A stretch of 39,747 nt of DNA, from the sequence record NC_048023.1; one strand, given 5' to 3'. How positions within the stretch are numbered: position 1 is the first letter of the stretch; every line of letters begins with the position of its first letter. This stretch comes from Escherichia phage Vec13. A program made the translations under genes and the position numbers. The notes beneath the pieces are model-generated. The model worked only from the letters and a program-made list of their open reading frames with translations, did not search any database and was not told where the DNA came from. Below, in pieces: positions 1-39,747 of this stretch.

Positions 1-179
1 TCTCACAGTTCAAGAACCTCAAGTCTCCCCATAGGCCCTCTTTAAGTCCAGACCAAAGGCCCTACCCCAGTCTATCATAAGGTTAGACCGATGGTCAAGA
101 CTTCAGGTCAACGATAGGTGGTGACTATGGCTTAGGGAAGGACGATAGGTGGTGACTATAGGTCTGTCTTTGAGTCTCT
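1..179. repeat. Left direct terminal repeat (DTR), identical to 39569..39747
   Basis: First 179 nt are repeated exactly at the right end of the window; T7-like genomes carry 150-250 bp DTRs. Confidence 0.9.
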
Positions 180-200
180 ATCTGTATCAGACCTTGAGTC

Positions 201-245
201 ACTACCTACAGTCTAACTACCTACAGTCTAACTACCTACAGTCAT
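201..245. repeat. Tandem 15-bp repeats (actacctacagtcta x3) just inside left DTR; further cctacagt copies to about 294
   Basis: Direct reading; similar cctacagt/cctacggt motifs recur at 39490..39540 next to the right DTR, analogous to T7 concatemer-junction short repeats. Confidence 0.7.
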
Positions 246-400
246 AGACCATCGGTAATGCCACTACCTACAGTCAGAGACCTACAGTTAATAGACACAA
301 AGGATATAGACTTAAGGTCTAAGACATGTTAGTCAAAGACTATATCCTCTTACACCAAGGGGCCGACGATAGCTTAATCAATATTATTTCAAATTACCTA

Positions 401-429
401 TTGACTACAGGTCCAGACTATGGCTTAAT
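401..429 (+). promoter_or_regulatory. Putative host sigma70 early promoter (TTGACT-N17-cTTAAT with upstream TG)
   Basis: -35 TTGACT at 401-406, extended -10-like TGgCTTAAT at 421-429; position matches T7 A1-A3 early promoter region. Confidence 0.35.
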
Positions 430-710
430 AGCTTCCGTCAACACGACACGGTAACAACCGGATAGTGAAGACGCCTGGTCATCCAGGTTAAGTAGACAGC
501 CTGATAAGTCATACGAACAACAGGCAGATGACAATAAGGTAGTAAGGTCGCTGAGGGCTTCCACTTCAGCAGGTCGGAAAGGTCCTAAAACCTAACGAGA
601 GTCTGACCAGCTCGCCAAGTCTGCCACTGAGGTGGATAACCAGAGGAGGCAACGTGTCGCCCACTGAGGGGCTACAGCTCACGGTTTAGGTTAACAGGCT
701 AAACAAATGC

Positions 711-739
711 TTGACAAGATGTAACGATAAGATGTAAGC
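711..739 (+). promoter_or_regulatory. Putative host sigma70 early promoter (TTGACA with weak -10)
   Basis: Perfect -35 TTGACA at 711-716; candidate -10 TGTAAG/GTAAGC 16-17 nt downstream; location comparable to T7 A3. Confidence 0.3.
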
Positions 740-854
740 TGTACCACATCGAAACAACGGTGATGACCAACACTGAAATGGTCTACCTGAAGTCCTCTGA
801 CTGAAGGGAATGCTCTTTAACAATCTGGATAAACTCTTAATGTGCGCCGATAGC

Positions 855-912
855 GACTAACTACAGGGCCTTTGAGTCTACATCTGAAGGCCCTGACTGA
901 TAGTCACTAACA
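855..912 (+). promoter_or_regulatory. RNase III-like processing hairpin preceding first early gene
   Basis: Perfect 9-bp stem cagggcctt/aaggccctg with flanking conserved ctgactgatagtcactaac element shared with 1207..1260 and 1524..1577; T7 R0.3 lies at the equivalent place. Confidence 0.5.
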
Positions 913-929
913 ACCTAAGAGGATTCATT

Positions 930-1208
930 ATGAGACTGAACAAAGCTACAGCAGAAGCCTTTCGCAAGGAGCTTGAATCAAGATTATTGCGTGGAGTGAA
1001 GGAAGAAGCCGCGCGTTATAAAGAGAACGGTCTAACGTTCAAGCGCTTCATGTGGGATTGCTATCGTGGAGTGGGCCATAAGAAGTCGCAGGATATAATC
1101 ATCAGTAACAATACGGAAGTGCAAGTGGTGGGAGGATATATGACTAACGTGAAGGATTCACACATAGAGACCATGCTCAAGAATGCACTTAAAGATGTAG
1201 CCTACTAG
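930..1208 (+). CDS. Hypothetical early protein (92 aa), upstream of ocr
   Basis: ORF with SD aagagga 7 nt upstream of ATG; preceded by RNase III-like hairpin; no homolog recognised. Confidence 0.6.
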   Translation: MRLNKATAEAFRKELESRLLRGVKEEAARYKENGLTFKRFMWDCYRGVGHKKSQDIIISNNTEVQVVGGYMTNVKDSHIETMLKNALKDVAY

Positions 1209-1260
1209 TGATTAACTACAGGTCGTTAGACTGATAGCGGCCTGACTGATAGTCACTAAC
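1207..1260 (+). promoter_or_regulatory. RNase III-like processing hairpin (stem-bubble-stem)
   Basis: Inner stem caggtcg/cggcctg (one G-U), outer stem gtgatta/tagtcac; near-identical copy at 1524..1577. Confidence 0.5.
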
Positions 1261-1267
1261 TTAACGG

Positions 1268-1522
1268 ATGGACACTATGAAACACTTAAGCACAATCACT
1301 AATCACAATGAAGTATTCGTGAACACTAAAGGTTATGCGTGGATTCAGCTTAAAGAGATGAGAGGAGCGCGTCACCGTGTGGTAGTTCGCAAGGTCTCAA
1401 GCAAGCCGTTCAGCAACTACAGCGTAGATATTGTGCGTATAGACAACGAGACTTACCTGATAGACTCGCAGATAACCGTGAGTCCTACAGCGGGAATCTC
1501 AGCTCCTTATTTCGCTAACTGA
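1268..1522 (+). CDS. Hypothetical early protein (84 aa)
   Basis: ORF between two RNase III-like hairpins in the early region; alternative start at 1277; no homolog recognised. Confidence 0.55.
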   Translation: MDTMKHLSTITNHNEVFVNTKGYAWIQLKEMRGARHRVVVRKVSSKPFSNYSVDIVRIDNETYLIDSQITVSPTAGISAPYFAN

Positions 1523-1523
1523 G

Positions 1524-1577
1524 AGTGATTAACTACAGGTCGTTAGAATCATAGCGGCCTGACTGATAGTCACTAAC
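1524..1577 (+). promoter_or_regulatory. RNase III-like processing hairpin preceding ocr
   Basis: Second copy of the 1207..1260 element (differs at 3 positions in the loop). Confidence 0.5.
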
Positions 1578-1609
1578 ATACACACAAACAACTTTGAGAG
1601 GATATAACT

Positions 1610-1942
1610 ATGGAACGTAACGCTAACGCATACTATGAGCTGCTGGCTGCAACCGTTAAATGCTTCAACGAGCGTATTCAGTACGACGAAATAGCTGAAG
1701 GCGATGATTACCACGATGCGCTGCATGAGGTCGTAGACGGTAAGGTTCCGCACTATTACCACGAGATTTTCACGGTGATGGCTGCTGATGGTATAGACCA
1801 CGAGTTCGAAGACTCTGGGCTGATGCCTGAAACCAAGGACGTAACGCGTATACTACAAGCTCGCATCTATGAGGCGCTTTATAACGATGTGCTTAATAAC
1901 TCGGATGTGGTCTGGTTTGAGGCTGAAGAGGACTGCGAGTGA
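1610..1942 (+). CDS. ocr: Ocr-like DNA-mimic anti-restriction protein (T7 gp0.3 homolog)
   Basis: 110 aa; motif [43 protein letters not shown] closely matches T7 Ocr ([43 protein letters not shown]); acidic; SD gagagga. Confidence 0.9.
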
Positions 1943-2097
1943 TGGTAACTTATGGTCTCTGCCAGCACCATGTAGCCAACGCCCGGATTATGGTCAAGAC
2001 CGGGCAGTTAAACCATGATGCGGCTATGCGTCACCTGAAAGCGGTCTATGAGGGCCGCAAGCGTATACACGACAGTTTGCACGCTGAGGACAAGTAA
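1942..2097 (+). CDS. Small hypothetical early protein (51 aa)
   Basis: ATG overlaps ocr stop (tgATG); SD gagga 8 nt upstream; below ORF-track length cutoff; position analogous to T7 0.4-0.6 small genes. Confidence 0.35.
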   Translation: MVTYGLCQHHVANARIMVKTGQLNHDAAMRHLKAVYEGRKRIHDSLHAEDK

Positions 2098-2098
2098 C

Positions 2099-2224
2099 AT
2101 GTACCAGATAACTTATAGCAGTGAACAGGCGTTCTACGATGGGTGCTACGAGATGATGAAGCGCGGGGCTTGCTACGTGGCTAATCACCATAGCCTGACC
2201 ATAACGCTGACAGGTGGGTACTGA
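2099..2224 (+). CDS. Small hypothetical early protein (41 aa)
   Basis: Starts 1 nt after previous stop; SD gagga upstream; tightly packed. Confidence 0.3.
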   Translation: MYQITYSSEQAFYDGCYEMMKRGACYVANHHSLTITLTGGY

Positions 2225-2227
2225 GTG

Positions 2228-2265
2228 ATAGACGAGAGGTCATCGACTGATAGGTGGCCTCAAAG
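2228..2265 (+). promoter_or_regulatory. RNase III-like hairpin (aggtcat ... gtggcct motif)
   Basis: gaggtca pairs with tggcctc (one G-U); same aggtca/tggcct core as hairpins at 6084, 13374, 36491. Confidence 0.4.
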
Positions 2266-2295
2266 ATTACCACTTGCATTGATAGGAGAATTACT

Positions 2296-2463
2296 ATGAA
2301 ATTTACAATCATCGCACTTTACGTAACCATTATTCTATCTTGGCTTACTGCGGTGCTCACTGATGGTAACGCATTACGACTGGGCTGGCTGGCAGTGGAC
2401 ATTATATTCTCTCCGGTAGGTGTCGTGCGCGGCATCTTGATGTGGATTGGACTGGCGGGATAA
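2296..2463 (+). CDS. Small hydrophobic (2-TM) early membrane protein (55 aa from ATG at 2296)
   Basis: SD ataggag then ATG; sequence MKFTIIALYVTIILSWLTAVL...VGVVRGILMWIGLAG is two predicted TM helices; ORF track gives longer 2254 start without RBS. Confidence 0.55.
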   Translation: MKFTIIALYVTIILSWLTAVLTDGNALRLGWLAVDIIFSPVGVVRGILMWIGLAG

Positions 2464-2466
2464 ACT

Positions 2467-2667
2467 ATGAGTCTTGCACTATTGATAGCCATAGGCTATG
2501 GACTTATCGCCTACGTGCTGGTGAGAGACATCAACAAAGCGCGTAAAGTCTACAAATTAAACTATGTACGTCTGGGCCGCTGGACTGTACGTCAACCTAA
2601 CGGACGATTCATGCGTAACTTAGCGAACGTCTGGGATATAGCAACACTTGGGAGCAAACTACAATGA
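2467..2667 (+). CDS. Small early membrane protein (66 aa, N-terminal TM helix)
   Basis: MSLALLIAIGYGLIAYVLV hydrophobic N-terminus followed by basic tail; starts 4 nt after previous stop. Confidence 0.5.
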   Translation: MSLALLIAIGYGLIAYVLVRDINKARKVYKLNYVRLGRWTVRQPNGRFMRNLANVWDIATLGSKLQ

Positions 2668-2990
2668 ACAAGTCATACGGGATTAATCTGGTACACTCTA
2701 TGGATGCAGACATGCAAATGTTAAGCCTACTGGCTACCGGGTATCGTCACGGAACGTCAAGTCACTCCGCACGTCAACAGCAGGAGAGGGACCGGGTACT
2801 ACAAGCAAGACTCAGGGCGGAGGGCCATAAGTCCGAACTGATGTGTCTGGCGTATGGTGGACGACCAATCACTGACGATGGTAAACTTCTGGTCTCAGGC
2901 TGGAAGGCGATAGACCAACGGTCAACCATCAAGCACACGACTCATGGTGACTTCAGTCATCTTCACGCTAACCCTCTGATATGCAAGTGA
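2664..2990 (+). CDS. Hypothetical early protein (108 aa) occupying the position of T7 gene 0.7
   Basis: ORF overlapping previous stop by 4 nt; no protein kinase motifs; unknown function. Confidence 0.5.
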   Translation: MNKSYGINLVHSMDADMQMLSLLATGYRHGTSSHSARQQQERDRVLQARLRAEGHKSELMCLAYGGRPITDDGKLLVSGWKAIDQRSTIKHTTHGDFSHLHANPLICK

Positions 2991-2995
2991 TTCTG

Positions 2996-3018
2996 ACTTA
3001 ACTATCACTATAGGACTC
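2996..3018 (+). promoter_or_regulatory. Phage RNAP promoter immediately upstream of the RNAP gene
   Basis: cttaACTATCACTATAGGAct matches the 11-copy phage promoter consensus; +1 G at 3013. Confidence 0.7.
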
Positions 3019-3087
3019 AAGGTCTAAGACTCCAAGTGAAAGACCAAAGAGACTTTAAGTGAAAGACTAATAACAAGGACTTTAAGT

Positions 3088-5769
3088 ATGAGCGTCATCT
3101 CTATTGATAAACACGACTTCTCTGATGTGTCGAACGCCATTGAGCCGTTTAACCTGCTGGCCGACCACTACGGGCAAGACCTTGCAGTCAAACAGCTTCA
3201 GCTTGAGCATGAGGCATACACTGAAGGCGAGCGACGTTTCATCAAAAACCTTGAGCGACAGACTGAGCGCGGGGAACTGGCAGACAATCAGGTCGCCAAG
3301 CCTTTGATGCAGACTCTGGTTCCTAAGATTGCGCAAGCCGTCAAGGAGTGGCACGAAGGTCCAGACGGGAAGCTGTCAACCTCACGTCCGAGCGTAGCGT
3401 TCACCATGTTAAGCACTGAAGAGAAGGCCGTCAAGGACCGCTCTCTTCGCATCTCCTGCGAGTCTGCTGCGGTTATCATACTGAAGGTCATCCTCTCCAA
3501 GCTGGTCAAGCCTGAAGGTATACCGATTACACCGATGGCCTCCGCGATAGGTCGCACACTTGAGGATGAAATCCGATTCGGTCGCATTCGTGACAAGGAG
3601 AAGGAGCACTTCAAGAAGGCGATAGCTGATAACCTGAACAAGAGAGCCGGGGCATCATACAAGAAAGCCTACATGCAAGCGGTCGAGACATCCATGCTGG
3701 AGCAAGGCCAACTAGAAGATGCGTGGGGAACTTGGAGTCCGACCGAGGCTGTCCACGTTGGAATCAAGATGCTGGAGATTGTCATACAGTCAACACAACT
3801 GGTCGAGCTTAAGCGTTACGGTGCTGGCAATGCAGCGGCTGACGTTGAGATGGTCCACCTGTCAGACTTCTGGGTCAAGAAGATGGCACAACGCGGCTTC
3901 AGCCTTGCGGGTATCGCTCCAGTCTACCAACCTTGCGTAGTTCCACCTAAGCCGTGGACTGGTGTCGTAGGCGGTGGGTACTGGGCCAAAGGTCGCAGAC
4001 CATTACCACTGATTCGCTTAGGGTCTAAGTCTGCGGTGGCACGTTACGAAGACGTGTATATGCCTGAAGTATATGACGCTGTTAACATCATCCAGAATAC
4101 ACCTTGGAAAGTAAACAAGAAGGTTCTTGACGTGGTGAACATGGTCGAGAAGTTGAACAACACGCCTATTGATGACATCCCTCAGATGGAGCCACTGAAG
4201 CCTGAAGACTATGCGGGTGAGACTGAAGAGGAACTCAAGGCATGGAAGAAGGCTGCTGCTGGTATCTACCGCCGAGAGAAGGCCCGGCAGTCACGTAGAT
4301 TGTCACTGAGCTTTATCGTTAACCAAGCGAACAAGTTCTCTCAGTTCAAGGCCATCTGGTTCCCGTACAACATGGACTGGCGCGGTCGCGTCTACGCTGT
4401 GCCGATGTTCAACCCTCAGGGTAACGACATGCAAAAGGGTCTCCTGACTCTGGCAGTCGGTAAGCCTATTGGTGCTGATGGTTTCAAATGGCTGAAGGTC
4501 CACGGTGCAAACTGTGCGGGTATTGATAAAGTAACCTTCGAGGAGCGCATCAAGTGGGTGGAAGATAACCACGACAACATCATGGCTACCGCTAAGGCAC
4601 CGATGGACAGCATTGAGTGGTGGGGGAAGTTAGACTCTCCTTTCTGCTTCCTTGCGTTCTGCTTCGAGTATGCTGGCGTGATGCACCACGGATTGTCTTA
4701 CTCCTGCTCGCTGCCGATAGCTTTCGATGGGTCCTGCTCTGGGATTCAGCACTTCAGCGCTATGCTTCGTGACCACATCGGTGGACATGCAGTAAACCTG
4801 ACGCCTTCCGGTAAGGTCCAAGACATCTACCGCATCGTGTCTGACCGCATTGAGGAAGAGCTTAAAGTCCTGCTGGTTAACGGCACGGACAACGAGATGG
4901 TAACTCACGAGGACAAGAAAACTGGTGAGATTACCGAGCGTCTCAAGCTGGGGACACGAGAGCTGGCCCGTCAGTGGCTGACCTACGGTATGTCACGAAA
5001 GGTCACTAAGCGCTCAGTCATGACTCTGGCCTACGGGTCGAAAGAGTACGGATTCGCAGACCAAGTATACGAGGACATCGTGATGCCAGCGATTGACTCA
5101 GGGTCTGGCGCTATGTTCACTGAACCAAGCCAAGCATCTCGCTTCATGGCTAAGATGATTTGGGAAGCTGTGAGTGTGACCGTAGTTGCTGCGGTTGACG
5201 CGATGAAATGGCTTCAGGGTGCTGCCAAGCTGCTGGCGGCTGAAGTGAAGGACAAGAAGACGGGTGAAATCCTGAAGCCTTGCCTTCCGGTACACTGGGT
5301 CACACCTGATGGGTTCCCGGTCTGGCAGGAATACCGCAAGAAGGATACCACTCGTCTGAATCTGATGTTCTTAGGGTCATTCAACCTTCAGCCTACCGTC
5401 AACAAAGGCACGAAGAAAGAGCTGGATAAGCACAAGCAGGAGTCAGGCATTAGCCCGAACTTCGTCCACTCACAAGATGGTAGCCACCTCCGCAAGACTG
5501 TAGTCCATACTCACCGCAAGTATGGCGTGATGTCGTTCGCAGTGATTCACGATAGCTTCGGGACCATCCCGGCTGACGCTGAGTATCTGTTCCGTGGGGT
5601 CCGTGAGACTATGGTCGAGACCTACCGCGACAACGATGTGCTGCTTGACTTCTACGAGCAGTTTGAATACCAGCTTCACGAGAGCCAGCGCGATAAGTTG
5701 CCAGAGCTTCCGAAGAAAGGTAAACTGAATATCGAAGACATCTTGTCTTCAGACTTTGCATTCGCTTAA
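3088..5769 (+). CDS. Single-subunit DNA-directed RNA polymerase (T7 gp1 homolog)
   Basis: 893 aa; long colinear identity with T7 RNAP incl. FPYNMDWRGRVYAV, LPIAFDGSCSGIQHFSAMLRD, VHSQDGSHLRKTV, HDSFGT, C-terminal FAFA. Confidence 0.98.
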   Translation: MSVISIDKHDFSDVSNAIEPFNLLADHYGQDLAVKQLQLEHEAYTEGERRFIKNLERQTERGELADNQVAKPLMQTLVPKIAQAVKEWHEGPDGKLSTSRPSVAFTMLSTEEKAVKDRSLRISCESAAVIILKVILSKLVKPEGIPITPMASAIGRTLEDEIRFGRIRDKEKEHFKKAIADNLNKRAGASYKKAYMQAVETSMLEQGQLEDAWGTWSPTEAVHVGIKMLEIVIQSTQLVELKRYGAGNAAADVEMVHLSDFWVKKMAQRGFSLAGIAPVYQPCVVPPKPWTGVVGGGYWAKGRRPLPLIRLGSKSAVARYEDVYMPEVYDAVNIIQNTPWKVNKKVLDVVNMVEKLNNTPIDDIPQMEPLKPEDYAGETEEELKAWKKAAAGIYRREKARQSRRLSLSFIVNQANKFSQFKAIWFPYNMDWRGRVYAVPMFNPQGNDMQKGLLTLAVGKPIGADGFKWLKVHGANCAGIDKVTFEERIKWVEDNHDNIMATAKAPMDSIEWWGKLDSPFCFLAFCFEYAGVMHHGLSYSCSLPIAFDGSCSGIQHFSAMLRDHIGGHAVNLTPSGKVQDIYRIVSDRIEEELKVLLVNGTDNEMVTHEDKKTGEITERLKLGTRELARQWLTYGMSRKVTKRSVMTLAYGSKEYGFADQVYEDIVMPAIDSGSGAMFTEPSQASRFMAKMIWEAVSVTVVAAVDAMKWLQGAAKLLAAEVKDKKTGEILKPCLPVHWVTPDGFPVWQEYRKKDTTRLNLMFLGSFNLQPTVNKGTKKELDKHKQESGISPNFVHSQDGSHLRKTVVHTHRKYGVMSFAVIHDSFGTIPADAEYLFRGVRETMVETYRDNDVLLDFYEQFEYQLHESQRDKLPELPKKGKLNIEDILSSDFAFA

Positions 5770-5783
5770 CAGGAGAGAGAGCT

Positions 5784-5999
5784 ATGAAATTTGCACACAA
5801 GCATACTGGCGTTAATGGTGGGACTCAAATCGTGACCGTAACAGAACACAACGGCAAGGGTCTGGTGAAGACCACGGTCATCCCTACCGAGATGTCCAAG
5901 CAGCTTAACATCCCGTTCAAGACTCTTGTAGATCTGGTCGAGTCCAGCCACGAGAAGTACCTGAAGGACGCAGTGTCAAAACTGGAGCAGACCAAATGA
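5784..5999 (+). CDS. Hypothetical protein (71 aa) between RNAP gene and phi1.1-like promoter
   Basis: SD aggaga 7 nt upstream of ATG; no T7 counterpart recognised at this location. Confidence 0.5.
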   Translation: MKFAHKHTGVNGGTQIVTVTEHNGKGLVKTTVIPTEMSKQLNIPFKTLVDLVESSHEKYLKDAVSKLEQTK

Positions 6000-6063
6000 C
6001 AGACCTACAGTTGCTGGCCTTGTGGCTGGGAGCAATTGCAGTATTCACTTTAATCCAACGCAG

Positions 6064-6086
6064 AAGAGGTTAACCTAAACTATCAC
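6064..6086 (+). promoter_or_regulatory. Phage RNAP promoter (phi1.1-like; candidate primary replication origin region)
   Basis: cctaaACTATCACTATAGGatt; in T7 the phi1.1A/B promoters with adjacent AT-rich DNA form the primary origin. Confidence 0.8.
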
Positions 6087-6128
6087 TATAGGATTAGACT
6101 CAAGGTCATGACTCAAAGTCGTGGCCTT
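6084..6128 (+). promoter_or_regulatory. RNase III-like hairpin (conserved tagactcaaggtcat ... gtggccttcatgatta)
   Basis: One of three near-identical elements (also 13374..13418, 36491..36538); aaggtca pairs with tggcctt with a G-U. Confidence 0.55.
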
Positions 6129-6169
6129 CATGATTAACCCTAAATAAACACTACTGGAGATTTAACCGT

Positions 6170-6349
6170 ATGTATCAGAATACTATCAACTTCGAGCGCA
6201 TCCGTGAACGTCAGCAGACTGAAGGTTACATTCCTAAGGGCCGCAAGCTGAACAAGACTAAACGTGGAGGCGGCATCAAAGGTGCTTTCCGTAACGCTGA
6301 AGGTAAAGACTCTATGGTCAACCAAGAGAAATACTTCGTAGGAGCATAA
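6170..6349 (+). CDS. gp1.1-like small basic protein (59 aa)
   Basis: Contains KGRKLNKTKR as in T7 gp1.1; SD ggag; below ORF-track cutoff. Confidence 0.65.
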   Translation: MYQNTINFERIRERQQTEGYIPKGRKLNKTKRGGGIKGAFRNAEGKDSMVNQEKYFVGA

Positions 6350-6353
6350 CTCT

Positions 6354-6617
6354 ATGGGCCGACTTTATAGTGGCAACCTCAACGCTTTCAGAGCAGCGTG
6401 TAACAGGCTTTATCAGTTAGACTTCGCTGTTATATCTCAGGAGTTTCAAGACCATGTGTCACACCAAGAGTGCATGAAACTCAGGGTGGAGGACAGAACT
6501 GGTAACATCTTCGCGCTTGAGTCCTTCGCACACTACGATGACGACGTGCTGTATAATACTGCAACCGACTACCTCAACGGTCTCGCTGACCAACTAGACA
6601 CATGGAGCAAAGCATAA
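6354..6617 (+). CDS. gp1.2-like protein (host dGTPase inhibitor homolog)
   Basis: 87 aa; MGRLYSGNLNAFRAA...LDFAVI...KLRVEDRTGN matches T7 gp1.2 MGRLYSGNLAAFKAA...IRLRIEDRSGN. Confidence 0.85.
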   Translation: MGRLYSGNLNAFRAACNRLYQLDFAVISQEFQDHVSHQECMKLRVEDRTGNIFALESFAHYDDDVLYNTATDYLNGLADQLDTWSKA

Positions 6618-7639
6618 TGACAACTATCAAAACTAACCCGCACCGCGCTGTAGATTACTCTGAGTCTGGCATTAAGAAGGCACTGGAAGCAGCCGGGTCT
6701 CTGGAAGCTGAAGTGAAGTACGATGGTGTCCGGCTGAACCTTCCGGTGCTGCGAGAAGGTGAGACATACTGGTTAAGCCGTGAGTCTAAACCGCTGCCAG
6801 CACTGGAGTGGATGAACTCTGAGTTAGGGAATGCGTGGACTCAAGCTGACTGGCGATGGTTCCTGCGTCAAGCTGGATACGAAGGCGTGGGACTGATGAT
6901 TGACGGAGAGGTAATGGTCAAAGGCGTTGACTTCAACACATCATCGGGTCTCATCCGAACGAAGTGGCTGAAGCCTAGCAACGAGGAGTTCGCTGAATGC
7001 TATCCTGGACGTGGCAAGAAGGTCCCGTTCTGGGTCGCCCGGTCACGACTCAAGGTTGTGGTCTACGGCGTCGTCGATATGACAACCATTGCTGACCCGA
7101 AAGCCGAAGGTCCTATCCATAGCGTCACACGCCTGAAGGCCGAAGCTATCGTCCCTCTCCTTCAGAAATACTTCCCGGAAATCGACTGGGTTCTCTCTGA
7201 GAGTCATACAGTGTTCAACCTTGAGTCTCTTCGTGATTTGTACGAGGAGAAGCGATCAGATGGACATGAAGGTCTGGTAGTCAAGGACCCACTGGGCAAA
7301 TACAAGCGTGGTAAGAAGTCTGGTATGTGGAAGATGAAGCCAAGTGAAGAGGCAGATGGTCACGTTGTTCGCCCGGTGTGGGGAACAGAAGGTCTAGCCA
7401 ACGAAGGCATGGTCATCGGCTTTGACGTTATGCTCGAGAACGGGATGGAGGTCTCCGCAACTAACATTAGTCGCGCCCTTATGTCCGAGTTCACGGAGAA
7501 CGTTAAGTCAGACCCTGACTACTACAAGGGGTGGGCTTGCCAGATTACCTACATGGAGGAGACACCAGATGGCTCATTGCGACATCCCTCGTTCGACCAG
7601 TGGCGTGGAACTGAGGATAATCCTACAGTCAAGATTTAA
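6617..7639 (+). CDS. ATP-dependent DNA ligase (T7 gp1.3 homolog)
   Basis: MTTIKTNP start (T7 MMNIKTNP); catalytic EVKYDGVR lysine motif; GHEGLVVKDP, KRGKKSGMWKMKP, WACQITYMEETPDGSLRHPSF conserved; preferred start 6617 rather than track 6602. Confidence 0.95.
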   Translation: MTTIKTNPHRAVDYSESGIKKALEAAGSLEAEVKYDGVRLNLPVLREGETYWLSRESKPLPALEWMNSELGNAWTQADWRWFLRQAGYEGVGLMIDGEVMVKGVDFNTSSGLIRTKWLKPSNEEFAECYPGRGKKVPFWVARSRLKVVVYGVVDMTTIADPKAEGPIHSVTRLKAEAIVPLLQKYFPEIDWVLSESHTVFNLESLRDLYEEKRSDGHEGLVVKDPLGKYKRGKKSGMWKMKPSEEADGHVVRPVWGTEGLANEGMVIGFDVMLENGMEVSATNISRALMSEFTENVKSDPDYYKGWACQITYMEETPDGSLRHPSFDQWRGTEDNPTVKI

Positions 7640-7678
7640 AGTGGACGAAAGGTAGCCTTGAGAGATTCATTATAATGT

Positions 7679-7720
7679 CAACCCAGTGGTCTTAGGACTG
7701 CTGGGTTTCTTTGCTTTGTG
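7679..7720 (+). terminator. Putative early (host RNAP) terminator, TE-like
   Basis: Stem acccag/ctgggt followed by T-rich tttctttgctttgtg directly after ligase gene, where T7 TE lies. Confidence 0.45.
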
Positions 7721-7753
7721 CTAGCAAGCTATCGTCTGGGCCACCAGATAGAC

Positions 7754-7776
7754 CCTAAGCTATCACTATAGGACAA
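7754..7776 (+). promoter_or_regulatory. Phage RNAP promoter (variant, G at -13)
   Basis: ctaagCTATCACTATAGGaca; +1 G at 7771. Confidence 0.7.
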
Positions 7777-7802
7777 CCCTAACCGACCAAAGGAGAAACC
7801 TT

Positions 7803-8057
7803 ATGTCTAAAAACTTAATGTTCAACCGATTTACTCGAAGCTTCCACCTGTCGCATAGCCCATTCAGCTTCCATAAAGCTAATCAACCATTACCCCGCTT
7901 TGGTAAGACAGTGGCTCTGTCTCCTACAGTTCATGCGCTAGTCACCCGCAAGTCTATGCTGAATGCTATGGATAAAGAACAAATTGATGTACCTGTGGTC
8001 GTTACAAAATGGCCTCGCATTAAGCTGGCACTTCAGGTAATTAAGGAGGCGCTCTGA
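7803..8057 (+). CDS. Hypothetical protein (84 aa), gene 1.4-1.6 region
   Basis: SD aaaggag; follows phage promoter. Confidence 0.55.
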   Translation: MSKNLMFNRFTRSFHLSHSPFSFHKANQPLPRFGKTVALSPTVHALVTRKSMLNAMDKEQIDVPVVVTKWPRIKLALQVIKEAL

Positions 8058-8392
8058 TGACATACTGTGATAGCACCACATACTGTGAAGCATGTAATGG
8101 TGACGACCGCTTCCCGCACGTTGGTAAACTTGTAGGTAACAAACTACAAGAAATTGATGGCGTCCGCAAGCCGTCCCACTATAAGGTCTTTGATGGCGTG
8201 GAATCCATTGAGATTATCGCACGGTCAATGACTGTGAGTGAGTTCCGTGGGTTCTGCATGGGTAACGTCCTGAAGTATCGACTTCGGGCTGGTAAGAAGT
8301 CCGAGCTGGCGACTATGGAGAAGGACATGGCGAAAGCTGAGTTCTATGGTGAACTTTACGAGAAACATAAGGACAAGTGTTATGACGCATGA
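8057..8392 (+). CDS. gp1.7-like protein (nucleotide kinase homolog, short form)
   Basis: 111 aa; KPSHYKVFDGVESIEIIARSMTVSEFRGFCMGNVLKYRLRAGKKSELA...KHKDKCY matches C-terminal half of T7 gp1.7. Confidence 0.8.
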   Translation: MTYCDSTTYCEACNGDDRFPHVGKLVGNKLQEIDGVRKPSHYKVFDGVESIEIIARSMTVSEFRGFCMGNVLKYRLRAGKKSELATMEKDMAKAEFYGELYEKHKDKCYDA

Positions 8393-8609
8393 AGAACTTA
8401 AAGCTGTAGGGGTGAAGCGTAGAGCGCTCAGTTTTTACCGAGCATACAAGGCGCTACGTAAGGGTATGTTAGCGTTCTCATTAGGACACAGTGAGTATTG
8501 TGACTATGACCTCCTACCGTTTGCTTATATGAAGACTCCTAGTATGATTATTAGGGTAGAGGAGTATGACCATTCTGACGACTGTGTAATGGTGAACCGA
8601 TATGCTTAA
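8382..8609 (+). CDS. Hypothetical protein (about 75 aa; gene 1.8 position)
   Basis: ORF track 8346..8609; internal ATG at 8382 has SD aagga and avoids long overlap with gp1.7. Confidence 0.4.
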   Translation: MTHEELKAVGVKRRALSFYRAYKALRKGMLAFSLGHSEYCDYDLLPFAYMKTPSMIIRVEEYDHSDDCVMVNRYA

Positions 8610-8696
8610 ACCGAGTGAGTGGTGCCGGGAGATGTACGAGAAGACTCTCAACCCGGACTACATTACGTTATACAACCAATGGAAGGAGCGTGGTCT

Positions 8697-8855
8697 ATGA
8701 CTGACGTAGAAAAGAAATACATCGTGGAGCTTGAGGGTCGCGTTCAGTCATTCGAGGTTCCGGTGTACGCAAAGTCTCTTGAAGAGGCTACCCTGAAGTC
8801 CCAAGAGTATGAGGACGCTGGGTTTGTGGTCGGACGGATTCGTCCTGAGACCTAA
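8697..8855 (+). CDS. gp2-like inhibitor of host RNA polymerase
   Basis: [15 protein letters not shown]...[10 protein letters not shown] resembles T7 gp2 HSFEVPIYAETLDEA...AGFEVTRVRP; start at internal ATG 8697 with SD aaggag (track ORF 8619..8855). Confidence 0.7.
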
Positions 8856-8873
8856 ACTATCACTGTAGGACAG
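8851..8873 (+). promoter_or_regulatory. Phage RNAP promoter variant (phi2.5-like; A to G at -3)
   Basis: cctaaACTATCACTgTAGGaca immediately upstream of SSB gene. Confidence 0.55.
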
Positions 8874-8912
8874 ACGTCCAGTTCGTAACTTTAAATTAGG
8901 AGATTTACACCA

Positions 8913-9611
8913 ATGGCTAAAGAGCAACTGAAGACTTTCACCACTCCGGTAGCTGGTATCGTTGAGCCTTACGCATGGCTGAACAAAGCAGACACCAAGT
9001 TTAATGAGCGTGGTGAGCATAAGGTTAACCTGACTTTCAGTCTGGATGACCCGAAGGTCCGTAAGATGATTGATGTCTTACAGAAGATTCACGACGATGC
9101 GTATGCGAAAGCACTCGCAGACCACGAGAAGAACCCACCTCAGGTTCAGCGTGGCAAGAAGCCTATCGAGCCGCGCGAAGGCGATATGCCGTGGATTGAG
9201 AATGGGGACGGTACTGTTACCCTGAAGTTTAAATGCTTTGCGTCTTACCTGAAAGACGGCAAGTCAGAGCCTATCGTATTACGGTTCTACGACACTGATG
9301 CTAAGTTAATCCGTGACGTCCCGAATATTGGCGCTGGCTCCAAACTGAAGGTCAAGTTCAAAGTCCTGCCGTTCAAGTGGAACGCTGCGACTGGTGCAAG
9401 CGTTAAGCTCCAGCTTGAGTCCTGCCTTCTGGTAGAACTGAAGGAGTGGAAAGGTGATGGTGCTGGTGGTGATGGTGGCTGGGGTGACGATGAAGACCTA
9501 GGTACTGGGTACAAAGCGTCAACCGATGGTGACTTCGGGTCTGATGACTTCGGTGATGATGGTTCCGAAGGTGGTGACGACTCCAGCTCTGGTGGCGATT
9601 ACGACTTCTAA
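8913..9611 (+). CDS. Single-stranded DNA-binding protein (T7 gp2.5 homolog)
   Basis: 232 aa; GSKLKVKFKVLPFKWNAATGASVKLQLESCLLVEL nearly identical to T7 gp2.5; acidic Gly/Asp-rich C-terminal tail ending in F. Confidence 0.95.
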   Translation: MAKEQLKTFTTPVAGIVEPYAWLNKADTKFNERGEHKVNLTFSLDDPKVRKMIDVLQKIHDDAYAKALADHEKNPPQVQRGKKPIEPREGDMPWIENGDGTVTLKFKCFASYLKDGKSEPIVLRFYDTDAKLIRDVPNIGAGSKLKVKFKVLPFKWNAATGASVKLQLESCLLVELKEWKGDGAGGDGGWGDDEDLGTGYKASTDGDFGSDDFGDDGSEGGDDSSSGGDYDF

Positions 9612-10063
9612 TGGCCCAATGGTCTGCAAAACGGGGGCACTCTGTGGGTGCCTACCGCTCTGGACTTGAAGCCAAGAACCAGCAGTGGCTGGAACAGAAC
9701 GGCGTCAAAGCGGAGTACGAAAGCCATTATATCAACTATGTGATTCCGGCTTCCGACCACAAGTACACACCAGATTTTATCCTTCCCAACGGTATCATCG
9801 TGGAGACCAAAGGTATCTTCGATAGTGATGACCGTAAGAAGCACCTTCTGGTACGAGAACAGCACCCAGAGTTAGACATCCGGTTCGTGTTCTCAAGTTC
9901 CCGCTCCAAGTTATACAAAGGGTCTCCGACCACGTATGGCGCATGGTGCGAAAAGAACGGCTTTAAATTTGCCGATAAATTCATCCCGGTTGAGTGGCTG
10001 CGAGAGGCGACTGTACGTCTGCCTTCAGGTATACTCATCCCCAAGAAGAAAGGAGTTAAGTGA
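9611..10063 (+). CDS. Endonuclease I, Holliday junction resolvase (T7 gp3 homolog)
   Basis: 150 aa; YTPDFILPNGIIVETKG, DDRKKHLLVREQHPELDIRFVFSSSRSKLYKGSPTTYG match T7 gp3. Confidence 0.95.
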   Translation: MAQWSAKRGHSVGAYRSGLEAKNQQWLEQNGVKAEYESHYINYVIPASDHKYTPDFILPNGIIVETKGIFDSDDRKKHLLVREQHPELDIRFVFSSSRSKLYKGSPTTYGAWCEKNGFKFADKFIPVEWLREATVRLPSGILIPKKKGVK

Positions 10064-10518
10064 TGACTACCTGTAAAGACCTTGAAGTTGGAACACGTTA
10101 CAGATTCTCAAAGAACACCCTGTTGAATAACCCCAGCTTCACTGATGCTGTTTTCGAAAAGCGAGAAGACCATAGCGTAATTGTGGAGAAGGGGTGGCAT
10201 CCTGAGGATTATATCGGTGAGACTACCAGCTGGAATGGTCACGAGACCTACAGTGTAGAAGTTGTTGACCAGCCTCAAGTCCTGCCAGCTTCGAGCGTAC
10301 CTCCTGTGACTGTGAAGCGTGAAGTCCTGACAATCGACAAGATTGGTGTAGGCCAGACGTTCATCGTCCATGGAAAGCCTGAAGAAGTTTACGTGAAGAT
10401 TAGCAACTCACACGTCTTCAACCATAAGCGTCTCCAGATGCACACCACGGACGCACAACGCTTCACCCAGCACCTGAATCTAGTGGTCGTAGAATTGGTG
10501 GTGTACAATGGTAAGTAA
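10063..10518 (+). CDS. Hypothetical protein (151 aa) inserted between endonuclease I and lysozyme
   Basis: ATG overlaps gp3 stop (tgATG) with SD aaggag 8 nt upstream; overlaps lysozyme start; no T7 counterpart at this position. Confidence 0.6.
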   Translation: MTTCKDLEVGTRYRFSKNTLLNNPSFTDAVFEKREDHSVIVEKGWHPEDYIGETTSWNGHETYSVEVVDQPQVLPASSVPPVTVKREVLTIDKIGVGQTFIVHGKPEEVYVKISNSHVFNHKRLQMHTTDAQRFTQHLNLVVVELVVYNGK

Positions 10519-10966
10519 GGTACAGTTCAACCCACGGTCCCGGACTGACGCTATCTTCGTTCACTGTTCGGCTACCAAGCCAGAGATGGACATCGGGGTA
10601 GAGACCATCCGTATGTGGCACAAGCAGCAAGGCTGGCTGGACGTAGGCTACCACTTTATCATCAAGCGCGATGGTACTGTGGAAGAGGGTCGCCCGGTAA
10701 ACGTCGTAGGGTCACACGTTAAGGACTGGAACTCACGGTCTGTAGGCGTCTGCCTTGTAGGTGGAATCGACGCTAAGGGCAAGTTTGAAGCTAACTTCAC
10801 TCCGGACCAGATGAACTCCCTACGCAACAAGCTGGCTGACCTGAAGTCCCTGTATCCTCAGGCAGAAATCAAAGCACATCATGATGTAGCACCAAAGGCG
10901 TGTCCAAGTTTCGACTTACAGCGCTGGCTGTCTACTAATGAGCTGGTCACTTCCGACCACGGTTAA
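10508..10966 (+). CDS. N-acetylmuramoyl-L-alanine amidase / T7 lysozyme (gp3.5 homolog)
   Basis: 152 aa; TDAIFVHCSATKP, QGWLDVGYHFIIKRDGTVEEGR, VGVCLVGGID, HHDVAPKACPSFDL, NELVTSDHG match T7 lysozyme. Confidence 0.95.
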   Translation: MVSKVQFNPRSRTDAIFVHCSATKPEMDIGVETIRMWHKQQGWLDVGYHFIIKRDGTVEEGRPVNVVGSHVKDWNSRSVGVCLVGGIDAKGKFEANFTPDQMNSLRNKLADLKSLYPQAEIKAHHDVAPKACPSFDLQRWLSTNELVTSDHG

Positions 10967-10990
10967 TAAACTCTAAAGGAGAATAACTTA

Positions 10991-11206
10991 ATGATTAAAC
11001 TTATCGAATTTCTAGGTCGTCTGGTGGTGCGTGGTTATCGTCGTGCTGCGGTACTGGAACGAAAGGTAGAAAAGAAGACTGCTGATGGCGCGGCTGATGC
11101 GGCTGCTCTGGCTGACAAGCTGACCATCGCGTCACTGGAAGCTGGCATGAAGGCTCGTCAGGCTGATACCAAAGCTGACCAGTTGGCTCAGTTCTTCAAA
11201 GACTAA
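10991..11206 (+). CDS. Hypothetical protein (71 aa, Ala-rich, predicted helical)
   Basis: Strong SD aaaggag; position of T7 gene 3.8 but no HNH motifs. Confidence 0.5.
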   Translation: MIKLIEFLGRLVVRGYRRAAVLERKVEKKTADGAADAAALADKLTIASLEAGMKARQADTKADQLAQFFKD

Positions 11207-11223
11207 ACTATCACCTTAGGGAT
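11201..11223 (+). promoter_or_regulatory. Possible weak phage promoter variant
   Basis: gactaaACTATCACctTAGGGa; two mismatches at -5/-4 relative to consensus; T7 has phi3.8 at this location. Confidence 0.3.
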
Positions 11224-11274
11224 GGGACCATGAGTCCTGTCCCTTTGTTCGCATTTGTGACTAAGGAGTGACCG

Positions 11275-11454
11275 ATGGTTACAGTTATTCTAGTTCTAAC
11301 GCTTATCAGTGGTAGTGGGCAAACTATCAGCCAAGTACCTATAACAGCACCAACATTACAGGACGCATTCACAATATGTGACCAGTCCGGCTCAAAGTGG
11401 GCCGACAAGTTTGGCGATGTCTCAAACGTTGCAGCAGGGTATGAGTGTATTTAA
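11275..11454 (+). CDS. Small protein (59 aa) with N-terminal signal-peptide-like hydrophobic segment
   Basis: RBS ctaaggagtgaccgATG is nearly identical to gene 4 RBS ttaaggagtgaccaATG; MVTVILVLTLISGSG hydrophobic N-terminus; below ORF-track cutoff. Confidence 0.45.
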   Translation: MVTVILVLTLISGSGQTISQVPITAPTLQDAFTICDQSGSKWADKFGDVSNVAAGYECI

Positions 11455-11461
11455 GGAGTGA

Positions 11462-13165
<1,704 letters not shown>

Positions 13166-13207
13166 TCGGGACATCGCTGACTATAAGAATTTTACGGAGG
13201 ACCGTTA

Positions 13208-13372
13208 GTGTTAAAGAAACTTAAAGCTCGATACCACATGTTCATGTACAAATGGTGGAGCGATGAAGCAACCTGCCTGTCGAACATTCTGGGAGACCAG
13301 CGGTTCAACTCTGAGGCATGGAAGAAAGCTAACCGGAAGTTCATGTATCACTTCTTGCGTACAGACTTCTAG
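13208..13372 (+). CDS. Small hypothetical protein (54 aa, GTG start), gene 4.3/4.5 position
   Basis: Strong SD acggagga 7 nt upstream of GTG; below ORF-track cutoff. Confidence 0.35.
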   Translation: MLKKLKARYHMFMYKWWSDEATCLSNILGDQRFNSEAWKKANRKFMYHFLRTDF

Positions 13373-13373
13373 G

Positions 13374-13418
13374 TCTAGACTCAAGGTCATTCATAGCGAG
13401 TGGCCTTTATGATTAGAC
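13374..13418 (+). promoter_or_regulatory. RNase III-like hairpin (conserved element copy 2)
   Basis: tctagactcaaggtcat ... gtggcctttatgattagac; same motif as 6084 and 36491 copies. Confidence 0.55.
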
Positions 13419-13436
13419 TAAAGCGGAGGATTAACC

Positions 13437-15608
13437 ATGTTTGACCTTAAGAGTATCTGGGGTTCTGACATCGAGACCAACGGTCTCCTTGATACAGTCT
13501 CCCAGTTTCACTGTGGGGTCCTGATTAACGCCGAGTCGAATGAGACCCTTAAGTATGGGGTAGCTCCGATGGTCGGTATCGTCGGCGGCTTCAAAGAGTA
13601 TGTTCATAAAGTGGAAGAGATTGCCGCATCACCTGATGGTATGCTGGTATTCCATAACGGTATCAACTATGACGTCCCGGCTATAGACAAGCTGAAGCGT
13701 TTGTACTTTGGGAAACGCTTTAACTTCCCGAAACATAAGATGATTGATACCTTGGTGCTGGGTCGCTTGATGTATCCAAACATTAAGTTCTCAGACATGG
13801 GCGCGGTGAAAGCTGGTCGTCTGCCACCTAAGATGATGGGACGCCAGTCTCTTGAGGCTTGGGGCTATCGTCTCGGTGAGATGAAAGGTGAGTACAAACA
13901 CGATTACGTTGCCAAGTGCAAGGCTGAAGGTATCGAATATAAGGCTGGGGACGAATGGTTGTTCCCGTCTCAGGAGATGCTGGACTATAACGTTCAAGAC
14001 GTTGTGGTCACACTGGCGTTGTTCAAGAAGTTCCTGACTGACAAGTATTACTTCCAGTCTGAACAGTTCGCTTTCGACCAGATTTATGCGTTGCGTCTGG
14101 AACATGATGCTGCGTGGACCTGTGCGAAGATGGAGCGTAACGGCTATCCGATGAACACCGAGATGGTCGAAGGCTTATATCGTGAACTCACTGTCAAACG
14201 TGCAGAGTTGCTGGACAAGCTGCGTTCGACTTTCGGTAGCTGGTACGCACCAAAGGGAGGCAAGGAGTTCTTCAGGCATCCACGGACAGGTAAGGACCTT
14301 CCGAAGTATCCGAGGGTCGTGTATCCTAAGGTCGGTGGCATCTTTAAGAAGCCGAAGAACAAAGCTCAACGCTTATGTCTTGAACCTTGTGAACGCGATA
14401 CGCGAGACACGATGGAAGGAGCACCATTCACGCCAATCACTTACGTTGAGTTTAATCCGGGAAGCGGAGACCACTTAGCGAAAGTCCTGATGGAGCGTGG
14501 CTGGGAGCCTGTTGACTTCACTGACACCGGGAAACCTGTAGTCGATGACGAGACGTTGGAACACGTTAAGTTACCAGACGCAGAGGCTCAGGCTTGCGTA
14601 GAGCTGGTCCGTGAGTATCTGGTAGTCCAGAAGCGCATCGGACAGGCTGCTGAAGGTAAGAACGCATGGTTGAAACTTGTAGGTCCAGACGGACGTATGC
14701 ACGGTTCAATCAACCCTTGTGGAGCAGTAACCGGACGTGCGACCCATAGTTCACCAAACATGGCTCAGGTCCCGGCTAACGGTGCTCCGTATGGTGAGAC
14801 TTGCCGTGGTGCTTTCGGTGCAGCGTGGAACAAGAAGGATGGCAAGCCAGACCCTTGGATTCAAGTAGGTGTGGATGCTTCAGGTCTTGAGCTTCGTTGT
14901 CTGGGGAACCGTGCGTCTCCGTTCGATGGTGGCGAATACGCGAAGACTGTGGTCGAAGGTGACATCCACTGGGCCAATGCGGTCAACGCAGGGTTAGCAC
15001 CTAACGTCCCACGCAATAAGTCCAGCCACGACCATGATGCTTTCCGTAACAACGCTAAGACGTTCATCTATGCGTTCCTATATGGTGCAGGGGCCGCGAA
15101 GATTGGACTGATAGTTGGCGGTGGTAAGAAGGAAGGTTCAGCTCTCATGAAGAAATTCATTGAGGGTACACCAGCCATCAAGGACCTCAGGGAAGCTGTC
15201 AGTAATACGTTAATCTCGGACTCTAAGTGGGTAGACGGTGAGAACATCGTGAAGTGGAAACGCCGCTGGCTGAAGGGTCTGGATGGTCGTCGCATTCACA
15301 TCCGGTCCCCGCACTCAGCACTTAACGCCCTACTTCAGGGTGACGGTGCGGTGGTCTGTAAGCACTGGATAGTCGAGACCGAGCGTATGCTTGAAGAAGC
15401 TGGCTATGTCCACGGCTGGGAAGGTGACTTTGCGTACATGGCTTGGGTTCACGACGAATTGCAAATTGCGTGTCGTACTCAGGAGATTGCCGAAGAAGTC
15501 GTCAAGATTGCTCAACTTGCTATGCGTAAGGTGGGCGAGTTCTATAACTTTAAATGCGTCCTTGACACCGAAGGGAAGATTGGACCAACGTGGAAGGAGT
15601 GCCATTGA
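13437..15608 (+). CDS. DNA polymerase (T7 gp5 homolog, family A with 3-5 exonuclease)
   Basis: 723 aa; DIETNGLL exo motif, LEAWGYRLGEMKGEY, GAVTGRATHSSPNMAQVP, GVDASGLELRCL, RDNAKTFIYAFLYGAG, AYMAWVHDELQ match T7 DNAP. Confidence 0.98.
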   Translation: MFDLKSIWGSDIETNGLLDTVSQFHCGVLINAESNETLKYGVAPMVGIVGGFKEYVHKVEEIAASPDGMLVFHNGINYDVPAIDKLKRLYFGKRFNFPKHKMIDTLVLGRLMYPNIKFSDMGAVKAGRLPPKMMGRQSLEAWGYRLGEMKGEYKHDYVAKCKAEGIEYKAGDEWLFPSQEMLDYNVQDVVVTLALFKKFLTDKYYFQSEQFAFDQIYALRLEHDAAWTCAKMERNGYPMNTEMVEGLYRELTVKRAELLDKLRSTFGSWYAPKGGKEFFRHPRTGKDLPKYPRVVYPKVGGIFKKPKNKAQRLCLEPCERDTRDTMEGAPFTPITYVEFNPGSGDHLAKVLMERGWEPVDFTDTGKPVVDDETLEHVKLPDAEAQACVELVREYLVVQKRIGQAAEGKNAWLKLVGPDGRMHGSINPCGAVTGRATHSSPNMAQVPANGAPYGETCRGAFGAAWNKKDGKPDPWIQVGVDASGLELRCLGNRASPFDGGEYAKTVVEGDIHWANAVNAGLAPNVPRNKSSHDHDAFRNNAKTFIYAFLYGAGAAKIGLIVGGGKKEGSALMKKFIEGTPAIKDLREAVSNTLISDSKWVDGENIVKWKRRWLKGLDGRRIHIRSPHSALNALLQGDGAVVCKHWIVETERMLEEAGYVHGWEGDFAYMAWVHDELQIACRTQEIAEEVVKIAQLAMRKVGEFYNFKCVLDTEGKIGPTWKECH

Positions 15609-15769
15609 TGAAGAAGCAGACCTTTACAAGACAGGAGGTCATAGACCTTATGAGAAGTGCTTGGTGGAGTGGTCACGAGACCTCTCGCTATTGCCCGAAC
15701 TTGTCAGGGTCTTGTGCTTCTGACATCCGTGAGCTTCTTACACCTGATGCCGAAGAGGAGAAAGACTAA
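15608..15769 (+). CDS. Small hypothetical protein (53 aa)
   Basis: ATG overlaps DNAP stop; SD aaggag 7 nt upstream; Cys/Trp-containing; below ORF-track cutoff. Confidence 0.45.
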   Translation: MKKQTFTRQEVIDLMRSAWWSGHETSRYCPNLSGSCASDIRELLTPDAEEEKD

Positions 15770-16059
15770 TGGCTATGACCAAACGTATGCGAGTATCGTT
15801 CTCGCTGGGTGCTGTGCTGTCTACTGAAGACGTGAAGCAGTTCGAGAAGTCTCTCTGTGAGCTGAGCCGTAAGGTCCTGAACGGTGAGAAAGTCTCAGGG
15901 TTCGAGCGTAAGATGGTCGAAGTTGGCGTGACTGAAGGTCTGGAAGCTGTAGTCGAGCTGGTCTTCAAGAAAGGTATCGTCGATGGCCTGAAAGAGGACC
16001 TAAGCCACTACGCCGACCAACCGTCCTTCGGTGACTTCCGAGTGGAGTTCAAACGATGA
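15769..16059 (+). CDS. gp5.5-like protein (T7 gp5.5 binds H-NS)
   Basis: 96 aa; begins MAMTKR, ends GDFRVEF, features I recall for T7 gp5.5; assignment also by position. Confidence 0.6.
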   Translation: MAMTKRMRVSFSLGAVLSTEDVKQFEKSLCELSRKVLNGEKVSGFERKMVEVGVTEGLEAVVELVFKKGIVDGLKEDLSHYADQPSFGDFRVEFKR

Positions 16060-16265
16060 GCGAATACTTACGGGTCCTTGCGGCCCTTAAGTCCTGCCCG
16101 AAGACCTTCCAGTCCAACTATGTGCGCAACAACGCTGCACTTGTGGCTGAGGCTGCGAGTCGTGGACATCTAAGCTGCCTGTCTATGGATGGGCGTAACA
16201 ACGGTGCGTGGGAGATTACCGCTGAAGGCACCAAGTTCCTGAACCAACACGGAGGCTGTCTATGA
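16056..16265 (+). CDS. gp5.7-like protein
   Basis: 69 aa; LKSCPKTFQSNYVRNNAALVAEAASRGH...GAWEITAEGTKFL closely matches T7 gp5.7. Confidence 0.85.
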   Translation: MSEYLRVLAALKSCPKTFQSNYVRNNAALVAEAASRGHLSCLSMDGRNNGAWEITAEGTKFLNQHGGCL

Positions 16266-16540
16266 GTCAACAACCTTTTGATTTTCTGGGCCAACCTATC
16301 GAAGTGGGCGACAAGTTCGTATACGCTGAGGCTGGTGGACGTGGTGGTACAATGGCGCTACACTCTGGTGTCGTCACACGGATGACTGAGAAGCAGGTGC
16401 TGGTGGAGAAGACCAGATGGGGCCAGACTTGGCGTCCATTTAACTGCATCGTCATTGTAGAGAAGTGCGGTCCAGGCGAGGAGCCTCTTCTAGGAGCAAC
16501 CTTATCGATGGCTAAAGGAGGTCTGGACGATGGGTGCTGA
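16262..16540 (+). CDS. Hypothetical protein (92 aa) at the gene 5.9 position
   Basis: SD ggagg; no resemblance to T7 gp5.9 as I recall it. Confidence 0.5.
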   Translation: MSQQPFDFLGQPIEVGDKFVYAEAGGRGGTMALHSGVVTRMTEKQVLVEKTRWGQTWRPFNCIVIVEKCGPGEEPLLGATLSMAKGGLDDGC

Positions 16541-17399
16541 GAAGAAGATAGCTCTTGTTCTTGATGGCGATTACCTAGTGTTCTCTTCTATGGCTGCTGC
16601 CGAGGACGAGACAGACTGGGGTGATGACATCTGGACCCTTATCTGCGACCACGAGAAGGCTCGTCGTATCCTTGATAACACCATCGATGAAATCGTTAAG
16701 AAGCGCAAGGCGTGGAAAGACGCTAAGATTGTGATGTGCTTTACTGACGATAACAACTGGCGTAAGGATGTTCTGCCTACCTATAAGGCCAACCGTAAAG
16801 GTTCTCGCAAGCCTGTAGGTTACAAGAAGTTCGTAGACGAAGTGATGGCTGACCCACGGTTCAACAGCTTCCTGCGTCCTACGCTTGAAGGTGATGACTG
16901 TATGGGTATCATCGGGACCCGACCTCAGATTGTCGGATGTGACCATGCGGTGCTGGTGTCCTGTGATAAGGACTTCAAGACAATCCCGAACTGTGAGTTC
17001 TTCTGGTTAACCACTGGTGAAATCCTGAGTCATACGACTGCCGAGGCAGACTACTGGCACATGGAGCAGACCATCAAGGGTGACACTACAGATGGCTACG
17101 GTGGTATTCCGGGGATGGGTGAGGACACCACTCGTGCGTTCCTTGACGAGCCATACTACTTCGTGCAGGAGAGCCGTGAGCTTAAGACTGGTAAGAACAA
17201 AGGCCAGATTAAGACTGAGTGGAAGAAGTACCCTAAGCGTGAAGACATGACGCTGTGGGACTGCATGGTGACTCTGGCTGCTAAAGCTGGGATGACCGAG
17301 GAGGAGCTTCTGGTCCAAGCTCAGGTCGCTCGTATTTGCCGAGCCTCCGACTACGACCCTAAGTCCAAGGAGGTCATCCTGTGGACACCATCCATGTAA
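16530..17399 (+). CDS. 5-3 exonuclease (T7 gp6 homolog)
   Basis: 289 aa; FTDDNNWRKDVLPTYKANRK, LEGDDCMGII, SCDKDFKTIPNCEFFW, TIKGDTTDGY, LWDCMVTLAAKAGMTEEEL match T7 gp6. Confidence 0.95.
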   Translation: MGAEKKIALVLDGDYLVFSSMAAAEDETDWGDDIWTLICDHEKARRILDNTIDEIVKKRKAWKDAKIVMCFTDDNNWRKDVLPTYKANRKGSRKPVGYKKFVDEVMADPRFNSFLRPTLEGDDCMGIIGTRPQIVGCDHAVLVSCDKDFKTIPNCEFFWLTTGEILSHTTAEADYWHMEQTIKGDTTDGYGGIPGMGEDTTRAFLDEPYYFVQESRELKTGKNKGQIKTEWKKYPKREDMTLWDCMVTLAAKAGMTEEELLVQAQVARICRASDYDPKSKEVILWTPSM

Positions 17400-17525
17400 T
17401 TTACTGGGCCGGACTTCTGGCCATTTACTGCATGTATAAGTGGTTCGGGTCTAACAACCGTCCTAAACACTGAGTCTAACCGATAGTCATATCCTATCAA
17501 TCCAACAGTCATCCATAGGTGAAAT

Positions 17526-17548
17526 ACTAAACTATCACTATAGGGACT
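17526..17548 (+). promoter_or_regulatory. Phage RNAP promoter (phi6.5-like)
   Basis: ctaaACTATCACTATAGGGact; +1 G at 17543. Confidence 0.85.
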
Positions 17549-17609
17549 TTAGGACCTAAGATATGACTATAAGATAGACTTTAGTCTTAACTTAAAGAGG
17601 AGATTCAAG

Positions 17610-17882
17610 ATGGCGATTAATGCTATTGAAAACGTTGTTAAGCAGTTACAGGAAGAAAGACTTGATGTCCCTAACATCTCCCAGTCTGCCATCCAGTTCC
17701 TGCACGTACTGTTCAACGCAAGCTACGCTGAGAAGATGGGAGCTATCAGTCTCCTCAAGCAGCAAGGCTACAGCGATGCGTTCATTGCTGGGTTCATCAA
17801 GGGTCTCCAGTATTGTTCTGACACTCTCGACTCTGCGATTGCTATGCGTCGTGAGCTGAAAGATACCGTTCAGTTCGATTAA
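17610..17882 (+). CDS. Hypothetical protein (90 aa), gene 6.5 position
   Basis: SD agaggag; first gene after promoter. Confidence 0.55.
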   Translation: MAINAIENVVKQLQEERLDVPNISQSAIQFLHVLFNASYAEKMGAISLLKQQGYSDAFIAGFIKGLQYCSDTLDSAIAMRRELKDTVQFD

Positions 17883-17896
17883 CTGTAGGAGGGACT

Positions 17897-18121
17897 ATGT
17901 GTTTCAGTCCAAAGATTGGCACTCCGAAGCCTTCGGTCCAAGCACCTGAACCAGCACCTCTGAGTGAGGAAGTTGCGTCAGTTGACATCGGGGCTGAATC
18001 GGATGTTGACACCAACGAGACCAAAGGTATCAAAGACCTGAAGGTCAAGAAGGAGTCTGCACCTAAAGATAAATCGTCAGTTAGCCGCGCTATGCGAGCC
18101 TCTGGCGTCAACATGGGGTAA
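17897..18121 (+). CDS. gp6.7-like virion protein
   Basis: 74 aa; MCFSPKIGTPKP start matches T7 gp6.7 MCFSPKIKTPK; SD taggagg. Confidence 0.8.
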   Translation: MCFSPKIGTPKPSVQAPEPAPLSEEVASVDIGAESDVDTNETKGIKDLKVKKESAPKDKSSVSRAMRASGVNMG

Positions 18122-18125
18122 GACA

Positions 18126-18530
18126 ATGCTACCATATCTCAACTCACGCGAAGGTCGCCACATGTGCGCTTGTCGCCTCTGGGAAGACGGGCAGTCTAAC
18201 TTCAAGTCATTCGAGGACTTCAAGGCTCATACTTACCGTATGGCTGACGAGTTCGACGGTGAAGAGTACACAATCTACGATGTCTCAGGTCAACCAGTAG
18301 CGTATCTCTACATGCTGGCTACCACATCTTGGCACCGACCGACTCCCGGTCTTGACCTTTCAATCGTCGCTATTCGTCGTGACTCGCAGTCCTCCCGCAA
18401 GGTTCTTGAGACTGTCAGGCACATCATAGACGAAGAGTGCAAGCGTTGGGGTCTTGGCTGGTATTCTCGTGTCAAGCATGTTTCCGGGTCGGTAGACATC
18501 GTAACAACTAAGGAGATTAATCGTGGGTAA
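18126..18530 (+). CDS. gp7-like protein (134 aa; assignment by position)
   Basis: ORF in synteny with T7 gene 7; no motif recognised. Confidence 0.5.
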   Translation: MLPYLNSREGRHMCACRLWEDGQSNFKSFEDFKAHTYRMADEFDGEEYTIYDVSGQPVAYLYMLATTSWHRPTPGLDLSIVAIRRDSQSSRKVLETVRHIIDEECKRWGLGWYSRVKHVSGSVDIVTTKEINRG

Positions 18531-18771
18531 ATCAATCAGTAAGGCATTCAAGAAAGTGGTGAAAAGTACGCTAGGGACCGTTGGTCTTGGCTCTGATGAC
18601 GCACCTAAGGTTGTTGAGGCTCAGACCCCAGCAGCACCAGTGGAAGTACCGAACGACAAAGTGGAGGATGTGGATACTGAAACAACCGCATCTGACGAGA
18701 AGAAAGTGAAGCGTTCCGGTAAGCGTAACCTTCAGGTCTCTCGCACCTCTGGTGGCGGTATTTCTATATGA
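18523..18771 (+). CDS. gp7.3-like tail/host-range protein (GTG start)
   Basis: 82 aa; MGKSISKAFKKVVKS basic N-terminus and C-terminal SRTSGGGISI match T7 gp7.3 (MGKKVKKAVKK ... SSGGGINI); SD aaggag. Confidence 0.8.
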   Translation: MGKSISKAFKKVVKSTLGTVGLGSDDAPKVVEAQTPAAPVEVPNDKVEDVDTETTASDEKKVKRSGKRNLQVSRTSGGGISI

Positions 18772-19160
18772 CACCATGTCATGAATGGGGTGGATACTGC
18801 ACCAAGGATGGCTACGGTGAAACTAGGGTAGATGGGCGCAAGGTTCGCGTTCATCGCCTAGAGTGGACGAAACACTACGGACCCATTCCGCATGACAAAG
18901 TGGTTCGCCACAAGTGTGACAACCCTAAGTGTTTTAATATTGAACACCTAGAGTTAGGGACAACACAGGATAACACGGCTGACAGAGTGTCTCGTGGTCG
19001 AAGCGCCAAAGGAGAGGATAACGGTAACGCCGTCCTCACTATTGATATTGTTAATGAGATTCGCGAAAGTAGCATGTCTCAGCGCAAAATAGCGAAGACC
19101 TATGGAGTGTCACAGTCTACCGTATCTAAAATCAAACGCAATGTAACGTGGAGGTCATAA
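18768..19160 (+). CDS. HNH homing endonuclease with C-terminal helix-turn-helix
   Basis: 130 aa; VHRLEW...VRHKCDNPKCFNIEHLELGTTQDN is an HNH nuclease signature; C-terminal SQRKIAKTYGVSQSTVSKI is HTH-like. Confidence 0.85.
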   Translation: MTPCHEWGGYCTKDGYGETRVDGRKVRVHRLEWTKHYGPIPHDKVVRHKCDNPKCFNIEHLELGTTQDNTADRVSRGRSAKGEDNGNAVLTIDIVNEIRESSMSQRKIAKTYGVSQSTVSKIKRNVTWRS

Positions 19161-19161
19161 C

Positions 19162-20730
19162 ATGGCAGAACGTGAAGGATTTGCGGCTGAAGGCGCTAAG
19201 TCAGTTTATGATAGATTGAAGAACGGACGACAGCCTTACGAGACCCGCGCACAGAACTGCGCTGCCGTGACCATCCCCTCGCTATTTCCCAAGGAGTCCG
19301 ACAACTCGTCTACGGAATACGTGACGCCGTGGCAAGCTGTAGGTGCTCGCTGCTTGAACAACTTGGCTGCAAAGCTGATGTTGGCGTTATTCCCTCAGTC
19401 ACCGTGGATGCGACTGACAGTCTCCGAATATGAGGCAAAGACCTTGAGTCAGGACTCAGAGGCTGCTGCTCGTGTTGACGAGGGGCTTGCTATGGTCGAG
19501 CGTGTGTTGATGGCCTACATGGAGACCAACAGTTTCCGTGTGCCATTGTTCGAAGCTCTGAAGCAGCTTATAGTCTCCGGTAACTGTCTGCTATACATTC
19601 CAGAGCCTGAACAGGGAACCTACAGTCCTATGCGAATGTACCGCTTAGTGTCCTACGTTGTTCAACGTGATGCTTTCGGTAACATCTTACAGATTGTGAC
19701 TCTCGACAAGGTAGCGTTTAGTGCTCTACCGGAAGACGTGAAGTCTCAACTCAACGCAGACGACTATGAGCCTGACACCGAGCTTGAAGTGTATACGCAC
19801 ATCTACCGTCAGGACGACGAGTATCTGCGCTACGAGGAAGTGGAAGGCATTGAGGTGACAGGGACCGATGGTTCCTACCCGCTGACTGCATGTCCATACA
19901 TCCCGGTACGAATGGTTCGACTGGATGGTGAAGACTACGGTCGTTCTTACTGCGAGGAGTATCTGGGAGACCTGAACTCGCTGGAGACGATTACAGAAGC
20001 TATCACTAAAATGGCTAAGGTAGCCTCCAAGGTGATTGGCCTCGTTAACCCGAACGGTATCACGCAACCTCGACGTCTGAACAAGGCGGCTACAGGTGAG
20101 TTCGTGGCTGGTCGCGTTGAGGACATCAACTTCCTGCAACTGACGAAAGGTCAGGACTTTACGATTGCCAAGTCGGTGGCTGATGCTATCGAGCAACGTT
20201 TAGGCTGGGCCTTCCTTCTTAATAGTGCTGTTCAGCGTAATGCCGAGCGAGTCACTGCTGAAGAGATTCGTTATGTTGCTGGCGAACTGGAGGCGACCTT
20301 AGGTGGCGTGTACTCAGTGCAGTCACAAGAGCTTCAGTTACCTATCGTCCGTGTGCTGATGAACCAGCTTCAGTCTGCTGGAATGATTCCTGACCTTCCG
20401 AAAGAAGCGGTAGAGCCTACTGTCTCCACTGGTCTGGAAGCGTTAGGTCGTGGTCAGGACTTAGAGAAGCTAACTCAGGCAGTCAACATGATGACCGGGC
20501 TCCAGCCTCTGCAACAGGACCCAGACATTAACTTGCCGACCCTGAAGCTGCGACTGCTGAACGCTCTGGGTATAGACACCGCTGGTCTACTCCTCACGCA
20601 GGACGAGAAGATTCAGCGCATGGCTGAACAGTCGTCTCAACAGGCAGTAGTCCAAGGTGCTGGTGCTGCTGGTGCCAACATGGGCGCTGCTGTAGGTCAG
20701 GGAGCTGGTGAGGACATGGCTCAAGCCTAA
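19162..20730 (+). CDS. Portal (head-to-tail connector) protein (T7 gp8 homolog)
   Basis: 522 aa; AEGAKSVYDRLKNGRQPYETRAQNCA, TPWQAVGARCLNNLAAKLMLALFP, GLVNPNGITQPRRL, RVTAEEIRYVAGELE match T7 gp8. Confidence 0.98.
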   Translation: MAEREGFAAEGAKSVYDRLKNGRQPYETRAQNCAAVTIPSLFPKESDNSSTEYVTPWQAVGARCLNNLAAKLMLALFPQSPWMRLTVSEYEAKTLSQDSEAAARVDEGLAMVERVLMAYMETNSFRVPLFEALKQLIVSGNCLLYIPEPEQGTYSPMRMYRLVSYVVQRDAFGNILQIVTLDKVAFSALPEDVKSQLNADDYEPDTELEVYTHIYRQDDEYLRYEEVEGIEVTGTDGSYPLTACPYIPVRMVRLDGEDYGRSYCEEYLGDLNSLETITEAITKMAKVASKVIGLVNPNGITQPRRLNKAATGEFVAGRVEDINFLQLTKGQDFTIAKSVADAIEQRLGWAFLLNSAVQRNAERVTAEEIRYVAGELEATLGGVYSVQSQELQLPIVRVLMNQLQSAGMIPDLPKEAVEPTVSTGLEALGRGQDLEKLTQAVNMMTGLQPLQQDPDINLPTLKLRLLNALGIDTAGLLLTQDEKIQRMAEQSSQQAVVQGAGAAGANMGAAVGQGAGEDMAQA

Positions 20731-20748
20731 ACTATCACTATAGGAACA
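20726..20748 (+). promoter_or_regulatory. Phage RNAP promoter (phi9-like)
   Basis: cctaaACTATCACTATAGGaac; +1 G at 20743. Confidence 0.85.
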
Positions 20749-20824
20749 ACACCGTAAGTCCAACTCTAGGTGAGTCAACTAGACGAGGCAGGTGTTACCT
20801 ATTAACTACCAAAGGAGAGACTTA

Positions 20825-21712
20825 ATGTCCCAATCAGTTTATGCCGAGTTCGGCGTTAGCCCTAATGCAATCACTGGCTCCGTTGAGGACCTTAACGAAC
20901 ACCAACAGTCTATGCTGGAGAAGGACGTAGCTGTCCGCGATGGCGATGATGCCATTACCTTCAAGCAACTGGAAGCCGAGAAGGAAGAGGCGACCGAAGA
21001 AGAAGAAGACGAGAACGTCGAAGAGACTGAAGGTGAAGACCACGAGTCCGATGGCGAAGAGACTGAGACCGATGGTGAGCAGCCTGAGTTCATCGAACTG
21101 GGTGACGCACCGAAGGAGCTGACCGAAAGTGTATCCGCTCTGGATGAGAACGAAGCTGCATTCGATGATATGGTGTCTTCTGCTGTGGAAGCTGGCAAGG
21201 TCACTGCTGATGAAATTACCGCTATCAAGGCTGAATACGCCAAGGACGGTAAGCTGTCTGACGCATCCTACGCTAAGTTGCAGGAAGCAGGTTACACCAA
21301 GCGTTTCGTAGATTCGTTTGTTCGCGGTCAGGAAGCTCTGGCTGAACAGTACGCTGCTGGTGTGGTTCGCTACGCAGGTGGCGCTGACCAGTTTAATCGC
21401 ATCCTGTCACACCTTGAGTCAAACGACCCGTCAACTCGTGAAGCACTTGAAGCTGCTATCGTTCGTAAGGACATTGCGACTACCAAAGCTCTGCTGAATC
21501 TGGCTGGCAAGACTCTGGGTAAAGCTGTGGGCGTTAAACCTCAGCGTACCATCACCAATCAGGCTAAACCTGTGGTCGCTCCTAAGGCTACTCAGACCGA
21601 AGCATTCAGCTCTAAGGCTGACATGATTAAGGCCATGAGTGACCAGCGATACCTGCGTGACGCTAAGTACACGATGGAAGTCCGCGCTAAGGTAGCTGCC
21701 TCAAGCCTGTAG
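20825..21712 (+). CDS. Capsid assembly scaffolding protein (T7 gp9 homolog)
   Basis: Start at ATG 20825 with SD aaggagag (track ORF 20792 lacks RBS); acidic; VYAEFGV, AVRDGDDAI, YTKRFVDSFVRGQEALAEQY, MIKAMSDQRY match T7 gp9. Confidence 0.92.
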   Translation: MSQSVYAEFGVSPNAITGSVEDLNEHQQSMLEKDVAVRDGDDAITFKQLEAEKEEATEEEEDENVEETEGEDHESDGEETETDGEQPEFIELGDAPKELTESVSALDENEAAFDDMVSSAVEAGKVTADEITAIKAEYAKDGKLSDASYAKLQEAGYTKRFVDSFVRGQEALAEQYAAGVVRYAGGADQFNRILSHLESNDPSTREALEAAIVRKDIATTKALLNLAGKTLGKAVGVKPQRTITNQAKPVVAPKATQTEAFSSKADMIKAMSDQRYLRDAKYTMEVRAKVAASSL

Positions 21713-21713
21713 G

Positions 21714-21736
21714 ACTAAACTATCACTATAGGGAGA
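21714..21736 (+). promoter_or_regulatory. Phage RNAP promoter (phi10-like, full consensus incl. GGGAGA)
   Basis: ctaaACTATCACTATAGGGAGAcc; best match to T7-family class III promoter downstream GGGAGA; directly upstream of major capsid gene. Confidence 0.9.
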
Positions 21737-21838
21737 CCAAGAGACAGACTCAAGGTTTCCCTATTACTTCAGTCCATACGGATTGGGCGTACAGTAAGTA
21801 ATATACTTTATCTTTCAATTGAATAGGAGAATTATCAT

Positions 21839-22888
21839 ATGGCAAACGTTCCGGGTCAGAAAGTTGGTACAGACCAAGGTAAGGGTAAGTCCTCTACCGA
21901 CGCACTAGCACTGTTCCTTAAGGTCTTCGCTGGTGAAGTCCTGACCGCCTTTACCCGCCGCTCTGTGACATCCGACAAGCATATCGTCCGCACCATTCAG
22001 AACGGCAAGTCTGCTCAGTTCCCGGTAATGGGCCGCACCTCTGGTGTGTATCTGGCCCCAGGTGAGCGCCTGAGCGATAAGCGTAAGGGTATCAAACATA
22101 CCGAGAAGGTCATCACCATTGATGGTCTGCTGACCGCTGACGTGATGATTTTCGACATCGAAGACGCCATGAACCACTACGATGTGGCTGGCGAGTATTC
22201 CAACCAGCTGGGTGAGGCTTTGGCTATCGCCGCTGATGGTGCGGTACTGGCTGAGATGGCGATTCTGTGCAACCTACCTGCTGCATCCGACGAGAACATC
22301 GCTGGTCTTGGCAAGGCGTCTGTGCTTGAAGTAGGCACTAAAGCAGACCTGAACACTCCAGCCAAGCTGGGCGAAGCAATCATCGGTCAACTGACCATCG
22401 CTCGTGCGAAGCTGACTTCCAACTATGTACCTGCTGGGGACCGATACTTCTACACCACGCCGGACAACTACTCTGCGATTCTGGCTGCTCTGATGCCTAA
22501 CGCTGCTAACTACGCTGCGCTGATTGACCCTGAGACGGGCAACATCCGTAACGTAATGGGCTTCGTTGTGGTTGAAGTTCCGCACCTGACTCAGGGTGGC
22601 GCTGGCGAGACTCGTGGTGACGATGGTATCTCCATTGCTTCTGGTCAGAAACATGGATTCCCTGCTACCTCTAGCTCTACCGTTAAGGTTGCGCTGGACA
22701 ACGTGGTGGGCCTGTTCTCTCACCGTTCTGCTGTGGGTACTGTTAAGCTGCGCGACTTGGCGCTGGAACGTGACCGCGACGTTGATGCTCAGGGCGACCT
22801 GATTGTCGGTAAGTACGCGATGGGTCACGGCGGTCTGCGCCCAGAAGCAGCAGGCGCACTGGTTTTCACAGCAGCGTCAGCGGGCTAA
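21839..22888 (+). CDS. Major capsid protein (T7 gp10A homolog)
   Basis: 349 aa; LALFLKVFAGEVLTAF, HTEKVITIDGLLTADV, YAALIDPETGNIRNVMGF, AVGTVKLRDLALER, KYAMGHGGLRPEAAGA match T7 gp10A. Confidence 0.98.
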   Translation: MANVPGQKVGTDQGKGKSSTDALALFLKVFAGEVLTAFTRRSVTSDKHIVRTIQNGKSAQFPVMGRTSGVYLAPGERLSDKRKGIKHTEKVITIDGLLTADVMIFDIEDAMNHYDVAGEYSNQLGEALAIAADGAVLAEMAILCNLPAASDENIAGLGKASVLEVGTKADLNTPAKLGEAIIGQLTIARAKLTSNYVPAGDRYFYTTPDNYSAILAALMPNAANYAALIDPETGNIRNVMGFVVVEVPHLTQGGAGETRGDDGISIASGQKHGFPATSSSTVKVALDNVVGLFSHRSAVGTVKLRDLALERDRDVDAQGDLIVGKYAMGHGGLRPEAAGALVFTAASAG

Positions 22889-23151
22889 CGACCTTTAAGG
22901 CCCTCTCTACAGAGGGTCCTACCTTAGAGACATATAGTTCTACGGTGGGGACCAGCTTGAAGGTTGACTTCCCTGAGCTTTCAGATGTGACCGATTGGTC
23001 GCTGCTCGATGTGACTACGCCTGAGGGTGTTAGTTACTCCCGTAGAACCAACAGTCTCTACTTCAAGGCCACCTCTGGCGTGGAAGGTCTGGTGATTGTT
23101 GGGTATGACGGTTCGCCTGTGCGTTCCTTCAACGTATCTTTCACAAACTAA
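21839..23151 (+). CDS. Minor capsid protein (gp10B-like) via programmed -1 ribosomal frameshift at 22861..22867
   Basis: Slippery heptamer G GTT TTC near end of 10A, same as the T7 gene 10 site as I recall it; -1 frame open from 22813 to stop at 23151, adding about 95 aa. Confidence 0.55.
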
Positions 23152-23154
23152 TTG

Positions 23155-23195
23155 AAACCCCTTGGGTGCCTTCGGGTGCTTGAGGGGTTTTTTGC
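23155..23195 (+). terminator. Tphi-like terminator for phage RNAP
   Basis: aaCCCCTTGGGTGCCttcgGGTGCTTGAGGGGtttttt: GC-rich hairpin with G-U pairs and ttcg loop followed by T6; same position and architecture as T7 Tphi. Confidence 0.8.
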
Positions 23196-23315
23196 TTAAT
23201 GATGAGGAGGGACTATGTTCCTTATTTACACATGGTTAGTACTATTCGTCTTATTCTGGTCGTACCTGCTGCCAAGCTCACCGTCCAGCCCATATGACCG
23301 TTAAGGAGTAAACCT

Positions 23316-23882
23316 ATGCCTCAATACATTCCACTGAATGCTAACGATGACTTAGACGCCATCAACGATATGTTAGCTGCTATCGGTGAACCAGCAGTCC
23401 TACAGCTTGACGAAGGTAACGCTGACGTCTCGAACGCTCAACGTATCCTGCATCGTGTTAATCGTCAGGTCCAAGCTAAAGGCTGGAACTTTAACATCAA
23501 CGAAGCTGCTGTCCTGACGCCTGATGTCCAAGACAACAGGATTCGATTCCTGCAGTCTTACCTTCGGGTCATGACTGCTGGTGCTACCAGTTACTACAGC
23601 AACATGGGGGGCTATCTCTATGACCTGTCCACTCAGTCCACGACCTTCACTGGACCAATTACAGTCGAACTGGTGGAGATGAAACCGTTCGCTGAGATGC
23701 CTGTAGTATTCCGTGACTACATCGTTACCAAGGCTAGCCGTGAGTTCAACGCTAAGTTCTTCGGTAGCCCAGAGTCTGAACTGTACCTTCGTGAGCAGGA
23801 AGCAGAACTCTACCAGCAGGTGATGGAGTACGAGATGGACACTGGTCGCTACAACATGATGTCCGACATCGGGAGGGACTAA
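23316..23882 (+). CDS. Tail tubular protein A (T7 gp11 homolog)
   Basis: 188 aa; IGEPAV, RILHRVNRQVQAKGWNFNI, VTKASREFNAKFFG, MEYEMDTGRYNM match T7 gp11. Confidence 0.95.
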   Translation: MPQYIPLNANDDLDAINDMLAAIGEPAVLQLDEGNADVSNAQRILHRVNRQVQAKGWNFNINEAAVLTPDVQDNRIRFLQSYLRVMTAGATSYYSNMGGYLYDLSTQSTTFTGPITVELVEMKPFAEMPVVFRDYIVTKASREFNAKFFGSPESELYLREQEAELYQQVMEYEMDTGRYNMMSDIGRD

Positions 23883-24109
23883 TGGCTAGTCACAACCTGA
23901 AGATTCACCGCCAGCACTTTGGTCCGGTACAACTAGGTCTAAAGACAGCAGAGCTGAGACTTAACGACCGGGACTTTAAGGTTGGCGACTGGCTTATCCT
24001 GAATGAGTGGGACAACGGGTATACTGGACAACAGGTAGCACGTAAGGTTGTCCACATTGATGACGTTGGTGACATCGCTGAGGGATACGTCCTAATGAGT
24101 ATGATTTAA
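23882..24109 (+). CDS. Small protein (75 aa) inserted between tail tubular genes; possible DUF3850/ASCH-like fold
   Basis: SD gggaggg; motif LRLNDRDFKVGDWLIL resembles DUF3850 family proteins; no T7 counterpart between genes 11 and 12. Confidence 0.55.
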   Translation: MASHNLKIHRQHFGPVQLGLKTAELRLNDRDFKVGDWLILNEWDNGYTGQQVARKVVHIDDVGDIAEGYVLMSMI

Positions 24110-24118
24110 GGAGGGCCT

Positions 24119-26476
24119 ATGCCACTAATTACTCAATCAATCAAGAACCTTAAAGGCGGTATTAGCCAGCAGCCAGACATACTGAGGTTCTCAGACCAAG
24201 GCGAGGAGCAAGTTAACTGCTGGTCATCCGAAAGTGATGGACTCCAGAAGCGTCCACCTACAGTCTTCAAGCGACGTCTTGACATCGACGTTGGGAGCAA
24301 CCCTAAGTTCCACCTGATTAACCGTGATGAGCAGGAGCAGTATTACATCGTGTTCAACGGGTCCAACATTCAGGTAGTCGACTTGAGCGGTAATCAATAC
24401 TCAGTTTCAGGTGCGGTAGACTACGTTAAGTCGTCCAACCCGCGAGATGACATCCGTGTCGTTACAGTTGCAGACTATACGTTCATCGTGAACCGTAAGG
24501 TTGTCGTTAACGGTGGAAGCGAGAAGTCACACTCTGGTTATAATCGTAAAGCTCGTGCTTTAATTAACCTGCGTGGTGGACAGTATGGTCGCACCCTTAA
24601 GGTAGGAATCAACGGAGGCGTTAAGGTTTCGCATAAGCTGCCAGCAGGTAATGATGCCGAGAATGACCCACCTAAGGTGGATGCTCAGGCCATCGGTGCA
24701 TCTCTGAGAGACCTTCTTGTTGCTGCTTACCCTACCTTCACGTTCGACCTTGGGTCTGGCTTCCTGTTAATCACTGCCCCTTCAGGGACTGACATTAACT
24801 CAGTGGAGACGGAGGATGGCTACGCTAACCAGCTAATCAGCCCAGTCCTAGACACGGTGCAAACAATCTCTAAGTTGCCTCTTGCGGCTCCAAATGGGTA
24901 CATCATTAAGATTCAAGGTGAGACCAACAGTAGCGCCGATGAATATTACGTGATGTATGACTCCAATACTAAGACGTGGAAGGAGACAGTAGAGCCGGGA
25001 GTGGTCACTGGGTTCGATAACACCACAATGCCACATGCTCTGGTGAGACAATCTGACGGCTCCTTTGAGTTCAAGACTCTGGACTGGTCTAAGCGGGGTG
25101 CTGGTAATGATGACACAAACCCTATGCCTAGCTTCGTGGATGCTACGATTAACGATGTGTTCTTCTACAGGAACAGGCTAGGGTTCTTGTCAGGAGAGAA
25201 CGTAATCATGAGCCGTTCAGCCAGCTACTTTGCGTTCTTCCCTAAGAGTGTGGCGACATTGAGTGATGATGACCCTATTGACGTAGCTGTAAGTCACCCT
25301 AGAATCTCAATACTTAAGTATGCCGTTCCGTTTAGCGAGCAGCTACTACTTTGGTCAGATGAGGTGCAGTTCGTGATGACAAGCTCAGGGGTCCTTACCT
25401 CGAAGTCTATCCAGCTTGATGTGGGCTCAGAGTTTGCCTTAGGTGATAACGCCAGACCGTTCGCTGTAGGACGCTCAGTCTTCTTCTCAGCGCCTCGTGG
25501 GTCATTCACCAGTATTAAGCGATACTTCGCTGTAGCAGATGTGTCTGACGTGAAGGATGCCGATGATACCACTGGTCACGTACTGTCCTATATCCCTAAC
25601 GGGGTGTTTGACATTCAAGGTACAGGGACTGAGAACTACATCTGCGTCAACTCTACAGGTGCATACAACCGAATCTACATCTACAAGTTCTTGTTTAAGG
25701 ACGGCGTACAACTTCAAGCCTCTTGGTCGCACTGGGAGTTCCCTAAAGCTGATAAGATTCTGGCGTCTGCGTCGATTGGCTCTACCATGTTCATTGTTCG
25801 TCAGCACCAAGGGGGTGTGGACATTGAGCACCTTAAGTTCATCAAGGAGGCAACCGACTTTCCATTAGAGCCGTATAGACTCCACGTTGACTCCAAGGTG
25901 TCTATGGTAATCCCAAGTGGCTCATATAACGCTGACACCTATGAGACTACGGTCGACATTGGTTCTGCTTATGGTGGAAACGCTCCGTCTCCCGGTCGGT
26001 ACTATCTGATTGACAGTCAGGGTGCCTATGTGGACCTTGGTGAACTGACCGACATCTCAACTGTGGCTATACTCAATGGCGATTGGTCGGGACGTACAGT
26101 GTTCATCGGACGGTCTTATCTGATGTCCTACAAGTTCTCACGGTTCCTGATTAAGATTGAAGACGATAGTGGCACTCAGTCTGAAGACACTGGACGTCTA
26201 CAGCTTCGTAGGGCTTGGGTCAACTACAAGGACACTGGCGCTCTTAGACTCATTGTCAGAAACGGTGAGCGGGAGTTCGTGAACACCTTTAATGGGTACA
26301 CCATTGGTCAGCAAACCATCGGGACTACCAACATTGGGGATGGACAGTATCGCTTCGCTATGAATGGTAACGCATTAACCACGAGCCTAACCTTAGAGTC
26401 AGACTATCCTACCCCAGTGTCCATCGTTGGGTGTGGCTGGGAGGCGTCATACGCTAAGAAAGCTCGTTCCGTCTAA
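24119..26476 (+). CDS. Tail tubular protein B (T7 gp12 homolog)
   Basis: 785 aa; QSIKNLKGGISQQPDILR, VTVADYTFIVNR, NDVFFYRNRLGFLSGEN, LQLRRAWVNY, GCGWE match T7 gp12. Confidence 0.98.
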   Translation: MPLITQSIKNLKGGISQQPDILRFSDQGEEQVNCWSSESDGLQKRPPTVFKRRLDIDVGSNPKFHLINRDEQEQYYIVFNGSNIQVVDLSGNQYSVSGAVDYVKSSNPRDDIRVVTVADYTFIVNRKVVVNGGSEKSHSGYNRKARALINLRGGQYGRTLKVGINGGVKVSHKLPAGNDAENDPPKVDAQAIGASLRDLLVAAYPTFTFDLGSGFLLITAPSGTDINSVETEDGYANQLISPVLDTVQTISKLPLAAPNGYIIKIQGETNSSADEYYVMYDSNTKTWKETVEPGVVTGFDNTTMPHALVRQSDGSFEFKTLDWSKRGAGNDDTNPMPSFVDATINDVFFYRNRLGFLSGENVIMSRSASYFAFFPKSVATLSDDDPIDVAVSHPRISILKYAVPFSEQLLLWSDEVQFVMTSSGVLTSKSIQLDVGSEFALGDNARPFAVGRSVFFSAPRGSFTSIKRYFAVADVSDVKDADDTTGHVLSYIPNGVFDIQGTGTENYICVNSTGAYNRIYIYKFLFKDGVQLQASWSHWEFPKADKILASASIGSTMFIVRQHQGGVDIEHLKFIKEATDFPLEPYRLHVDSKVSMVIPSGSYNADTYETTVDIGSAYGGNAPSPGRYYLIDSQGAYVDLGELTDISTVAILNGDWSGRTVFIGRSYLMSYKFSRFLIKIEDDSGTQSEDTGRLQLRRAWVNYKDTGALRLIVRNGEREFVNTFNGYTIGQQTIGTTNIGDGQYRFAMNGNALTTSLTLESDYPTPVSIVGCGWEASYAKKARSV

Positions 26477-26500
26477 CTTATTGAAGGGCCTATAGATTTA

Positions 26501-26523
26501 CCTTAACTATCACTATAGGGACT
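26501..26523 (+). promoter_or_regulatory. Phage RNAP promoter (phi13-like), flanked by 12-bp inverted repeat
   Basis: ccttaACTATCACTATAGGGact; aagggcctatag (26484..26495) and ctataggccctt (26522..26533) are perfect reverse complements. Confidence 0.85.
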
Positions 26524-26552
26524 ATAGGCCCTTAAGGTTATAAGGAGACTTT

Positions 26553-27023
26553 ATGTATATTCGCAAGGCTACGGAACCAGATGTCCACTGCTTTCTGTGG
26601 CATCTTTCAGCAGATGATGTTAATGAGTGCAAAGCAAACTATGGGTCAACCGTTGGTCTCTCTGAGAGACTGCTTAAGCATCTATCTCCTTCATCTGTGG
26701 TTTTAACGAACTGTGTAGGCGAAGTGTTTGCCTATGGTGGAAACCAAGGGGATAACGTATGGTTCTTGACTTCAAGTCTTGTCGAAAGGTTAAGTCCGAA
26801 AGACAAGCGGGAGTTCATTCAGCGCATCTCTGAGTACAGGGACTTAATGTTAGACCAATACGGGACCATCTGGAACTACGTGTGGTCAGGCAATAAGTCT
26901 CACATTAGATTCTTGCGGTTACTGGGAGCTAAGTTCCACCATGATGTGACTATCAGTCCAGTAACAGGTGAGCGTTTTCAATTATTCACAATCTCTAAGG
27001 AGGACGTATGTGCGAACCCGTAA
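26553..27023 (+). CDS. Internal virion protein gp13-like (assignment by synteny)
   Basis: 156 aa ORF between tail tubular B and gp14; SD taaggag. Confidence 0.6.
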   Translation: MYIRKATEPDVHCFLWHLSADDVNECKANYGSTVGLSERLLKHLSPSSVVLTNCVGEVFAYGGNQGDNVWFLTSSLVERLSPKDKREFIQRISEYRDLMLDQYGTIWNYVWSGNKSHIRFLRLLGAKFHHDVTISPVTGERFQLFTISKEDVCANP

Positions 27024-27595
27024 GTATCGGTTTAGGTATCATGGCTGTAGCCGGGGCCACTATGTCCGCATCTCAACAGGCCAAAGCTGAGGGTGCTGCT
27101 ATCGACGCTCAGAACAGACAGGCTCAGGAAATGGTTAAGCAGATGAACTACTCTGACGCCAACCTGAAGATGCAGGAGCGAGACCTGAAGGAGCAGCAGA
27201 TGGCTGAACTGACAGAGACCACGTTAAATGGTATCCGCAATCAGGGTATGGTCCGAGCTGCTGTAGCTGAGTCCAGTCTGGAAGGCAACTCTATGGACAG
27301 GATTGAACGTCAGGTCGCTGGAGACACAGTCAAGGAGAGAGCCGGGATTACCGAAAGCTACAACCGTGACTATGCGGCTATCTTCGGGAACCGTATCGCC
27401 AACATTGAGAACACCAAGTCTGCTATCCGTGGTCAAGGTAAAATCATCAAGACCAGCCCACTAGCTCATGCACTTAATGTTGCTAACGCCGGGATGCAGG
27501 GGTACGCTGCTGGTAAGTCAATATCTGGGGCATCAAGCTCTGGTGGTTCTGCACCGATTAGTGCTGCTAAAGGCACACCTACAGGTCATAGCTAA
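27008..27595 (+). CDS. Internal virion protein gp14 homolog
   Basis: 195 aa; starts MC, SLEGNSMDRIER, NRDYAAIF, C-terminal AAKGTPTG match T7 gp14. Confidence 0.9.
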   Translation: MCEPVSIGLGIMAVAGATMSASQQAKAEGAAIDAQNRQAQEMVKQMNYSDANLKMQERDLKEQQMAELTETTLNGIRNQGMVRAAVAESSLEGNSMDRIERQVAGDTVKERAGITESYNRDYAAIFGNRIANIENTKSAIRGQGKIIKTSPLAHALNVANAGMQGYAAGKSISGASSSGGSAPISAAKGTPTGHS

Positions 27596-27606
27596 GAGGA
27601 GGACTA

Positions 27607-29889
27607 ATGGCTAGTAATATTGAATCAGCTCTGGCTAATCGGACTATGGGTCGTGGCAGAGCGCCGGGTAAAACTATAGCCGTCAACTATCAAGCAGCCA
27701 GCGTTCAGGCTCCAACTGGTGACTCCGGTCTGGCTCGTGCGTTAACCAACTTCGTTGAGTCTGGAACTGGATTGTACAAGCAGTTCAAAGATGATGAGAA
27801 GACACTGGCTGACGAGCGGTCTAACGAGATTATCCGTAAGCTGACTCCTCAGCAGAGACGAGAGGCTATCCAGAACGGGACACTGCTGTATCAGGACGAC
27901 CCGTATGCTATGGAAGCACTTCGAGTCAAGACGGGCCGTAACGCTGCTTTTGCGGTGGATGACGAGATTAACGTTAAGATTCAGAACGGTGAGTTCCGTA
28001 CACGTCAGGAGATGGAAGAGTATCGCCACCAGCGACTTCAGGACGCCGCTAAGTCCTATGCTGAAGAGGCGGGTATTAACCCTACAGATGAGTTCTTCCA
28101 GCGCGGGTTCAACGATAACATCACAGACCGAAACATCGCTATCTATGGGTCTTTCAATAAGTATTTCAGTAAGCAGTCTGAAGAGACAGCAATGTTGAAT
28201 ACTCGTATTGAGATGAACTCATTCCTGAACGATGGCGACCTGATGCGTTCACCTGAGTCTGGCAAGACCTTCATGGCCTACCTTCGTGATGGACTAACTA
28301 CTGCTGCTATCCCTTCGGACCAGCGAGCACGGGAGGTACTTACCCAGACGGTCCGTGACGCAATCCAGAAGTCAGGCGGCTCCAACTTCCTACAGCAAGT
28401 ACGAGGCGAGCGAATCACCCTTAACGGTGTGGATGCTACAGTCGAAGAGATTGTAGGACCTGATGTCTTCAACGCTGCTATTGTTGAGGCGCAAGGAACT
28501 GAGTACAAGCTGGTGGCTAAGTATCAGGAGGACTTAGCGTTAGGCGTTCAGTCTGCGATTCTTCAGGACGACCCAACCATCGGTCTGGACCAGATTCAGA
28601 AACTCAAGGAGCAGAACAACCTGCTTCAACCGGGTGAAGAACTCACGCCTCAGCGTCAGATGCTTATTAATGCCGAAGCCAGCTTGCTTGAAGCGGTAAA
28701 GCGTAAGTCTGCTGAACAGGCGAAGGAGAACACTAAGTTAATCCAGACTCAGAACAAGCAACTGGTCATTGACCAAGTGTATCAGCGACGTCTGGCTGGG
28801 GACAACGTGTCCACCAACTATGAGGACCTTCCAGTCTCAGATGCTACAGGAGAGTTCAAGCGTTCTGACATGAACAACTATGCGTCTGCCAAGCTACAGC
28901 AGATTGACCAGATGGACATACCTGAGGCTGCTAAAGACGCTCAGAAGGTGGCATTGTTAAGAGCTGACACTAACAACGGTCCGTTCCGTAATGCCTTCCA
29001 GACTCTAACTCAGGACGCTGCTGGCGAGTGGCAAGCTGCGGTCATCCGGGGACAGTACGACCCAGACAAGATGCAACGCTTCGAGTCTCTTCGTCGTGCC
29101 TACACTCAGGACCCTTCAAGTTTTGCAGCTCTGTATCCTGACCAAGCTCAGTTGTTCTCTACGTTCGACCAGATGGACAAGATGGGTCTGGACCCTCAGA
29201 CGATGATTGAAGCTGATAAGCAAGCTGCAAGTCAAAGCCGTGAGATGCGAATGGAGTCAGACAAGGCGTGGCAGGAGTTGAAGAACGACTCCAAGAACAC
29301 CCAGTTGTCTCGCCTCCCAACGTCTCTGGACTCAAGTGCTCGTAAGGTCTGGGACTCATGGTACTATCGTACAGGTAACGCTGACGCTGCAACTCAGCAG
29401 ACTCAACGCTGGCTTAACGAGAACACCGTAACGTTCCAATCTGAAGGTTCGGACGGTAAGTCCATCGGCATGGTGTCCAAACACCAGCTTATGGTCGGGG
29501 ATAACCCAGAGTCGTGGCAGGTGGGTCGAGACATTATCGACACAGCTCGTCAGCAGCTCATTAAGGCCAACCCTTGGGTAGTGAACTCTCAGTTGTCCGT
29601 TGTTGAACAGAACGGCTCTATCTTCCTCCAAGACGCTACGGGGACTATTCGTATTCGATACGATAAAGAACTTGTAGGTAAACTCTACCGCGAACAACAG
29701 CAGAAGGCACAAGATGCCGCATATGCTCAGGCAGAACGTGACGCTAACAAGCGAGCGCGTATCGTCGGGACTAAAGCTGCTGGTGACAAACGTCGAGCTG
29801 ACCGAGAGGCCAACATCGAGAAGCGCGGTGGGATGTACAATGACGTCTCACTGGAGGGTATCGCAAACGTACTAATCGGTAAGGAGTAA
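27607..29889 (+). CDS. Internal virion (core) protein gp15 homolog
   Basis: 760 aa ORF in synteny between gp14 and gp16; size comparable to T7 gp15 (747 aa). Confidence 0.85.
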   Translation: MASNIESALANRTMGRGRAPGKTIAVNYQAASVQAPTGDSGLARALTNFVESGTGLYKQFKDDEKTLADERSNEIIRKLTPQQRREAIQNGTLLYQDDPYAMEALRVKTGRNAAFAVDDEINVKIQNGEFRTRQEMEEYRHQRLQDAAKSYAEEAGINPTDEFFQRGFNDNITDRNIAIYGSFNKYFSKQSEETAMLNTRIEMNSFLNDGDLMRSPESGKTFMAYLRDGLTTAAIPSDQRAREVLTQTVRDAIQKSGGSNFLQQVRGERITLNGVDATVEEIVGPDVFNAAIVEAQGTEYKLVAKYQEDLALGVQSAILQDDPTIGLDQIQKLKEQNNLLQPGEELTPQRQMLINAEASLLEAVKRKSAEQAKENTKLIQTQNKQLVIDQVYQRRLAGDNVSTNYEDLPVSDATGEFKRSDMNNYASAKLQQIDQMDIPEAAKDAQKVALLRADTNNGPFRNAFQTLTQDAAGEWQAAVIRGQYDPDKMQRFESLRRAYTQDPSSFAALYPDQAQLFSTFDQMDKMGLDPQTMIEADKQAASQSREMRMESDKAWQELKNDSKNTQLSRLPTSLDSSARKVWDSWYYRTGNADAATQQTQRWLNENTVTFQSEGSDGKSIGMVSKHQLMVGDNPESWQVGRDIIDTARQQLIKANPWVVNSQLSVVEQNGSIFLQDATGTIRIRYDKELVGKLYREQQQKAQDAAYAQAERDANKRARIVGTKAAGDKRRADREANIEKRGGMYNDVSLEGIANVLIGKE

Positions 29890-29893
29890 CATA

Positions 29894-32800
29894 ATGGCGA
29901 CTCGTGGTATTCGCAATAACAATCCGGGTAACATCCGGGTAAGTAAGGACCAATGGGAAGGAATGACTGGAGATGATGGCGCATTTGTCACCTTCGATAG
30001 TCCAGAGTCTGGCGTCCGAGCTTTAGGTAAAAACCTGCTGTCCTACGGTCGCCGAGGTTATGACTCCATCGAGAAGATTATCAACCGATGGGCACCTCCT
30101 AACGAGAACGACACTAAGGCTTATATCGACTCAGTGGTGGCTGCAACTGGTATTCCAGCTACCCAGAGTCTCGACCTATCGGACCCTGACACCCTGTCTT
30201 CTCTGGCTCAAGCTATCAGCTTCCATGAGACAGGCTCCCGGTACGACCCTGAAGTCTATCAGAAGGGAGTCGCACGAGCACTCAATGGCATCACCCCAAA
30301 GACTCCACCAGTAAGCGCTAACGTATTTGACGCACTCACGGAAGGACTCAAGGCTAAACCTAAAGTAGCTCTGGGTGAGAACCTTCCGACCGCTGCTGGT
30401 CTGAACATTGAGGGTCAAGCACCTGAAGCTCCAAACGAATCGTTCGGTGAGATGTTCTATAAGGCTACTGGCGAGACCGTGCAGGAAAGAGAGGACCGCT
30501 CTACGTGGTTCGGTTTCGGTGCGGCTACAGAAGCTGAAGTGAAGAACTCTATGGTCGGCGTGGCTATCCGAGCTGGTCAGACTGAGGACTCACTTGATGT
30601 CATTGGCGACGTGTTCAACCCGACCAGATGGAACAACCATAAGTGGACTCGTGAGGAGCTGGACCAGATTCGTAACGCTGGGGTTATGCCTCAGTATTAC
30701 GGAGTCATTACTGGTGGCTCTCCTCAGAACCTGACCGAGCTTATTAACTTGGCGCTTGAGAACCAGAAGTTGGACCAAGAGAAGGCCAAGGCTGGGACTG
30801 GTGCTCAGTTAGCTGCTGGTGTTATTGGCGCTGGTGTGGACCCTCTAACATACGTTCCCATTGCTGGACAGGTTGGTAAGGGTGGTAAGCTGGTAAATAA
30901 GATGTTTACAGTGGCTGCTCAATCCGGGGCGCTGGCTGGTGTATCTGAGATGGCCCGTACCTCAGTGGCTGGTGGTGATGCTCATGTGGCTGAAGCTATC
31001 CTTGGTGGTGCGCTATTTGGTGGCGGCATGACTGCTATCGCTGATGGACTAGGCAGAGCCTTAGGTCGCAACACTAATGAGTTCGCTGGTCCAGCAACAC
31101 GTCTAGAAGCCCGTGAGACCGCTCGTAACGTTGATGGTCAGGACCTGTCTCGTCTCCCTATTCAGGAAGGTGAGCAGACCTTTAGTCATCAAGGAGTTAA
31201 GTTCGCTGACGTTCCGAATGAGCCTGGTAGTGTACGGCTTGAAGACGGCTCAATCCTGATTGGTGAGAACCCTCTGAACCCTAAGACACGTCAAGTCTTT
31301 GACGAAGTGATTGAGCCGGAACGTGCCGCTGCTGGTGTGAACCTTGGTGGACTTACCGAGATTGGCCTGAAGCTGCTTCGGTCTGAGAACCCTGAGATTC
31401 GTGGAGTAGCTGCTGACTTAGTGCGTTCACCGACTGGTATGCAGTCTGGGGCCTCAGGTAAAATCGGGACAACTGCGTCAGACGTGTTCGAGAGACTTCG
31501 TGCTGTGGACCATCGGTTCTACAACGACATCGACGATGCGGTTACTGAGGCACTAAAGGACCCGTACTTCCAGACAGCATTCTGGCGGGACTCTGGCGCA
31601 TTCCGTCAGGACATCTACCAGCGTGTGTCTATGGCTATCGAAGATGGTAGCGGAAACCTGAAGGCTGAACTGACTCCGGGAGAACTGAAAGTCTATGACC
31701 TACTGAAGAACCAGTTTGACGCCAAGCGTGAGATGATGGAGAACCCGGCGATGTTTGGTCGTCCAGACGCTCAGTCTATCTTTCCGGGCAGCCGCTTCAA
31801 GGGAACATACGTCCCGCATGTGTATAGCAACCAGATGAAGGAGCTGTACATCAAGGAGCTTGGGAGTCCAGAGGCACTACAGGAGGCCATCAAGAAGTCA
31901 TGGTTGACCAGCTATGCGTCTCGACCTGAGGTCAAGAAACGTGTGGACGAGGCACTCTTAGAGGCTGACCCTACGTTGACTCCAGAAGGACTTGCGGCTG
32001 CGGTCGATAAGTACGCCAACGATAAGGCTTATGGTATCTCTCACACCGAGCAGTTCGAGCGTTCATCCGTAATGGAAGAGAACATCAATGGTCTGGTGGG
32101 TCTGGAGAACAACAGCTTCCTTGAGGCTCGTAACCTGTTCGATAGCGATATGTCAATCGTCCTACCTAACGGTCAGACCTTCAGTGTCAACAACCTGCGT
32201 GAGTGGGACATGGACAAGATTGTCCCGGCCTACAACCGTCGAGTTAATGGCGATATTGCTATCATGGCTGGTACAGGCAAGACCACGAAGGACATGAAGG
32301 ACTTGGTTGAGACCATGATGAACAAGGCTGGGGATGACGGTAAGTTGAAAGGTGAAGTATCTACCTTACGTGACACCTTGAAGATTCTAACTGGTCGTGC
32401 TCGACGTGATGGTGCTGATGATGCAGCCTTCGCTACCGTGATGCGCACAATGACAGACCTATCGTTCTTCGCCAAGAATGCCTACATGGGTGTTCAGAAC
32501 TTAACGGAGATTGGTGGTATGCTGGCTCGTGGCAACGTTCGTGCACTGCTTCATGGAGTCCCTATTTTCCGTGACCTAGCCTTCCGTAACAAGAAGGTTG
32601 GGGCCTCGGAGATTAAGGACCTGCATAATGTGATCTTCGGTAAGGAACTGGACGACTCAATCCGTCCGTCTAAACAGGATGTCATTGACCGTCTGCGGTC
32701 TTACAGTGACCTCGGTCGTGGTACAGCTACAGCTCTGGGGACTGCCAAGTATTACACTGGCGAACTTGCAGTACGCTCTCCGTTCACTAAAGTCCTCAAC

Positions 32801-33781
32801 GGTACGACCAACTACCTGTTAGATGCTGGACGTCAAGGCTTCCTGTCTGACATCGTGGAGCATAGCCTGACTGGTAGTAAGCGTAAGTTCGATGACCGCT
32901 GGCTTAAGACCGCTGGTATCTCTGACGAGCAGTGGAAGGGAATTAAGTCCCTCATCCGTGAGTCAGTGACGCGTGGTCCAGACGGGACGTACACCATCAA
33001 GGATAAGAAGGCGTTCAGTCAGGACCCAAGGGCTATGGACCTCTGGCGTATGGGTGACACCATCGCTGATGAGACCCTGCTCCGTCCCCACAAGCTGAGC
33101 AACATGGACGCCAAGGCTTATGGTCCGATAGCGAAGACTGTCTTGCAGTTTAAGAACTTCGTTATCAAGTCTATCAACGGTCGAACCATGCGTACCTTCT
33201 ACAACGCCACCAAGAACAACCGAGCTATGGATGCTGCACTGTCCACGGTTATGTCTATGGGTCTGGCTGGGATGTACTACATGGCTCAGGCGCACATCAA
33301 GGCTTACGCTATGCAGGACGGTCGTGACCGTGAGTACCTGAAGCAAGCCCTGAACCCGACGATGATTGGCTATGCGGCTCTATCCCGTAGCTCCCACTTG
33401 GGTGGACCTCTTGGGGTCGCCAACATTCTGGGTGGCATCGCTGGGTATGAGGACACTAAGTTACTCCGCTCGTCTATCCTTCCTCGCTCACCTACCGAGA
33501 AGACGGAGAAGCCAATCGCCTTTGGTGCTGCTTCCAGTGGTCCGGTAATGAATGTGGTCGGCAACTTCCTTGAGCAGGTCCCGGCTTTCGGCTATGCTGC
33601 TAACGTTGGTGCTACGGCTTACAACTTGGCGGGATACCTCAAGGCTGATACCCGTGTCAACGAGCGAGACTACATGACCGGGATGTATAACACGTTCCGT
33701 GAACTTGTACCGAATGACCCGATTACCCAGAAGTTGCTGCTTGGAACGTTTGAGGAGCAAGGCATCCACATCAAGGACTAA
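29894..33781 (+). CDS. Internal virion (core/ejectosome) protein gp16 homolog with divergent N-terminal domain
   Basis: 1295 aa; from about residue 200 colinear with T7 gp16 (STWFGF, VITGGSPQNL, LRSPTGMQSGASGK, NPAMFG, TYVPHVY, NSFLEARNLFDSD, PHKLS, ALSRSS); N-terminal about 200 aa lack the T7 lytic transglycosylase motifs. Confidence 0.95.
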   Translation: MATRGIRNNNPGNIRVSKDQWEGMTGDDGAFVTFDSPESGVRALGKNLLSYGRRGYDSIEKIINRWAPPNENDTKAYIDSVVAATGIPATQSLDLSDPDTLSSLAQAISFHETGSRYDPEVYQKGVARALNGITPKTPPVSANVFDALTEGLKAKPKVALGENLPTAAGLNIEGQAPEAPNESFGEMFYKATGETVQEREDRSTWFGFGAATEAEVKNSMVGVAIRAGQTEDSLDVIGDVFNPTRWNNHKWTREELDQIRNAGVMPQYYGVITGGSPQNLTELINLALENQKLDQEKAKAGTGAQLAAGVIGAGVDPLTYVPIAGQVGKGGKLVNKMFTVAAQSGALAGVSEMARTSVAGGDAHVAEAILGGALFGGGMTAIADGLGRALGRNTNEFAGPATRLEARETARNVDGQDLSRLPIQEGEQTFSHQGVKFADVPNEPGSVRLEDGSILIGENPLNPKTRQVFDEVIEPERAAAGVNLGGLTEIGLKLLRSENPEIRGVAADLVRSPTGMQSGASGKIGTTASDVFERLRAVDHRFYNDIDDAVTEALKDPYFQTAFWRDSGAFRQDIYQRVSMAIEDGSGNLKAELTPGELKVYDLLKNQFDAKREMMENPAMFGRPDAQSIFPGSRFKGTYVPHVYSNQMKELYIKELGSPEALQEAIKKSWLTSYASRPEVKKRVDEALLEADPTLTPEGLAAAVDKYANDKAYGISHTEQFERSSVMEENINGLVGLENNSFLEARNLFDSDMSIVLPNGQTFSVNNLREWDMDKIVPAYNRRVNGDIAIMAGTGKTTKDMKDLVETMMNKAGDDGKLKGEVSTLRDTLKILTGRARRDGADDAAFATVMRTMTDLSFFAKNAYMGVQNLTEIGGMLARGNVRALLHGVPIFRDLAFRNKKVGASEIKDLHNVIFGKELDDSIRPSKQDVIDRLRSYSDLGRGTATALGTAKYYTGELAVRSPFTKVLNGTTNYLLDAGRQGFLSDIVEHSLTGSKRKFDDRWLKTAGISDEQWKGIKSLIRESVTRGPDGTYTIKDKKAFSQDPRAMDLWRMGDTIADETLLRPHKLSNMDAKAYGPIAKTVLQFKNFVIKSINGRTMRTFYNATKNNRAMDAALSTVMSMGLAGMYYMAQAHIKAYAMQDGRDREYLKQALNPTMIGYAALSRSSHLGGPLGVANILGGIAGYEDTKLLRSSILPRSPTEKTEKPIAFGAASSGPVMNVVGNFLEQVPAFGYAANVGATAYNLAGYLKADTRVNERDYMTGMYNTFRELVPNDPITQKLLLGTFEEQGIHIKD

Positions 33782-33799
33782 ACTATCACTATAGGAAAC
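33777..33799 (+). promoter_or_regulatory. Phage RNAP promoter (phi17-like)
   Basis: ctaaACTATCACTATAGGaaacg; +1 G at 33794. Confidence 0.85.
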
Positions 33800-33846
33800 G
33801 GGAGGCGCTACCATAGGTCTCCCTTTAATTCATAACAGGAGGCATA

Positions 33847-35877
33847 ATGTCCACGATTACACAATTCCCTTCAGGAAGCACTCAGTACAGGATTGAGTTC
33901 GACTACCTAGCCAGAACGTTTGTTGTTGTTACGCTGGTGAATAGCTCTAACCCTACCCTGAACCGTGTACTGGAAGTTGGTCGAGATTACCGATTCCTTA
34001 ATCCAACGATGATTGAGATGTTGGTTGACCAATCAGGTTTCGACATCGTTCGCATTCACCGTCAGACTGGAACTGACTTAGTGGTAGACTTCAGGAATGG
34101 CTCAGTGTTGACAGCTAGTGACCTGACAAATTCAGAGCTTCAGGCTATCCATATTGCAGAAGAAGGTCGAGACCAAACGGTTGACTTAGCGAAGGAATAT
34201 GCCGATGCTGCTGGTAGCTCTGCTGGCAACGCTAAGGATAGCGAGGACGAAGCACGCCGAATCGCTGAGAGTATCAGGGCGGCTGGTCTAATTGGTTATA
34301 TTACCCGTCGCTCCTTCGAGAAAGGCTACAACGTTACAACATGGAGCGAGGTCCTGCTATGGGAAGAGGATGGTGATTATTACCGCTGGGATGGTACGCT
34401 TCCAAAGAACGTTCCTGCTGGTTCAACTCCTGAAACTTCCGGTGGGATTGGATTAGGTGCGTGGGTTAGTGTTGGTGATGCTGCTTTAAGAAGTCAGATT
34501 TCAAACCCGGAAGGGGCAATACTCTACCCAGAATTACAGATGGCGCGCTGGCGAGATGAGGGTGATGTTCGCGGATGGGGTGCTAAAGGTGATGGTTCTG
34601 CGGATGATACAGAGGCTTTCAAGGCAGCACTGGCAACAGGAAAGAATCTATATATCCCCGTTGGTATATACATCATTAAAGAGACTTTGTACTTTAAGAA
34701 CCAAGTTATTAAAGGTGGGGGAATATCTCCATCACCAAGTCTTGGTACAATCCTAGCAATCTCTCACAATGAAGCAGCTTTTAAGTATGACGTTAACTCT
34801 GGATACTCCATGGGTGGCTACTTAGGCGGTTTCTTCATTGATTATGGTGAGAACAAGCCAGACAACTATGGTGGTCGCAAAGGTATTGATATTGGTGATG
34901 CATCGCAGACAGCATGGCCTTCACAATTTATCATTGAGAACATCATAGTACGTGGTGCGTACTTTGGTATTCATGACGTGACAGGGGCTTTTCAGTATAC
35001 CATGCGTAACGTATTGGCGATTAATTGCTGGGAAGGTTTCCGTAAGCATATTGGTACTACAGTCCTAATGGATACATGCTACGCACTTAATTGTTATCAG
35101 GCGTTCAATTTTGCAAACGTGTACAACATGACTATGAACAATTGTGCAATGGACGGCTGTAATGATATACAAGGTCTACAGGCTTTTGATATTAACAACT
35201 GTAAAGGTATGGTAATAAATGGCATGTACAGCGAGAACTGTGAGATTCATCATAATGGACATGCCTCTATATATATTCATGGGGACTCAACAGTAACACT
35301 TAACGGATATGCACTACATTCCCACAAAGTTCTGGCTAGTTCTGGGGAGGCTTACTTCTTACGAGCACATGAAAGTTCTCGCGTTACTGTTGATGGTATC
35401 TTCTTCGGGGAAGACCTGACGTCTACTGCTGTATTCATGTACCCAGTCCTGTCTTCTGGGGATGCTAGAGTTAAGCTTGGAACTACTAGATTGAAGTTGT
35501 GGACTGGTGCTACGGGTGGGGCGTCACTGGCTGCACTAGGTAACAGTTTGATTGAGTATGACAACACAGTCTTTGTTCCAACAGTCACGGTCGGATGGTG
35601 TAGCAACAACGGAGTTGTAGCCAAAGGTACTCTTGCAGTTAACACTACGCTTGAACCAGGTGCTGACCTGAATGCCGGTAATATTACCCTCACTGGTGAC
35701 TACAAGCCAACTAAGGGGGATGTGCTTGTGTATGGTGCTACCTTTGATGTTAAGTCATGTTCAATTATTCTCAAGCCAATAGGGGAGAATTTATGTAATG
35801 TGTACATTAAGAACTTAAGTGCAGGTGGTAGTGCTACTCTTCTTGGTGACTTGATGGTACAGGCCATCCGACGCTAG
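33847..35877 (+). CDS. Tailspike/tail fiber: T7 gp17-like N-terminal adaptor plus pectate-lyase-like beta-helix (putative polysaccharide depolymerase)
   Basis: 676 aa; N-terminus FDYLARTFVVVTLV, DYRF, IHIAEE match T7 gp17; from about residue 240 WGAKGDGSADDTEAFKAAL and repetitive G/N/C-rich stretches typical of pectate lyase superfamily tailspikes. Confidence 0.9.
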   Translation: MSTITQFPSGSTQYRIEFDYLARTFVVVTLVNSSNPTLNRVLEVGRDYRFLNPTMIEMLVDQSGFDIVRIHRQTGTDLVVDFRNGSVLTASDLTNSELQAIHIAEEGRDQTVDLAKEYADAAGSSAGNAKDSEDEARRIAESIRAAGLIGYITRRSFEKGYNVTTWSEVLLWEEDGDYYRWDGTLPKNVPAGSTPETSGGIGLGAWVSVGDAALRSQISNPEGAILYPELQMARWRDEGDVRGWGAKGDGSADDTEAFKAALATGKNLYIPVGIYIIKETLYFKNQVIKGGGISPSPSLGTILAISHNEAAFKYDVNSGYSMGGYLGGFFIDYGENKPDNYGGRKGIDIGDASQTAWPSQFIIENIIVRGAYFGIHDVTGAFQYTMRNVLAINCWEGFRKHIGTTVLMDTCYALNCYQAFNFANVYNMTMNNCAMDGCNDIQGLQAFDINNCKGMVINGMYSENCEIHHNGHASIYIHGDSTVTLNGYALHSHKVLASSGEAYFLRAHESSRVTVDGIFFGEDLTSTAVFMYPVLSSGDARVKLGTTRLKLWTGATGGASLAALGNSLIEYDNTVFVPTVTVGWCSNNGVVAKGTLAVNTTLEPGADLNAGNITLTGDYKPTKGDVLVYGATFDVKSCSIILKPIGENLCNVYIKNLSAGGSATLLGDLMVQAIRR

Positions 35878-36035
35878 AAATGTACGCATGGATTCGCTGA
35901 GGTGGTTATCCATGAAGAGGGTGAGGAGTGGGGTGTAGATGTTAGAAGGTTGTGGAGGTAGAGGCTAACTACACGCTAACCAACGTAGGGTAACAACTTT
36001 GGGTCACGGACGACCCGCTTTAAACTGGAGGTTTT

Positions 36036-36230
36036 ATGATTGAGTTAGACTTCAAGAATGAGGTCCTTAAAGCCTCTCCTATAGTCGGGACCGCTGCGGC
36101 TGATGGTGCCAGTCGGTTCTTCTTCGGGCTCACACTTAACGAATGGTTCTACGTTGCAGCTATCGCGTACACCGTTGTCCAGATTGGTGTGCTAGTCTAC
36201 AAAACGATTAAAGGAGGTGGTAAAACATGA
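36036..36230 (+). CDS. Holin (T7 gp17.5 homolog)
   Basis: 64 aa; AAPIVGT, FFFGLTLNEWFYVAAIAYTVVQIG match T7 gp17.5. Confidence 0.9.
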   Translation: MIELDFKNEVLKASPIVGTAAADGASRFFFGLTLNEWFYVAAIAYTVVQIGVLVYKTIKGGGKT

Positions 36231-36490
36231 CGCAGATGGACTTAGAGAAGTTCCTCTTGATGCTAGATACTGAACGTGCTCGACTCATGCTGCAAGACCT
36301 GCGGGATGACACTAAGCGTTCACCTCAGCTTTACAACGCCATTGAGAAGCTACTGGCTCGTCACAACTTCGTGCTAAGCAAGGTGTCTGTCGACGAGAAG
36401 ACTCTGGCTGATATGGAGGCCCTGAACGCAGAGTACGATAAGGTGCTCTCGGCTACGGAAGATAATGACACCGGGTATGGTGTTCAATAA
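36227..36490 (+). CDS. Terminase small subunit (T7 gp18 homolog)
   Basis: 87 aa ORF immediately upstream of Rz-like and TerL in T7 order; SD aaaggagg. Confidence 0.8.
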   Translation: MTQMDLEKFLLMLDTERARLMLQDLRDDTKRSPQLYNAIEKLLARHNFVLSKVSVDEKTLADMEALNAEYDKVLSATEDNDTGYGVQ

Positions 36491-36538
36491 GTGTTAGACT
36501 CAAGGTCATTACTATATGTAGTGGCCTTTATGGTTAAC
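36491..36538 (+). promoter_or_regulatory. RNase III-like hairpin (conserved element copy 3, R18.5-like)
   Basis: gtgttagactcaaggtcat ... gtggcctttatggttaacac; outer arms gtgtta/taacac complementary. Confidence 0.55.
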
Positions 36539-36591
36539 ACTAACTAGTGGAGGAGACTCTACGTGAAATCTGATAAACCGGGAGGGCAACT

Positions 36592-37041
36592 ATGCTCGAA
36601 TTTTTAAAGAGAGCGGCTCCGTGGTTACTTGCAGCAGTGATGTTTGCTGGTGGCTACCACACCGCTAACAATAAGTGGGAGGCTAAGGTCAATGAAGAAT
36701 ACACCTCGAATCTTAAGGCATCGGAAGATACAAGGCTTGCTGTCCAAGCTGAAGTCAACAAAGTGTCCAAACGGTTTCAGGACGAAATGTCCTCGCTGGA
36801 AGGCAGCACTGATAGGATTATTGCTGACCTTCAGTCTGACAATAAGCGGCTGCGCATCCGAGTCAAACCAACGAGTGGAACCACGCAAAGTGACGGTCGA
36901 TGCGTCATTGATGGTTACGCCGAACTTGACGAACGAGATGCTAAACGTCTTATCGCCATCGGAGTGAAAGGAGACAAGTGGATTAAGGCCCTTCAGGACA
37001 CTGTGAGAGCCTTGCAGCAAGATAAGGAGGTGACGCATTGA
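36592..37041 (+). CDS. Rz-like i-spanin (T7 gp18.5 homolog)
   Basis: 149 aa; MLEFL start, N-terminal [27 protein letters not shown] and DERDAKRL match T7 gp18.5. Confidence 0.9.
36689..36967 (+). CDS. Rz1-like o-spanin lipoprotein embedded in +1 frame of Rz (T7 gp18.7 homolog)
   Basis: [25 protein letters not shown] matches T7 Rz1 [25 protein letters not shown]; lipobox LTISGC; start at internal ATG (track ORF 36644..36967). Confidence 0.8.
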   Translation, partial: SMKNTPRILRHRKIQGLLSKLKSTKCPNGFRTKCPRWKAALIGLLLTFSLTISGCASESNQRVEPRKVTVDASLMVTPNLTNEMLNVLSPSE

Positions 37042-38801
37042 GTAAAGATTTAGTGGCGCGTCAGGCGCTAATGACTGCCCGTATGAAGGCAGACTTCGTG
37101 TTCTTCCTGTTCGTCCTGTGGAAAGCTCTGTCACTACCAGTCCCGACTCGCTGTCAGATTGACATGGCGAAGAAACTATCGGCTGGGGACAACAGGCGTT
37201 TCATCCTACAGGCGTTCCGTGGTATCGGGAAGTCATTCATTACGTGCGCATTCGTGGTATGGAAACTGTGGAACAACCCAGACTTGAAGTTCATGATTGT
37301 GTCGGCCTCAAAGGAACGAGCCGATGCAAACTCCATCTTCATCAAGCGAATCATCGACCTCATGCCTCAGCTTCGGGAACTCAAACCTAAGCAGGGGCAG
37401 CGAGATGCGGTTATCAGCTTCGACGTTGGACCAGCCAAGCCAGACCACTCACCTTCGGTTAAGTCCGTTGGTATCACTGGTCAGTTGACTGGTAGTCGTG
37501 CTGACATCCTGATTGCCGATGACGTGGAGGTTCCGAACAACTCAGCGACTCAGGCTGCCCGAGACCGTCTGTCAGAGCTTGTGAAAGAGTTCGACGCTAT
37601 CCTGAAGCCGGGAGGTACAATCATCTATCTGGGTACTCCTCAGAACGAGATGACCTTGTATCGTGAGCTGGAAGGCCGTGGGTACACCACTACTATCTGG
37701 CCTGCTCGTTATCCACGCGACAGGAAGGACTGGCAGTCTTACGGCGACCGTCTGGCTCCAATGCTTCAGGCAGAGCTTGAAGAGGACCCTGAGTCATTCT
37801 ACTGGCGTCCGACTGATGAAGTACGCTTCGATGATACGGACCTTAAGGAACGTGAGCTGTCATATGGTAAGGCTGGCTTCGCTCTACAGTTCATGCTTAA
37901 CCCGAACCTTAGTGATGCCGAGAAGTACCCACTGAAGCTCCGTGACCTTATCGTAGCGGACTTGGACCCAGCGTCCAGCCCAATGGTCTACCAATGGTTA
38001 CCGAACCCTCAGAACAAGCGTGAGGACGTTCCTAACGTTGGACTCATGGGTGACTCGTACCACACGTATCAGACTGTAGGTTCTGCCTTCAGCTCATACA
38101 CCCAGAAGATTCTGGTCATTGACCCTAGTGGTCGTGGTAAGGATGAAACTGGCTATGCGGTACTGTACCAGCTTAATGGCTACATCTTCGCTATGGAAGT
38201 TGGTGGTATGCGTGGTGGTTATGAAGACTCTACGCTTGAAGCACTGGCTAAGATTGGTCGTAAGTGGAAGGTCAACGAATACGTCATTGAGGGTAACTTC
38301 GGTGATGGTATGTACCTTGAGCTATTCAAGCCTGTAGCGGCCCGTATCCATCCTGCGGCTGTAACTGAAGTGAAGAGTAAGGGTCAGAAAGAACTCCGCA
38401 TCTGTGACGTTCTGGAGCCTATCATGGGGTCTCACCGACTTATCGTTAACGCTGCTGCTATCGTTCAAGACTACCAGTCAGCCTCTGATAAGGATGGTGT
38501 TCGTAACCCTATCTACTCTCTCTTCTACCAGATGACACGTATATCTCGTGAACGTGGAGCCTTGGCACACGATGACCGACTTGATGCTCTGGCTATCGGT
38601 GTACAGTTCTTCGTGGAGTCTATGGCTAAGGATGCCAACAAGGGCGAACGTGAAGTCACTGAGGAGTGGCTGGAGGAACAGATGGAGAACCCACGGAAAG
38701 GCTTCGAGTCCATCCACACTGAGTTCTGGGACAATGGGGTCCGGGTAACTCACGATGTGGACGACGTGCTGGGACTAGGGTCCTACGTTACGTTCCACTA
38801 G
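37038..38801 (+). CDS. Terminase large subunit (T7 gp19 homolog), TTG start
   Basis: 587 aa; [118 protein letters not shown] match T7 gp19; SD aaggagg 7 nt before TTG. Confidence 0.97.
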
Positions 38802-38895
38802 CTGAATGAATAACTATGGGTGAAAGCTGCATGAATACGCAGTTAGTAACCTATAGTTACTACCAGTCTAACCTACTGTTTTACAAGGAGTTTGG

Positions 38896-38918
38896 ACTTA
38901 ACTATCACTATAGGGAAG
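38896..38918 (+). promoter_or_regulatory. Phage RNAP promoter (phiOR-like, near right end)
   Basis: cttaACTATCACTATAGGGAagac; +1 G at 38913. Confidence 0.85.
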
Positions 38919-39097
38919 ACCCCCGGTTACTTATAGTATTACCGTAGTGAATATACATATGCAGACTTTATGCAAGACCTTAGGAGGCAGACTCCGAGTT
39001 CTTACCTAAGGCTTGCACCGATTGAAGGAGGTGATATTAATCATAATACCTCCAATACAGATAGTCACCGACCATAGATACAGGAGGTATGTAGCAT

Positions 39098-39256
39098 ATG
39101 GCAAAGACCAAAGCTGTACTTAAAGCTCTGGCGACCAATCGAGCTACATACAGGTTTCTTGCTGCTGTTCTACTTGCTGCTGGCGTTACTGCTGGAAGTC
39201 AGTGGGTCGGGTGGGTCGAGACTCTCGTATGTTCTCTGGTGTCTCAGTGTAGTTAA
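39098..39256 (+). CDS. Small hydrophobic protein (52 aa), gene 19.5 position
   Basis: SD aggagg 10 nt upstream; Ala/Leu-rich hydrophobic core; below ORF-track cutoff. Confidence 0.45.
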   Translation: MAKTKAVLKALATNRATYRFLAAVLLAAGVTAGSQWVGWVETLVCSLVSQCS

Positions 39257-39291
39257 CGCAATCATGATAACAATCAACGAAAGGAGATAGA

Positions 39292-39360
39292 ATGGACGAA
39301 GAGTCTTACGGTTCGTTCTCTGAAGAGGACTATCAGACGGAGTGGGAATACGCTCATTGA
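39292..39360 (+). CDS. Very small acidic peptide ORF (22 aa)
   Basis: SD aaggag 5 nt upstream of ATG; MDEESYGSFSEEDYQTEWEYAH; could be fortuitous. Confidence 0.2.
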   Translation: MDEESYGSFSEEDYQTEWEYAH

Positions 39361-39568
39361 AGACCTAAGGTCAGTTCATAGCTAACGCTACTCTACTGAC
39401 CTTAGCTACTGTAGTCAAGGACTTTAGGTAACACCTTAATAGAAGCTCACTTAGGGTCATCCTACTTATTGGTCTATCCTATTGTCGCCTGACCTACGGT
39501 CCTTGACCTACAGTGGCTGTGGCCTACAGTAGTGACGATGAGTTTTGGACCAAAAGTTTGAGACCACA

Positions 39569-39747
39569 TCTCACAGTTCAAGAACCTCAAGTCTCCCCAT
39601 AGGCCCTCTTTAAGTCCAGACCAAAGGCCCTACCCCAGTCTATCATAAGGTTAGACCGATGGTCAAGACTTCAGGTCAACGATAGGTGGTGACTATGGCT
39701 TAGGGAAGGACGATAGGTGGTGACTATAGGTCTGTCTTTGAGTCTCT
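39569..39747. repeat. Right direct terminal repeat (DTR), identical to 1..179
   Basis: Exact 179-nt repeat of the window start. Confidence 0.9.

Follow-up and report, generated by a model that had tools for sequence, protein, structure and literature searches.

What kind of gene occupies the interval between gene 7.3 and the portal gene in Escherichia phage Vec13, is this gene mobile, and where in a recipient genome would its product act? These questions were addressed in a window that comprises the whole 39,747-nt sequence of record NC_048023.1, the complete genome of a Kayfunavirus (K1F-like) that possesses 179-nt direct terminal repeats and shares 88–95% nucleotide identity with deposited relatives. 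A preliminary description had designated the ORF in this interval as an HNH homing endonuclease gene with a C-terminal helix-turn-helix (HTH), located at a hotspot for such genes in T7-like phages and associated with localized gene conversion and with marker exclusion during co-infection. Gene 7.7 in T7-like phages is widely held to be a homing endonuclease gene. The kind of gene is already known in this instance also: Enterobacter phage vB_VIPECLMC06 (PQ411323) has a protein, XIU00065.1, that matches the Vec13 protein at 100% identity and is annotated "HNH endonuclease". New here are population-genomic evidence that the Vec13 version of the gene, termed allele 1, is or recently was mobile, and a specific prediction of its target. 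The reading that we favor, at a probability of roughly three in four, is that the gene belongs to the T7 gene 7.7 family and specifies an HNH homing endonuclease that is free-standing, without an intron, and has its predicted target in the 5′-terminal part of portal gene 8.

Location and identity of the gene

The plus strand at 18768–19160 bears an ATG-to-TAA ORF with a product of 130 amino acids, which is exactly the ORF that was described initially, and the motifs quoted for it are present. The ORF sits between gene 7.3 upstream and portal gene 8 downstream, as originally placed, the two neighbors being recognized by matches to PF11653 and PF12236, respectively. T7-type gp6.5, gp6.7, and gp7 are encoded further upstream, and the terminase genes are found at 36227–38801, 17 kb from the HNH gene. 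Searches of the Vec13 genome with tblastn revealed no paralog of the HNH protein, and no other homing endonuclease-like gene came to light when ORFs from variable regions of the genome were scanned against Pfam. Judged from its sequence, the ORF is a free-standing HNH homing endonuclease gene of the gene 7.7 family with an I-HmuI-like product, and all of the defining features of this class that can be tested computationally were observed. The features of the locus are collected in Table 1.

Table 1. Features of the gene 7.7 slot and its surroundings in the Vec13 genome
Feature	Coordinates	Strand	Basis
Phage RNA polymerase promoter, phi6.5-like, nearest upstream of the HNH gene	17519..17544	+	Repeat family D2, consensus CTAAACTATCACTATAGG
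Gene 7.3, tail/virion assembly protein; upstream neighbor without polymorphism linked to the HNH gene	18523..18771	+	PF11653; upstream, within-carrier diversity equals between-group diversity
HNH gene with a 130-aa product, classed by sequence as free-standing homing endonuclease gene; allele 1 at the gene 7.7 slot of Kayfunavirus	18768..19160	+	ORF, HNH_3, PHROG HNH families, identical annotated protein
ATGA overlap of HNH start and gp7.3 stop; left insert boundary	18768..18771	+	Sequence
Predicted HNH_3/His-Me finger nuclease core, residues 27–70	18846..18977	+	Pfam match, conservation, I-HmuI alignment, model
Predicted flexible linker between nuclease and DNA-binding domain, residues 76–91	18993..19040	+	pLDDT 52–67, secondary structure not predicted
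Predicted C-terminal HTH DNA-binding domain, residues 92–123	19041..19136	+	HTH_psq, weak HTH matches, AlphaFold2 helices, I-HmuI alignment
GGAGG ribosome-binding site of portal gene 8, inside the last HNH codons (W-R); right insert boundary	19150..19154	+	Sequence
Gene 8, portal (head-tail connector); downstream neighbor and putative target gene	19162..20730	+	PF12236, E 1e-97
Tract linked to the HNH gene at the 5′ end of gene 8; nearly invariant in 17/17 carriers, ~15% diverged from empty-site phages	19162..19291	+	Putative co-conversion tract, predicted target inside
Cluster A, four fixed synonymous differences (19167, 19179, 19182, 19185)	19167..19185	+	Carrier versus empty-site alignment
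Cluster B, seven synonymous differences in 25 nt (nine codons)	19260..19284	+	Candidate recognition/cleavage site, resistant form

Domain organization and predicted fold

The HNH assignment proposed at the outset was upheld by profile searches. Residues 27–70 matched the Pfam family HNH_3 (PF13392) with an E value of 3.4e-17 (62.2 bits against a gathering cutoff of 24.8), and the protein matched PHROG 59 and PHROG 6254, both described as 'HNH endonuclease', with E values of 4e-35 and 9e-31, respectively. The motif VHRLEW comprises residues 28–33 and RHKCDNPKCFNIEHLELGTTQDN comprises residues 47–69. The preliminary description had included HRLEW in the HNH signature; the motif is present, but His-29 within it is not a conserved catalytic residue and the predicted general base instead is His-48 (codon 18909–18911), which is part of RHKCDN. 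Conservation was assessed in an alignment of 45–46 homologs taken from a search of 5.8 billion proteins. Residues His-48, Cys-50, Asp-51, Cys-55, Leu-61, Gly-64, Asn-69, and Asp-72 are invariant among these sequences, and Cys-4, Arg-47, Lys-49, Asn-57, and His-60 are nearly so. The HNH core is intact on alignment and no loss of catalytic residues that might have contradicted the assignment was seen. Asn-69 is predicted to be a metal ligand, and Cys-50, Cys-55, and His-60, along with Cys-4, probably form a zinc site.

When a profile of the homolog alignment was compared with the Protein Data Bank (PDB), the top match was I-HmuI (1U3E; E 4e-4), a nicking homing endonuclease of the HNH type that is encoded in an intron of phage SPO1. 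The alignment spans from before the HNH region through the C-terminal HTH at ~18% sequence identity, and pairs His-48 with His-75 and Asn-69 with Asn-96 of I-HmuI, so that both the general-base histidine and the metal-binding asparagine coincide. Arg-47 is at the position of the I-HmuI metal ligand Asp-74 and, because of this replacement, the exact metal coordination is uncertain. A PDB search with the single sequence returned only spurious weak matches, to ribosomal protein L26, and the family profile was required to reach I-HmuI.

The AlphaFold2 model of the protein has a mean pLDDT of 84.5, with values of ~90 in the beta-beta-alpha region. The modeled elements are, in order, an N-terminal beta hairpin, a beta-beta-alpha core (strands 45–48 and 61–64, helix 66–75), a disordered linker, and a three-helix bundle. 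As modeled, the core has the arrangement of the beta-beta-alpha-metal fold. A Foldseek comparison of the model with the PDB ranked I-HmuI first (probability 1.0), followed by the zinc-bearing His-Me finger proteins I-PpoI and Smad MH1; the latter matches fit the conserved Cys/His cluster, which is absent from I-HmuI. The C-terminal HTH noted previously was recovered by several routes: HTH_psq scored 21.2 bits against a cutoff of 20.4, many other HTH families matched weakly within residues 92–126, the model places helices at 92–100, 105–112, and 116–123, and the I-HmuI alignment extends through the HTH of that protein. The predicted protein and I-HmuI thus share an N-terminal beta element, the HNH region, a linker, and a C-terminal HTH in the same order. 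Unlike I-HmuI, which has 174 residues and is intron-encoded, the Vec13 protein has 130 residues, is free-standing, and possesses the putative zinc cluster of Cys-4, Cys-50, Cys-55, and His-60.

Insertion slot and expression signals

Alignment of the junctions with those of related phages showed that a 394-nt insert with exact boundaries stands in place of a 15-nt spacer between genes 7.3 and 8. The empty-site sequence is TCTAT-TTAAGGAGGTGACTA-ATGGC, and the wider context in K1F and other empty-site phages is ...GGTATTTCTAT-TTAAGGAGGTGACTA-ATGGCTGAA... At the left boundary the start codon of the HNH gene overlaps the stop codon of gene 7.3, and the resulting ATATGACA junction recurs in two sister alleles (alleles 2 and 3, below) and in gene 7.7 of phage 13a. 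At the right boundary all alleles have a common 3′ end (...ACNTGGAGG...). This HNH-type 3′ end, with the portal ribosome-binding site, also is retained in Seyj3-1 and SD6, in which the endonuclease gene has decayed.

The phage promoter that follows the phi6.5-like element listed in Table 1 is of phi9 type and is located at 20719–20744; neither a promoter nor a terminator was seen between the two. A scan for sigma-70 promoters and terminators around the gene found nothing that exceeded shuffled expectation. Having no promoter of its own, the HNH gene must be transcribed late together with genes 6.5–8. The overlap of start and stop codons suggests that translation of the HNH protein probably is coupled to that of gp7.3.

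Distribution of the gene and its sister alleles

Allele 1 is present in five of ~250 related phage records (nucleotide identity at least 97%), and ~90% of these records have the 15-nt spacer at the slot instead of an HNH gene. An exact-protein look-up in independent ENA/Logan metagenome and SRA assemblies identified 11 further carriers, every one of which has the gene in the same slot; together with the six carriers of the alignment described below, these make 17 carriers. The sporadic presence of the gene and the precise, conserved boundaries of the insert are characteristics of free-standing homing endonuclease genes. Two other alleles occupy the identical slot. Allele 2, which specifies 136 amino acids, is found in ST31, Pipis, GA2A, Ro45lw, and Penshu1; allele 3, which specifies 138 amino acids, is found in KKP_3263, RDN8.1, EFA-1, CR44b, and R1, and the CR44b copy is annotated "7.7: predicted homing endonuclease". 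The allele 1 protein shares 35–37% amino acid identity with the 136-residue protein and 48% with the 138-residue protein. Decay at the slot also is documented: Seyj3-1 retains an 85-nt remnant of the 136-residue allele, Monomax has a similar piece, and the slot of SD6 is nearly empty with a 3′ end (GGAGGCACGTAG) of the endonuclease-bearing type as a footprint. No relative with more than 52% identity was obtained from a scan of IMG/VR.

The gene 7.7 proteins of T7 and 13a (Teseptimavirus, annotated as HNH endonucleases) resemble the Vec13 protein in length (130–131 amino acids) and are encoded in the same slot between genes 7.3 and 8. Global amino acid identity of the allele 1 protein is 66% to 13a gp7.7 and 45% to T7 gp7.7, and tblastn of the protein against T7 yielded 46% identity with an E value of 1e-30. 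Both genes share the start and end architecture of allele 1, with a terminal K-T-W-R the codons of which carry the ribosome-binding site of gene 8. T7 and 13a have backbones of another genus, and allele 1 is nearer to the 13a gene than to the other alleles of its own genus. The occupation of the 7.3/8 slot by three diverged Kayfunavirus HNH alleles, as well as by gene 7.7 in T7 and 13a, agrees with the earlier suggestion that the site is a homing endonuclease hotspot.

Linkage of the gene to the 5′ end of the portal gene

Carriers were compared with empty-site phages in a set that covered 20 isolate genomes or loci and 11 metagenome loci. Genome-wide identity to Vec13 was 88–94% for carriers and 92–95% for empty-site phages, and the carriers are not a clade genome-wide. 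Phage VIPECLMC06 is the most distant carrier overall (88%), yet its HNH gene is 99.5% identical. The allele 1 genes of different carriers typically differ at 0–3 of 393 nt; larger values were recorded for the most divergent assembly copy (10–11 nt) and for isolate SEA1f (13 nt). Most carrier pairs have 0–1 differences in portal nucleotides +1 to 130, there are 27–72 differences per 900 nt in portal nucleotides 600–1500, and the carrier backbones differ by 3–8%. Conservation of the HNH gene and the adjacent flank therefore exceeds that of the backbone, as is typical of a free-standing homing endonuclease gene. A unit that consists of the HNH gene and ~130 nt from the start of the portal gene has spread recently and almost unchanged over diverged Kayfunavirus backbones.

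Linkage between the gene and its flanks was tested by alignment of 3.1 kb from six carriers with the corresponding sequence of six empty-site phages. Eleven fixed differences distinguished the two groups, all of which are synonymous changes at third codon positions within portal nucleotides 19167–19284; fixed differences upstream of the insert in this alignment numbered zero. Among 461 alternative 6/6 partitions of the same sequences the maximum was seven fixed differences and the mean was 0.04, such that none reached 11. Divergence between the groups was 0.154–0.158 in the first 180 portal nucleotides and ~0.04 beyond. Upstream of the insert, between-group divergence was the same as within-group diversity, and polymorphism among carriers starts 6–12 nt from the insert. 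The one-sided pattern was reproduced in the 11 additional carriers from assemblies. The localized gene conversion that previously was attributed to genes of this type finds support in this carrier-specific tract of ~130 nt in the adjacent portal gene.

Free-standing endonucleases cut away from their own genes with co-conversion of the flanks, and in intron-less homing the segment from the endonuclease gene to the cleavage site must be co-converted (PMC2988022). The near-identical unit of gene plus 130 nt, the diverged backbones on which it resides, and the one-sided tract match this prediction.

Candidate target within the tract

The fixed differences in the tract form two clusters. In cluster A, the A at 19167 is found only in allele 1 carriers, and the A at 19179 and T at 19182 are found in most phages with any HNH allele. 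Cluster B comprises positions 19260, 19266, 19269, 19272, 19278, 19281, and 19284, and reads TGCGCTGCCGTGACCATCCCCTCGCTA in carriers and TGTGCTGCTGTCACTATCCCGTCACTG in empty-site phages. The cluster is the distal edge of the shared tract and lies in a stretch that encodes QNCAAVTIPSLF, which is conserved even in T7. By virtue of this position and coding content, cluster B is the best candidate for a recognition site that would be resistant in carriers.

The carrier form of cluster B accompanies allele 1 in 17/17 cases. Its exclusivity was assessed with haplotype-specific 41-nt megablast queries. The carrier form was retrieved from 12 phage records and is strongly enriched where an endonuclease gene is or was present, since 11 of the 12 show an HNH allele, a remnant, or a footprint; the records include four allele 1 carriers, GA2A and Ro45lw with the 136-residue allele, KKP_3263 with the 138-residue allele, Seyj3-1 with its remnant, SD6 with its footprint, and CHX131, which is truly empty. 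The empty form was retrieved from 152 records, and ST31, Pipis, and CR44b have this form despite the presence of allele 2 or 3. The proposition that cluster B is exclusive to allele 1 was rejected, as the carrier form also occurs with alleles 2 and 3, with the footprint, and in one empty phage, and the assignment of the target accordingly was lowered to that of a candidate. The cluster B haplotype could be a hitch-hiking block instead of an immunized target or immunity determinant, and crossovers inside the tract may be suppressed by the high local divergence itself. In CHX131 the allele 1-type portal haplotype extends from ~19186 onward beside an empty slot; this phage could represent a naturally resistant ancestral background or a loss event. 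A short patch at 19194–19218 in Vec13 and T147P5 is identical to that in the empty phages LM33P1 and LI10P1, which shows that short-patch exchange does happen within the tract.

These observations bear on a different form of homing in which the enzyme would target the empty 7.3/8 junction (TCTAT-TTAAGGAGGTGACTA-ATGGCTGAACG...). The site would be split by insertion, and the ~130-nt tract would be a neutral co-conversion or hitch-hiking block. Enzymes of the intron-encoded I-HmuI type cleave no more than ~25 bp from the point of insertion and span ~25 bp near the insertion site (PMC2988022), and cluster A is only 5–23 nt into gene 8. The association of 19179 A and 19182 T with most phages that have any of the three alleles, and the non-exclusivity of cluster B, also are in keeping with a junction target. 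However, roughly two-sided tracts would be expected in this case, whereas linked polymorphism is absent upstream even 6–12 nt from the insert, and downstream linkage persists for ~130 nt in 17/17 carriers. A junction target is a less probable but serious alternative.

Within the preferred reading, which places the target near the start of gene 8, the dense block at 19260–19284 may tentatively be viewed as the immunized recognition site of the enzyme. Three diverged gene 7.7 alleles then would compete for one slot and each would supply the portal ribosome-binding site, so that loss would be feasible only by precise deletion that preserves this site, as in SD6 and Seyj3-1. If this interpretation is true, the slot would be a compact natural system for homing endonuclease turnover, target immunity, and partial 'addiction' in T7-like phages.

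Alternative roles for the gene

The gene alternatively might be kept mainly for a benefit that is independent of homing, for example as a DNA-end-binding anti-defense factor or in interference competition, with mobility lost or unneeded. HNH homing endonucleases reportedly weaken GAPS4 defense without a need for catalysis, as assayed with bas24_0090 and T7 gp3.8 in a 2025 preprint in which a T7 mutant that lacks 2.8, 3.8, and 7.7 also was studied (10.1101/2025.09.07.674715), and the integrity of the ORF in 17/17 carriers would suit a gene that is retained for its benefit. However, gp7.7 is covered in the GAPS4 work only within the triple mutant (10.1101/2025.09.07.674715), more than 90% of close relatives have no gene whatever at the slot, and a near-identical unit of HNH gene plus 130 nt on diverged backbones is a signature of recent horizontal spread. 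Retention chiefly for such a benefit thus is considered unlikely. By analogy, a catalysis-independent anti-defense role like that of T7 gp3.8 is a possibility that is compatible with homing.

It is improbable that the ORF is an inactive, decaying endonuclease gene, or that it specifies a plain HTH DNA-binding protein, which is carried passively. Remnants of a sister allele do document decay at the slot, and the 27 nucleotide differences among allele 1 copies comprise 17 synonymous and 10 non-synonymous changes, which do not strongly demonstrate purifying selection. Nevertheless, the conserved catalytic and zinc residues are all intact, 17/17 copies of allele 1 are uninterrupted by stops or frameshifts, and the gene has diverged very little in comparison with the backbones, which points to recent spread and not to long neutral residence.

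An HNH protein of the HK97 gp74 type would be expected to be conserved in all related phages, to be encoded next to the terminase, and to be associated with cos-type packaging. A comparable packaging-associated role for the Vec13 protein as a terminase/portal cofactor, for which adjacency to the portal gene is the only pointer, is effectively refuted: ~90% of phages that otherwise are 95% identical do not have the gene, the terminase genes lie at a distance of 17 kb, the 179-nt terminal repeats denote T7-type packaging, HNH_3 is combined with an HTH as in proteins of the I-HmuI type, and gene 7.7 of T7 is nonessential (PMC12153263).

Proposed mechanism

On the reading that the protein is a homing endonuclease that targets the 5′ end of gene 8, it is envisaged to operate as follows. 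The gene would be transcribed late from the phi6.5-type promoter and translation would be coupled to that of gp7.3. During mixed infection the enzyme would bind the 5′ end of gene 8 in empty-slot phages, where it would nick or cut the DNA, most likely in the stretch at 19260–19284 that encodes QNCAAVTIPSLF. The recipient then would be repaired by recombination with the carrier genome and in this way would acquire the HNH gene along with the resistant portal sequence that lies in between. The carrier itself would be protected by the synonymous substitutions of the portal tract. Biochemical or cleavage data for any gene 7.7 protein were not found in the literature that was searched.

The added value of the analysis is modest. 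For a family without a mapped target, it provides a testable prediction that places the target within ~130 nt of the portal gene start and identifies both resistant and sensitive variants of this sequence. In phage engineering and the design of cocktails, a carrier that co-infects with K1F-like therapeutic phages may convert their 7.3/portal region.

Comparison with characterized systems

The closest characterized analog is the free-standing HNH endonuclease MobE of phage T4. The mobE gene has no promoter, is co-transcribed with upstream genes, and occupies an intergenic slot beside an essential gene; the enzyme nicks the 5′ region of the adjacent gene nrdB and the flank is co-converted (PMC2790892). 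The anatomy of the Vec13 locus matches this arrangement. The activity of MobE was mapped by experiment, whereas the target of the Vec13 protein is a prediction from comparative data. In addition, the C-terminal DNA-binding regions are different in the Mob proteins (PMC2988022), and the allele 1 protein has a predicted HTH.

The locus also resembles the homing endonuclease loci of ICP1-like phages, in which differing nuclease genes, some of which are ~30% identical, share a locus beside essential genes, where they mark the limits of genetic exchange (Barth et al., 2023, PMC10448857). Three alleles similarly occur at one slot in Kayfunavirus, with a sharp recombination boundary at its left edge. 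The ICP1-like loci belong to another phage group, however, and all three occupants of the Kayfunavirus slot are homologous HNH_3-HTH proteins.

Degradation of the Sister Allele and Empty Slots

The 7.3/8 slots, between gene 7.3 and portal gene 8, of Seyj3-1, Monomax, and SD6 are products of decay of the sister 136-aa allele, a diverged HNH gene that occupies the same position in other phages. The portal ribosome-binding site has been kept in all three genomes. The slot of CHX131 is truly empty and reads TTAAGGAGGTGATGA, and this is followed by a portal gene 5' end that from ~nt 25 of gene 8 is of the haplotype associated with allele 1, the 130-aa HNH homing endonuclease gene of the window. CHX131 may represent an ancestral background with natural resistance, or else the endonuclease gene may have been lost.

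Features located in the window and in related phages
Feature	Location	Description
Seyj3-1 remnant	L100, slot upstream of portal	85 nt, internal deletion
Monomax remnant	MN812686 4801-4877	resembles Seyj3-1 remnant
SD6 slot	L098 1399-1410	16-nt 'empty' slot with endonuclease-type 3' end GGAGGCACGTAG
SEA1f allele-1 copy	L009 18355-18747	TTG start, not ATG
Tailspike gene	window 33847-35877, especially 34200-36000	
Phage-RNA-polymerase promoter family	window 6067, 7747, 8844, 17519, 20719, 21707, 26494, 33770, 38889 (also 2968, 11199)	core CTAAACTATCACTATAGG
53-nt repeat	window 6094-6146 / 36494-36546	83% identity; intergenic DNA, both copies
57-nt repeat	window 1207-1263 / 1524-1580	95% identity; early region

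Variation among Allele-1 Carriers

Within the endonuclease-linked tract at the start of the portal gene, a short patch at 19194-19218 sets the window and T147P5 apart from the remaining 15 allele-1 carriers, and its sequence in both is identical to that of LM33P1 and LI10P1, phages with an empty slot. The patch is an apparent case of short-patch gene conversion. The allele-1 copy in SEA1f carries 13 nucleotide differences, but its reading frame nonetheless is intact.

The DNA polymerase gene of K1F is split by an intron that contains another HNH ORF (L010 12921-15690). Unlike its K1F counterpart, the polymerase gene of the window (13437-15608) is uninterrupted, and the gene in the 7.7 slot therefore is the sole homing-endonuclease-like gene found in this genome.

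Genome Organization and Tailspike Gene

The window is a complete linear genome of the T7 type, with identical direct terminal repeats of 179 nt at 1-179 and 39569-39747. The tailspike gene brings together an N-terminus of the T7 tail-fiber kind, a Tail_spike_N domain, and a beta-helix resembling pectate lyase. As nucleotide similarity to the distal part was found in none of the 11 Kayfunavirus genomes compared, this part is an exchanged host-range (capsule depolymerase) module. The 6094-6146 copy of the 53-nt repeat is located directly downstream of the promoter at 6067.

Follow-up and report, generated by a model that had tools for sequence, protein, structure and literature searches.

A 23-bp element located upstream of the major capsid gene in the genome of Escherichia phage Vec13 (NC_048023.1) raises the question of whether this element and its further copies constitute the promoter set of the phage's own RNA polymerase (RNAP) and, if so, whether the pair that they form with that enzyme represents a new specificity. 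Both had been proposed in an initial annotation of the stretch analyzed here, which covers 39,747 nucleotides and is referred to below as the window. We find that, with a probability of about 0.96, 11 such elements serve a Kayfunavirus coliphage as middle and late (class II/III-type) promoters for its gene 1 RNAP, and that the promoter–RNAP pair is already known, having been annotated, tested, and put to use as an orthogonal system.

The promoter set and its place in the genome

A search of the window with ACTATCACTATAGG, allowing up to two mismatches, yields 11 matches, all of them on the + strand and eight of them exact, against a chance expectation of 0.19; none of 100 dinucleotide-preserving shuffles reached 11. 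The three non-exact copies deviate as follows: 7754-7776 has G at -12, 8851-8873 has G at -3, and 11202-11224 has both C at -4 and T at -3. The region from -12 to -8 reads ACTAT in 10 of the sites and GCTAT in the remaining one, the consensus over -17 to +3 is (A/C)CT(A/T)AACTATCACTATAGG(G/A), and the letters at 21714-21736 are ACTAAACTATCACTATAGGGAGA. The number of copies, the consensus, and the site at 21714-21736, as originally put forward, are all confirmed by this motif search. With a weight matrix derived from the 11 sites, these score between 30.8 and 37.2 bits, while the next best position on either strand reaches only 14.8 bits, which marks the set as complete and clearly delimited. 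The promoters, together with the polymerase gene, the parts of it that encode the recognition loops, and two terminators, are arranged in the window as follows.

2996-3018, + strand: promoter immediately before the RNAP gene, ACTTAACTATCACTATAGGACTC, with +1 at 3013; identical in K1F and named 'phi' in EcoDS1
3088-5769, + strand: gene 1, T7-like single-subunit RNA polymerase of 893 aa (Pfam RNA_pol, RPOL_N)
3364-3396, + strand: codes for the N-terminal loop that aligns with the AT-rich recognition loop of T7; putative role, by analogy with T7
5332-5427, + strand: codes for the specificity loop, which corresponds to T7 residues 739-770 and is identical to that of K1F
6074-6096, + strand: promoter after gene 1/1.1 and before the 1.15/1.2/ligase cluster; in the place that phi1.1 has in T7
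7680-7717, + strand: TE-like intrinsic terminator that follows the ligase gene, with a 12-bp stem and a T-rich tail; collinear with TE of EcoDS1
7754-7776, + strand: promoter phi1.6, G at -12; same variant in K1F and EcoDS1
8851-8873, + strand: promoter phi2.5, G at -3, ahead of the gene for the ssDNA-binding protein
11202-11224, + strand: promoter ahead of the gene 4 region, in which -4 is C and -3 is T; it scores lowest of the 11 (30.8 bits)
17526-17548, + strand: promoter phi6.5
20726-20748, + strand: promoter phi9, overlapping the gene 8 stop codon
21714-21736, + strand: promoter phi10, upstream of the major capsid gene, with the full GGGAGA initiation sequence
23154-23200, + strand: Tphi-like terminator after gene 10, a 17-bp hairpin followed by a U run; collinear with the EcoDS1 terminator
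26501-26523, + strand: promoter phi13
33777-33799, + strand: promoter phi17, overlapping the gene 16 stop codon, upstream of the tailspike gene
38896-38918, + strand: promoter phiOR, following the gene for the large subunit of the terminase; identical to EcoDS1 phiOR, with K1F differing only in +3 to +6

All 11 sites lie in gaps or overlap the last codons of the upstream open reading frame (ORF), and the distance from +1 to the next ORF varies from 32 to 108 nt. The genes that follow the sites are, in order, those of the RNAP, the 1.15/1.2/ligase cluster, 1.6, 2.5, the gene 4 region, 6.5, 9, 10, 13, and 17, after which comes the right end. This order is collinear with T7 phi1.1, 1.6, 2.5, 3.8/4, 6.5, 9, 10, 13, 17, and OR. 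The window thus contains what characterizes the promoters of T7-like phages (Studiervirinae), namely elements of ~23 bp (-17 to +6) with the core TCACTATAGG and G at +1, multiple coding-strand copies placed before the middle and late clusters collinearly with T7, and a cognate single-subunit RNAP in the same genome.

The predicted transcript from phi10 carries a 5' stem-loop, GGGAGACC...GGUUUCCC, at 21731-21761, which begins exactly at +1 and which we take to resemble the leader of T7 gene 10. The hairpin after gene 10 (23154-23191) is strong, with a folding energy of -26.1 kcal/mol (z = -3.6). A weak promoter-like sequence, CCTAAGATATGACTATAAGATAG, scoring 14.8 bits, is found at 17555-17577, 29 bp downstream of phi6.5; it has mismatches at -12, -11, -7, and +1, and is therefore probably a decayed duplicate that is not functional.

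Comparison with the promoters of T7 and T3

The 11 sites were aligned with the 17 annotated promoters of T7, and the loci of T7, T3, EcoDS1, and Dev2 were compared by DNA alignment, DNA search, translation, and protein comparison. The 23-bp architecture, the TCAC-TA-A core, the GG start, and the genome-wide distribution on the + strand are common to the window, T7, and T3, although the number of promoters is lower in the window (11) than in T7 (17). The segment from -8 to +2 is shared by the promoters of the window and of T7; across both sets, no change occurs at -8 to -6, and conservation is 90% or more at -5, -4, -3, -1, +1, and +2. This common core and the collinearity of the sites support the original assignment of the repeats as promoters of the phage's own single-subunit RNAP.

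The part of the promoter that precedes the core is different. At -12 to -9 the window has ACTA where T7 has CGAC, and at -17 to -13 it has (A/C)CT(A/T)A where T7 has TAATA. When the specificity region is taken as -12 to -8, it reads ACTAT in the window, CGACT in T7 (a difference in four of the five bases), and ACCCT in T3, the promoters of which (ACCCTCACTAAAGG) are unlike those of the window at -10, -9, and -2. The distinctness from T7 and T3 that was noted at the outset is therefore real. No T7 promoter was matched when the window core was sought in the T7 genome with up to three mismatches. Promoters of the K11 type are represented in the literature by the KpnP promoter, AATTAGGGCACACTATAGGGA.

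The RNA polymerase and its recognition loops

The gene 1 product is 63.9% identical to T7 RNAP overall and retains the catalytic residues D537, K631, and D812, in agreement with its initial description as T7-like throughout. In the specificity loop (T7 numbering), R746, N748, and Q758 are kept, the first and the last of them as in the T7 and T3 pairs, whereas Q754S, R756N, and I761V are changed, the first two of these substitutions also setting the enzyme apart from the T7/T3 pairs. The N-terminal loop, which aligns with the AT-rich recognition loop of T7, reads DGKLSTSRPSV in the window and KAK-RGKRPT in T7. Its divergence fits the differing bases at -17 to -13, loop and bases diverging together, and its part in reading the AT-rich region may be presumed from what is known of T7.

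The divergence of the specificity loop had been illustrated in the initial annotation by the stretch QPTVNKGTKKELDKHKQ, which occupies residues 768-784 of the window RNAP and aligns with residues 758-774 of T7 (QPTINTNKDSEIDAHKQ). This stretch is indeed present and differs from T7, but Q754S and R756N precede it, and only I761V falls inside. Since these three substitutions are sufficient to retarget T7 RNAP to ACTAT, the stretch lies mostly outside the specificity substitutions, and the part of it that aligns with T7 residues 762-774 is also outside the segment that was swapped in the K1F graft experiment described below.

The enzyme is 99.3% identical to gp1 of phage K1F, with an identical specificity loop. 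The six substitutions that separate the two proteins are found at window residues 113, 201, 330, 374, 479, and 501, all of them outside the specificity and AT-rich loops and the intercalating hairpin. The identity is 99.8% to the RNAP of phage Bas105 and 99.7% to that of EcoDS1; altogether 47 phage records, including those of K1F, EcoDS1, and SH3, have an RNAP at least 99% identical to that of the window, and 125 more are in the range of 95-99%. The RNAP of Dev2 has the same key residues in the specificity loop as the K1F class. The window phage itself combines what defines that class, with S754, N756, and V761 accompanied by R746, N748, and Q758 in the loop, ACTAT at -12 to -8 of the promoters, and both the genome and the RNAP falling within the genus Kayfunavirus. 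The RefSeq label for K1F-type gp1, 'N4-like RNA polymerase', looks wrong.

By analogy with the complex of T7 RNAP with its promoter, the N-terminal loop would read positions -17 to -13, the C-terminal specificity loop would read -12 to -7 in the major groove, and the shared TATA at -4 to -1 would be melted, with transcription starting at the G at +1. Four residues of T7 RNAP, R746, N748, R756, and Q758, contact bases in the major groove. The switch from CGACT in T7 to ACTAT at -12 to -8 would be carried mainly by S754, N756, and V761, with R746, N748, and Q758 kept. Both C:G at -7 and T:A at -8 are retained, presumably in keeping with the retention of R746 and Q758, respectively, whereas we take the loss of G:C at -9 to accompany R756N. 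However, N748 is kept in the window RNAP although -11 and -10 change from GA in T7 to CT, and a code of three residues therefore does not fully explain recognition. How C at -11 and T at -10 are recognized by an enzyme that keeps N748 is explained neither by such a simple code nor by any solved structure, since the PDB contains only T7 RNAP and no structure of a K1F-type RNAP.

Relatives carrying the same promoters

Exact direct terminal repeats of 179 bp, at 1-179 and 39569-39747, are present at both ends of the window, which is therefore a complete linear phage genome, that of a Kayfunavirus (K1F-like) coliphage; the reported length of the terminal repeat of K1F is also 179 bp. In DNA searches the window matches K1F and further records of Kayfunavirus best, with 92-96% identity. 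Phages 216Ecol046PP, T147P5, and Peacock are ~95% identical over ~90% of the window, and the same values apply to K1F. The stretch from the RNAP gene to the ligase gene is 95.4% identical to K1F DNA, while the right third of the genome is closest to phage UFJF_EcSW4 (96.7% identity). Two records, 'Enterococcus phage EFA-1' (MT350292) and 'Dickeya phage Monomax' (MN812686), are ~91% identical to the window in DNA, and their names are probably host or label errors.

The promoter set of K1F (AM084414 / DQ111067), read directly from its genome sequence, consists of the same 11 sites, collinear and with the same variant bases; 10 of the 11 are identical over 23 bp, and phiOR is unlike its counterpart in the window only in +3 to +6. 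The record of EcoDS1 (NC_011042 / EU734172) contains 11 annotated 23-bp phage promoters that are collinear with those of the window, nine of them identical and two differing only at -17, and it also annotates TE, the late terminator, and the terminal repeats. In gene content EcoDS1 is unlike the window in places, with gene 1.05, gene 13.5, and a different gp17. For Sparklingdew, another Kayfunavirus, a genome paper of 2026 gives the consensus CTWAACTATCACTATAGG and names the repeats promoters. The exact 15-mer AACTATCACTATAGG is found in more than 118 contig stretches in IMG/VR, many of the contigs being ~40 kb long.

The window differs from K1F in several regions. An ORF of 59 aa (11275-11454) is located between the promoter at 11202-11224 and gene 4, where K1F has only 56 bp. 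Another ORF, at 18768-19160 between genes 7.3 and 8, encodes a 130-aa HNH endonuclease (HNH_3 with a weak HTH match); K1F has no gene at this position and T7 has the HNH gene 7.7, and the ORF is probably a mobile homing-endonuclease insertion. The gp17 of the window (33847-35877, 676 aa) comprises a T7 tail-fibre N-terminal domain, Tail_spike_N, and a pectate-lyase-like right-handed β-helix, whereas the tailspike of K1F is an endosialidase of 1064 aa. Since gp17 is not the endosialidase of K1F, the window phage probably targets a capsule or O-antigen other than K1.

Published characterization of the K1F-type specificity

The specificity encoded in the window has been characterized both in engineered and in native enzymes. 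In the K1F graft, residues Q744-I761 of T7 RNAP were replaced by the K1F loop and the promoter region -12 to -7 by the K1F consensus, which resulted in 17-fold induction and in orthogonality to the T7, T3, and N4-type pairs (Temme 2012). The same variant is listed as 754S/756N/761V with the cognate element ACTAT in Table 2 of a later study, in which 'K1F' is one of nine natural specificity clusters and the orthogonality of the grafted K1F set is rated modest or limited (Table 2 value 8; NAR 2025). A K1F-derived fragment was used with PK1F in a split polymerase (Segall-Shapiro 2014). The native K1F RNAP and PK1F are in use, as a pair orthogonal to MmP1 and VP4, in Halomonas, Pseudomonas, and E. 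coli, with values of ~46,000-fold for the cognate combination and 6-27-fold for the non-cognate ones, against MmP1 and VP4. The native RNAP of another Kayfunavirus, Ro45lw, was purified, its minimal promoter was mapped in vitro as ACTTAACTATCACTATAGGGA, and +1 was identified by sequencing as the first G (J Biol Chem 2025, PMC12272871).

The engineered T7(K1F) RNAP and its PK1F have the same ACTATC at -12 to -7 and the same loop residues S754, N756, and V761 as the pair in the window. They are, however, built on the T7 scaffold, with the T7 bases at -17 to -13 (TAATA) and the T7 AT-rich loop, in contrast to the native sites of the window, which have (A/C)CT(A/T)A at these positions and are accompanied by a divergent N-terminal loop. 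The Ro45lw promoter, ACTTAACTATCACTATAGGGACT, with which the window was compared by genus and promoter sequence, has the same core as all 11 sites and is one base away from both 26501-26523 and 17526-17548. We infer that the enzyme of the window phage behaves like the K1F graft and the RNAP of Ro45lw, and its use of T7, T3, and SP6 promoters would be absent or poor by analogy with T7(K1F), native K1F, and Ro45lw, the relatives for which the literature provides a basis.

The prediction of an orthogonal pair thus stands in part. According to the published work, pairs of this type are largely orthogonal to T7 and T3, but the pair is not new, being that of K1F and of Kayfunavirus generally. The proposed novelty is contradicted by the EcoDS1 annotation, the K1F sites, the graft, the use of the native enzyme, and Ro45lw, all of which identify an already characterized promoter set. 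Such promoters have been annotated in public records from 2008-era submissions, and synthetic biology has used the K1F-type polymerase–promoter pair as a standard orthogonal component since 2012. For calibration, the reading of the letters alone recovered the complete promoter regulon and its distinct specificity, but not the prior cataloguing of either.

Alternative readings

A specificity functionally distinct from that of K1F might be sought in the six substitutions that do exist relative to K1F gp1, or in the promoters, where phiOR differs in +3 to +6. Such a departure is extremely improbable, with all six substitutions located away from the loops and the hairpin listed above, 10 of the 11 promoters equal to those of K1F over 23 bp, and all 11 matching those of EcoDS1, the RNAP of which is 99.7% identical. 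Nor is there much to commend the view that the repeats are dispersed elements of another kind, such as signals for RNA processing, replication, or packaging. Some T3 promoters overlap RNase III sites, and promoters of the phiOR and phiOL type in T7 also serve replication and packaging, which would speak for it. This view is nevertheless hardly credible when the core from -8 to +2 is that of T7 promoters, the positions are collinear with T7 promoters, and the same sequence of 21-23 bp is transcribed in vitro by a congeneric RNAP, with +1 mapped by sequencing.

Considerably more weight, although still on the side of the unlikely, is due to the suggestion that only some of the 11 promoters are functional and that 11202-11224, and possibly 8851-8873 and 7754-7776, are weak or decayed copies kept by descent. 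These three variants have the lowest scores (30.8-33.4 bits), and the changes in 11202-11224 affect the TATA melting region, where conservation among the other promoters of the window and those of T7 amounts to 90-100%. On the other hand, the variant bases are retained in K1F and EcoDS1 despite an overall nucleotide identity to the window of only ~92-95%, which argues for selection, and T7 itself has A at -2 in phi1.5, 1.6, 3.8, 4c, and 4.3, its class II promoters remaining functional although they deviate at -2 and positions close by. Because the melting region is altered at -4 and -3, the strength or function of 11202-11224 is uncertain; possibly, the gene 4 region is served here by a promoter that is weak by design. 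The reading of the elements as middle and late promoters of the gene 1 RNAP is the one that we retain for the set.

The promoter upstream of gene 1

The full-consensus promoter at 2996-3018 has no annotated counterpart in T7 and T3, whose annotation at this location is limited to an RNase III site and a promoter of the E. coli type. Its +1 (3013) is 75 nt before the ATG of gene 1 (3088), and the promoter is also found in K1F, in EcoDS1, where it is annotated, and, with one mismatch, in Dev2. An RNase III-like structure between this promoter and the ATG of gene 1 was considered and rejected, the region folding no better than shuffled sequence (z = -0.34), and in the early region the hits from a simple sigma-70 scan did not exceed chance expectation. 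No functional study of the promoter upstream of gene 1 was found in the literature. The location of a promoter 75 nt upstream of the RNAP gene and its conservation in relatives suggest positive autoregulation, and we can speculate, quite tentatively, that the RNAP gene is placed under its own control. If the promoter at 2996-3018 is functional, it would provide positive feedback on the polymerase gene, which T7 and T3 lack.

Follow-up and report, generated by a model that had tools for sequence, protein, structure and literature searches.

Roughly a tenth of the capsid subunits of phage T7 are the minor protein 10B, which is dispensable. Both 10A and 10B of T7 are encoded by gene 10, with 10B arising by a programmed −1 ribosomal frameshift (Condron, Atkins and Gesteland 1991, as cited in the review PMC5009743). 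In that review, the X_XX part of the T7 slippery site (G_GU) is classed as an intermediate form, and a CCCC motif in the terminator, >200 nt downstream, is reported as necessary for frameshifting to reach its full level, with the effect left unexplained (PMC5009743). In T3 and phiYeO3-12, 10B acquires an Ig-like (Big_2) domain when ribosomes shift to the −1 frame (Fraser et al. 2006, as cited in PMC5009743). For 10B of Kluyvera phage Kvp1, a virion band of 43.6 kDa was analyzed by mass spectrometry, which established a −1 shift at TTTTCA (PMC2579914). In K1F, the type species of Kayfunavirus, g10b::gfp fusions placed behind the same shift site as that described here resulted in fluorescent virions (PMC6277420), and the 10B position was later engineered to display Ig-like adhesins (PMC13370021).

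Escherichia phage Vec13 belongs to the genus Kayfunavirus (K1F-like phages related to T7). The window analyzed here is its whole sequence of 39,747 nt (NC_048023.1), and the features of the gene 10 region are listed in Table 1. The gene 10A product matched the Pfam family Gp10A-like (E = 3.5e-105) and shared 95% identity with PDB 9vvq and about 70% with T7 10A. At the nucleotide level, the capsid region was 90–93% identical to many Kayfunavirus phages of Escherichia, Cronobacter, Shigella, and Enterobacter. Gene 10 of Vec13 very probably yields two capsid proteins, 10A and a minor 10B, by a T7-type programmed −1 ribosomal frameshift. We favor this reading because the heptamer and its register match those of T7, the choice of codons at the site goes hand in hand with an extension, substitutions in the −1 frame have a coding pattern, the first strand of the confidently predicted folded domain precedes the sole candidate internal start, and the corresponding site of K1F has been used for display. 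A −1 shift giving a C-terminally extended capsid protein had already been proposed in the first-pass annotation, and the comparative, structural, and literature evidence presented below supports this proposal.

Table 1. Features of the gene 10 region of Vec13 (positions in the window)
Feature	Position	Strand	Details and basis
Gene 10A, major capsid protein, 0 frame	21839..22888	+	349 aa, 36.4 kDa; ORF list
Overlap zone, 0 and −1 frames both open	22813..22888	+	76 nt; frame scan
Slippery heptamer G_GTT_TTC, proposed −1 shift site	22861..22867	+	In register with the 0 frame
Gene 10B, −1 frame segment	22867..23151	+	94 codons and TAA stop; translation
Linker, extension residues 1–20 (HSSVSGLTTFKALSTEGPTL), predicted disordered	22867..22926	+	AlphaFold2 pLDDT about 50
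Predicted Ig-like beta-sandwich, extension residues 21–94, seven strands	22927..23148	+	AlphaFold2 pLDDT about 90
68-codon ORF with GTG start	22945..23151	+	−1 frame; judged to be internal to 10B rather than a gene
Tphi-like intrinsic terminator for phage RNA polymerase	23154..23194	+	17-pair hairpin (23154–23191) with CCCC/GGGG base, then T-run; folds and terminator scan

The GTT triplet of the heptamer (22862–22864) is codon 342 of the capsid gene (Val342), and the adjoining TTC is codon 343 (Phe343). The first-pass annotation had placed G GTT TTC eight codons before the capsid stop, which holds when the count starts from GTT, as the TAA stop (22886–22888) is codon 350. The heptamer had also been equated there with the shift site of T7 gene 10, and GGTTTTC is indeed present in T7 (NC_001604) at the position homologous to that in Vec13. 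In T7 as in Vec13, G_GUU_UUC is followed by A, covers the homologous Val-Phe codons, and lies 3–6 codons before the 10A stop. The frame scan returned the same limits for the −1 frame as the earlier annotation, with this frame open exactly from 22813 to 23151. Beyond the capsid stop, the +1 frame stayed open for only 3 codons and the 0 frame for 12. To reach the extension, the shift must fall within the overlap of the two open frames, where no other X_XXY_YYZ-like motif was found when the sequence was read directly. The heptamer departs from the canonical X_XXY_YYZ form, with good re-pairing expected in the A site (UUC to UUU) and poor re-pairing in the P site (GUU to GGU). The T7 site shows the same deviation in the P site.

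When both strands were scanned, GGTTTTC was present in a single copy in the window. Shuffled sequence contained a mean of 3.58 copies, and the mere presence of GGTTTTC somewhere in the genome is therefore uninformative. An in-register copy within the 25-codon overlap has an expectation of about 1e-3, as calculated from the shuffle result, and the probability of the 88 stop-free codons past the capsid stop is about (61/64)^88 = 0.015 in a uniform-codon approximation. Compared with these chance calculations, the comparative evidence is the stronger argument for the frameshift.

This evidence came from 24 GenBank and IMG/VR loci that surround relatives of the extension, and from 80 further T7-like capsid loci of IMG/VR. 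For the contingency test, 87 distinct 3′ ends of T7-like loci were used, and a −1 ORF of at least 40 codons was counted as a long extension. Such an extension was present in 58/60 loci with GTT_TTC, compared to 13/27 loci with other codons at this position (Fisher p = 3e-7, not corrected for phylogeny or shared ancestry). Several of the 13 long −1 ORFs without GTT_TTC were accompanied by an A_AAG motif, as in T3, and the other 14 of these 27 loci had no long extension. Where Val-Phe was encoded by GTC, GTG, or GTA followed by TTC, the −1 ORF mostly comprised just 11–36 codons. Therefore, the choice of slippery codons follows the presence of the extension and not the encoded amino acids. The base after the heptamer (A at 22868 in the window) was invariant in the relatives and was A in 60/60 distinct GTT_TTC loci; a few relatives carried C or A as the first base of the heptamer. 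Among 12 distinct close relatives, the heptamer was invariant, while third codon positions varied on both flanks.

In the same 12 relatives, 34, 13, and 7 variable columns of the extension fell on −1 frame positions 3, 1, and 2, respectively (calculated chi-square 22.3, p about 1e-5). As judged from these substitutions, the distribution is the signature of a translated frame and points to purifying selection on the extension. A tblastn search with the extension peptide identified relatives in 453 phage records, with protein identities of 40–50% in Przondovirus (K11, KP32), Pektosvirus, and Dickeya phages. At every examined locus, the extension was in the −1 frame and continuous with the capsid gene; its length was 88–103 codons, and the linkers differed in length. 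The shift site was kept across genera whose capsid proteins share only 70–77% identity. When applied to T7 and T3, our reconstruction procedure gave 10B proteins of 398 aa and 433 aa, which are the lengths of the curated joined CDSs.

A frame change might take place elsewhere in the overlap, either by P-site slippage on G_GGC at the TAA stop (22882–22888) or by polymerase slippage on the run of four T. Stop codons can stimulate P-site slippage, and a slip at GGC_TAA would also give a product of 437 aa (junction ...ALVFTAASAG-LTTFK). However, the codon before the stop is free to vary (GGC, GGT, GTC, CCG, GAG, GCC, GCT, and others), whereas GGTTTTCA is invariant. Runs known for transcriptional slippage are far longer than four T. 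A frame change elsewhere is also at odds with Kvp1, where mass spectrometry located the junction at TTTTCA (PMC2579914), in agreement with the heptamer and the invariant A of Vec13-type loci. Kvp1 is a different phage with a different extension, and the comparison with it covers its reported shift site. Taken together, we regard a frame change outside the heptamer as extremely improbable.

The −1 ORF and the heptamer might also be an evolutionary leftover, or mark a low-level accidental slip, with no functional 10B incorporated into the capsid. The dispensability of T7 10B fits this explanation, as do the loci L039, L060, and L012/L035, which retain the heptamer with a truncated or deleted extension. 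In L012/L035, the deletion takes out half of the domain together with the terminator. These natural variants indicate that the extension is dispensable and that the signal could outlast its function for a while. Against a leftover stand the substitution pattern of purifying selection, the conservation of the protein across genera, the confidently predicted fold, and the intact ORF in the window, which together make this explanation highly unlikely for Vec13.

A −1 shift at the heptamer would exchange the last 6 residues of 10A for 94 others. The predicted 10B therefore has 343 + 94 = 437 aa and a mass of 45.9 kDa, close to the about 95 added residues and about 46 kDa estimated at first pass. 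The predicted junction is ...PEAAGALVF/HSSVSGLTTFK. Tryptic peptides of the predicted 10B include the junction peptide (YAMGHGGLR)PEAAGALVFHSSVSGLTTFK and peptides of the Ig-like domain, e.g., VDFPELSDVTDWSLLDVTTPEGVSYSR. In the literature searched, no proteomic or ribosome-profiling data were found for Vec13 or for any phage with this cassette.

Part of the extension had been listed at first pass as a 68-codon ORF, which indeed lies in the −1 frame. This ORF could be a separate gene with its own initiation at GTG, in which case the product would be a free protein of 7.4 kDa that may serve as a decoration protein, and no frameshift would be required. In the GenBank records of relatives that were examined, the corresponding ORF is annotated as a CDS of its own (a "hypothetical protein" or "minor capsid protein" of 68–87 aa) and never as a joined CDS, and the late mRNA is very abundant, so that even weak initiation might yield some product. 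However, the duplex with the anti-Shine-Dalgarno sequence at the GTG amounted to −2.9 kcal/mol, compared to −7.3 to −12.8 kcal/mol for the neighboring genes. The start itself (Val27 of the extension) was not conserved, as the aligned residue in relatives was Ala, Leu, Ile, or a gap, and the starts called in relatives were inconsistent, with products of 44–87 aa. Moreover, beta-strand A of the predicted domain (extension residues 21–26) and the conserved linker are both encoded upstream of the GTG. The ORF was always in the −1 frame and continuous with the capsid gene, and its presence co-varied with the slippery codons. Independent initiation is therefore a very improbable origin of the protein, and the T7-type frameshift remains the preferred reading.

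The extension was modeled with AlphaFold2 from an input alignment of 27 sequences. Its folded part is confidently predicted to be an Ig-like beta-sandwich, like the phage Ig-like domains that are appended by frameshifting (the class of Fraser et al. 2006). No solved structure with the extension was found, as PDB entries 9vvq, 7y23, and 2xvr end at the 10A core. The extension falls into PHROG phrog_7473 (E = 1.7e-36; function unknown), and the domain of the window had no Pfam match at E ≤ 1. The best Foldseek match among viral models was a 76-aa "minor capsid protein" of Pectobacterium phage PP81, followed by weak matches to Ig/BIG2 proteins. When 1.84 billion representatives were searched exhaustively with the family profile, only 15 proteins were returned, comprising short ORFs of the same kind and repeats within large multi-Ig proteins. 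These few matches indicate that the domain represents a small, divergent Ig-like family. In the literature searched on Kayfunavirus and Przondovirus, no description of a 10B with this domain was found. The little-described part of the system is the attached Ig-like domain, whereas the frameshift mechanism is well known.

In its overall organization, the predicted Vec13 10B resembles T3 10B, with a linker and one Ig-like domain (94 residues in Vec13 vs 89 in T3) on a minority of subunits. The two differ in the shift site, which is C_CCA_AAG in T3 and G_GUU_UUC in Vec13, and in the domain, which in T3 is recognized by Pfam as Big_2 (E = 4e-10). No direct sequence kinship between the Vec13 domain and T3 Big_2 was detected by Pfam, and hhalign of the window's domain against an alignment of T3-type extensions gave a probability of 0.1%. 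An indirect link is nevertheless seen, as one of the multi-Ig repeats matched by the profile of the Vec13 domain family is a Big_2-annotated repeat in protein P0052 (E = 1.9e-12).

The terminator hairpin starts 2 nt past the −1 stop (23149–23151), in accordance with the Tphi-like terminator that had been noted directly after the extension at first pass. Its sequence is near-identical to Tphi of T7 and of K1F. In all of the representatives folded (20/20), the hairpin began 2–15 nt downstream of the −1 stop. In T7, the −1 ORF likewise ends just ahead of Tphi, and this terminator also contains CCCC; the distance between shift site and terminator is about 290 nt in Vec13 and about 170 nt in T7. 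The CCCC motif of the Vec13 hairpin (23158–23161, about 290 nt from the shift site) is a candidate distal 3′ stimulator, by analogy with the role reported for T7. No conserved local stimulatory hairpin or pseudoknot was found 3′ of the heptamer, where the downstream 93 nt of the window folded with z = −1.45, and 20 representatives of different cassettes had no common hairpin at a fixed spacing after the heptamer. A larger region of 356 nt folded with z = −4.17 because of the terminator hairpin. A Shine-Dalgarno-like upstream stimulator was rejected, as the only match was the GG of a conserved glycine codon, with a spacing unlike that in dnaX.

K1F, which belongs to the same genus, allows a further comparison. 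Its capsid protein is 95% identical to that of Vec13, its shift-site context (GCACTGGTTTTCA) and terminator are identical, and its −1 ORF stops at the same spot, immediately before TTGAAACCCC. However, the K1F tail is short (48 residues) and of the T7 type (…ELTPQQKAARTRAAN…), whereas Vec13 carries an unrelated Ig-like cassette between the same flanks. An Ig-like module on 10B is engineered in K1F and natural in Vec13. The extension of T7 also differs from that of Vec13, as its 56 residues are Ala/Glu-rich and contain no folded Ig domain. The difference between the Vec13 cassette and those of T7 and K1F is absent from the first-pass annotation.

Across the loci, the common flanks were the shift site with the start of the linker (SG[VL]xTF) upstream and Tphi downstream. 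The motif S-G-[VL]-x-T-F, which is encoded across and after the 0-frame stop, recurred in Ig-like, K1F-type, and Big_2-type cassettes. At least three unrelated inserts were found between these flanks: the Ala/Glu-rich tail of 42–56 residues (T7, K1F, and many others), the Ig-like domain of the window, and a Big_2 domain. The Big_2 domain was combined with CCCAAAG in T3-like phages and with GGTTTTC in a metagenomic phage locus (L050). Judging by these sequences, the extension apparently behaves as an exchangeable cassette between fixed flanks. One tentative interpretation, which we rate as somewhat less probable than its converse, is that this is a recombination cassette by which phages swap surface modules that tune the adhesion of the capsid to mucus or host-surface glycans, while the frameshift would control their dose.

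According to the T7-type mechanism, most ribosomes would remain in the 0 frame of Vec13 gene 10 until the TAA at 22886 and produce the 349-aa 10A. A minority would slip one base back while the P site is occupied by tRNA-Val on GUU and the A site by tRNA-Phe on UUC. These tRNAs would re-pair on G_GU and U_UU, and reading would continue in the −1 frame (CAC AGC AGC...) up to 23151. The resulting 10B would consist of capsid residues 1–343 joined via a flexible linker (about 20 residues) to an Ig-like domain of 74 residues. It would co-assemble with 10A, so that a fraction of the subunits would expose the Ig-like domain outside the head. By analogy with T7, Kvp1, and K1F, the slip would take place on the ribosome and at this heptamer, and the extension would face outward. 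Outward display is suggested by the fluorescence of the K1F g10b::gfp virions (PMC6277420) and by the adhesin display in the same phage (PMC13370021). The Ig-like domain may mediate weak adhesion to glycans of mucus or the host surface, a role that the general behavior of phage Ig-like domains makes conceivable, though not quite probable.

What is known here is the gene 10 frameshift of T7 and K1F, which is now predicted for another Kayfunavirus. The modest novelty is an uncharacterized Ig-like module that is widely and wrongly listed as an ORF standing on its own. The Vec13 case does not alter how frameshifting as such is understood. In the annotation, gene 10B should be given as a joined CDS (21839..22867, 22867..23151), and the 68-aa "hypothetical protein" of the 453 records of related phages very likely forms the C-terminal portion of a minor capsid protein. 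For engineering, these data indicate that a folded domain (about 75 residues) can naturally be accommodated at the display position of K1F and T7. Many phages that are candidates for therapy (of Klebsiella, E. coli, Salmonella, and Enterobacter) would bear a sub-stoichiometric Ig-like domain on the capsid surface, and such a domain could influence mucus retention, immunogenicity, and pharmacokinetics. If the interpretation as a recombination cassette is true, hundreds of records of "stand-alone hypothetical proteins" would mask a widespread natural capsid-display system, which would span phages of Klebsiella, E. coli, Salmonella, and Pectobacterium.

In each of the 60 distinct loci that carry the slippery heptamer GGTTTTC near the 3′ end of the capsid gene, the base directly 3′ of the heptamer is A (GGTTTTCA; position 22868 in the window). 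The 0-frame codon that begins with this A differs among the loci, being ACA, AGC, AAC, AAA, or AAG. Because the A is invariant while the codon varies, this pattern suggests either that the 3′ neighbor base belongs to the shift signal, or that the −1 frame codon CAN (His/Gln) is constrained.

Shortened forms of the −1 frame extension occur naturally. Locus L012, on a contig shared with L035, is a deletion variant (~1660–1780), where the sequence breaks off halfway through the Ig-like domain (…TTPE) and resumes within the terminator T-run. The deletion takes out the hairpin together with the C-terminal half of the Ig-like domain, and it fuses the −1 frame to a small hydrophobic ORF, a diverged copy of the 29-codon ORF in the window. 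The latter is preceded by a strong Shine-Dalgarno sequence (GAGGAGGG, −12.8 kcal/mol) and encodes a very hydrophobic product, for which no match was found in Pfam. K1F and SFPH2 (L004) differ from the window in lacking this ORF, with gene 11 directly following the terminator. In the capsid 3′ ends of L039 and L060 (both from IMG/VR), GGTTTTC is kept and the T7-type extension stops after 15–19 codons, with the remaining extension peptide encoded downstream, in another frame or past a stop. This shortening is explained by an indel, by an error in sequencing, or by recent loss.

Two further features of the window lie on either side of this region. The promoter-like sequence occupies the same position as phi10 of T7. 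The product of the 75-aa ORF matched DUF3850 (E = 2.4e-19) and ASCH in Pfam. A hypothetical protein is encoded at the equivalent place in Salmonella phage ST20, whereas in K1F gene 11 adjoins gene 12 without such an insert.

Features of the window around the capsid gene and its extension
Feature	Coordinates	Strand	Location	Basis
Phage-RNA-polymerase promoter-like sequence (…aaactatcactatagggagacc…)	~21716–21740	+	~100 nt upstream of gene 10	Sequence
29-codon ORF MFLIYTWLVLFVLFWSYLLPSSPSSPYDR	23215–23304	+	Downstream of the Tphi-like terminator, upstream of gene 11	
75-aa ORF	23882–24109	+	Downstream of gene 11, upstream of gene 12 (both tail tubular genes)	

Among solved structures, none spans any 10B extension from this phage group. 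The PDB 9vvq chain is titled "Minor capsid protein", yet it has 347 aa with a K1F 10A-type end, and is the product of major-capsid length.

The type of extension is not linked to the shift site, since in L050 (IMG/VR) the heptamer GGTTTTC is of the T7 type, but the extension that goes with it is a T3-like Big_2 domain (Pfam, E = 1.2e-8). The T7-like capsid genes of L056, L065, L069, L073, L074, L078, and L085 (all IMG/VR) are without the T-run heptamer. Their −1 ORFs of 87–180 codons terminate at the terminator, and ...GAA_AAG_G or ...ACA_AAG_G is found immediately ahead of the stop. These sequences suggest additional shift sites of the A_AAG type.

Follow-up and report, generated by a model that had tools for sequence, protein, structure and literature searches.

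A stand-alone DUF3850 gene inserted between tail genes 11 and 12 of Escherichia phage Vec13 is probably an accessory, non-structural gene with a putative base-binding pocket

The window analyzed here is the complete 39,747-nucleotide stretch of Escherichia phage Vec13 (NC_048023.1), which belongs to Kayfunavirus, the K1F-like Studiervirinae of the T7 group. At the locus of interest, gene 11 (23316..23882, + strand), encoding the 188-residue tail tubular protein A, is followed by a 75-residue open reading frame (23882..24109, + strand, ATG start; 8.6 kDa, pI 6.0) that encodes a stand-alone DUF3850, or minimal ASCH, domain. Gene 12 (24119..26476, + strand), encoding the 785-residue tail tubular protein B or nozzle, lies directly downstream; in homologous loci the two neighbors carry the Pfam domains Tube and Phage_nozzle respectively. 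The ATG of the DUF3850 reading frame (23882-23884) shares a base with the gene 11 stop TAA (23880-23882), giving TAATG, and its Shine-Dalgarno sequence GGGAGGGA (23871-23878, + strand) is located about 5 nt 5' of the ATG, within the last codons of gene 11. This Shine-Dalgarno and the TAATG overlap (23871..23884, + strand) constitute the left copy of an imperfect direct repeat. At the opposite end, the TAA stop (24107-24109) overlaps a second Shine-Dalgarno, AAGGAGGG (24108-24115, + strand), which precedes the gene 12 start at 24119. The right repeat copy, AAGGAGGGCCTATG (24108..24121, + strand), comprises this second Shine-Dalgarno and the gene 12 ATG and came with the 237-bp insert described below. 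Across the junctions the window reads ...ATCGGGAGGGACTAATGGCT... The initial annotation had reported a 75-residue reading frame with an overlapping stop and start and a good ribosome-binding site, and the TAATG overlap together with the strong GGGAGGGA make that description exact.

The DUF3850 reading frame is a genuine gene under purifying selection. Its GC content is 48%, and its GC content, GC3, codon adaptation and codon usage resemble those of the neighboring genes, while its homologues maintain a length of 75-76 residues down to 64% identity. A chance reading frame at 23882-24109 was rejected on the basis of matches to Pfam and PHROG profiles, the existence of homologues and the suppression of nonsynonymous substitutions. 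Because every phage promoter identified lies on the + strand, the 56-residue antisense frame at 23905..24075 was considered a shadow frame. The fold of the RNA from 23860-24130 (z=-2.14; equalled by 3 of 200 shuffles) is too weak for a claim of structure, and homologues of this interval are too similar for covariation analysis. Scans of the whole window with Rfam (at gathering thresholds) and for tRNAs returned no matches.

Expression was evaluated from the promoters and terminators of the window. The phage promoter core TCACTATAGGGA is found at 17535, 20735 (one mismatch), 21723, 26510, 33786 (one mismatch) and 38905. The nearest phage RNA polymerase promoter upstream of the DUF3850 gene is phi10 (21723..21734, + strand; compare the EcoDS1 annotation), the next promoter 3' of it is phi13 (26510-26521, + strand), and the scan of the window located no phage promoter core between the two. 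A T-phi-like terminator, consisting of a hairpin and a T-run (23158..23193, + strand), is positioned 3' of the capsid gene, and its equivalent is annotated in EcoDS1. With the exception of this hairpin, a scan for sigma-70 promoters and terminators demonstrated no excess over shuffled sequences. Given the promoter-free interval from 21723 to 26510 and the terminator at 23158-23193, we infer that the DUF3850 gene is transcribed late with genes 11 and 12 through read-through of the T-phi-like terminator. Its translation is probably coupled to that of gene 11, as judged from the overlapping stop and start. Small reading frames are also present between the capsid gene and gene 11. A 68-residue frame with a GTG start (22945-23151, + strand) follows the capsid gene stop and has no Pfam match; it is called in relatives (2668-2874 of locus L087, with Ro103_37 similarly placed) and corresponds to the '10B-like' region of EcoDS1. 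A 29-residue hydrophobic frame (MFLIYTWLVLFVLFWSYLL...; 23215-23304, + strand) lies in the gap separating gene 11 from the T-phi-like terminator, follows a strong GAGGAGGG Shine-Dalgarno and likewise lacks a Pfam match. The intergenic stretch around it is the most variable of the region among relatives (pi 0.37-0.49).

Database comparisons place the gene among well-sampled relatives. The junction region, taken as 1401 nt including the flanks of the DUF3850 reading frame, shares 97% identity with Escherichia phage LM33_P1; it matches 213 phage records, nearly all of them Kayfunavirus. A blastn search with the reading frame alone matched 163 phage records, and in the 30 of these 163 matches that were listed the genomes are approximately 38-41 kb, except for one 78.7-kb record. 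Nucleotide identity is 95% or higher in 144 of the 163 copies; over the 1401-nt region with its flanks, that level is attained by only 25 of the 213 records, and the flanks are mostly 90-95% identical across database records. By tblastn, the protein of phage UFJF_EcSW4 is 100% identical to the product of the window, and about 130 records encode products that are 95-99% identical. A record with a 100% identical protein means that the gene is already known, and it is in fact annotated in about 160 related phage genomes. In RefSeq its name is 'RNA-binding protein' (as for YP_002003774.1 of EcoDS1, encoded between genes 11 and 12), other records list a 'DUF3850 domain-containing protein' or a 'hypothetical protein', the numbering of CR44b makes it gene 11.05, and the Hafnia phage Ca paper presents the product as a 75-residue hypothetical protein. 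Literature searches identified no paper assigning a function to DUF3850 and no virion proteome for a Kayfunavirus that carries the gene; the only proteomes found are those of Citrobacter phages SH3 and SH4, both of which are without it.

Comparison with K1F revealed how the gene is accommodated. In K1F, which has no DUF3850 gene, the stop codon of gene 11 overlaps the start codon of gene 12 (...GGGAGGGACTAATGCCGCTT...), and GGGAGGGACTAATGCC runs straight into gene 12. At this junction the window exceeds K1F by exactly 237 bases, in agreement with the earlier proposal of a small gene inserted where genes 11 and 12 abut in T7. The imperfect direct repeat bounds the insert on both sides, with GGAGGGACTAATG at 23872-23884 on the left and GGAGGGCCTATG at 24110-24121 on the right; its 12-13-nt consensus is GGAGGG(A/C)CTA(A)TG, and 11 of 12 positions match, with one gap. 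A sequence identical to the Shine-Dalgarno and start of the DUF3850 reading frame serves gene 12 in K1F. The 237-bp cassette takes over the K1F-type ribosome-binding site of gene 12 and brings a near-copy for gene 12 itself.

When the K1F junction was used as the query, three junction states were observed within Kayfunavirus: empty, plus 237 bp, and DUF3850 accompanied by an Endonuclease_7 gene. The plus-237-bp state is found in most Kayfunavirus records. Empty junctions occur in about 24 of the best 60 Kayfunavirus records, including K1F, YZ1, ZG49, IME177, Pipis and Zappy, with flanks that are 95-100% identical to K1F. The junction of Ro103C3lw is also empty, with an 11-nt spacer and conserved gp11 and gp12, and a published gene table lists SH3 and Dev2 without the DUF3850 gene. 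The third state is represented by Hafnia phage yong1, in which DUF3850 is followed by an Endonuclease_7-domain gene. In Kp_Pokalde_002 and KP2-1 of the sister genus Przondovirus, a homing endonuclease or endonuclease VII gene occupies the 11/12 junction. The empty junctions together with the endonuclease VII and HNH genes at this position identify the 11/12 junction as a recurrent insertion site, an insertion hot spot. The endonuclease VII gene of yong1 (840-1280 of locus L004) starts behind GGAGGTGATATG, and gene 12 of Ro103C3lw (1080-1092 of locus L003) and of SH3 is preceded by an identical ribosome-binding site and start context. This shared context suggests that the endonuclease gene of yong1, too, entered precisely at the start codon of gene 12.

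Additional differences from K1F were noted elsewhere in the window. A 130-residue HNH_3 plus HTH endonuclease gene (18768-19160, + strand) lies between gene 7.3 and gene 8 (portal), overlaps or abuts its neighbors and is absent from K1F (a 395-bp insertion), which makes it a second late-region cassette with the architecture of the DUF3850 insert. A 92-residue frame without a Pfam match (16262-16540, + strand) overlaps both of its neighbors, genes 5.7 and 6, within 271 bp inserted relative to K1F. In K1F the DNA polymerase gene is split by an HNH endonuclease insertion, which the window lacks (15451-15453). The distal part of the tail-spike gene (34612-35932) does not align with the endosialidase region of K1F, implying a receptor specificity that probably differs from that of K1F. 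The initial annotation had called a non-structural gene within the tail operon unusual. This was overstated, considering the 163 phage records that carry the gene, the endonuclease genes at the same junction and the HNH gene between 7.3 and 8, the last of which weakens the claim for the late operon as a whole.

The position of the gene raises the question of whether its product could be a tail-assembly chaperone or a minor virion component acting with gp11 and gp12. The gene lies inside the tail-tube operon, is apparently coupled to gene 11 and has no promoter of its own; it is also kept at the 11/12 position over deep divergence, and late co-expression with the tail proteins would fit an assembly role as well. 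It is absent, however, from K1F, YZ1, ZG49, Pipis, Ro103C3lw and others despite their conserved gp11 and gp12. The absence from K1F and about 20 close relatives, in which the gp11 and gp12 flanks are 95-100% identical DNA, indicates that the gene is likely dispensable for building the tail. Moreover, the fold is ASCH/PUA-like, the junction also accepts endonuclease genes, and the family is huge (see below) and extends to siphoviruses, myoviruses and bacteria, with replication neighbors and DNA-binding fusions. The structural-protein reading was therefore rejected for patchy presence beside conserved gp11 and gp12 and for the non-structural context of the family; a role in the tail is very unlikely. 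We consider it highly probable that the DUF3850 protein is accessory and non-structural rather than a part of the tail.

Substitution patterns were subsequently used to evaluate how the gene has been maintained. Copies with 73% and 67% amino acid identity to the window protein (P0024 and P0027) were located between Tube (gp11) and Phage_nozzle (gp12). In these two genomes gp11 is 94% and 92%, the DUF3850 product 73% and 67%, and gp12 70% and 71% identical to the window, so that the gene has diverged together with its surroundings, about as much as gp12. Against the 73%-identical copy, dN/dS is 0.14. The pN/pS of the DUF3850 reading frame is 0.19 among 14 unique sequences and 0.12 among ten close genomes, while gene 11 gave approximately 0.03-0.06 and gene 12 gave 0.07 (the latter in the ten close genomes). 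These values point to purifying selection on a long-resident gene. In ten close Kayfunavirus genomes, pS of the DUF3850 reading frame is 0.10 versus 0.25 for genes 11 and 12, a 2.5-fold reduction that rests on about 49 synonymous sites, and it falls below all 34 equal-sized windows of the two neighboring genes. The low pS could reflect recent horizontal spread of one allele, constraint at the nucleotide level, or noise. Of these, recent spread is plausible given that homing endonucleases also visit the junction.

Such spread would also be expected of a selfish or hitch-hiking cassette that moves by recombination or homing at the 11/12 junction with little or no benefit to the phage. Homing-type endonuclease genes at the junction, in yong1 directly adjoining DUF3850, the imperfect 12-13-nt repeat that bounds the insert, and the low pS along with the near-identity of the 144 copies are all in line with this explanation. 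Only DUF3850/ASCH was detected in the product itself, however, with no HNH, endonuclease VII, GIY-YIG or LAGLIDADG domain and no recombinase domain. The purifying selection, the retention of all family-invariant residues and the co-divergence of the diverged alleles with gp12 argue further against a cassette without benefit, which we regard as quite unlikely; mobility and usefulness can coexist.

Profile searches established the identity of the product. Pfam DUF3850 (PF12961) was matched at E=2.4e-19 (69.7 bits; cutoff 22.9), with residues 4-73 covering profile positions 2-76/77. Pfam ASCH (PF04266, PUA-like clan) scored 26.2 bits against a cutoff of 21.2, over the N-terminal 61 of 103 profile positions only. 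PHROG 986, labeled 'RNA-binding protein', was matched at E=3.9e-34, and no NCBIfam model matched the product. The only solved relative by sequence is PDB 3IUW (E=1.6e-10 for a single-sequence query, 3.3e-19 for a profile query). The product shares the fold of 3IUW, the solved structure of the family, and is a PUA-like beta-barrel as in characterized ASCH proteins. Confidence in the AF2 model is lowest at residues 21-30 (block pLDDT 61), which counts against the pocket mechanism discussed below. The motif LRLNDRDFKVGDWLIL, from which DUF3850/ASCH membership had initially been proposed, corresponds to residues 25-40. A profile search without similarity to DUF3850/ASCH and absence from relatives had been named as grounds for refuting it; scores above both Pfam cutoffs, the 3IUW match and its fold, and numerous relatives clearly uphold the proposal. 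Membership of the window protein in the DUF3850/ASCH family is close to certain.

The family is far larger than its close matches indicate. A word-indexed protein search gave 29 close matches, and a back-translated pattern scan of genome contigs, with patterns that were too specific, returned 6 loci; the extent of the family was visible only in an exhaustive profile search, which recovered 16,034 cluster representatives (50% identity) at E<=1e-3 and 5,296 at E<=1e-10. Residue frequencies were taken from 154 representatives of the 50%-identity clusters. In this family alignment H4, K7, K21, E24, R26, N28, D29, R30, G35, D36, E42 and G49 are at least 97% conserved, Y69 and S73 are at least 93% conserved, and the window protein retains all of the near-invariant residues. 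Its segment G19-L-K21-T-A-E24-L-R26 fits the pattern GxKxxExR, which Iyer et al. reportedly described in 2006 as the ASCH motif. The presence of so many near-invariant charged residues within about 75 positions suggests that the protein has a dedicated pocket or active site instead of a general affinity for nucleic acids. The K/E/R triad of the ASCH motif is confirmed in a preprint on human EOLA1 (bioRxiv 10.64898/2026.08.01.741249).

The contexts of DUF3850 in other phages further inform its possible targets. In about 60 other IMG/VR viral loci its neighbors are helicase, primase, NinB, NinG, Holliday-junction resolvase and endonuclease VII/HNH genes, in addition to D12 and N6_N4 DNA methylases and Mom. 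Among the 150 best family representatives, 102 are multidomain, with DUF551 as partner in 11 cases and dATP/dGTP pyrophosphohydrolase, LexA_DNA_bind, MarR, Crp-HTH and DUF7415 in a single case each. One viral locus carries a DnaA_C HTH-DUF3850 fusion (2033-2731 of locus L065). A published survey (PNAS/bioRxiv) found ParB-CTPase-DUF3850 fusions to be enriched in phages and uniquely paired with parA, and an anti-defence action of the ParB-DUF3850 fusions has been suggested in the literature. The family occurs in siphoviruses, myoviruses and bacteria, and its contexts are replication, recombination or DNA-binding, none of them structural. If the database label were taken literally, the product would be a sequence-nonspecific RNA binder acting on phage late mRNA or host RNA. 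That label is a transferred prediction, the protein has a pI of 6.0, and the fusion partners and neighbors are DNA-related; furthermore, the ASCH protein YqfB is stated to have no intrinsic RNA-binding activity (bioRxiv 10.64898/2026.08.01.741249). RNA binding is consequently not particularly favored, DNA or nucleotides would be at least as likely as targets, and a nonspecific RNA binder is highly improbable.

A purpose in counter-defence was also considered, in which the protein would bind or destroy a nucleotide signal or a modified base of a host defence, or shield the target of that defence. Patchy presence among near-identical phages is typical of such genes, and the small single domain has highly conserved polar residues in its putative pocket. 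In bacteria, members of the Glu-type 'TRIP4-like' ASCH clade are reported to occur in association with operons for restriction-modification and base modification (bioRxiv 10.64898/2026.08.01.741249), and the anti-defence suggestion for the ParB fusions points in the same direction. The predicted expression is late rather than early, however, and the search with PADLOC gave only a 35-residue match (E=0.0027) that was judged to be noise. This explanation overlaps with the one preferred below, the mechanism being the same and the purpose alone differing; as a separate explanation it appears unlikely.

The explanation that best accommodates these results is that of an accessory, non-structural phage gene encoding a stand-alone DUF3850 protein, a minimal ASCH or PUA-like beta-barrel, carried at an insertion hot spot, made late and equipped with a conserved base or nucleotide pocket. 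We assign this reading as a whole a probability of roughly 0.6. Its 237-bp cassette sits at the gene 12 start codon, using the Shine-Dalgarno shared with K1F gene 12 and supplying a near-copy in exchange. The protein would be made late from the read-through capsid and tail transcript, probably coupled to the translation of gene 11. A putative ASCH pocket formed by K21/E24/R26 with H4, K7, N28-D29-R30, D36, E42 and Y69 would then hold a flipped-out or free base. Most likely the base would be a modified one that is either read or hydrolyzed, comparable to the deacetylation of N4-acetylcytidine by YqfB and EOLA1, and the protein may act on DNA or on the nucleotide pool instead of RNA. No experiment on any DUF3850 protein was found in the literature, and the biochemical step is therefore argued by homology; this base-pocket mechanism is offered as tentative. 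More speculatively, and with rather low confidence, DUF3850 might not bind RNA at all but be a Glu-type minimal ASCH enzyme or reader of modified bases in DNA or in the nucleotide pool that arises as the phage breaks down host nucleic acids, serving nucleotide sanitation or counter-defence; its Kayfunavirus copy would then have swept horizontally through the genus in recent times. Such a sweep could have used recombination at the repeat around the gene 12 ribosome-binding site, perhaps with the homing endonucleases of the same junction as carriers.

The window itself is of little consequence, as it contributes a correctly recognized and already annotated accessory gene from a well-sampled phage genus. 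DUF3850, by comparison, is a very large phage-associated family with near-invariant charged residues and no experimental function in the literature. An engineerable 40-kb T7-like phage whose natural relatives lack exactly the 237-bp cassette represents about the simplest system in which to address DUF3850 function, and finding that function would also show whether 'RNA-binding protein', the name applied wholesale by RefSeq and PHROGs, is right. If the modified-base reading is true, the natural plus and minus phages, about 95% identical around the junction, would constitute a ready-made system for the function of the family.

Several known systems resemble the Vec13 gene in part. The Kayfunavirus gene 11.05 (EcoDS1, UFJF_EcSW4, ORF36 of Hafnia phages Ca/yong1, CR44b) matches the Vec13 gene in both identity and position, the copy in the window being a further allele without differences of substance. 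Homing-endonuclease insertions in late operons of the T7 group (Przondovirus 11/12; EcoDS1 gene 13.5) are likewise placed at a start codon with overlapping or abutting frames, and the Przondovirus endonuclease VII/HNH insert occupies the very site of the DUF3850 reading frame; unlike these insertions, the DUF3850 reading frame has no nuclease domain. PDB 3IUW is an 83-residue 'activating signal cointegrator' of the Enterococcus faecalis EF_1231 type, a bacterial or prophage protein. YqfB (PDB 1TE7/9KYF) is an N4-acetylcytidine amidohydrolase with the catalytic residues Lys21, Thr24, Arg26 and Glu74 (PMC9599836), and it is only 19% identical to the window protein. An hhalign comparison, performed with a YqfB sequence that agrees with 1TE7, placed window K21/E24/R26 on YqfB K21/T24/R26 in an alignment covering YqfB residues 10-49. 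Lys21 and Arg26 thus have their counterparts in K21 and R26, whereas the Thr24 nucleophile is replaced by E24 (Glu is 98% conserved at this position in DUF3850) and the 75-residue protein has no C-terminal segment equivalent to that bearing the Glu74 acid. A YqfB-type amidohydrolase identity was rejected, as the Glu in place of Thr24 and the missing Glu74 segment indicate that the window protein is not a YqfB-type enzyme; relative to YqfB it also has the extra invariant residues H4, K7, N28-D29-R30 and E42. Human EOLA1, of the Glu-type 'TRIP4-like' clade, is reported to deacetylate free ac4C via K21/E24/R26 (bioRxiv 10.64898/2026.08.01.741249); that preprint cites another group as having found murine EOLA1 inactive on ac4C. 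A sequence search starting from the window protein did not recover EOLA1, and position 7, compared by collinearity with YqfB only, is K7 in the window protein (97% Lys in the family) versus Ser/Thr in the clade. The window protein has the same K21/E24/R26 triad as EOLA1, with the Glu that is absolutely conserved in the clade, in a domain about half the size. By analogy with EOLA1, a Glu-type ASCH pocket that takes a flipped or free modified base, and possibly hydrolyzes it, would be a reasonable model for DUF3850.

Follow-up and report, generated by a model that had tools for sequence, protein, structure and literature searches.

A predicted RNA hairpin around promoter phi13 of Escherichia phage Vec13, a probable Kayfunavirus counterpart of the RNase III site R13

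The gene 12/13 junction and its inverted repeat

The window analyzed here, meaning the whole stretch of 39,747 bp deposited for Escherichia phage Vec13 (NC_048023.1), is a complete linear genome, since it carries an exact 179-bp direct terminal repeat (1-179 and 39569-39747) of the same length as reported for K1F. In the gene 12-13 region, identity is 99.3% to Escherichia phage PhiNW-B1 and approximately 93% to K1F, and the genome belongs to Kayfunavirus (K1F-like) of the subfamily Studiervirinae. Genes 12 and 13 are separated by a spacer of 76 nt (26477-26552), within which lie an inverted repeat and a promoter of the phi13 type (Table 1).

Table 1. Features of the Vec13 gene 12/13 junction, with positions counted in the 39,747-bp window
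Feature	Position	Strand	Basis or remark
Gene 12, tail tubular protein B, 785 aa	24119..26476	+	ORF list; relatives annotated tail tubular protein B/gene 12
Gene 12 stop codon TAA	26474-26476	+	7 nt upstream of the 5' arm
Candidate lower stem, 5' strand UAACU, including the gene 12 stop	26474..26478	+	Centroid folds; pairs with GGUUA 26536-26540
5' arm AAGGGCCUAUAG	26484..26495	+	-34..-23 relative to the phi13 start, outside the promoter
26-nt loop with promoter positions -17..+4	26496..26521	+	Sequence and fold
phi13-type phage RNA polymerase promoter CCTTAACTATCACTATAGGGACT (-17..+6), +1 at 26518	26501..26523	+	Alignment with 8 other consensus promoters
3' arm CUAUAGGCCCUU	26522..26533	+	+5..+16 of phi13 transcripts
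Stem foot and 3' flank GGCCCTTAAGGTTA	26527..26540	+	Resembles the canonical RNase III 3' foot GGCCTTYATGRTTA
Candidate lower stem, 3' strand GGUUA	26536..26540	+	Centroid folds; pairing in relatives
Gene 13 Shine-Dalgarno sequence AAGGAG	26542..26547	+	Sequence; phage Peacock annotates a ribosome binding site there
Gene 13, internal virion protein A, 156 aa	26553..27023	+	ORF list; relatives annotated internal virion protein/gene 13

The initial annotation of this DNA described a perfect 12-bp inverted repeat flanking a phi13-like promoter, and both inspection of the sequence and a repeat finder confirmed this description. The two arms, AAGGGCCTATAG (26484-26495) and CTATAGGCCCTT (26522-26533), are 100% complementary and lie 26 nt apart, and the repeat is not extendable at either end, G26483/A26534 and A26496/A26521 being unpaired. 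Between the arms we found CCTTAACTATCACTATA directly followed by GGGACT, with +1 at 26518, in agreement with the promoter consensus (A/C)CT(A/T)AACTATCACTATAGG of the genome, which was obtained by aligning all CACTATAGG sites and comprises nine sites. The equivalent 23-bp site of Citrobacter phage CR44b is annotated as a 'predicted promoter'.

Both arms contain the promoter-like core CTATAG, as had also been pointed out, and the 3' arm resembles a second, partial copy of the promoter core (GACTATAGG compared to CACTATAGG). Since the 3' arm of the Kayfunaviruses is this second CTATAGG copy at +5..+16, the whole promoter comes to lie in the loop; were the 5' arm to pair with the promoter core instead, the helix would have 7 bp only. 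Two additional promoters were considered at the arms and rejected: on the minus strand of the 5' arm CTATAGG alone matches and the upstream 17 nt are off consensus, and at the copy in the 3' arm the -17..-8 region is off consensus.

No other perfect inverted repeat of at least 12 bp with a loop of at most 60 nt was found in the 39,747-bp genome. Dinucleotide-shuffled genomes contained 0.107 such repeats on average, and 9% of the shuffles had at least one, hence the repeat alone is only modestly improbable by chance and its meaning must come from the context. Among the nine promoters of the genome, phi13 is the only one bracketed by a stem longer than 8 bp, and this unique bracketing, together with the stem probability, the z-score of the fold and the conservation of the core in relatives presented below, argues against a chance occurrence. 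A search of Rfam gave no matching family anywhere in the genome.

Constraints acting on the DNA could nevertheless have produced the repeat as a by-product, if the 3' arm is kept as the initial transcript or 5' UTR of phi13 following the duplication of CTATAGG, and the 5' arm for an unrelated reason or by hitch-hiking in a recombination-prone and highly conserved spacer, leaving the hairpin without a role. The presence of a perfect 12-bp repeat in 9% of the shuffled genomes is consistent with such an origin, as is the sequence of the core, since CTATAG is itself a palindrome and copies of it pair automatically. On the other hand, none of the other promoters is bracketed likewise, and the 5' arm, at -34..-23, lies beyond the 23 bp that annotations give to promoters of this kind.

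The second-longest perfect inverted repeat of the genome lies beyond the last promoter, close to the right end, and consists of 11 bp with a 19-nt loop (39365-39375/39395-39405, CTAAGGTCAGT...ACTGACCTTAG).

Folding of read-through and promoter-started RNA

According to the initial annotation, transcripts reading through from upstream would fold into a hairpin with the promoter in its loop, while those started at phi13 would carry the downstream arm only. The folding predictions agreed on both accounts. RNA of 26470-26560 forms the 12-bp stem with a minimum free energy (MFE) of -27.8 kcal/mol (z = -3.6), and RNA beginning at 26518 has the 3' arm only and is without significant structure (z = +1.0). 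The pairing probability of the stem was approximately 1.0 in contexts of 220 and 331 nt, the stem being retained in both the MFE and the centroid structure of the latter, and it was also approximately 1 in the variant sequences of 27 relatives. Inside the loop, a small inner helix may form between CCUUA (26501-26505) and UAGGG (26516-26520). The lower stem UAACU/GGUUA is weak, comprising only 5 bp, and two alternative registers compete for it.

An extended lower stem in the read-through RNA could act as a translational switch, in which the ribosome binding site of gene 13 is hidden until initiation at phi13 or cleavage frees it. Pairing of GUCU (26471-26474) with AGAC (26546-26549) and of CUUAU (26477-26481) with AUAAG (26540-26544) does appear in the MFE fold of both the 91-nt and the 331-nt RNA, and the mean unpaired probability of the Vec13 ribosome binding site was 0.27 in read-through RNA compared to 0.51 in phi13-started RNA. 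However, the centroid folds take a different lower stem, the accessibility difference was as expected in five of nine relatives and opposite in the remaining four, and conservation of the pairing partners breaks down in subtypes whose gene 12 C-terminus differs or whose UTR carries an inserted segment. A switch of this kind is thus a very improbable explanation of the repeat.

A stable hairpin directly 3' of a gene may also suggest that transcription by the phage or the host RNA polymerase is attenuated or terminated behind gene 12. In contrast to this expectation, the stem is followed by AAGGUUAUAAGG instead of a U-tract, the loop comprises 26 nt, and the real terminator of the genome, at approximately 23154-23193, looks different, with a GC-rich stem followed by UUUUUU. 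Since there is no U-tract and a terminator scan gave no match at the repeat, we rejected attenuation or termination as close to implausible. Of the processing, stability or attenuation functions initially proposed for the repeat, attenuation consequently falls away, whereas processing or stability is supported by homology to R13 of phages T3 and phiYeO3-12 and to R6.5 of T3, as discussed below.

Among 80-nt local folds, the most stable in the genome is a different one, a long hairpin at 136-215 (UAGGUGGUGACU...AGUCACUACCUA, -38.9 kcal/mol), which starts in the terminal repeat and extends approximately 36 nt beyond it, and which may be related to concatemer processing or packaging.

Conservation in Kayfunaviruses and covariation in other lineages

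The initial annotation had suggested looking for the repeat in close relatives. Using gp13 and the C-terminus of gp12 as probes, we gathered spacers from IMG/VR, metagenomes and GenBank, in total a sample of approximately 40 sequences, of which 25 were distinct and of the Kayfunavirus type; roughly 220 Kayfunavirus records matched in GenBank. The core of the repeat was present in all 25 distinct Kayfunavirus spacers having this promoter arrangement, so that an absence from close relatives, named in the initial annotation as grounds for refutation, was not observed. It was near-invariant (GGCCTATAG...CTATAGGCC) even where the promoter specificity region differs (e.g., ...TATTACACCCTCACTATAGGGAC), the 3' arm was unchanged in 24 of the 25 distinct relatives, and the loop measured 26 nt across 28 variant sequences (25 nt in one). 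The outer three positions of the 5' arm vary (AAG, AAT, ATT, ATG, AAA) while the 3' arm stays CCCTT, and the AAGG foot is lost in 16 of the 25 relatives. Since only nine of 25 sequences have G-C as the third pair counted from the outside, and the changes of the 5' arm at this position are uncompensated, the repeat in its full 12 bp is confined to the K1F subclade. Judged from the alignment, the conserved unit is the 8-9 bp core together with the candidate 5-bp lower stem, UAACU/(G/A)GUUA. Across the Kayfunaviruses 93.4% of the cells of the 12-bp stem are paired, and 97.6% of those of the candidate lower stem pair in the 25 relatives.

The whole spacer, with the TAACTNATTGA that directly follows the stop codon, is better conserved among Kayfunaviruses than gp13 (60-92% amino-acid identity), and in some relatives the promoter specificity region has been swapped with the flanks unchanged. 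One disrupted spacer, that of Enterobacter phage 04_vB_Eclo_IJM, was left out, since the fragmentation of its gene 12 region into small ORFs suggests poor assembly. The same spacer of enterobacterial phages is carried almost without change by two Kayfunavirus genomes deposited as 'Staphylococcus phage MBBL139' (OR786095) and 'Enterococcus phage EFA-1' (MT350292), and the host assignments of these records look doubtful.

Compensatory changes in the stem numbered zero among the 25 distinct Kayfunavirus spacers due to the invariance of the arms, and the two compatible changes that were observed are both one-sided, namely A26492 to G in the upper stem of one natural variant, giving a G-U wobble, and an alternation of U-A and U-G in the lower stem. 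Invariance of the arms alone does not prove a structure, since the whole spacer is highly conserved. These observations, i.e., the lack of compensatory changes, the conservation extending beyond the arms and the uncompensated drift of the outer positions of the 5' arm, are what a by-product of DNA constraints would leave behind. In the absence of covariation inside Kayfunavirus, structural support must therefore come from other lineages.

We aligned 16 spacers from T7, T3-like, K11-like, Pseudomonas-phage-like and other Studiervirinae with MAFFT and examined a 14-bp helix. In these phages, a segment just 3' of the gene 12 stop can pair with the core of the lineage's own promoter and the bases transcribed first, as exemplified by the arm pairs GUCUCCCUG(C/U)GGUG with CUCACUAAAGGGAGAC, AAUCCUUAUGGUGUGC with GCACACUAUAGGGAG, and GUGUCUCUCUGUGGUGC with GGCAUUAUAGGGAGACAC. 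The helix had 83.9% of its cells paired, compared to 40-57% in slid controls, and compensatory changes were found in six of the 14 pairs. Its covariation score was 0.222 vs. 0.095-0.135 for the slid controls, a value reached by none of 500 shuffles. Moreover, G-U pairs are frequent in this helix, thus favoring a structure of the sense-strand RNA over one of the DNA (cruciform). The hairpin around phi13 of T7, UUCUCCCUGUGGUG/CACUAUAGGGAGAA, folds with z = -4.2, and one contig with a K1F-like gp12 shows the T7-type arrangement. On comparative sequence grounds, the covariation of the other lineages is decisive evidence for a promoter-bracketing hairpin at the gene 12/13 junction. That every other lineage bearing phi13 has such a hairpin here, built from different sequences and with compensatory changes, speaks against the repeat being a by-product of DNA constraints, an explanation that we find quite improbable.

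Between phi13 and the start codon of gene 13, beside the ribosome binding site, T3-like phages carry a G homopolymer whose length varies from 4 to approximately 14 residues (in T3 at 996-1011 of the segment examined); it may be due to sequencing errors or be prone to slippage.

Relation to RNase III sites and proposed processing

Hairpins at the corresponding junction are annotated in two phages of the T7 group. In T3 (AJ318471), the stem-loop 25443-25480 is annotated as 'RNase III recognition site R13' with phi13 (25457-25479) nested in it, and in phiYeO3-12 (AJ251805), the stem-loop 26209-26246 is a 'putative RNase III site R13' with promoter phi13 nested at 26223-26245. The GenBank records of T7, as retrieved here, show phi13 and no R13 feature. 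In T7, R13 is reported to lie at coordinate 27281 (Dunn and Studier, 1983). R13 is counted among the ten RNase cleavage sites of T7, and RNase sites paired with promoters have been described as common in this phage (PMC6938266).

The Vec13 element resembles R13 of T7, T3 and phiYeO3-12 in being located between the gene 12 stop and gene 13, in having the transcription start site inside the hairpin, and in having the 5' arm upstream of the promoter, such that the hairpin is possible only in read-through RNA. It differs in the make-up of the 3' arm. In R13 of the three phages, the 3' arm is the promoter core itself (approximately -7..+7) and the loop contains the upstream part of the promoter only, whereas in Vec13 a separate CTATAGG segment at +5..+16 serves as 3' arm and the promoter from -17 to +4 lies in the 26-nt loop. 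The similarity between the arm sequences of Vec13 and of R13 is limited to CUAUAG.

A closer structural likeness is found in R6.5 of T3 (AJ318471, stem-loop 17135-17206), in which phi6.5 (17160-17182) lies entirely in a 25-nt loop. Its upper stem AAGGCUCUCU/AGGGAGCCUU is followed by UAUGAUUA, and in Vec13 AAGGGCCUAUAG, the 26-nt loop and CUAUAGGCCCUU are followed by AAGGUUA. Both elements have an upper stem of 10-12 bp starting with AAGG and ending with CCUU, a loop of 25-26 nt holding the entire promoter, a 3' arm that begins a few nucleotides downstream of +1, with an internal loop and a lower stem below. T3 R6.5, however, is found at the gene 6.3/6.5 junction, its lower stem comprises 9 bp and its flanks are fully canonical (ACUC...UAUGAUUA), compared to a lower stem of 5 bp and an only approximate 3' flank in Vec13.

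A covariance model constructed from eight annotated canonical RNase III sites of T3 was run on the genome and recognized seven sites on the + strand, at 851-909, 1206-1258, 1523-1575, 2223-2275, 6089-6142, 13370-13420 and 36489-36542 (E from 1e-9 to 3e-5), whose positions suggest equivalents of R0.3, R0.5, R1, R1.1, R4.7 and R18.5. No match was obtained at 26.4-26.6 kb even at E <= 10, and the Vec13 element is hence outside the canonical sequence class as represented by the T3 sites. With canonical hairpins of the R0.3, R0.5, R1.1, R4.7 and R18.5 type (ACUCAAGGUC...GGCCUUUAUGAUUA) it shares the two-tier organization and the AAGG/CCUU foot, while its large loop, 5' flank and short lower stem are different. 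The R0.3-like site at 851-909 also has AGGGCC/GGCCCU in its upper stem. In Vec13, AAGGGCC...GGCCCUU is followed by AAGGUUA, and in the canonical sites an upper stem of approximately 10 bp with AAGG...CCUU is followed by (U/C)AUG(A/G)UUA. The GGCCTTYATGRTTA-type foot motif is common to the annotated T3 sites, and GGCCCTTAAGGTTA differs from it by two mismatches in the same register, being the only match with at most two mismatches beyond three canonical sites (0.56 expected per genome).

From these comparisons, we consider it probable that Kayfunaviruses have, in the RNA hairpin encoded by this repeat, their own equivalent of the T7-group RNase III site 'R13'. R13 itself has long been known in T7 and T3, and the Kayfunavirus element is most likely a member of the R13 class built like R6.5 of T3.

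The hairpin could alternatively act independently of RNase III, either as a barrier to 3'-5' exonucleases that fixes and stabilizes the 3' end of the gene 12 message once this has been cut elsewhere, or as an insulator between the gene 12 and gene 13 messages. A stem that is stable and conserved would suit such a role, the covariance model of canonical sites found no match here, and the 8-9 bp core of most relatives is shorter than the minimum of 11 bp between cleavage site and loop reported for efficient cutting by Escherichia coli RNase III (PMC1540722, Pertzev and Nicholson, 2006). The 12-bp helix of Vec13 satisfies this minimum, and many relatives have only 8-9 contiguous bp. However, the outer A-U pairs and the lower stem would add up to a quasi-continuous helix of more than 11 bp, the foot of the stem resembles canonical sites, and T3 and phiYeO3-12 have homologous hairpins at this junction whose annotation is that of RNase III sites. 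A role independent of RNase III is therefore unlikely in our view, and cleavage by this enzyme is the reading that we follow below.

No consensus phage promoter is present between the terminator (~23154-23193) and phi13, so genes 11 and 12 are presumably transcribed from upstream, through the terminator. RNAs of genes 11-12 started upstream would then cross the gene 12/13 spacer and contain both arms, folding into a two-tier hairpin with a short lower stem, an internal loop, the 12-bp upper stem and the 26-nt loop. Host RNase III would make a single cut on the 3' side, close to the foot of the upper stem (approximately 26533-26537), leaving the gene 11-12 message with the hairpin as a protective 3' end and releasing a gene 13 message whose 5' end would be within approximately 20 nt of the phi13 start. 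RNA started at phi13 (26518), with its 3' arm only and no hairpin, would escape processing. In RNase III substrates, internal loops confine the cut to one of the strands, and a protective hairpin remains at the 3' end (PMC1540722). The A-U, A-U, G-C foot of the Vec13 stem would fit the pb3/pb2/pb1 preferences given in the same paper if the cut falls one position below the stem, a mapping that we infer. Likewise, we infer cleavage by RNase III, the position of the cut and the stabilizing effect, while the repeat, its location, predicted fold and conservation and its match to the annotated R13 and R6.5 stem-loops come directly from the analysis.

It is further conceivable, but unlikely, that R13 was rebuilt in the Kayfunaviruses, the 3' arm having moved from the promoter core to the duplicated CTATAGG and thereby given rise to a T3-R6.5-like site with the promoter in the loop. 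If this were true, bracketing of phi13 with a processing hairpin would itself be under strong selection, and the likely benefit would be gene 13 messages with equal 5' ends, whether from read-through or started at the promoter, along with capped gene 12 messages. In Vec13, the structure could in addition gate the translation of gene 13, via the alternative lower stem over the ribosome binding site.

The junction hairpin is absent from the annotations of eight GenBank records inspected over the gene 12-13 region, namely K1F (two records), Peacock, CR44b, Ro103C3lw, MopsHU1, 04_vB_Eclo_IJM and MBBL139, in which coding genes, ribosome binding sites (Peacock) and one predicted promoter (CR44b) are annotated at this place. 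In the searchable literature we found neither this element nor a paper pairing Kayfunavirus with RNase III. The finding is of use for annotation and engineering, as phages of the K1F type serve as therapeutic and engineering chassis: a construct with cargo placed between genes 12 and 13, or one reusing the promoter and its flanking sequence, would either include or disrupt a probable processing site, one that separates the message of the tail genes from that of the internal virion proteins. Throughout the subfamily, this junction retains a hairpin that brackets the promoter though the sequences differ, and the finding opens no new question.

Elsewhere in the genome, CCTATAGT (38850-38857) is the exact complement of the core of the last promoter, ACTATAGG (38907-38914, +1 at 38913), and lies 49 nt upstream of it; this pairing could be a weak echo of the T7-type R13 arrangement and is possibly due to chance.

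Follow-up and report, generated by a model that had tools for sequence, protein, structure and literature searches.

The first approximately 131 residues of gp16, the internal virion protein D of Escherichia phage Vec13, very likely constitute a peptidoglycan glycosidase that is carried in the virion and belongs to the Enc34/PHA02564 family, placed exactly where T7 has its SLT lytic transglycosylase. One muralytic module was exchanged for another, with the function presumably kept and the family swapped. The module is characteristic of Kayfunavirus, and the exchange occurred at the level of the lineage and is not peculiar to the Vec13 genome. The window analysed was the whole 39,747-nucleotide stretch of sequence record NC_048023.1, and the features under discussion are collected in the table.

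The gene 16 ORF was present with the N-terminal sequence quoted in the original prediction, and its product matched phrog_342 (E 0) across residues 6-1293. The genes followed the T7-type order gp13-gp14-gp15-gp16-tailspike (gp17); the Pfam families Phage_T7_Gp13 and T7_gp14 were matched among the neighbours, and the gene after gp16 carried a T7-tail N-domain. Vec13 gp15 was colinear with T7 gp15 (E 1e-212) and with Gp28 of PDB entry 9VVP, and a Pfam scan of gp15 detected no extra enzyme domain. No SLT or lysozyme Pfam domain had been relocated to gp8, gp9, gp10, gp11, gp12, gp13, gp14, gp15 or the tailspike. The GC content was 0.516 in the N-domain, 0.529 in the remaining part of gene 16 and 0.502 in the genome, and the comparison of base composition among these three gave no sign of recent horizontal transfer.

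Table. Coordinates of gene 16, its parts and related features of Vec13 in the window
Feature	Position	Strand	Basis
Amidase_2 endolysin, the phage's own lysis enzyme	10508-10966		
Gene 15, internal virion protein C, periplasmic-tunnel partner of gp16	27607..29889	+	Colinearity with T7 gp15 and 9VVP Gp28
Shine-Dalgarno TAAGGAG of gene 16, within the 3' end of gene 15	29880..29886	+	Direct sequence reading
Gene 16, internal virion (ejection) protein D, 1295 aa	29894..33781	+	ORF list; T7, phrog_342 and 9VVP matches
Predicted Enc34/PHA02564-type N-terminal muralytic domain, residues 1-~131, in the slot of the T7 SLT	29894..30286	+	
Trp66 codon TGG (Enc34 Trp79)	30089..30091	+	HMMER alignment
Tyr77 codon TAT (Enc34 Tyr95)	30122..30124	+	Role from PMC8943055
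Glu112 codon GAG, HETGS motif (Enc34 catalytic Glu131)	30227..30229	+	Aligned to Enc34 HENGS; catalytic assignment from PMC8943055
Linker or 'molecular tape' region, residues ~132-220, homologous to T7 gp16 ~159-241	30287..30553	+	
Rz-like spanin	36592-37041		

The lytic-transglycosylase signature of T7, predicted from the outset to be missing, is indeed absent from Vec13 gp16. Neither residues 1-220 nor the whole protein matched any Pfam family at E<=1, SLT PF01464 included, whereas residues 15-127 of T7 gp16, used as a positive control, matched PF01464 at E 1.7e-31. BLASTP produced no alignment between Vec13 gp16 1-124 and T7 1-151. The E37-S and GPLGMMQF motifs of T7 were not found in the Vec13 N-domain and stayed unaligned even in a forced global alignment (approximately 16% identity). 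Profile comparison by hhalign between 47 aligned Enc34-type homologues and the T7-type N-domains returned a probability of 0.26% (E 0.24); the T7-side alignment was shallow (8 sequences) because just 10 proteins came back when the T7 N-domain was the query of a word-index search for homologues. Replacement of the T7 SLT domain by a different module, as originally proposed, is upheld by this profile comparison and by the missing Pfam SLT match.

The replacing module was assigned using PHROGs and a search of PDB sequences. A domain search of the N-terminal residues had been suggested in the original prediction, and its Pfam part was empty; neither Pfam nor NCBIfam gave a match when residues 1-140, residues 1-220 and the whole protein were scanned. 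The Enc34/PHA02564 family has no model in either collection, and a conclusion of 'no domain' from these empty scans would therefore be wrong. The N-domain matched phrog_873 at E 5e-55, and residues 3-122 matched residues 7-139 of chain 7q47_A at E 5.1e-15 (phmmer); both matches are far beyond chance. The core of the Enc34 family is all-helical and resembles the lysozyme alpha-lobe, with helices permuted relative to GH23 (PMC8943055). A predicted structural model of the Vec13 N-domain adopted this 7Q47 fold and not the GH23 fold. The standard SLT or lysozyme-like fold that was named as evidence against replacement is thus found in part only: the domain is not a standard SLT, but it is a helix-permuted glycosidase core resembling the lysozyme alpha-lobe.

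The signature residues of Enc34 are Glu131 (catalytic), Trp79 and Tyr95 (PMC8943055), and they are kept in Vec13 as E112, W66 and Y77, respectively. Residues were mapped to Enc34 through the HMMER alignment, in which the PDB chain index equals the native number plus 1. E112 and Y77 were invariant both in the 47-sequence alignment and in all members of a second set of 12 sequences, which included Dev2, STP-SP4, Bp-AMP3 and epsilon15. Trp66 was conserved in at least 90% of the 47 homologues, and its position held W or Y in 12 of the 12. The invariant positions of the larger alignment were G5, R7, N8, N10, N13, I14, R15, W21, Y77, E112 and G114, and Vec13 gp16 retains every one of them, including the RGIRNNNPGNIR motif.

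The boundary of the exchanged part lies further upstream than first thought. Colinearity with T7 had been placed from residue 200 or so onwards; it actually begins at Vec13 residue 125, corresponding to T7 residue 152, and the boundary falls at approximately 125-132. The body of the protein (Vec13 125-1295 against T7 152-1315) showed 53% identity by BLASTP. In windows of 25 amino acids, identity to T7 was approximately 16% (noise) in residues 1-125, approximately 31% in residues 126-200 and 50-70% past residue 200, and this gradient explains the earlier choice of boundary. In T7 gp16, residues 1-156 form the lytic-transglycosylase 'wings', and residues 157-228 form the tape that cements the gp15 tunnel (PMC8954989). 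The Vec13 tape region aligned to T7 152-241 at E 2.4e-8, and residues 126-200 are the divergent counterpart of the gp15-binding tape. About two thirds of the interval originally regarded as swapped (29894-30500) therefore stands, whereas its remainder from 30287 is homologous to T7.

More than 950 homologues of the N-domain were found, and 222 phage records carried the domain at an identity of at least 60%; among the records listed, these were named Kayfunavirus or annotated as gp16 or internal virion protein D. Dev2 and STP-SP4 belong to Kayfunavirus by taxonomy, and Dev2 gp16 shared 81% identity with Vec13 in the N-domain and 92% overall. Small stand-alone proteins, and not gp16 proteins, were the nearest relatives (56-58% identity). 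Some members of the 47-sequence alignment carried N- or C-terminal membrane anchors. The domain was also located at the N-terminus of a 1665-aa protein of Burkholderia phage Bp-AMP3 (Okabevirinae), which is a gp16 homologue by PHROG profile (phrog_342, E 1.6e-211); outside the enzyme domain its BLASTP match to Vec13 gp16 was weak (E 0.027), and T7 gp16 gave no significant BLASTP match to it. PHROGs matching the domain were annotated as head protein, tape measure protein and tail injection transglycosylase. The phages bearing the domain infect E. coli, Salmonella, Enterobacter, Citrobacter, Cronobacter and Shigella. These hosts share the peptidoglycan chemotype of the host of T7, and the original suggestion that the exchange reflects a different host peptidoglycan is not supported.

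A recent structure places a nearly identical protein in the virion. PDB entry 9VVP, released on 2025-11-12 under the title 'Core proteins of the bacteriophage E1004', contains 4 Gp29 and 8 Gp28 chains; Gp29 matched Vec13 gp16 over its full length (1-1295, E 0, equal length of 1295 aa) and was approximately 97% identical in the first 220 residues. By proxy of Gp29, Vec13 gp16 is presumably packaged in the internal core together with gp14 and gp15. Following the T7 model, the core proteins would be ejected upon infection, and residues ~132-220 would bind the periplasmic tunnel of gp15, so that the N-domain stays on its outer side. Local cutting of glycan strands by the N-domain could then let the tunnel cross the sacculus, and the module most likely still opens peptidoglycan for the ejectosome. 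By analogy with Enc34, the conserved Glu112 would serve as general acid, and Tyr77 and Trp66 would position the substrate.

The bond to be cut is the weakest point of this scheme. It is probably GlcNAc-beta-1,4-MurNAc, cleaved by hydrolysis as in a GH73-like N-acetylglucosaminidase, and not the MurNAc-GlcNAc bond as in T7; a bond specificity differing from that of T7 is plausible. The Enc34 authors predicted the family to be an N-acetylglucosaminidase and not a lytic transglycosylase, on the basis of weak GH73 fold similarity and HPLC data for M4Lys, the latter also suggesting endopeptidase activity (PMC8943055). We consider the chances about even that Kayfunavirus ejectosomes use a hydrolytic N-acetylglucosaminidase, or an M4Lys-like dual glucosaminidase/endopeptidase, in place of a lytic transglycosylase. 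A less likely reading, to which perhaps one chance in four may be assigned, is that the Enc34 fold performs the chemistry of T7 on another scaffold, cutting MurNAc-GlcNAc and forming 1,6-anhydro-MurNAc. The single catalytic glutamate identified in the family (E112) is equally compatible with this reading, as GH23 enzymes also have one, and the Enc34 glutamate was superimposed on those of phiKZ gp144 and MltC (GH23) as well as TM0633 (GH73) (PMC8943055). The label 'peptidoglycan transglycosylase' in many GenBank records agrees with it too, but was probably transferred from T7.

It is improbable that the domain is catalytically dead in gp16 and serves only in peptidoglycan binding or core assembly. 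Under standard conditions, T7 does not need the enzymatic activity of its gp16 (cited in PMC8954989), so the contribution of the Vec13 module to fitness may likewise be conditional, and within the genus the N-domain has diverged more quickly than the remainder of gp16, as the Dev2 comparison indicates. E37 mutants of T7 are reported to be delayed at 20 °C and on stationary-phase cells (Moak and Molineux 2000). Against this, the retention of all invariant family positions and the invariance of E112 and Y77 across the 12-sequence set form a pattern expected only under selection for catalysis. Still less probable is an auxiliary endolysin that acts late in infection and not at entry: stand-alone family members such as Enc34 ORF39, Chi gp38 and M4Lys are true endolysins, and the membrane anchors of some homologues would suit that role, but the Vec13 domain is fused to a 1295-aa core protein that is packaged in 9VVP, its N-terminus has no export signal by direct reading of the sequence, and a full lysis set (endolysin and spanin) is encoded elsewhere in the genome. 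Gradual drift of a T7-type SLT domain without module exchange is effectively refuted, despite the similar position, size (~130 vs ~150 aa) and presumed function and the very distant common ancestry with GH73 and GH23 that the Enc34 authors proposed (PMC8943055), because identity falls abruptly from the conserved body to noise at the domain boundary, the profile and Pfam comparisons with T7 failed, the closest relatives are small proteins other than gp16, and drift cannot yield a fold whose core helices are permuted relative to GH23.

The glycosidase assignment has mainly annotation and phage-engineering relevance and opens no new biological question. The missing lytic-transglycosylase motif may already have been noted by Scholl and Merril in their account of the K1F genome (J Bacteriol 2005). 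An Enc34-type endolysin has already been characterised and the module is common to hundreds of sequenced relatives; it is ordinary and already known. The muralytic head of gp16 behaves as an exchangeable cassette, with two unrelated glycosidase families occupying one slot in closely related coliphages. The labels that Kayfunavirus gene 16 bears in many GenBank records, namely, 'peptidoglycan (lytic) transglycosylase' or 'endolysin domain', were probably taken over from T7, and the domain is of the Enc34/PHA02564 type. If the glucosaminidase reading is true, T7-like phages on the same hosts cross the wall by chemically different means, and the widespread 'transglycosylase' annotation of gene 16 is wrong. 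Kayfunaviruses, the relatives of K1F, are used in therapy-oriented work, and their virion lysin is a small, structurally defined and exploitable enzyme with predicted activity on Gram-negative bacteria; the catalytic domain of Enc34 ORF39 (ORF39deltaC) has lytic activity on E. coli, P. aeruginosa and H. alvei cells with a permeabilised outer membrane (PMC8943055). That ejection proteins exchange lysin modules in mosaic fashion is an established theme, as is the modular placement of peptidoglycan hydrolases in the podovirus ejectosome in general (PMC8954989; bioRxiv 10.64898/2026.05.18.726046).

Among known systems, gp16 of T7 (PDB 7EYB, 7K5C, 6YT5) resembles that of Vec13 in gene position, protein body and gp15-binding tape, and a presumed role in breaching peptidoglycan at DNA ejection is common to both. 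The N-domain of T7 is an SLT/GH23 lytic transglycosylase, whereas the Vec13 module is unrelated to it by sequence and profile, is approximately 25 residues shorter and probably differs in bond specificity. Gp29 of E1004 is essentially the Vec13 gp16 protein from another isolate, and Gp28 is the gp15 homologue. In epsilon15 gp15, the Enc34-type domain lies inside the protein (residues ~267-363) and not at the N-terminus as in Vec13. The gp15-like lysozyme of K1E/K1-5 and gp42 of the phiKMV-like phage Ar-KM differ from Vec13 in carrying a lysozyme-type lysin on the gp15 homologue. Enc34 ORF39 (Hafnia phage; PDB 7Q47; CDD PHA02564), to which M4Lys of Salmonella phage BSPM4 and Chi gp38 are related, is encoded in a lysis cassette; this 26-kDa lysis protein has a membrane domain of two helices at its C-terminus. 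In Vec13, a domain of the same type forms the N-terminus of an ejection protein that is packaged, and it would work from the outside, at entry.

Gene 16, which encodes internal virion protein D (gp16), is a confirmed ORF (table), and the N-terminal sequence quoted in the original prediction is present in it. BLASTP against T7 gp16 (NC_001604) returned a single colinear alignment with 53% identity, extending from residue 125 (T7 152) to the C-terminus; residues 1–124 gave no BLASTP alignment to T7 1–151. The same pattern was obtained using phmmer against the T7 chains 7EYB, 7K5C and 6YT5 in PDB. As a control, the Pfam SLT domain (PF01464) was matched by residues 15–127 of T7 gp16 (E 1.7e-31), and Vec13 gp16 had no match in Pfam at E ≤ 1 and none in NCBIfam. 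The absence of the T7 lytic-transglycosylase signature, as first proposed, is therefore real. Colinearity with T7 had been placed from about residue 200, which is too far downstream given the alignment start at residue 125. Identity to T7 gp16 per 25-aa window was ~16% at residues 1–125 (noise), ~31% at 126–200 and 50–70% beyond. The periplasmic tunnel of T7 has transglycosylase 'wings', formed by gp16 residues 1–156 (PMC8954989). This layout and the identity profile place the end of the exchanged module, as read from sequence, at residue ~131 (29894–30286), and residues ~132–220 are identified by the same reading as a divergent homologue of the gp15-binding 'tape' of T7. The module junction coincides with a structural domain boundary.

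Coordinates of gene 16, its ribosome-binding site and the putative catalytic codons
Feature	Position	Strand	Remarks
Gene 16 (gp16)	29894–33781	+	ORF, 1295 aa
Ribosome-binding site TAAGGAG for gene 16	within 3′ end of gene 15		
W66 (Enc34 Trp79)	30089–91		codon, mapped from alignment
Y77 (Enc34 Tyr95)	30122–24		codon, mapped from alignment
E112 (Enc34 Glu131)	30227–29		codon, mapped from alignment

The exchange of modules in gp16 was correctly predicted, and the T7 SLT domain is replaced by one of the type found in the endolysin of Hafnia phage Enc34. The PDB sequence search matched gp16 residues 3–122 to the Enc34 catalytic domain (7Q47, E 5e-15), and PHROGs assigned the N-domain to phrog_873 'endolysin' (E 5e-55), with further matches to families labelled head protein, tape-measure protein and tail-injection transglycosylase. 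Profile–profile comparison of the N-domain family with T7-type N-domains gave a probability of 0.26%. More than 950 homologues were recovered among 5.8 billion proteins, none with a precomputed Pfam domain; most are stand-alone proteins of 130–220 aa, and some are called 'structural protein'. All invariant positions of the 47-sequence alignment are kept in gp16 (G5, R7, N8, N10, N13, I14, R15, W21, G23, G40, R42, Y51, A67, P68, N72, Y77, E112 and G114). The AlphaFold2 model built from this alignment was confident (pLDDT 88.5, pTM 0.83) and comprised a beta-hairpin followed by five helices. The N-domain almost certainly belongs to the Enc34/PHA02564 family. Three architectures were observed among the stand-alone members (P0003, P0020, P0006, P0084, P0112 and P0117), namely, a soluble form of ~135 aa, a form with a C-terminal hydrophobic segment like Enc34, and a form with an N-terminal hydrophobic segment resembling a signal-anchor-release (SAR) membrane anchor; the catalytic domain is apparently combined with several export strategies.

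The Enc34 catalytic domain, CDD family PHA02564, lyses E. coli, P. aeruginosa and H. alvei cells whose outer membrane has been permeabilised (Cernooka et al. 2022, PMC8943055). Its catalytic Glu131, together with Trp79 and Tyr95, superimposes on the catalytic residues of GH73 (TM0633) and GH23 (phiKZ gp144, MltC) enzymes; the authors concluded that the family members are probably N-acetylglucosaminidases, and HPLC data on the related M4Lys suggested glucosaminidase and endopeptidase activity (PMC8943055). These residues were mapped onto gp16 by hand from the PDB-search alignment, in which the chain index was taken as the native number plus 1. We consider glucosaminidase specificity an even bet for the N-domain; lytic transglycosylase specificity is rather unlikely.

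The N-domain is predicted with good confidence to be an entry lysin. Packaging of gp16 in the core is shown by proxy in PDB 9VVP ('Core proteins of the bacteriophage E1004', released 2025-11-12), where the 1295-aa Gp29 occupies four chains and Gp28, the gp15 homologue, eight. Gp29 matches Vec13 gp16 over its full length (1–1295, E 0), with ~97% identity in the first 220 residues. Foldseek aligned the N-domain model with chain W over 83 columns (87% identity), so the N-domain seems at least partly modelled in 9VVP. By analogy with T7, gp16 would be ejected at infection, and residues ~132–220 would bind the gp15 tunnel, given their homology to the T7 tape. In the likeliest mechanism, the N-domain would then cut glycan strands locally, with the conserved Glu112 as general acid, and allow the tunnel to cross the sacculus. 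Vec13 encodes a separate lysis endolysin (Amidase_2, 10508–10966) and an Rz-like spanin, and no SLT or lysozyme Pfam domain was found in its other virion proteins. The 152-aa ORF at 10060–10518 (GTG start), between endonuclease I (9611–10063) and this Amidase_2 lysozyme, had no Pfam match; its PHROGs matches, to function-unknown families, were confined to residues 67–152, and thus its true start is probably further downstream.

A tblastn search of residues 1–124 against 50,697 phage records matched 735 records, and 222 of these reached ≥60% identity; among the matches listed at that level, all carried either the annotation gp16/internal virion protein D or the name Kayfunavirus, and the two checked (Dev2 and STP-SP4) are Kayfunavirus by taxonomy. 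The remaining records comprised Chi-like endolysins, epsilon15 gp15, D3112/JBD 'structural' proteins, small Vibrio and Pseudoalteromonas phages, microviruses ('P5-like structural protein') and a crAss-like phage. The T7-type N-domain occurred in 1223 records, including the other T7-like (Studiervirinae) phages sampled, e.g. T7, Yersinia, Klebsiella K11-like and Pseudomonas phages. Phages with either domain type infect E. coli and Salmonella, and the suggested link to a different host peptidoglycan is therefore unsupported. In Burkholderia phage Bp-AMP3 (Okabevirinae; L002 4923–9920), a 1665-aa protein at the gp16 position matched the gp16 PHROG (E 1.6e-211) and carries the Enc34-type domain at its N-terminus; in the epsilon15 core protein gp15 (L003 3203–5731), the domain lies at residues ~267–363. 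The GenBank note on the latter reports an HHpred match to an SLT (4anr), which is probably weak or concerns a different region of the protein. E112 and Y77 are invariant and position 66 is aromatic across Dev2, STP-SP4, Bp-AMP3, epsilon15, Chi and metagenomic members. Compared with Dev2 (29894–30265 versus L005 4501–4869), the N-domain shares 81% aa identity and gp16 overall 92%; this difference may reflect faster evolution of the N-domain or swapping of domain variants inside the genus.

The window spans a whole linear T7-like genome of 39,747 bp, natural ends included, and carries perfect 179-bp direct terminal repeats (1–179 and 39569–39747). Vec13 is a member of Kayfunavirus (K1F-like phages, Studiervirinae); over its first 25 kb it matches Escherichia phage 216Ecol046PP and several 'Kayfunavirus' records at ~95% identity. 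The region 29894–30500 shares 97–98.5% identity with over 100 records of phages from Escherichia, Salmonella and Enterobacter. Among the matched GenBank records, the gene is variously named 'peptidoglycan transglycosylase', 'peptidoglycan lytic exotransglycosylase', 'endo-type membrane-bound chitopentaose', 'core protein' or 'hypothetical protein'. Despite the different domain family, the labels that name a transglycosylase seem to have been carried over from T7. Elsewhere, a 130-aa ORF with HNH_3 and helix-turn-helix domains (18768–19160), ending 2 nt upstream of the portal gene (19162), is probably a homing endonuclease insertion. The tailspike (33847–35877) is mosaic: roughly 160 Kayfunavirus records have its initial 766 nt (T7 tail-fibre N-domain) at ~96% identity, and only Escherichia phages UFJF_EcSW4 and pO2 share its distal ~1265 nt (99.4–99.5%). 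Pfam detected Tail_spike_N and a pectate-lyase-like beta-helix without the K1F endosialidase, and the protein probably depolymerises capsule or O-antigen with a different specificity.

The same protein is found in considerably more than 100 deposited genomes and one PDB entry, the Enc34-type family is represented by a crystal structure and has been assayed for activity, and recent reviews and preprints explicitly treat the mosaic positioning of lysin modules within ejection proteins as a theme (PMC8954989; bioRxiv 10.64898/2026.05.18.726046). An explicit statement that this domain replaces SLT in Kayfunavirus gp16 was not found in the searchable literature, outside which the two likeliest sources lie. 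In practice, the finding corrects an annotation and offers a clean system for experiments on whether bond specificity matters in podovirus entry. The swap is predicted to substitute one muralytic glycosidase for another, of an unrelated sequence family with a distantly lysozyme-like core, and wall degradation would be neither lost nor departed from. A mechanism different from that of T7, as originally suggested, is plausible.

Follow-up and report, generated by a model that had tools for sequence, protein, structure and literature searches.

We identified a module in the tailspike of Escherichia phage Vec13 that, judging from related phages, most likely recognizes and cleaves the O-antigen of E. 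coli serogroups O2/O1, not a capsule. In the proposed model, to which we give a probability of about 0.7, the tailspike would be a homotrimer and the sole receptor-binding protein (RBP) of the virion, and its horizontally acquired beta-helix module would bind and cleave O2 and/or O1 O-antigen and set the host range. We infer the substrate from the genetics and host ranges of phages with 81%- and 30%-identical homologs, the trimeric state by analogy with solved tailspikes, and a hydrolase chemistry. In kind, the Vec13 protein is most likely an ordinary modular tailspike; what is new is that its probable receptor can now be named.

Organization of the tailspike

The window, i.e., the whole 39,747-nt stretch of DNA that was analyzed (NC_048023.1), contains the tailspike gene and the following domains:

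33847-35877, + strand: tailspike gene (gene 17 position), ATG start, 676 aa (AXF38930.1 / YP_009807371.1)
33847-34296, + strand: tail-attachment (anchor) domain of T7 gp17 type, aa 1 to ~150, from Pfam PF03906 and PDB sequence matches
34312-34479, + strand: Tail_spike_N domain (PF18668), aa 156-211, 69.2 bits in Pfam
34567-35604, + strand: right-handed parallel beta-helix, aa ~241-586, putative catalytic and O-antigen-binding domain
34576-34632, + strand: WGAKGDGSADDTEAFKAAL motif, aa 244-262, start of the beta-helix module and 5' exchange junction
35605-35874, + strand: C-terminal beta-sandwich domain (lectin/CBM-like), aa 587-676

The gene is located between gp16 (29894-33781) and the holin, an order that matches the annotations of K1F and UFJF_EcSW4. 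Apart from 33847-35877, no tailspike-sized ORF was present in the window, whose 13 ORFs of at least 250 aa all occupied T7-like core positions, and we therefore regard this protein as the only RBP of the phage. Minus-strand ORFs within the gene were short and without support, and were discarded. In the literature on Vec13, pO2 and PDB 9vvr, nothing was found about the Vec13 tailspike, and the searches turned up no reports of plaque halos or of receptor cleavage for Vec13, UFJF_EcSW4 or pO2.

The N-terminal region behaved as the initial annotation had proposed. Phage_T7_tail (PF03906) was detected by Pfam search at aa 11-115 (56.6 bits, cut-off 25.2), and the solved N-terminus of T7 gp17 (7boz, 8dsp, 8e4g) matched aa 7-116 with E values of 1e-16 to 2e-15. 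PDB entry 9vvr_A (18 chains) is near-identical to aa 1-250 with few substitutions, suggesting that a structure of a sister tailspike, showing how the trimer docks on the gp11/gp12 tail, already exists. The small Tail_spike_N domain that follows, whose PDB sequence matches were 4oj5, 5w6h, 5w6f and 4qnl, is common to Vec13 and the N-termini of CBA120 TSP1/3/4 and G7C tailspikes.

Residues ~241-586 form, according to a structure model, a right-handed parallel beta-helix of the pectin-lyase fold. The domain search that had been proposed as a check found Pect-lyase_RHGA_epim (PF12708) at aa 241-292 above its cut-off (32.5 bits versus 27), in a match limited to the initial 52 helix residues, and Beta_helix (PF13229) at aa 363-493 slightly below it (24.0 bits versus 25.9). 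The fold was taken from a structure model because PDB sequence searches with the module or its profile matched only the first ~60 helix residues, which contain the GAKGDG..DDT motif. Together, the Pfam and PDB matches and the model agree with the annotated fusion of a gp17-type attachment domain with a pectate-lyase-like beta-helix, and the WGAKGDGSADDTEAFKAAL motif is present at aa 244-262. A pectate lyase (PL1) or GH28 enzyme in the strict sense was ruled out: PF00544 (pectate lyase) and PF00295 (GH28) gave no Pfam match at E values up to 1, the PF12708 match is partial, and the "GH28-related" names of distant matches rest solely on the N-terminal motif. The search of NCBIfam gave no family match, and both the endosialidase beta-propeller (PF12217) and the C-terminal chaperone (PF13884) were absent. 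The Gly/Asn/Cys-rich repeats described previously stand only in part: Gly, Asn and Cys are moderately enriched (12.4/6.6/2.1% versus 8.3/4.5/0.8% in the other proteins of the phage), but no tandem sequence repeats were found, so that "repeats" applies to structural rungs only.

Exchange of the receptor-specific cassette

The segment that differs between related phages is:

34612-35933, + strand: exchanged cassette, the receptor-specific module plus ~56 nt past the stop codon, from the K1F alignment and low GC

Residues 1-262 of Vec13 showed 94% amino acid identity to K1F gp17 and no identity was found beyond aa 262, while at the nucleotide level identity to approximately 160 phage records ended at gene nt 750-766. 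Identity with K1F returned ~56 nt 3' of the stop codon, and the GC content of the cassette was 0.435 versus 0.502 for the genome. The module from GAKGDG..DDT onward was horizontally acquired. It is near-identical in two other Kayfunaviruses (UFJF_EcSW4 and pO2). K1E-like Vectreviruses have, next to an endosialidase, a 479-aa tailspike of their own that is ~81% identical to it. The protein is the only RBP in the window and the module is exactly the part swapped among phages with different hosts, in line with its designation as a probable host-range determinant. The C-terminal beta-sandwich is conserved or swapped independently of the helix. One of the Kayfunaviruses with this module bears the name pO2.

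K1F gp17 and the Vec13 tailspike share genome position, promoter context and the N-terminal 262 residues including the GAKGDG..DDT junction, and each serves a T7-like virion as its only RBP. However, K1F gp17 (1064 aa) continues with a beta-propeller endosialidase and a C-terminal intramolecular chaperone, whereas the Vec13 protein (676 aa) continues with the beta-helix and beta-sandwich and has no chaperone. The 479-aa tailspike of Mt1B1_P10, T145_P2 and AL505_P3 shows its ~81% identity over the entire module, shares the invariant residues and belongs to the same RBP subtype, X27; divergence is greatest at aa 496-555 (60-73% identity). This Vectrevirus protein is free-standing, has a short N-terminal adaptor-binding peptide and is paired with an endosialidase like the dual spikes of K1-5, whereas the Vec13 module is joined to the gp17 anchor and forms the sole spike.

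More distant homology of the beta-helix was observed in 611R6 (Lederbergvirus), JeanPiccard and SU57 (Braunvirinae) and the SCU-116 prophage, which share Asp377, Lys400, Asp436, Glu463, the GTT motif and Cys positions with Vec13. In a structural search (Foldseek), the Sf6 tailspike was the top match to the module (E 1.6e-8, ~12% identity, TM ~0.46); profile comparison with Sf6 gave a probability of 96.8% for the initial portion of the helix, with an alignment that ends before the Sf6 catalytic residues. The Sf6, P22 and HK620 tailspikes are also beta-helices that bind and hydrolyze O-antigen, and the Sf6 substrate is a rhamnose-rich O unit like those of O1 and O2; their head-binding N-termini are unlike that of Vec13. 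CBA120 TSP2 and the Acinetobacter and Klebsiella tailspike depolymerases showed no sequence similarity past the N-terminal motif, and their substrates differ.

Evidence for O2/O1 O-antigen as the probable substrate

Indirect evidence comes from the Vectreviruses that carry the homolog. Mt1B1_P10 contains two tailspike genes, encoding the 479-aa protein (81% identical to the Vec13 module) and an 811-aa endosialidase (PF12217, 740 bits; PF13884). This phage needs either the K1 capsule or O-antigen: bacteria became resistant only when K1 was deleted (emrR) together with the O-antigen ligase gene, and P10 selected wzy and neuB mutants, whereas the endosialidase-only phage P3 was blocked by K1 loss alone (PMC12361893). 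In a published host-range matrix (bioRxiv 10.1101/2023.11.22.567924), with control strains picked by table adjacency, T145_P2 lysed 4 of 7 O2 and 2 of 4 O1 strains without K1, and 0 of 25 strains of other O types (6/11 versus 0/25, Fisher p = 0.00024). The lysed strains included capsule-free IAI38 (O2) and IAI58 (O1). T145_P2 did not lyse ECOR-57, IAI54 and IAI72 (O2:H1 K7) or ECOR-46 (O1:K2), a result that O-antigen specificity accommodates only if something further is assumed, for example that the capsule masks the receptor, that O-antigen subtypes differ or that the cells have internal defences. Also against this reading, the same preprint describes the endosialidase-only phage MT1B1_P3 as very similar in its infection pattern to T145_P2 and AL505_P3. 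AL505_P3 had been considered as a module-free control phage and was rejected, as its record (OZ035802.1) carries the module.

Further evidence comes from RBP classification. Pas et al. 2023 defined subtypes by at least 30% amino acid identity over the receptor-binding domain, with at least 90% of member hosts belonging to one serogroup; prophage hosts led them to assign the subtype of 611R6, JeanPiccard and SCU-116 to O2, and they placed the Vec13 tailspike in the separate subtype X27 with no receptor assigned (PMC10408124). In our comparison, this O2 subtype and the Vec13 module proved distantly homologous (29-32% identity, E 1e-20 to 1e-22), at about the 30% limit, with the invariant residues in common: identity was 29.3% to 611R6 (334 aa) and 31.8% to JeanPiccard (195 aa), and SU57, isolated on ECOR57 (O2:H1 K7), gave 31.8% over 233 aa. 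The O2-assigned subtype, whose hosts are O2, differs from Vec13 in anchors, C-terminal parts and loop insertions. In 611R6, an O-acetylase gene follows the tailspike gene, an arrangement shared with Sf6, a phage specific for O-antigen. Among X27-type phages, the hosts of known type are O2 (Mt1B1 and T145, both O2:H6 K1) and O1 (AL505, O1:H7 K1; ATCC 11775, the host of UFJF_EcSW4, O1:K1:H7), which fits an O1/O2 group and not a single serogroup. The O units of both serogroups are rhamnose-rich (PMC7685785). This substrate evidence is drawn from 81%- and ~30%-identical proteins, distances at which specificity can shift; for the three near-identical Kayfunavirus tailspikes, the links are the O1:K1 host of UFJF_EcSW4 and the name of phage pO2, so that the target may be O1, O2 or both.

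The initial annotation had instead pointed to an encapsulated host, and a K1-specific activity was considered here as well, prompted by the mostly K1 hosts: K1 is carried by 4 of the 5 typed hosts of module-bearing phages, and UFJF_EcSW4 grows on a K1 strain although Vec13-type phages have no endosialidase. That the module breaks down the polysialic acid of K1 in some way other than as an endosialidase, or acts on another K antigen, nevertheless appears quite improbable. Vectreviruses with this module already own a complete endosialidase for K1, and the additional infection route of P10 depends on O-antigen ligase. T145_P2 and AL505_P3 lyse IAI38 and IAI58, which have no ABC capsule, as well as O2:K5 strains; they do not lyse ECOR-51, which is O25:K5. 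The distant homolog in SU57 comes from an O2:K7 host, and prophage hosts were the grounds for assigning the homologous subtype to O2. K1 specificity was rejected on the Vectrevirus endosialidase, the ligase dependence and the lysis of non-K1 O2/O1 strains; the evidence favors O2/O1 O-antigen, with the K1 capsule of several known hosts being incidental.

Conserved residues and probable chemistry

Multiple alignment of the family revealed four conserved polar or charged residues in the helix:

34975-34977, + strand: Asp377, invariant (23/23 in the family alignment), candidate active-site residue
35044-35046, + strand: Lys400, invariant, motif K..GTT (alignment A4)
35152-35154, + strand: Asp436, motif NCAxD, candidate catalytic carboxylate, acidic in 23/23 (22 Asp, 1 Glu)
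35233-35235, + strand: Glu463, motif INGxxxE, candidate catalytic carboxylate, 23/23 and invariant in alignment A4

All four are conserved down to ~25-30% identity. Lys400, Asp436 and Glu463 were retained in the distant homologs compared, and Asp377 was also retained in SU57, T145_P1, KM02, 611R6 and JeanPiccard. Glu463 is located 27 residues after Asp436, about one helix rung. As read from the alignment, the conserved set suggests a glycoside hydrolase, and the invariant Asp/Asp/Glu residues, approximately one rung apart, presumably correspond to the arrangement in hydrolases of the P22, Sf6 and HK620 type.

Instead of hydrolyzing the same O-antigen, the module could modify it in another way, for instance as a lyase or a deacetylase, since the fold by itself cannot separate these chemistries and an invariant Lys lies among the conserved acids. 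We find this improbable as well. Lyases and C5-epimerases require uronic-acid substrates, whereas the O1 and O2 O units consist of L-Rha, GlcNAc and ManNAc or Fuc3NAc; to our knowledge they are without uronic acids, and lyase chemistry is therefore disfavored. The tailspike deacetylases known to us have an SGNH fold rather than a beta-helix, and the Asp/Asp/Glu spacing, which we take to be that of the P22-, Sf6- and HK620-type enzymes, also speaks for hydrolysis. It is very improbable that the beta-helix merely recognizes a polysaccharide or other surface structure without cleaving it. Some beta-helix RBPs without known enzymatic activity provide a precedent, but the strict retention of four polar or charged residues in a family diverged to ~25% identity is the pattern of an active site, and the related Kayfunavirus vECPPW10, whose tail protein resembles that of Vec13 at least in being described as pectin-lyase-like, was reported to form haloed plaques.

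Proposed mechanism and significance

According to the O-antigen hydrolase model, the first ~150 residues would attach the tailspike to the tail in the manner of T7 and K1F gp17, followed by the Tail_spike_N domain, a linker, and the beta-helix with its C-terminal beta-sandwich. In E. coli of serogroup O2 and/or O1, both of which have multi-rhamnose O units, the module would bind the O-antigen side chains of the LPS and cleave them by endoglycosidase action, with the carboxylates of Asp436 and Glu463 placed on successive rungs and Asp377 and Lys400 nearby. Cleavage may open a path for the virion to the outer membrane, and because it gives this access, the module would set the host range. A broader version, which we offer only tentatively and consider rather doubtful, is that the X27 module is a cross-serogroup tailspike recognizing the rhamnose/GlcNAc backbone common to O1, O2 and O50, that by itself it allows a T7-like phage to infect K1 ExPEC without an endosialidase, and that it stands for a biochemically uncharacterized glycosidase family whose active site is D-K-D-E.

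In extraintestinal pathogenic and avian pathogenic E. coli, few serogroups are as common as O1 and O2. If the model is correct, one could predict host range from the sequences of Vec13, UFJF_EcSW4, pO2 and the K1E-like Vectreviruses, and the dual-receptor behavior of Mt1B1_P10 would have a gene-level account. The module would also provide a compact (~450 aa), anchor-independent unit for retargeting phages and tailocins and for diagnostic reagents.

Signals upstream of the gene

The following elements were read from the sequence in front of the tailspike gene:

33781-33799, + strand: phage-RNA-polymerase promoter consensus AACTATCACTATAGGAAAC, immediately 5' of the gene
33800-33823, + strand: putative short stem-loop GGGAG...CTCCC in the 5' leader
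33837-33842, + strand: ribosome-binding site AGGAGG, 4 nt 5' of the ATG

A scan for sigma-70 promoters and terminators gave counts not above those in shuffled sequence. The AACTATCACTATAGGAAAC consensus had 10 matches in the window, all on the + strand, versus 0.01 expected. By its consensus and by analogy with T7, the copy at 33781-33799 is probably equivalent to the phi17 promoter position, and we take the T7-like CACTATAGG core within it to be the basis for promoter function.

Architecture of the Vec13 tailspike

The tailspike gene proposed in the initial annotation is real, and its product is identical, by exact-sequence look-up, to AXF38930.1 / YP_009807371.1 of Escherichia phage Vec13. 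The gene, its leader and the domains of the protein are listed below.

33847-35877, plus strand: tailspike ORF, ATG start, 676 aa
4 nt 5' of the tailspike ATG, plus strand: ribosome-binding site AGGAGG, read from the sequence
33781-33799, plus strand: phage-polymerase promoter consensus (19 nt), directly 5' of the tailspike gene
Starts at 3000, 6078, 7758, 8855, 17530, 20730, 21718, 26505, 33781 and 38900, plus strand: promoter-like copies matching AACTATCACTATAGG
aa 11-115: Phage_T7_tail (Pfam, 56.6 bits)
aa 156-211: Tail_spike_N (Pfam, 69.2 bits)
aa 241-292: Pect-lyase_RHGA_epim (Pfam, 32.5 bits, above the cut-off of 27)
Beta_helix (Pfam, 24.0 bits, slightly under the cut-off of 25.9)
aa 244-262 (34576-34632), plus strand: motif WGAKGDGSADDTEAFKAAL, read from the sequence

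A PDB sequence search matched residues 7-116 to the N-terminus of T7 gp17, in agreement with the attachment domain that had been predicted; the Pfam matches likewise fit the predicted pectate-lyase-like beta-helix, and the reported motif was found. The solved tailspike 9vvr_A was near-identical to the Vec13 protein at aa 1-250. The Gly/Asn/Cys-rich repeats stood only in part: enrichment in these residues was moderate and lay in the C-terminal two thirds, and no sequence repeats were found in the protein. By profile search (Pfam and NCBIfam), the protein is not a pectate lyase, nor does it belong to the GH28 or endosialidase families.

The phage-RNA-polymerase promoter-like consensus occurred ten times in the window versus 0.01 copies expected. 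A stem-loop, GGGAG...CTCCC, was present at 33800-33823, between the tailspike promoter and the ribosome-binding site. The genome is that of a K1F-like Kayfunavirus, with ~95% identity to several other Kayfunaviruses. Only 13 ORFs of at least 250 aa were present in the window, each in a T7-type core position, and the tailspike is therefore the only receptor-binding protein (RBP). The large-terminase ORF (37038-38801) was listed with a TTG start and a 4-nt overlap with the end of the Rz-like gene; the UFJF_EcSW4 large terminase is annotated at the same 587-aa length.

Exchange of the putatively catalytic module

In architecture the Vec13 tailspike corresponds to gp17, the endosialidase tailspike of K1F, but another module stands in place of the catalytic part. 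The two proteins were 94% identical over Vec13 residues 1-262 and showed no similarity beyond. Because K1F identity stops after aa 262 and returns ~56 nt 3' of the stop codon, the exchanged cassette spans approximately 34612-35933; its GC content was 0.435 versus 0.502 for the genome. In about 160 phage records, nucleotide sharing with the gene did not go beyond its initial 750-766 nt. K1F gp17 (locus L005:667-3861) carried WGAKGDGVTDDTAALTSAL at the position matching WGAKGDGSADDTEAFKAAL, and this GAKGDG..DDT motif is a marker of the exchange junction. There is ample precedent, also in Kayfunaviruses, for modular swaps of the receptor domain of tailspikes at a conserved junction, and the motif may be the same as the conserved DNA motif described at the anchor end (Pas et al. 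2023, PMC10408124). It is common to tailspikes with unrelated catalytic domains; the endosialidase of Mt1B1_P10 (L003:7361-9796) had a weak PF12708 match at aa 32-59.

The module was rare, with 111 cluster representatives at E <= 1e-3 and 15 at E <= 1e-30 among 1.84 billion. Its closest relatives were in the Kayfunaviruses UFJF_EcSW4 (99.5% aa identity) and pO2 (99.3%), and the Vectreviruses Mt1B1_P10, T145_P2 and AL505_P3 had it as a free-standing, ~81% identical protein of 479 aa. The record OZ035802.1, with the species label 'Vectrevirus T145P2', probably belongs to isolate AL505_P3. Other relatives, of 620-630 aa, had a different N-terminus. One of these, a 620-aa spike (P0004, L004:8001-9863), was encoded in a 71-kb contig beside a second beta-helix spike of 875 aa; its last ~90 aa were 83-90% identical to the Vec13 C-terminal beta-sandwich (35605-35874), and its beta-helix merely 40-55% identical. 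From these sequence comparisons, the beta-sandwich seems to have been kept or swapped independently of the beta-helix.

Among 23 members with identity down to ~25%, D377, K400, D436 and E463 were invariant or close to it (D436 is Glu in one member); conservation extended to a number of Cys residues and to a GTT motif. D436 and E463 lie 27 residues from each other, roughly one helix rung, and a structure model places each of the four residues at a strand's C-terminal end. An active-site groove would be expected to show such a pattern, and the four are candidate active-site residues. The sugar composition of the O1 and O2 O-units, together with the conserved carboxylates, leads us to infer hydrolase chemistry. 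In working mode, the tailspike is putatively similar to the O-antigen-cleaving tailspikes of P22, Sf6 and HK620. The Kayfunavirus KM02 (L009:568-2781) had a full-length module homolog (32% identity over 459 aa) which kept the candidate catalytic residues; its host on record is E. coli K-12, which makes no O-antigen.

O-antigen as probable substrate

Several independent lines of evidence, from homolog-bearing phages and not Vec13 itself, point to the O-antigen of serogroup O2 and/or O1 as the module substrate. One is genetic. Mt1B1_P10 has two spike genes, for the 479-aa homolog and an 811-aa endosialidase. Full resistance to P10 arose only when the K1 regulator emrR and an O-antigen ligase gene were both deleted, wzy and neuB mutants were also selected by P10, and K1 loss alone stopped the endosialidase-only phage P3 (PMC12361893). 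By elimination, the 479-aa homolog would serve the O-antigen route. Host serotypes were O2:H6 K1 (Mt1B1 and T145), O1:H7 K1 (AL505), O1:K1:H7 (ATCC 11775, host of UFJF_EcSW4) and O2:H1 K7 (ECOR57, host of SU57, which has a distant homolog).

Vec13_RBP and Mt1B1_P10_RBP2 have been grouped as subtype X27 with no serogroup given, and a separate subtype (611R6, JeanPiccard, SCU-116 prophage) was assigned to O2 (Pas et al. 2023, PMC10408124). Sequence comparison showed homology between the O2 subtype and the Vec13 module, at 29-32% identity (E about 1e-20), with all four residues kept. In the Lederbergvirus 611R6 (L010:2829-3912), the tailspike gene of this subtype is directly followed by an OafA/YrhL O-acetylase gene, the same order as tailspike and oac in O-antigen-specific Sf6 (L006:4720-7626). 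New here are a probable receptor for X27 and its link, at the level of homology, to the O2 subtype.

The T145_P2 and AL505_P3 columns of a host-range matrix (supplement of bioRxiv 10.1101/2023.11.22.567924) were compared for strains without K1. T145_P2 lysed four of seven O2 strains (ECOR-49, ECOR-50, IAI38, M863), two of four O1 strains (IAI58, IAI33) and, among 25 strains with other O types, not a single one; these 25 were picked by adjacency in the table and included K5 strains of other serogroups (O1/O2 versus others, Fisher's one-sided p = 0.00024). The K7-capsule O2:H1 ST73 strains ECOR-57, IAI54 and IAI72 were not lysed by T145_P2 despite O2 typing, nor was an O1:K2 strain; the K7 strains may be protected by masking through the capsule, by a variant form of O2 or by a defence inside the cell. 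Two strains with K1, ECOR-63 (O-negative) and IAI53 (O46), showed little or no lysis by T145_P2 and AL505_P3, despite the endosialidase that both phages have. The initial annotation, essentially right in its interpretation otherwise, had inferred an encapsulated host; the O2/O1 O-antigen is favored instead. Both phages lysed the capsule-free O1:H7 strain IAI58, AL505_P3 with a score of 5, the highest seen.
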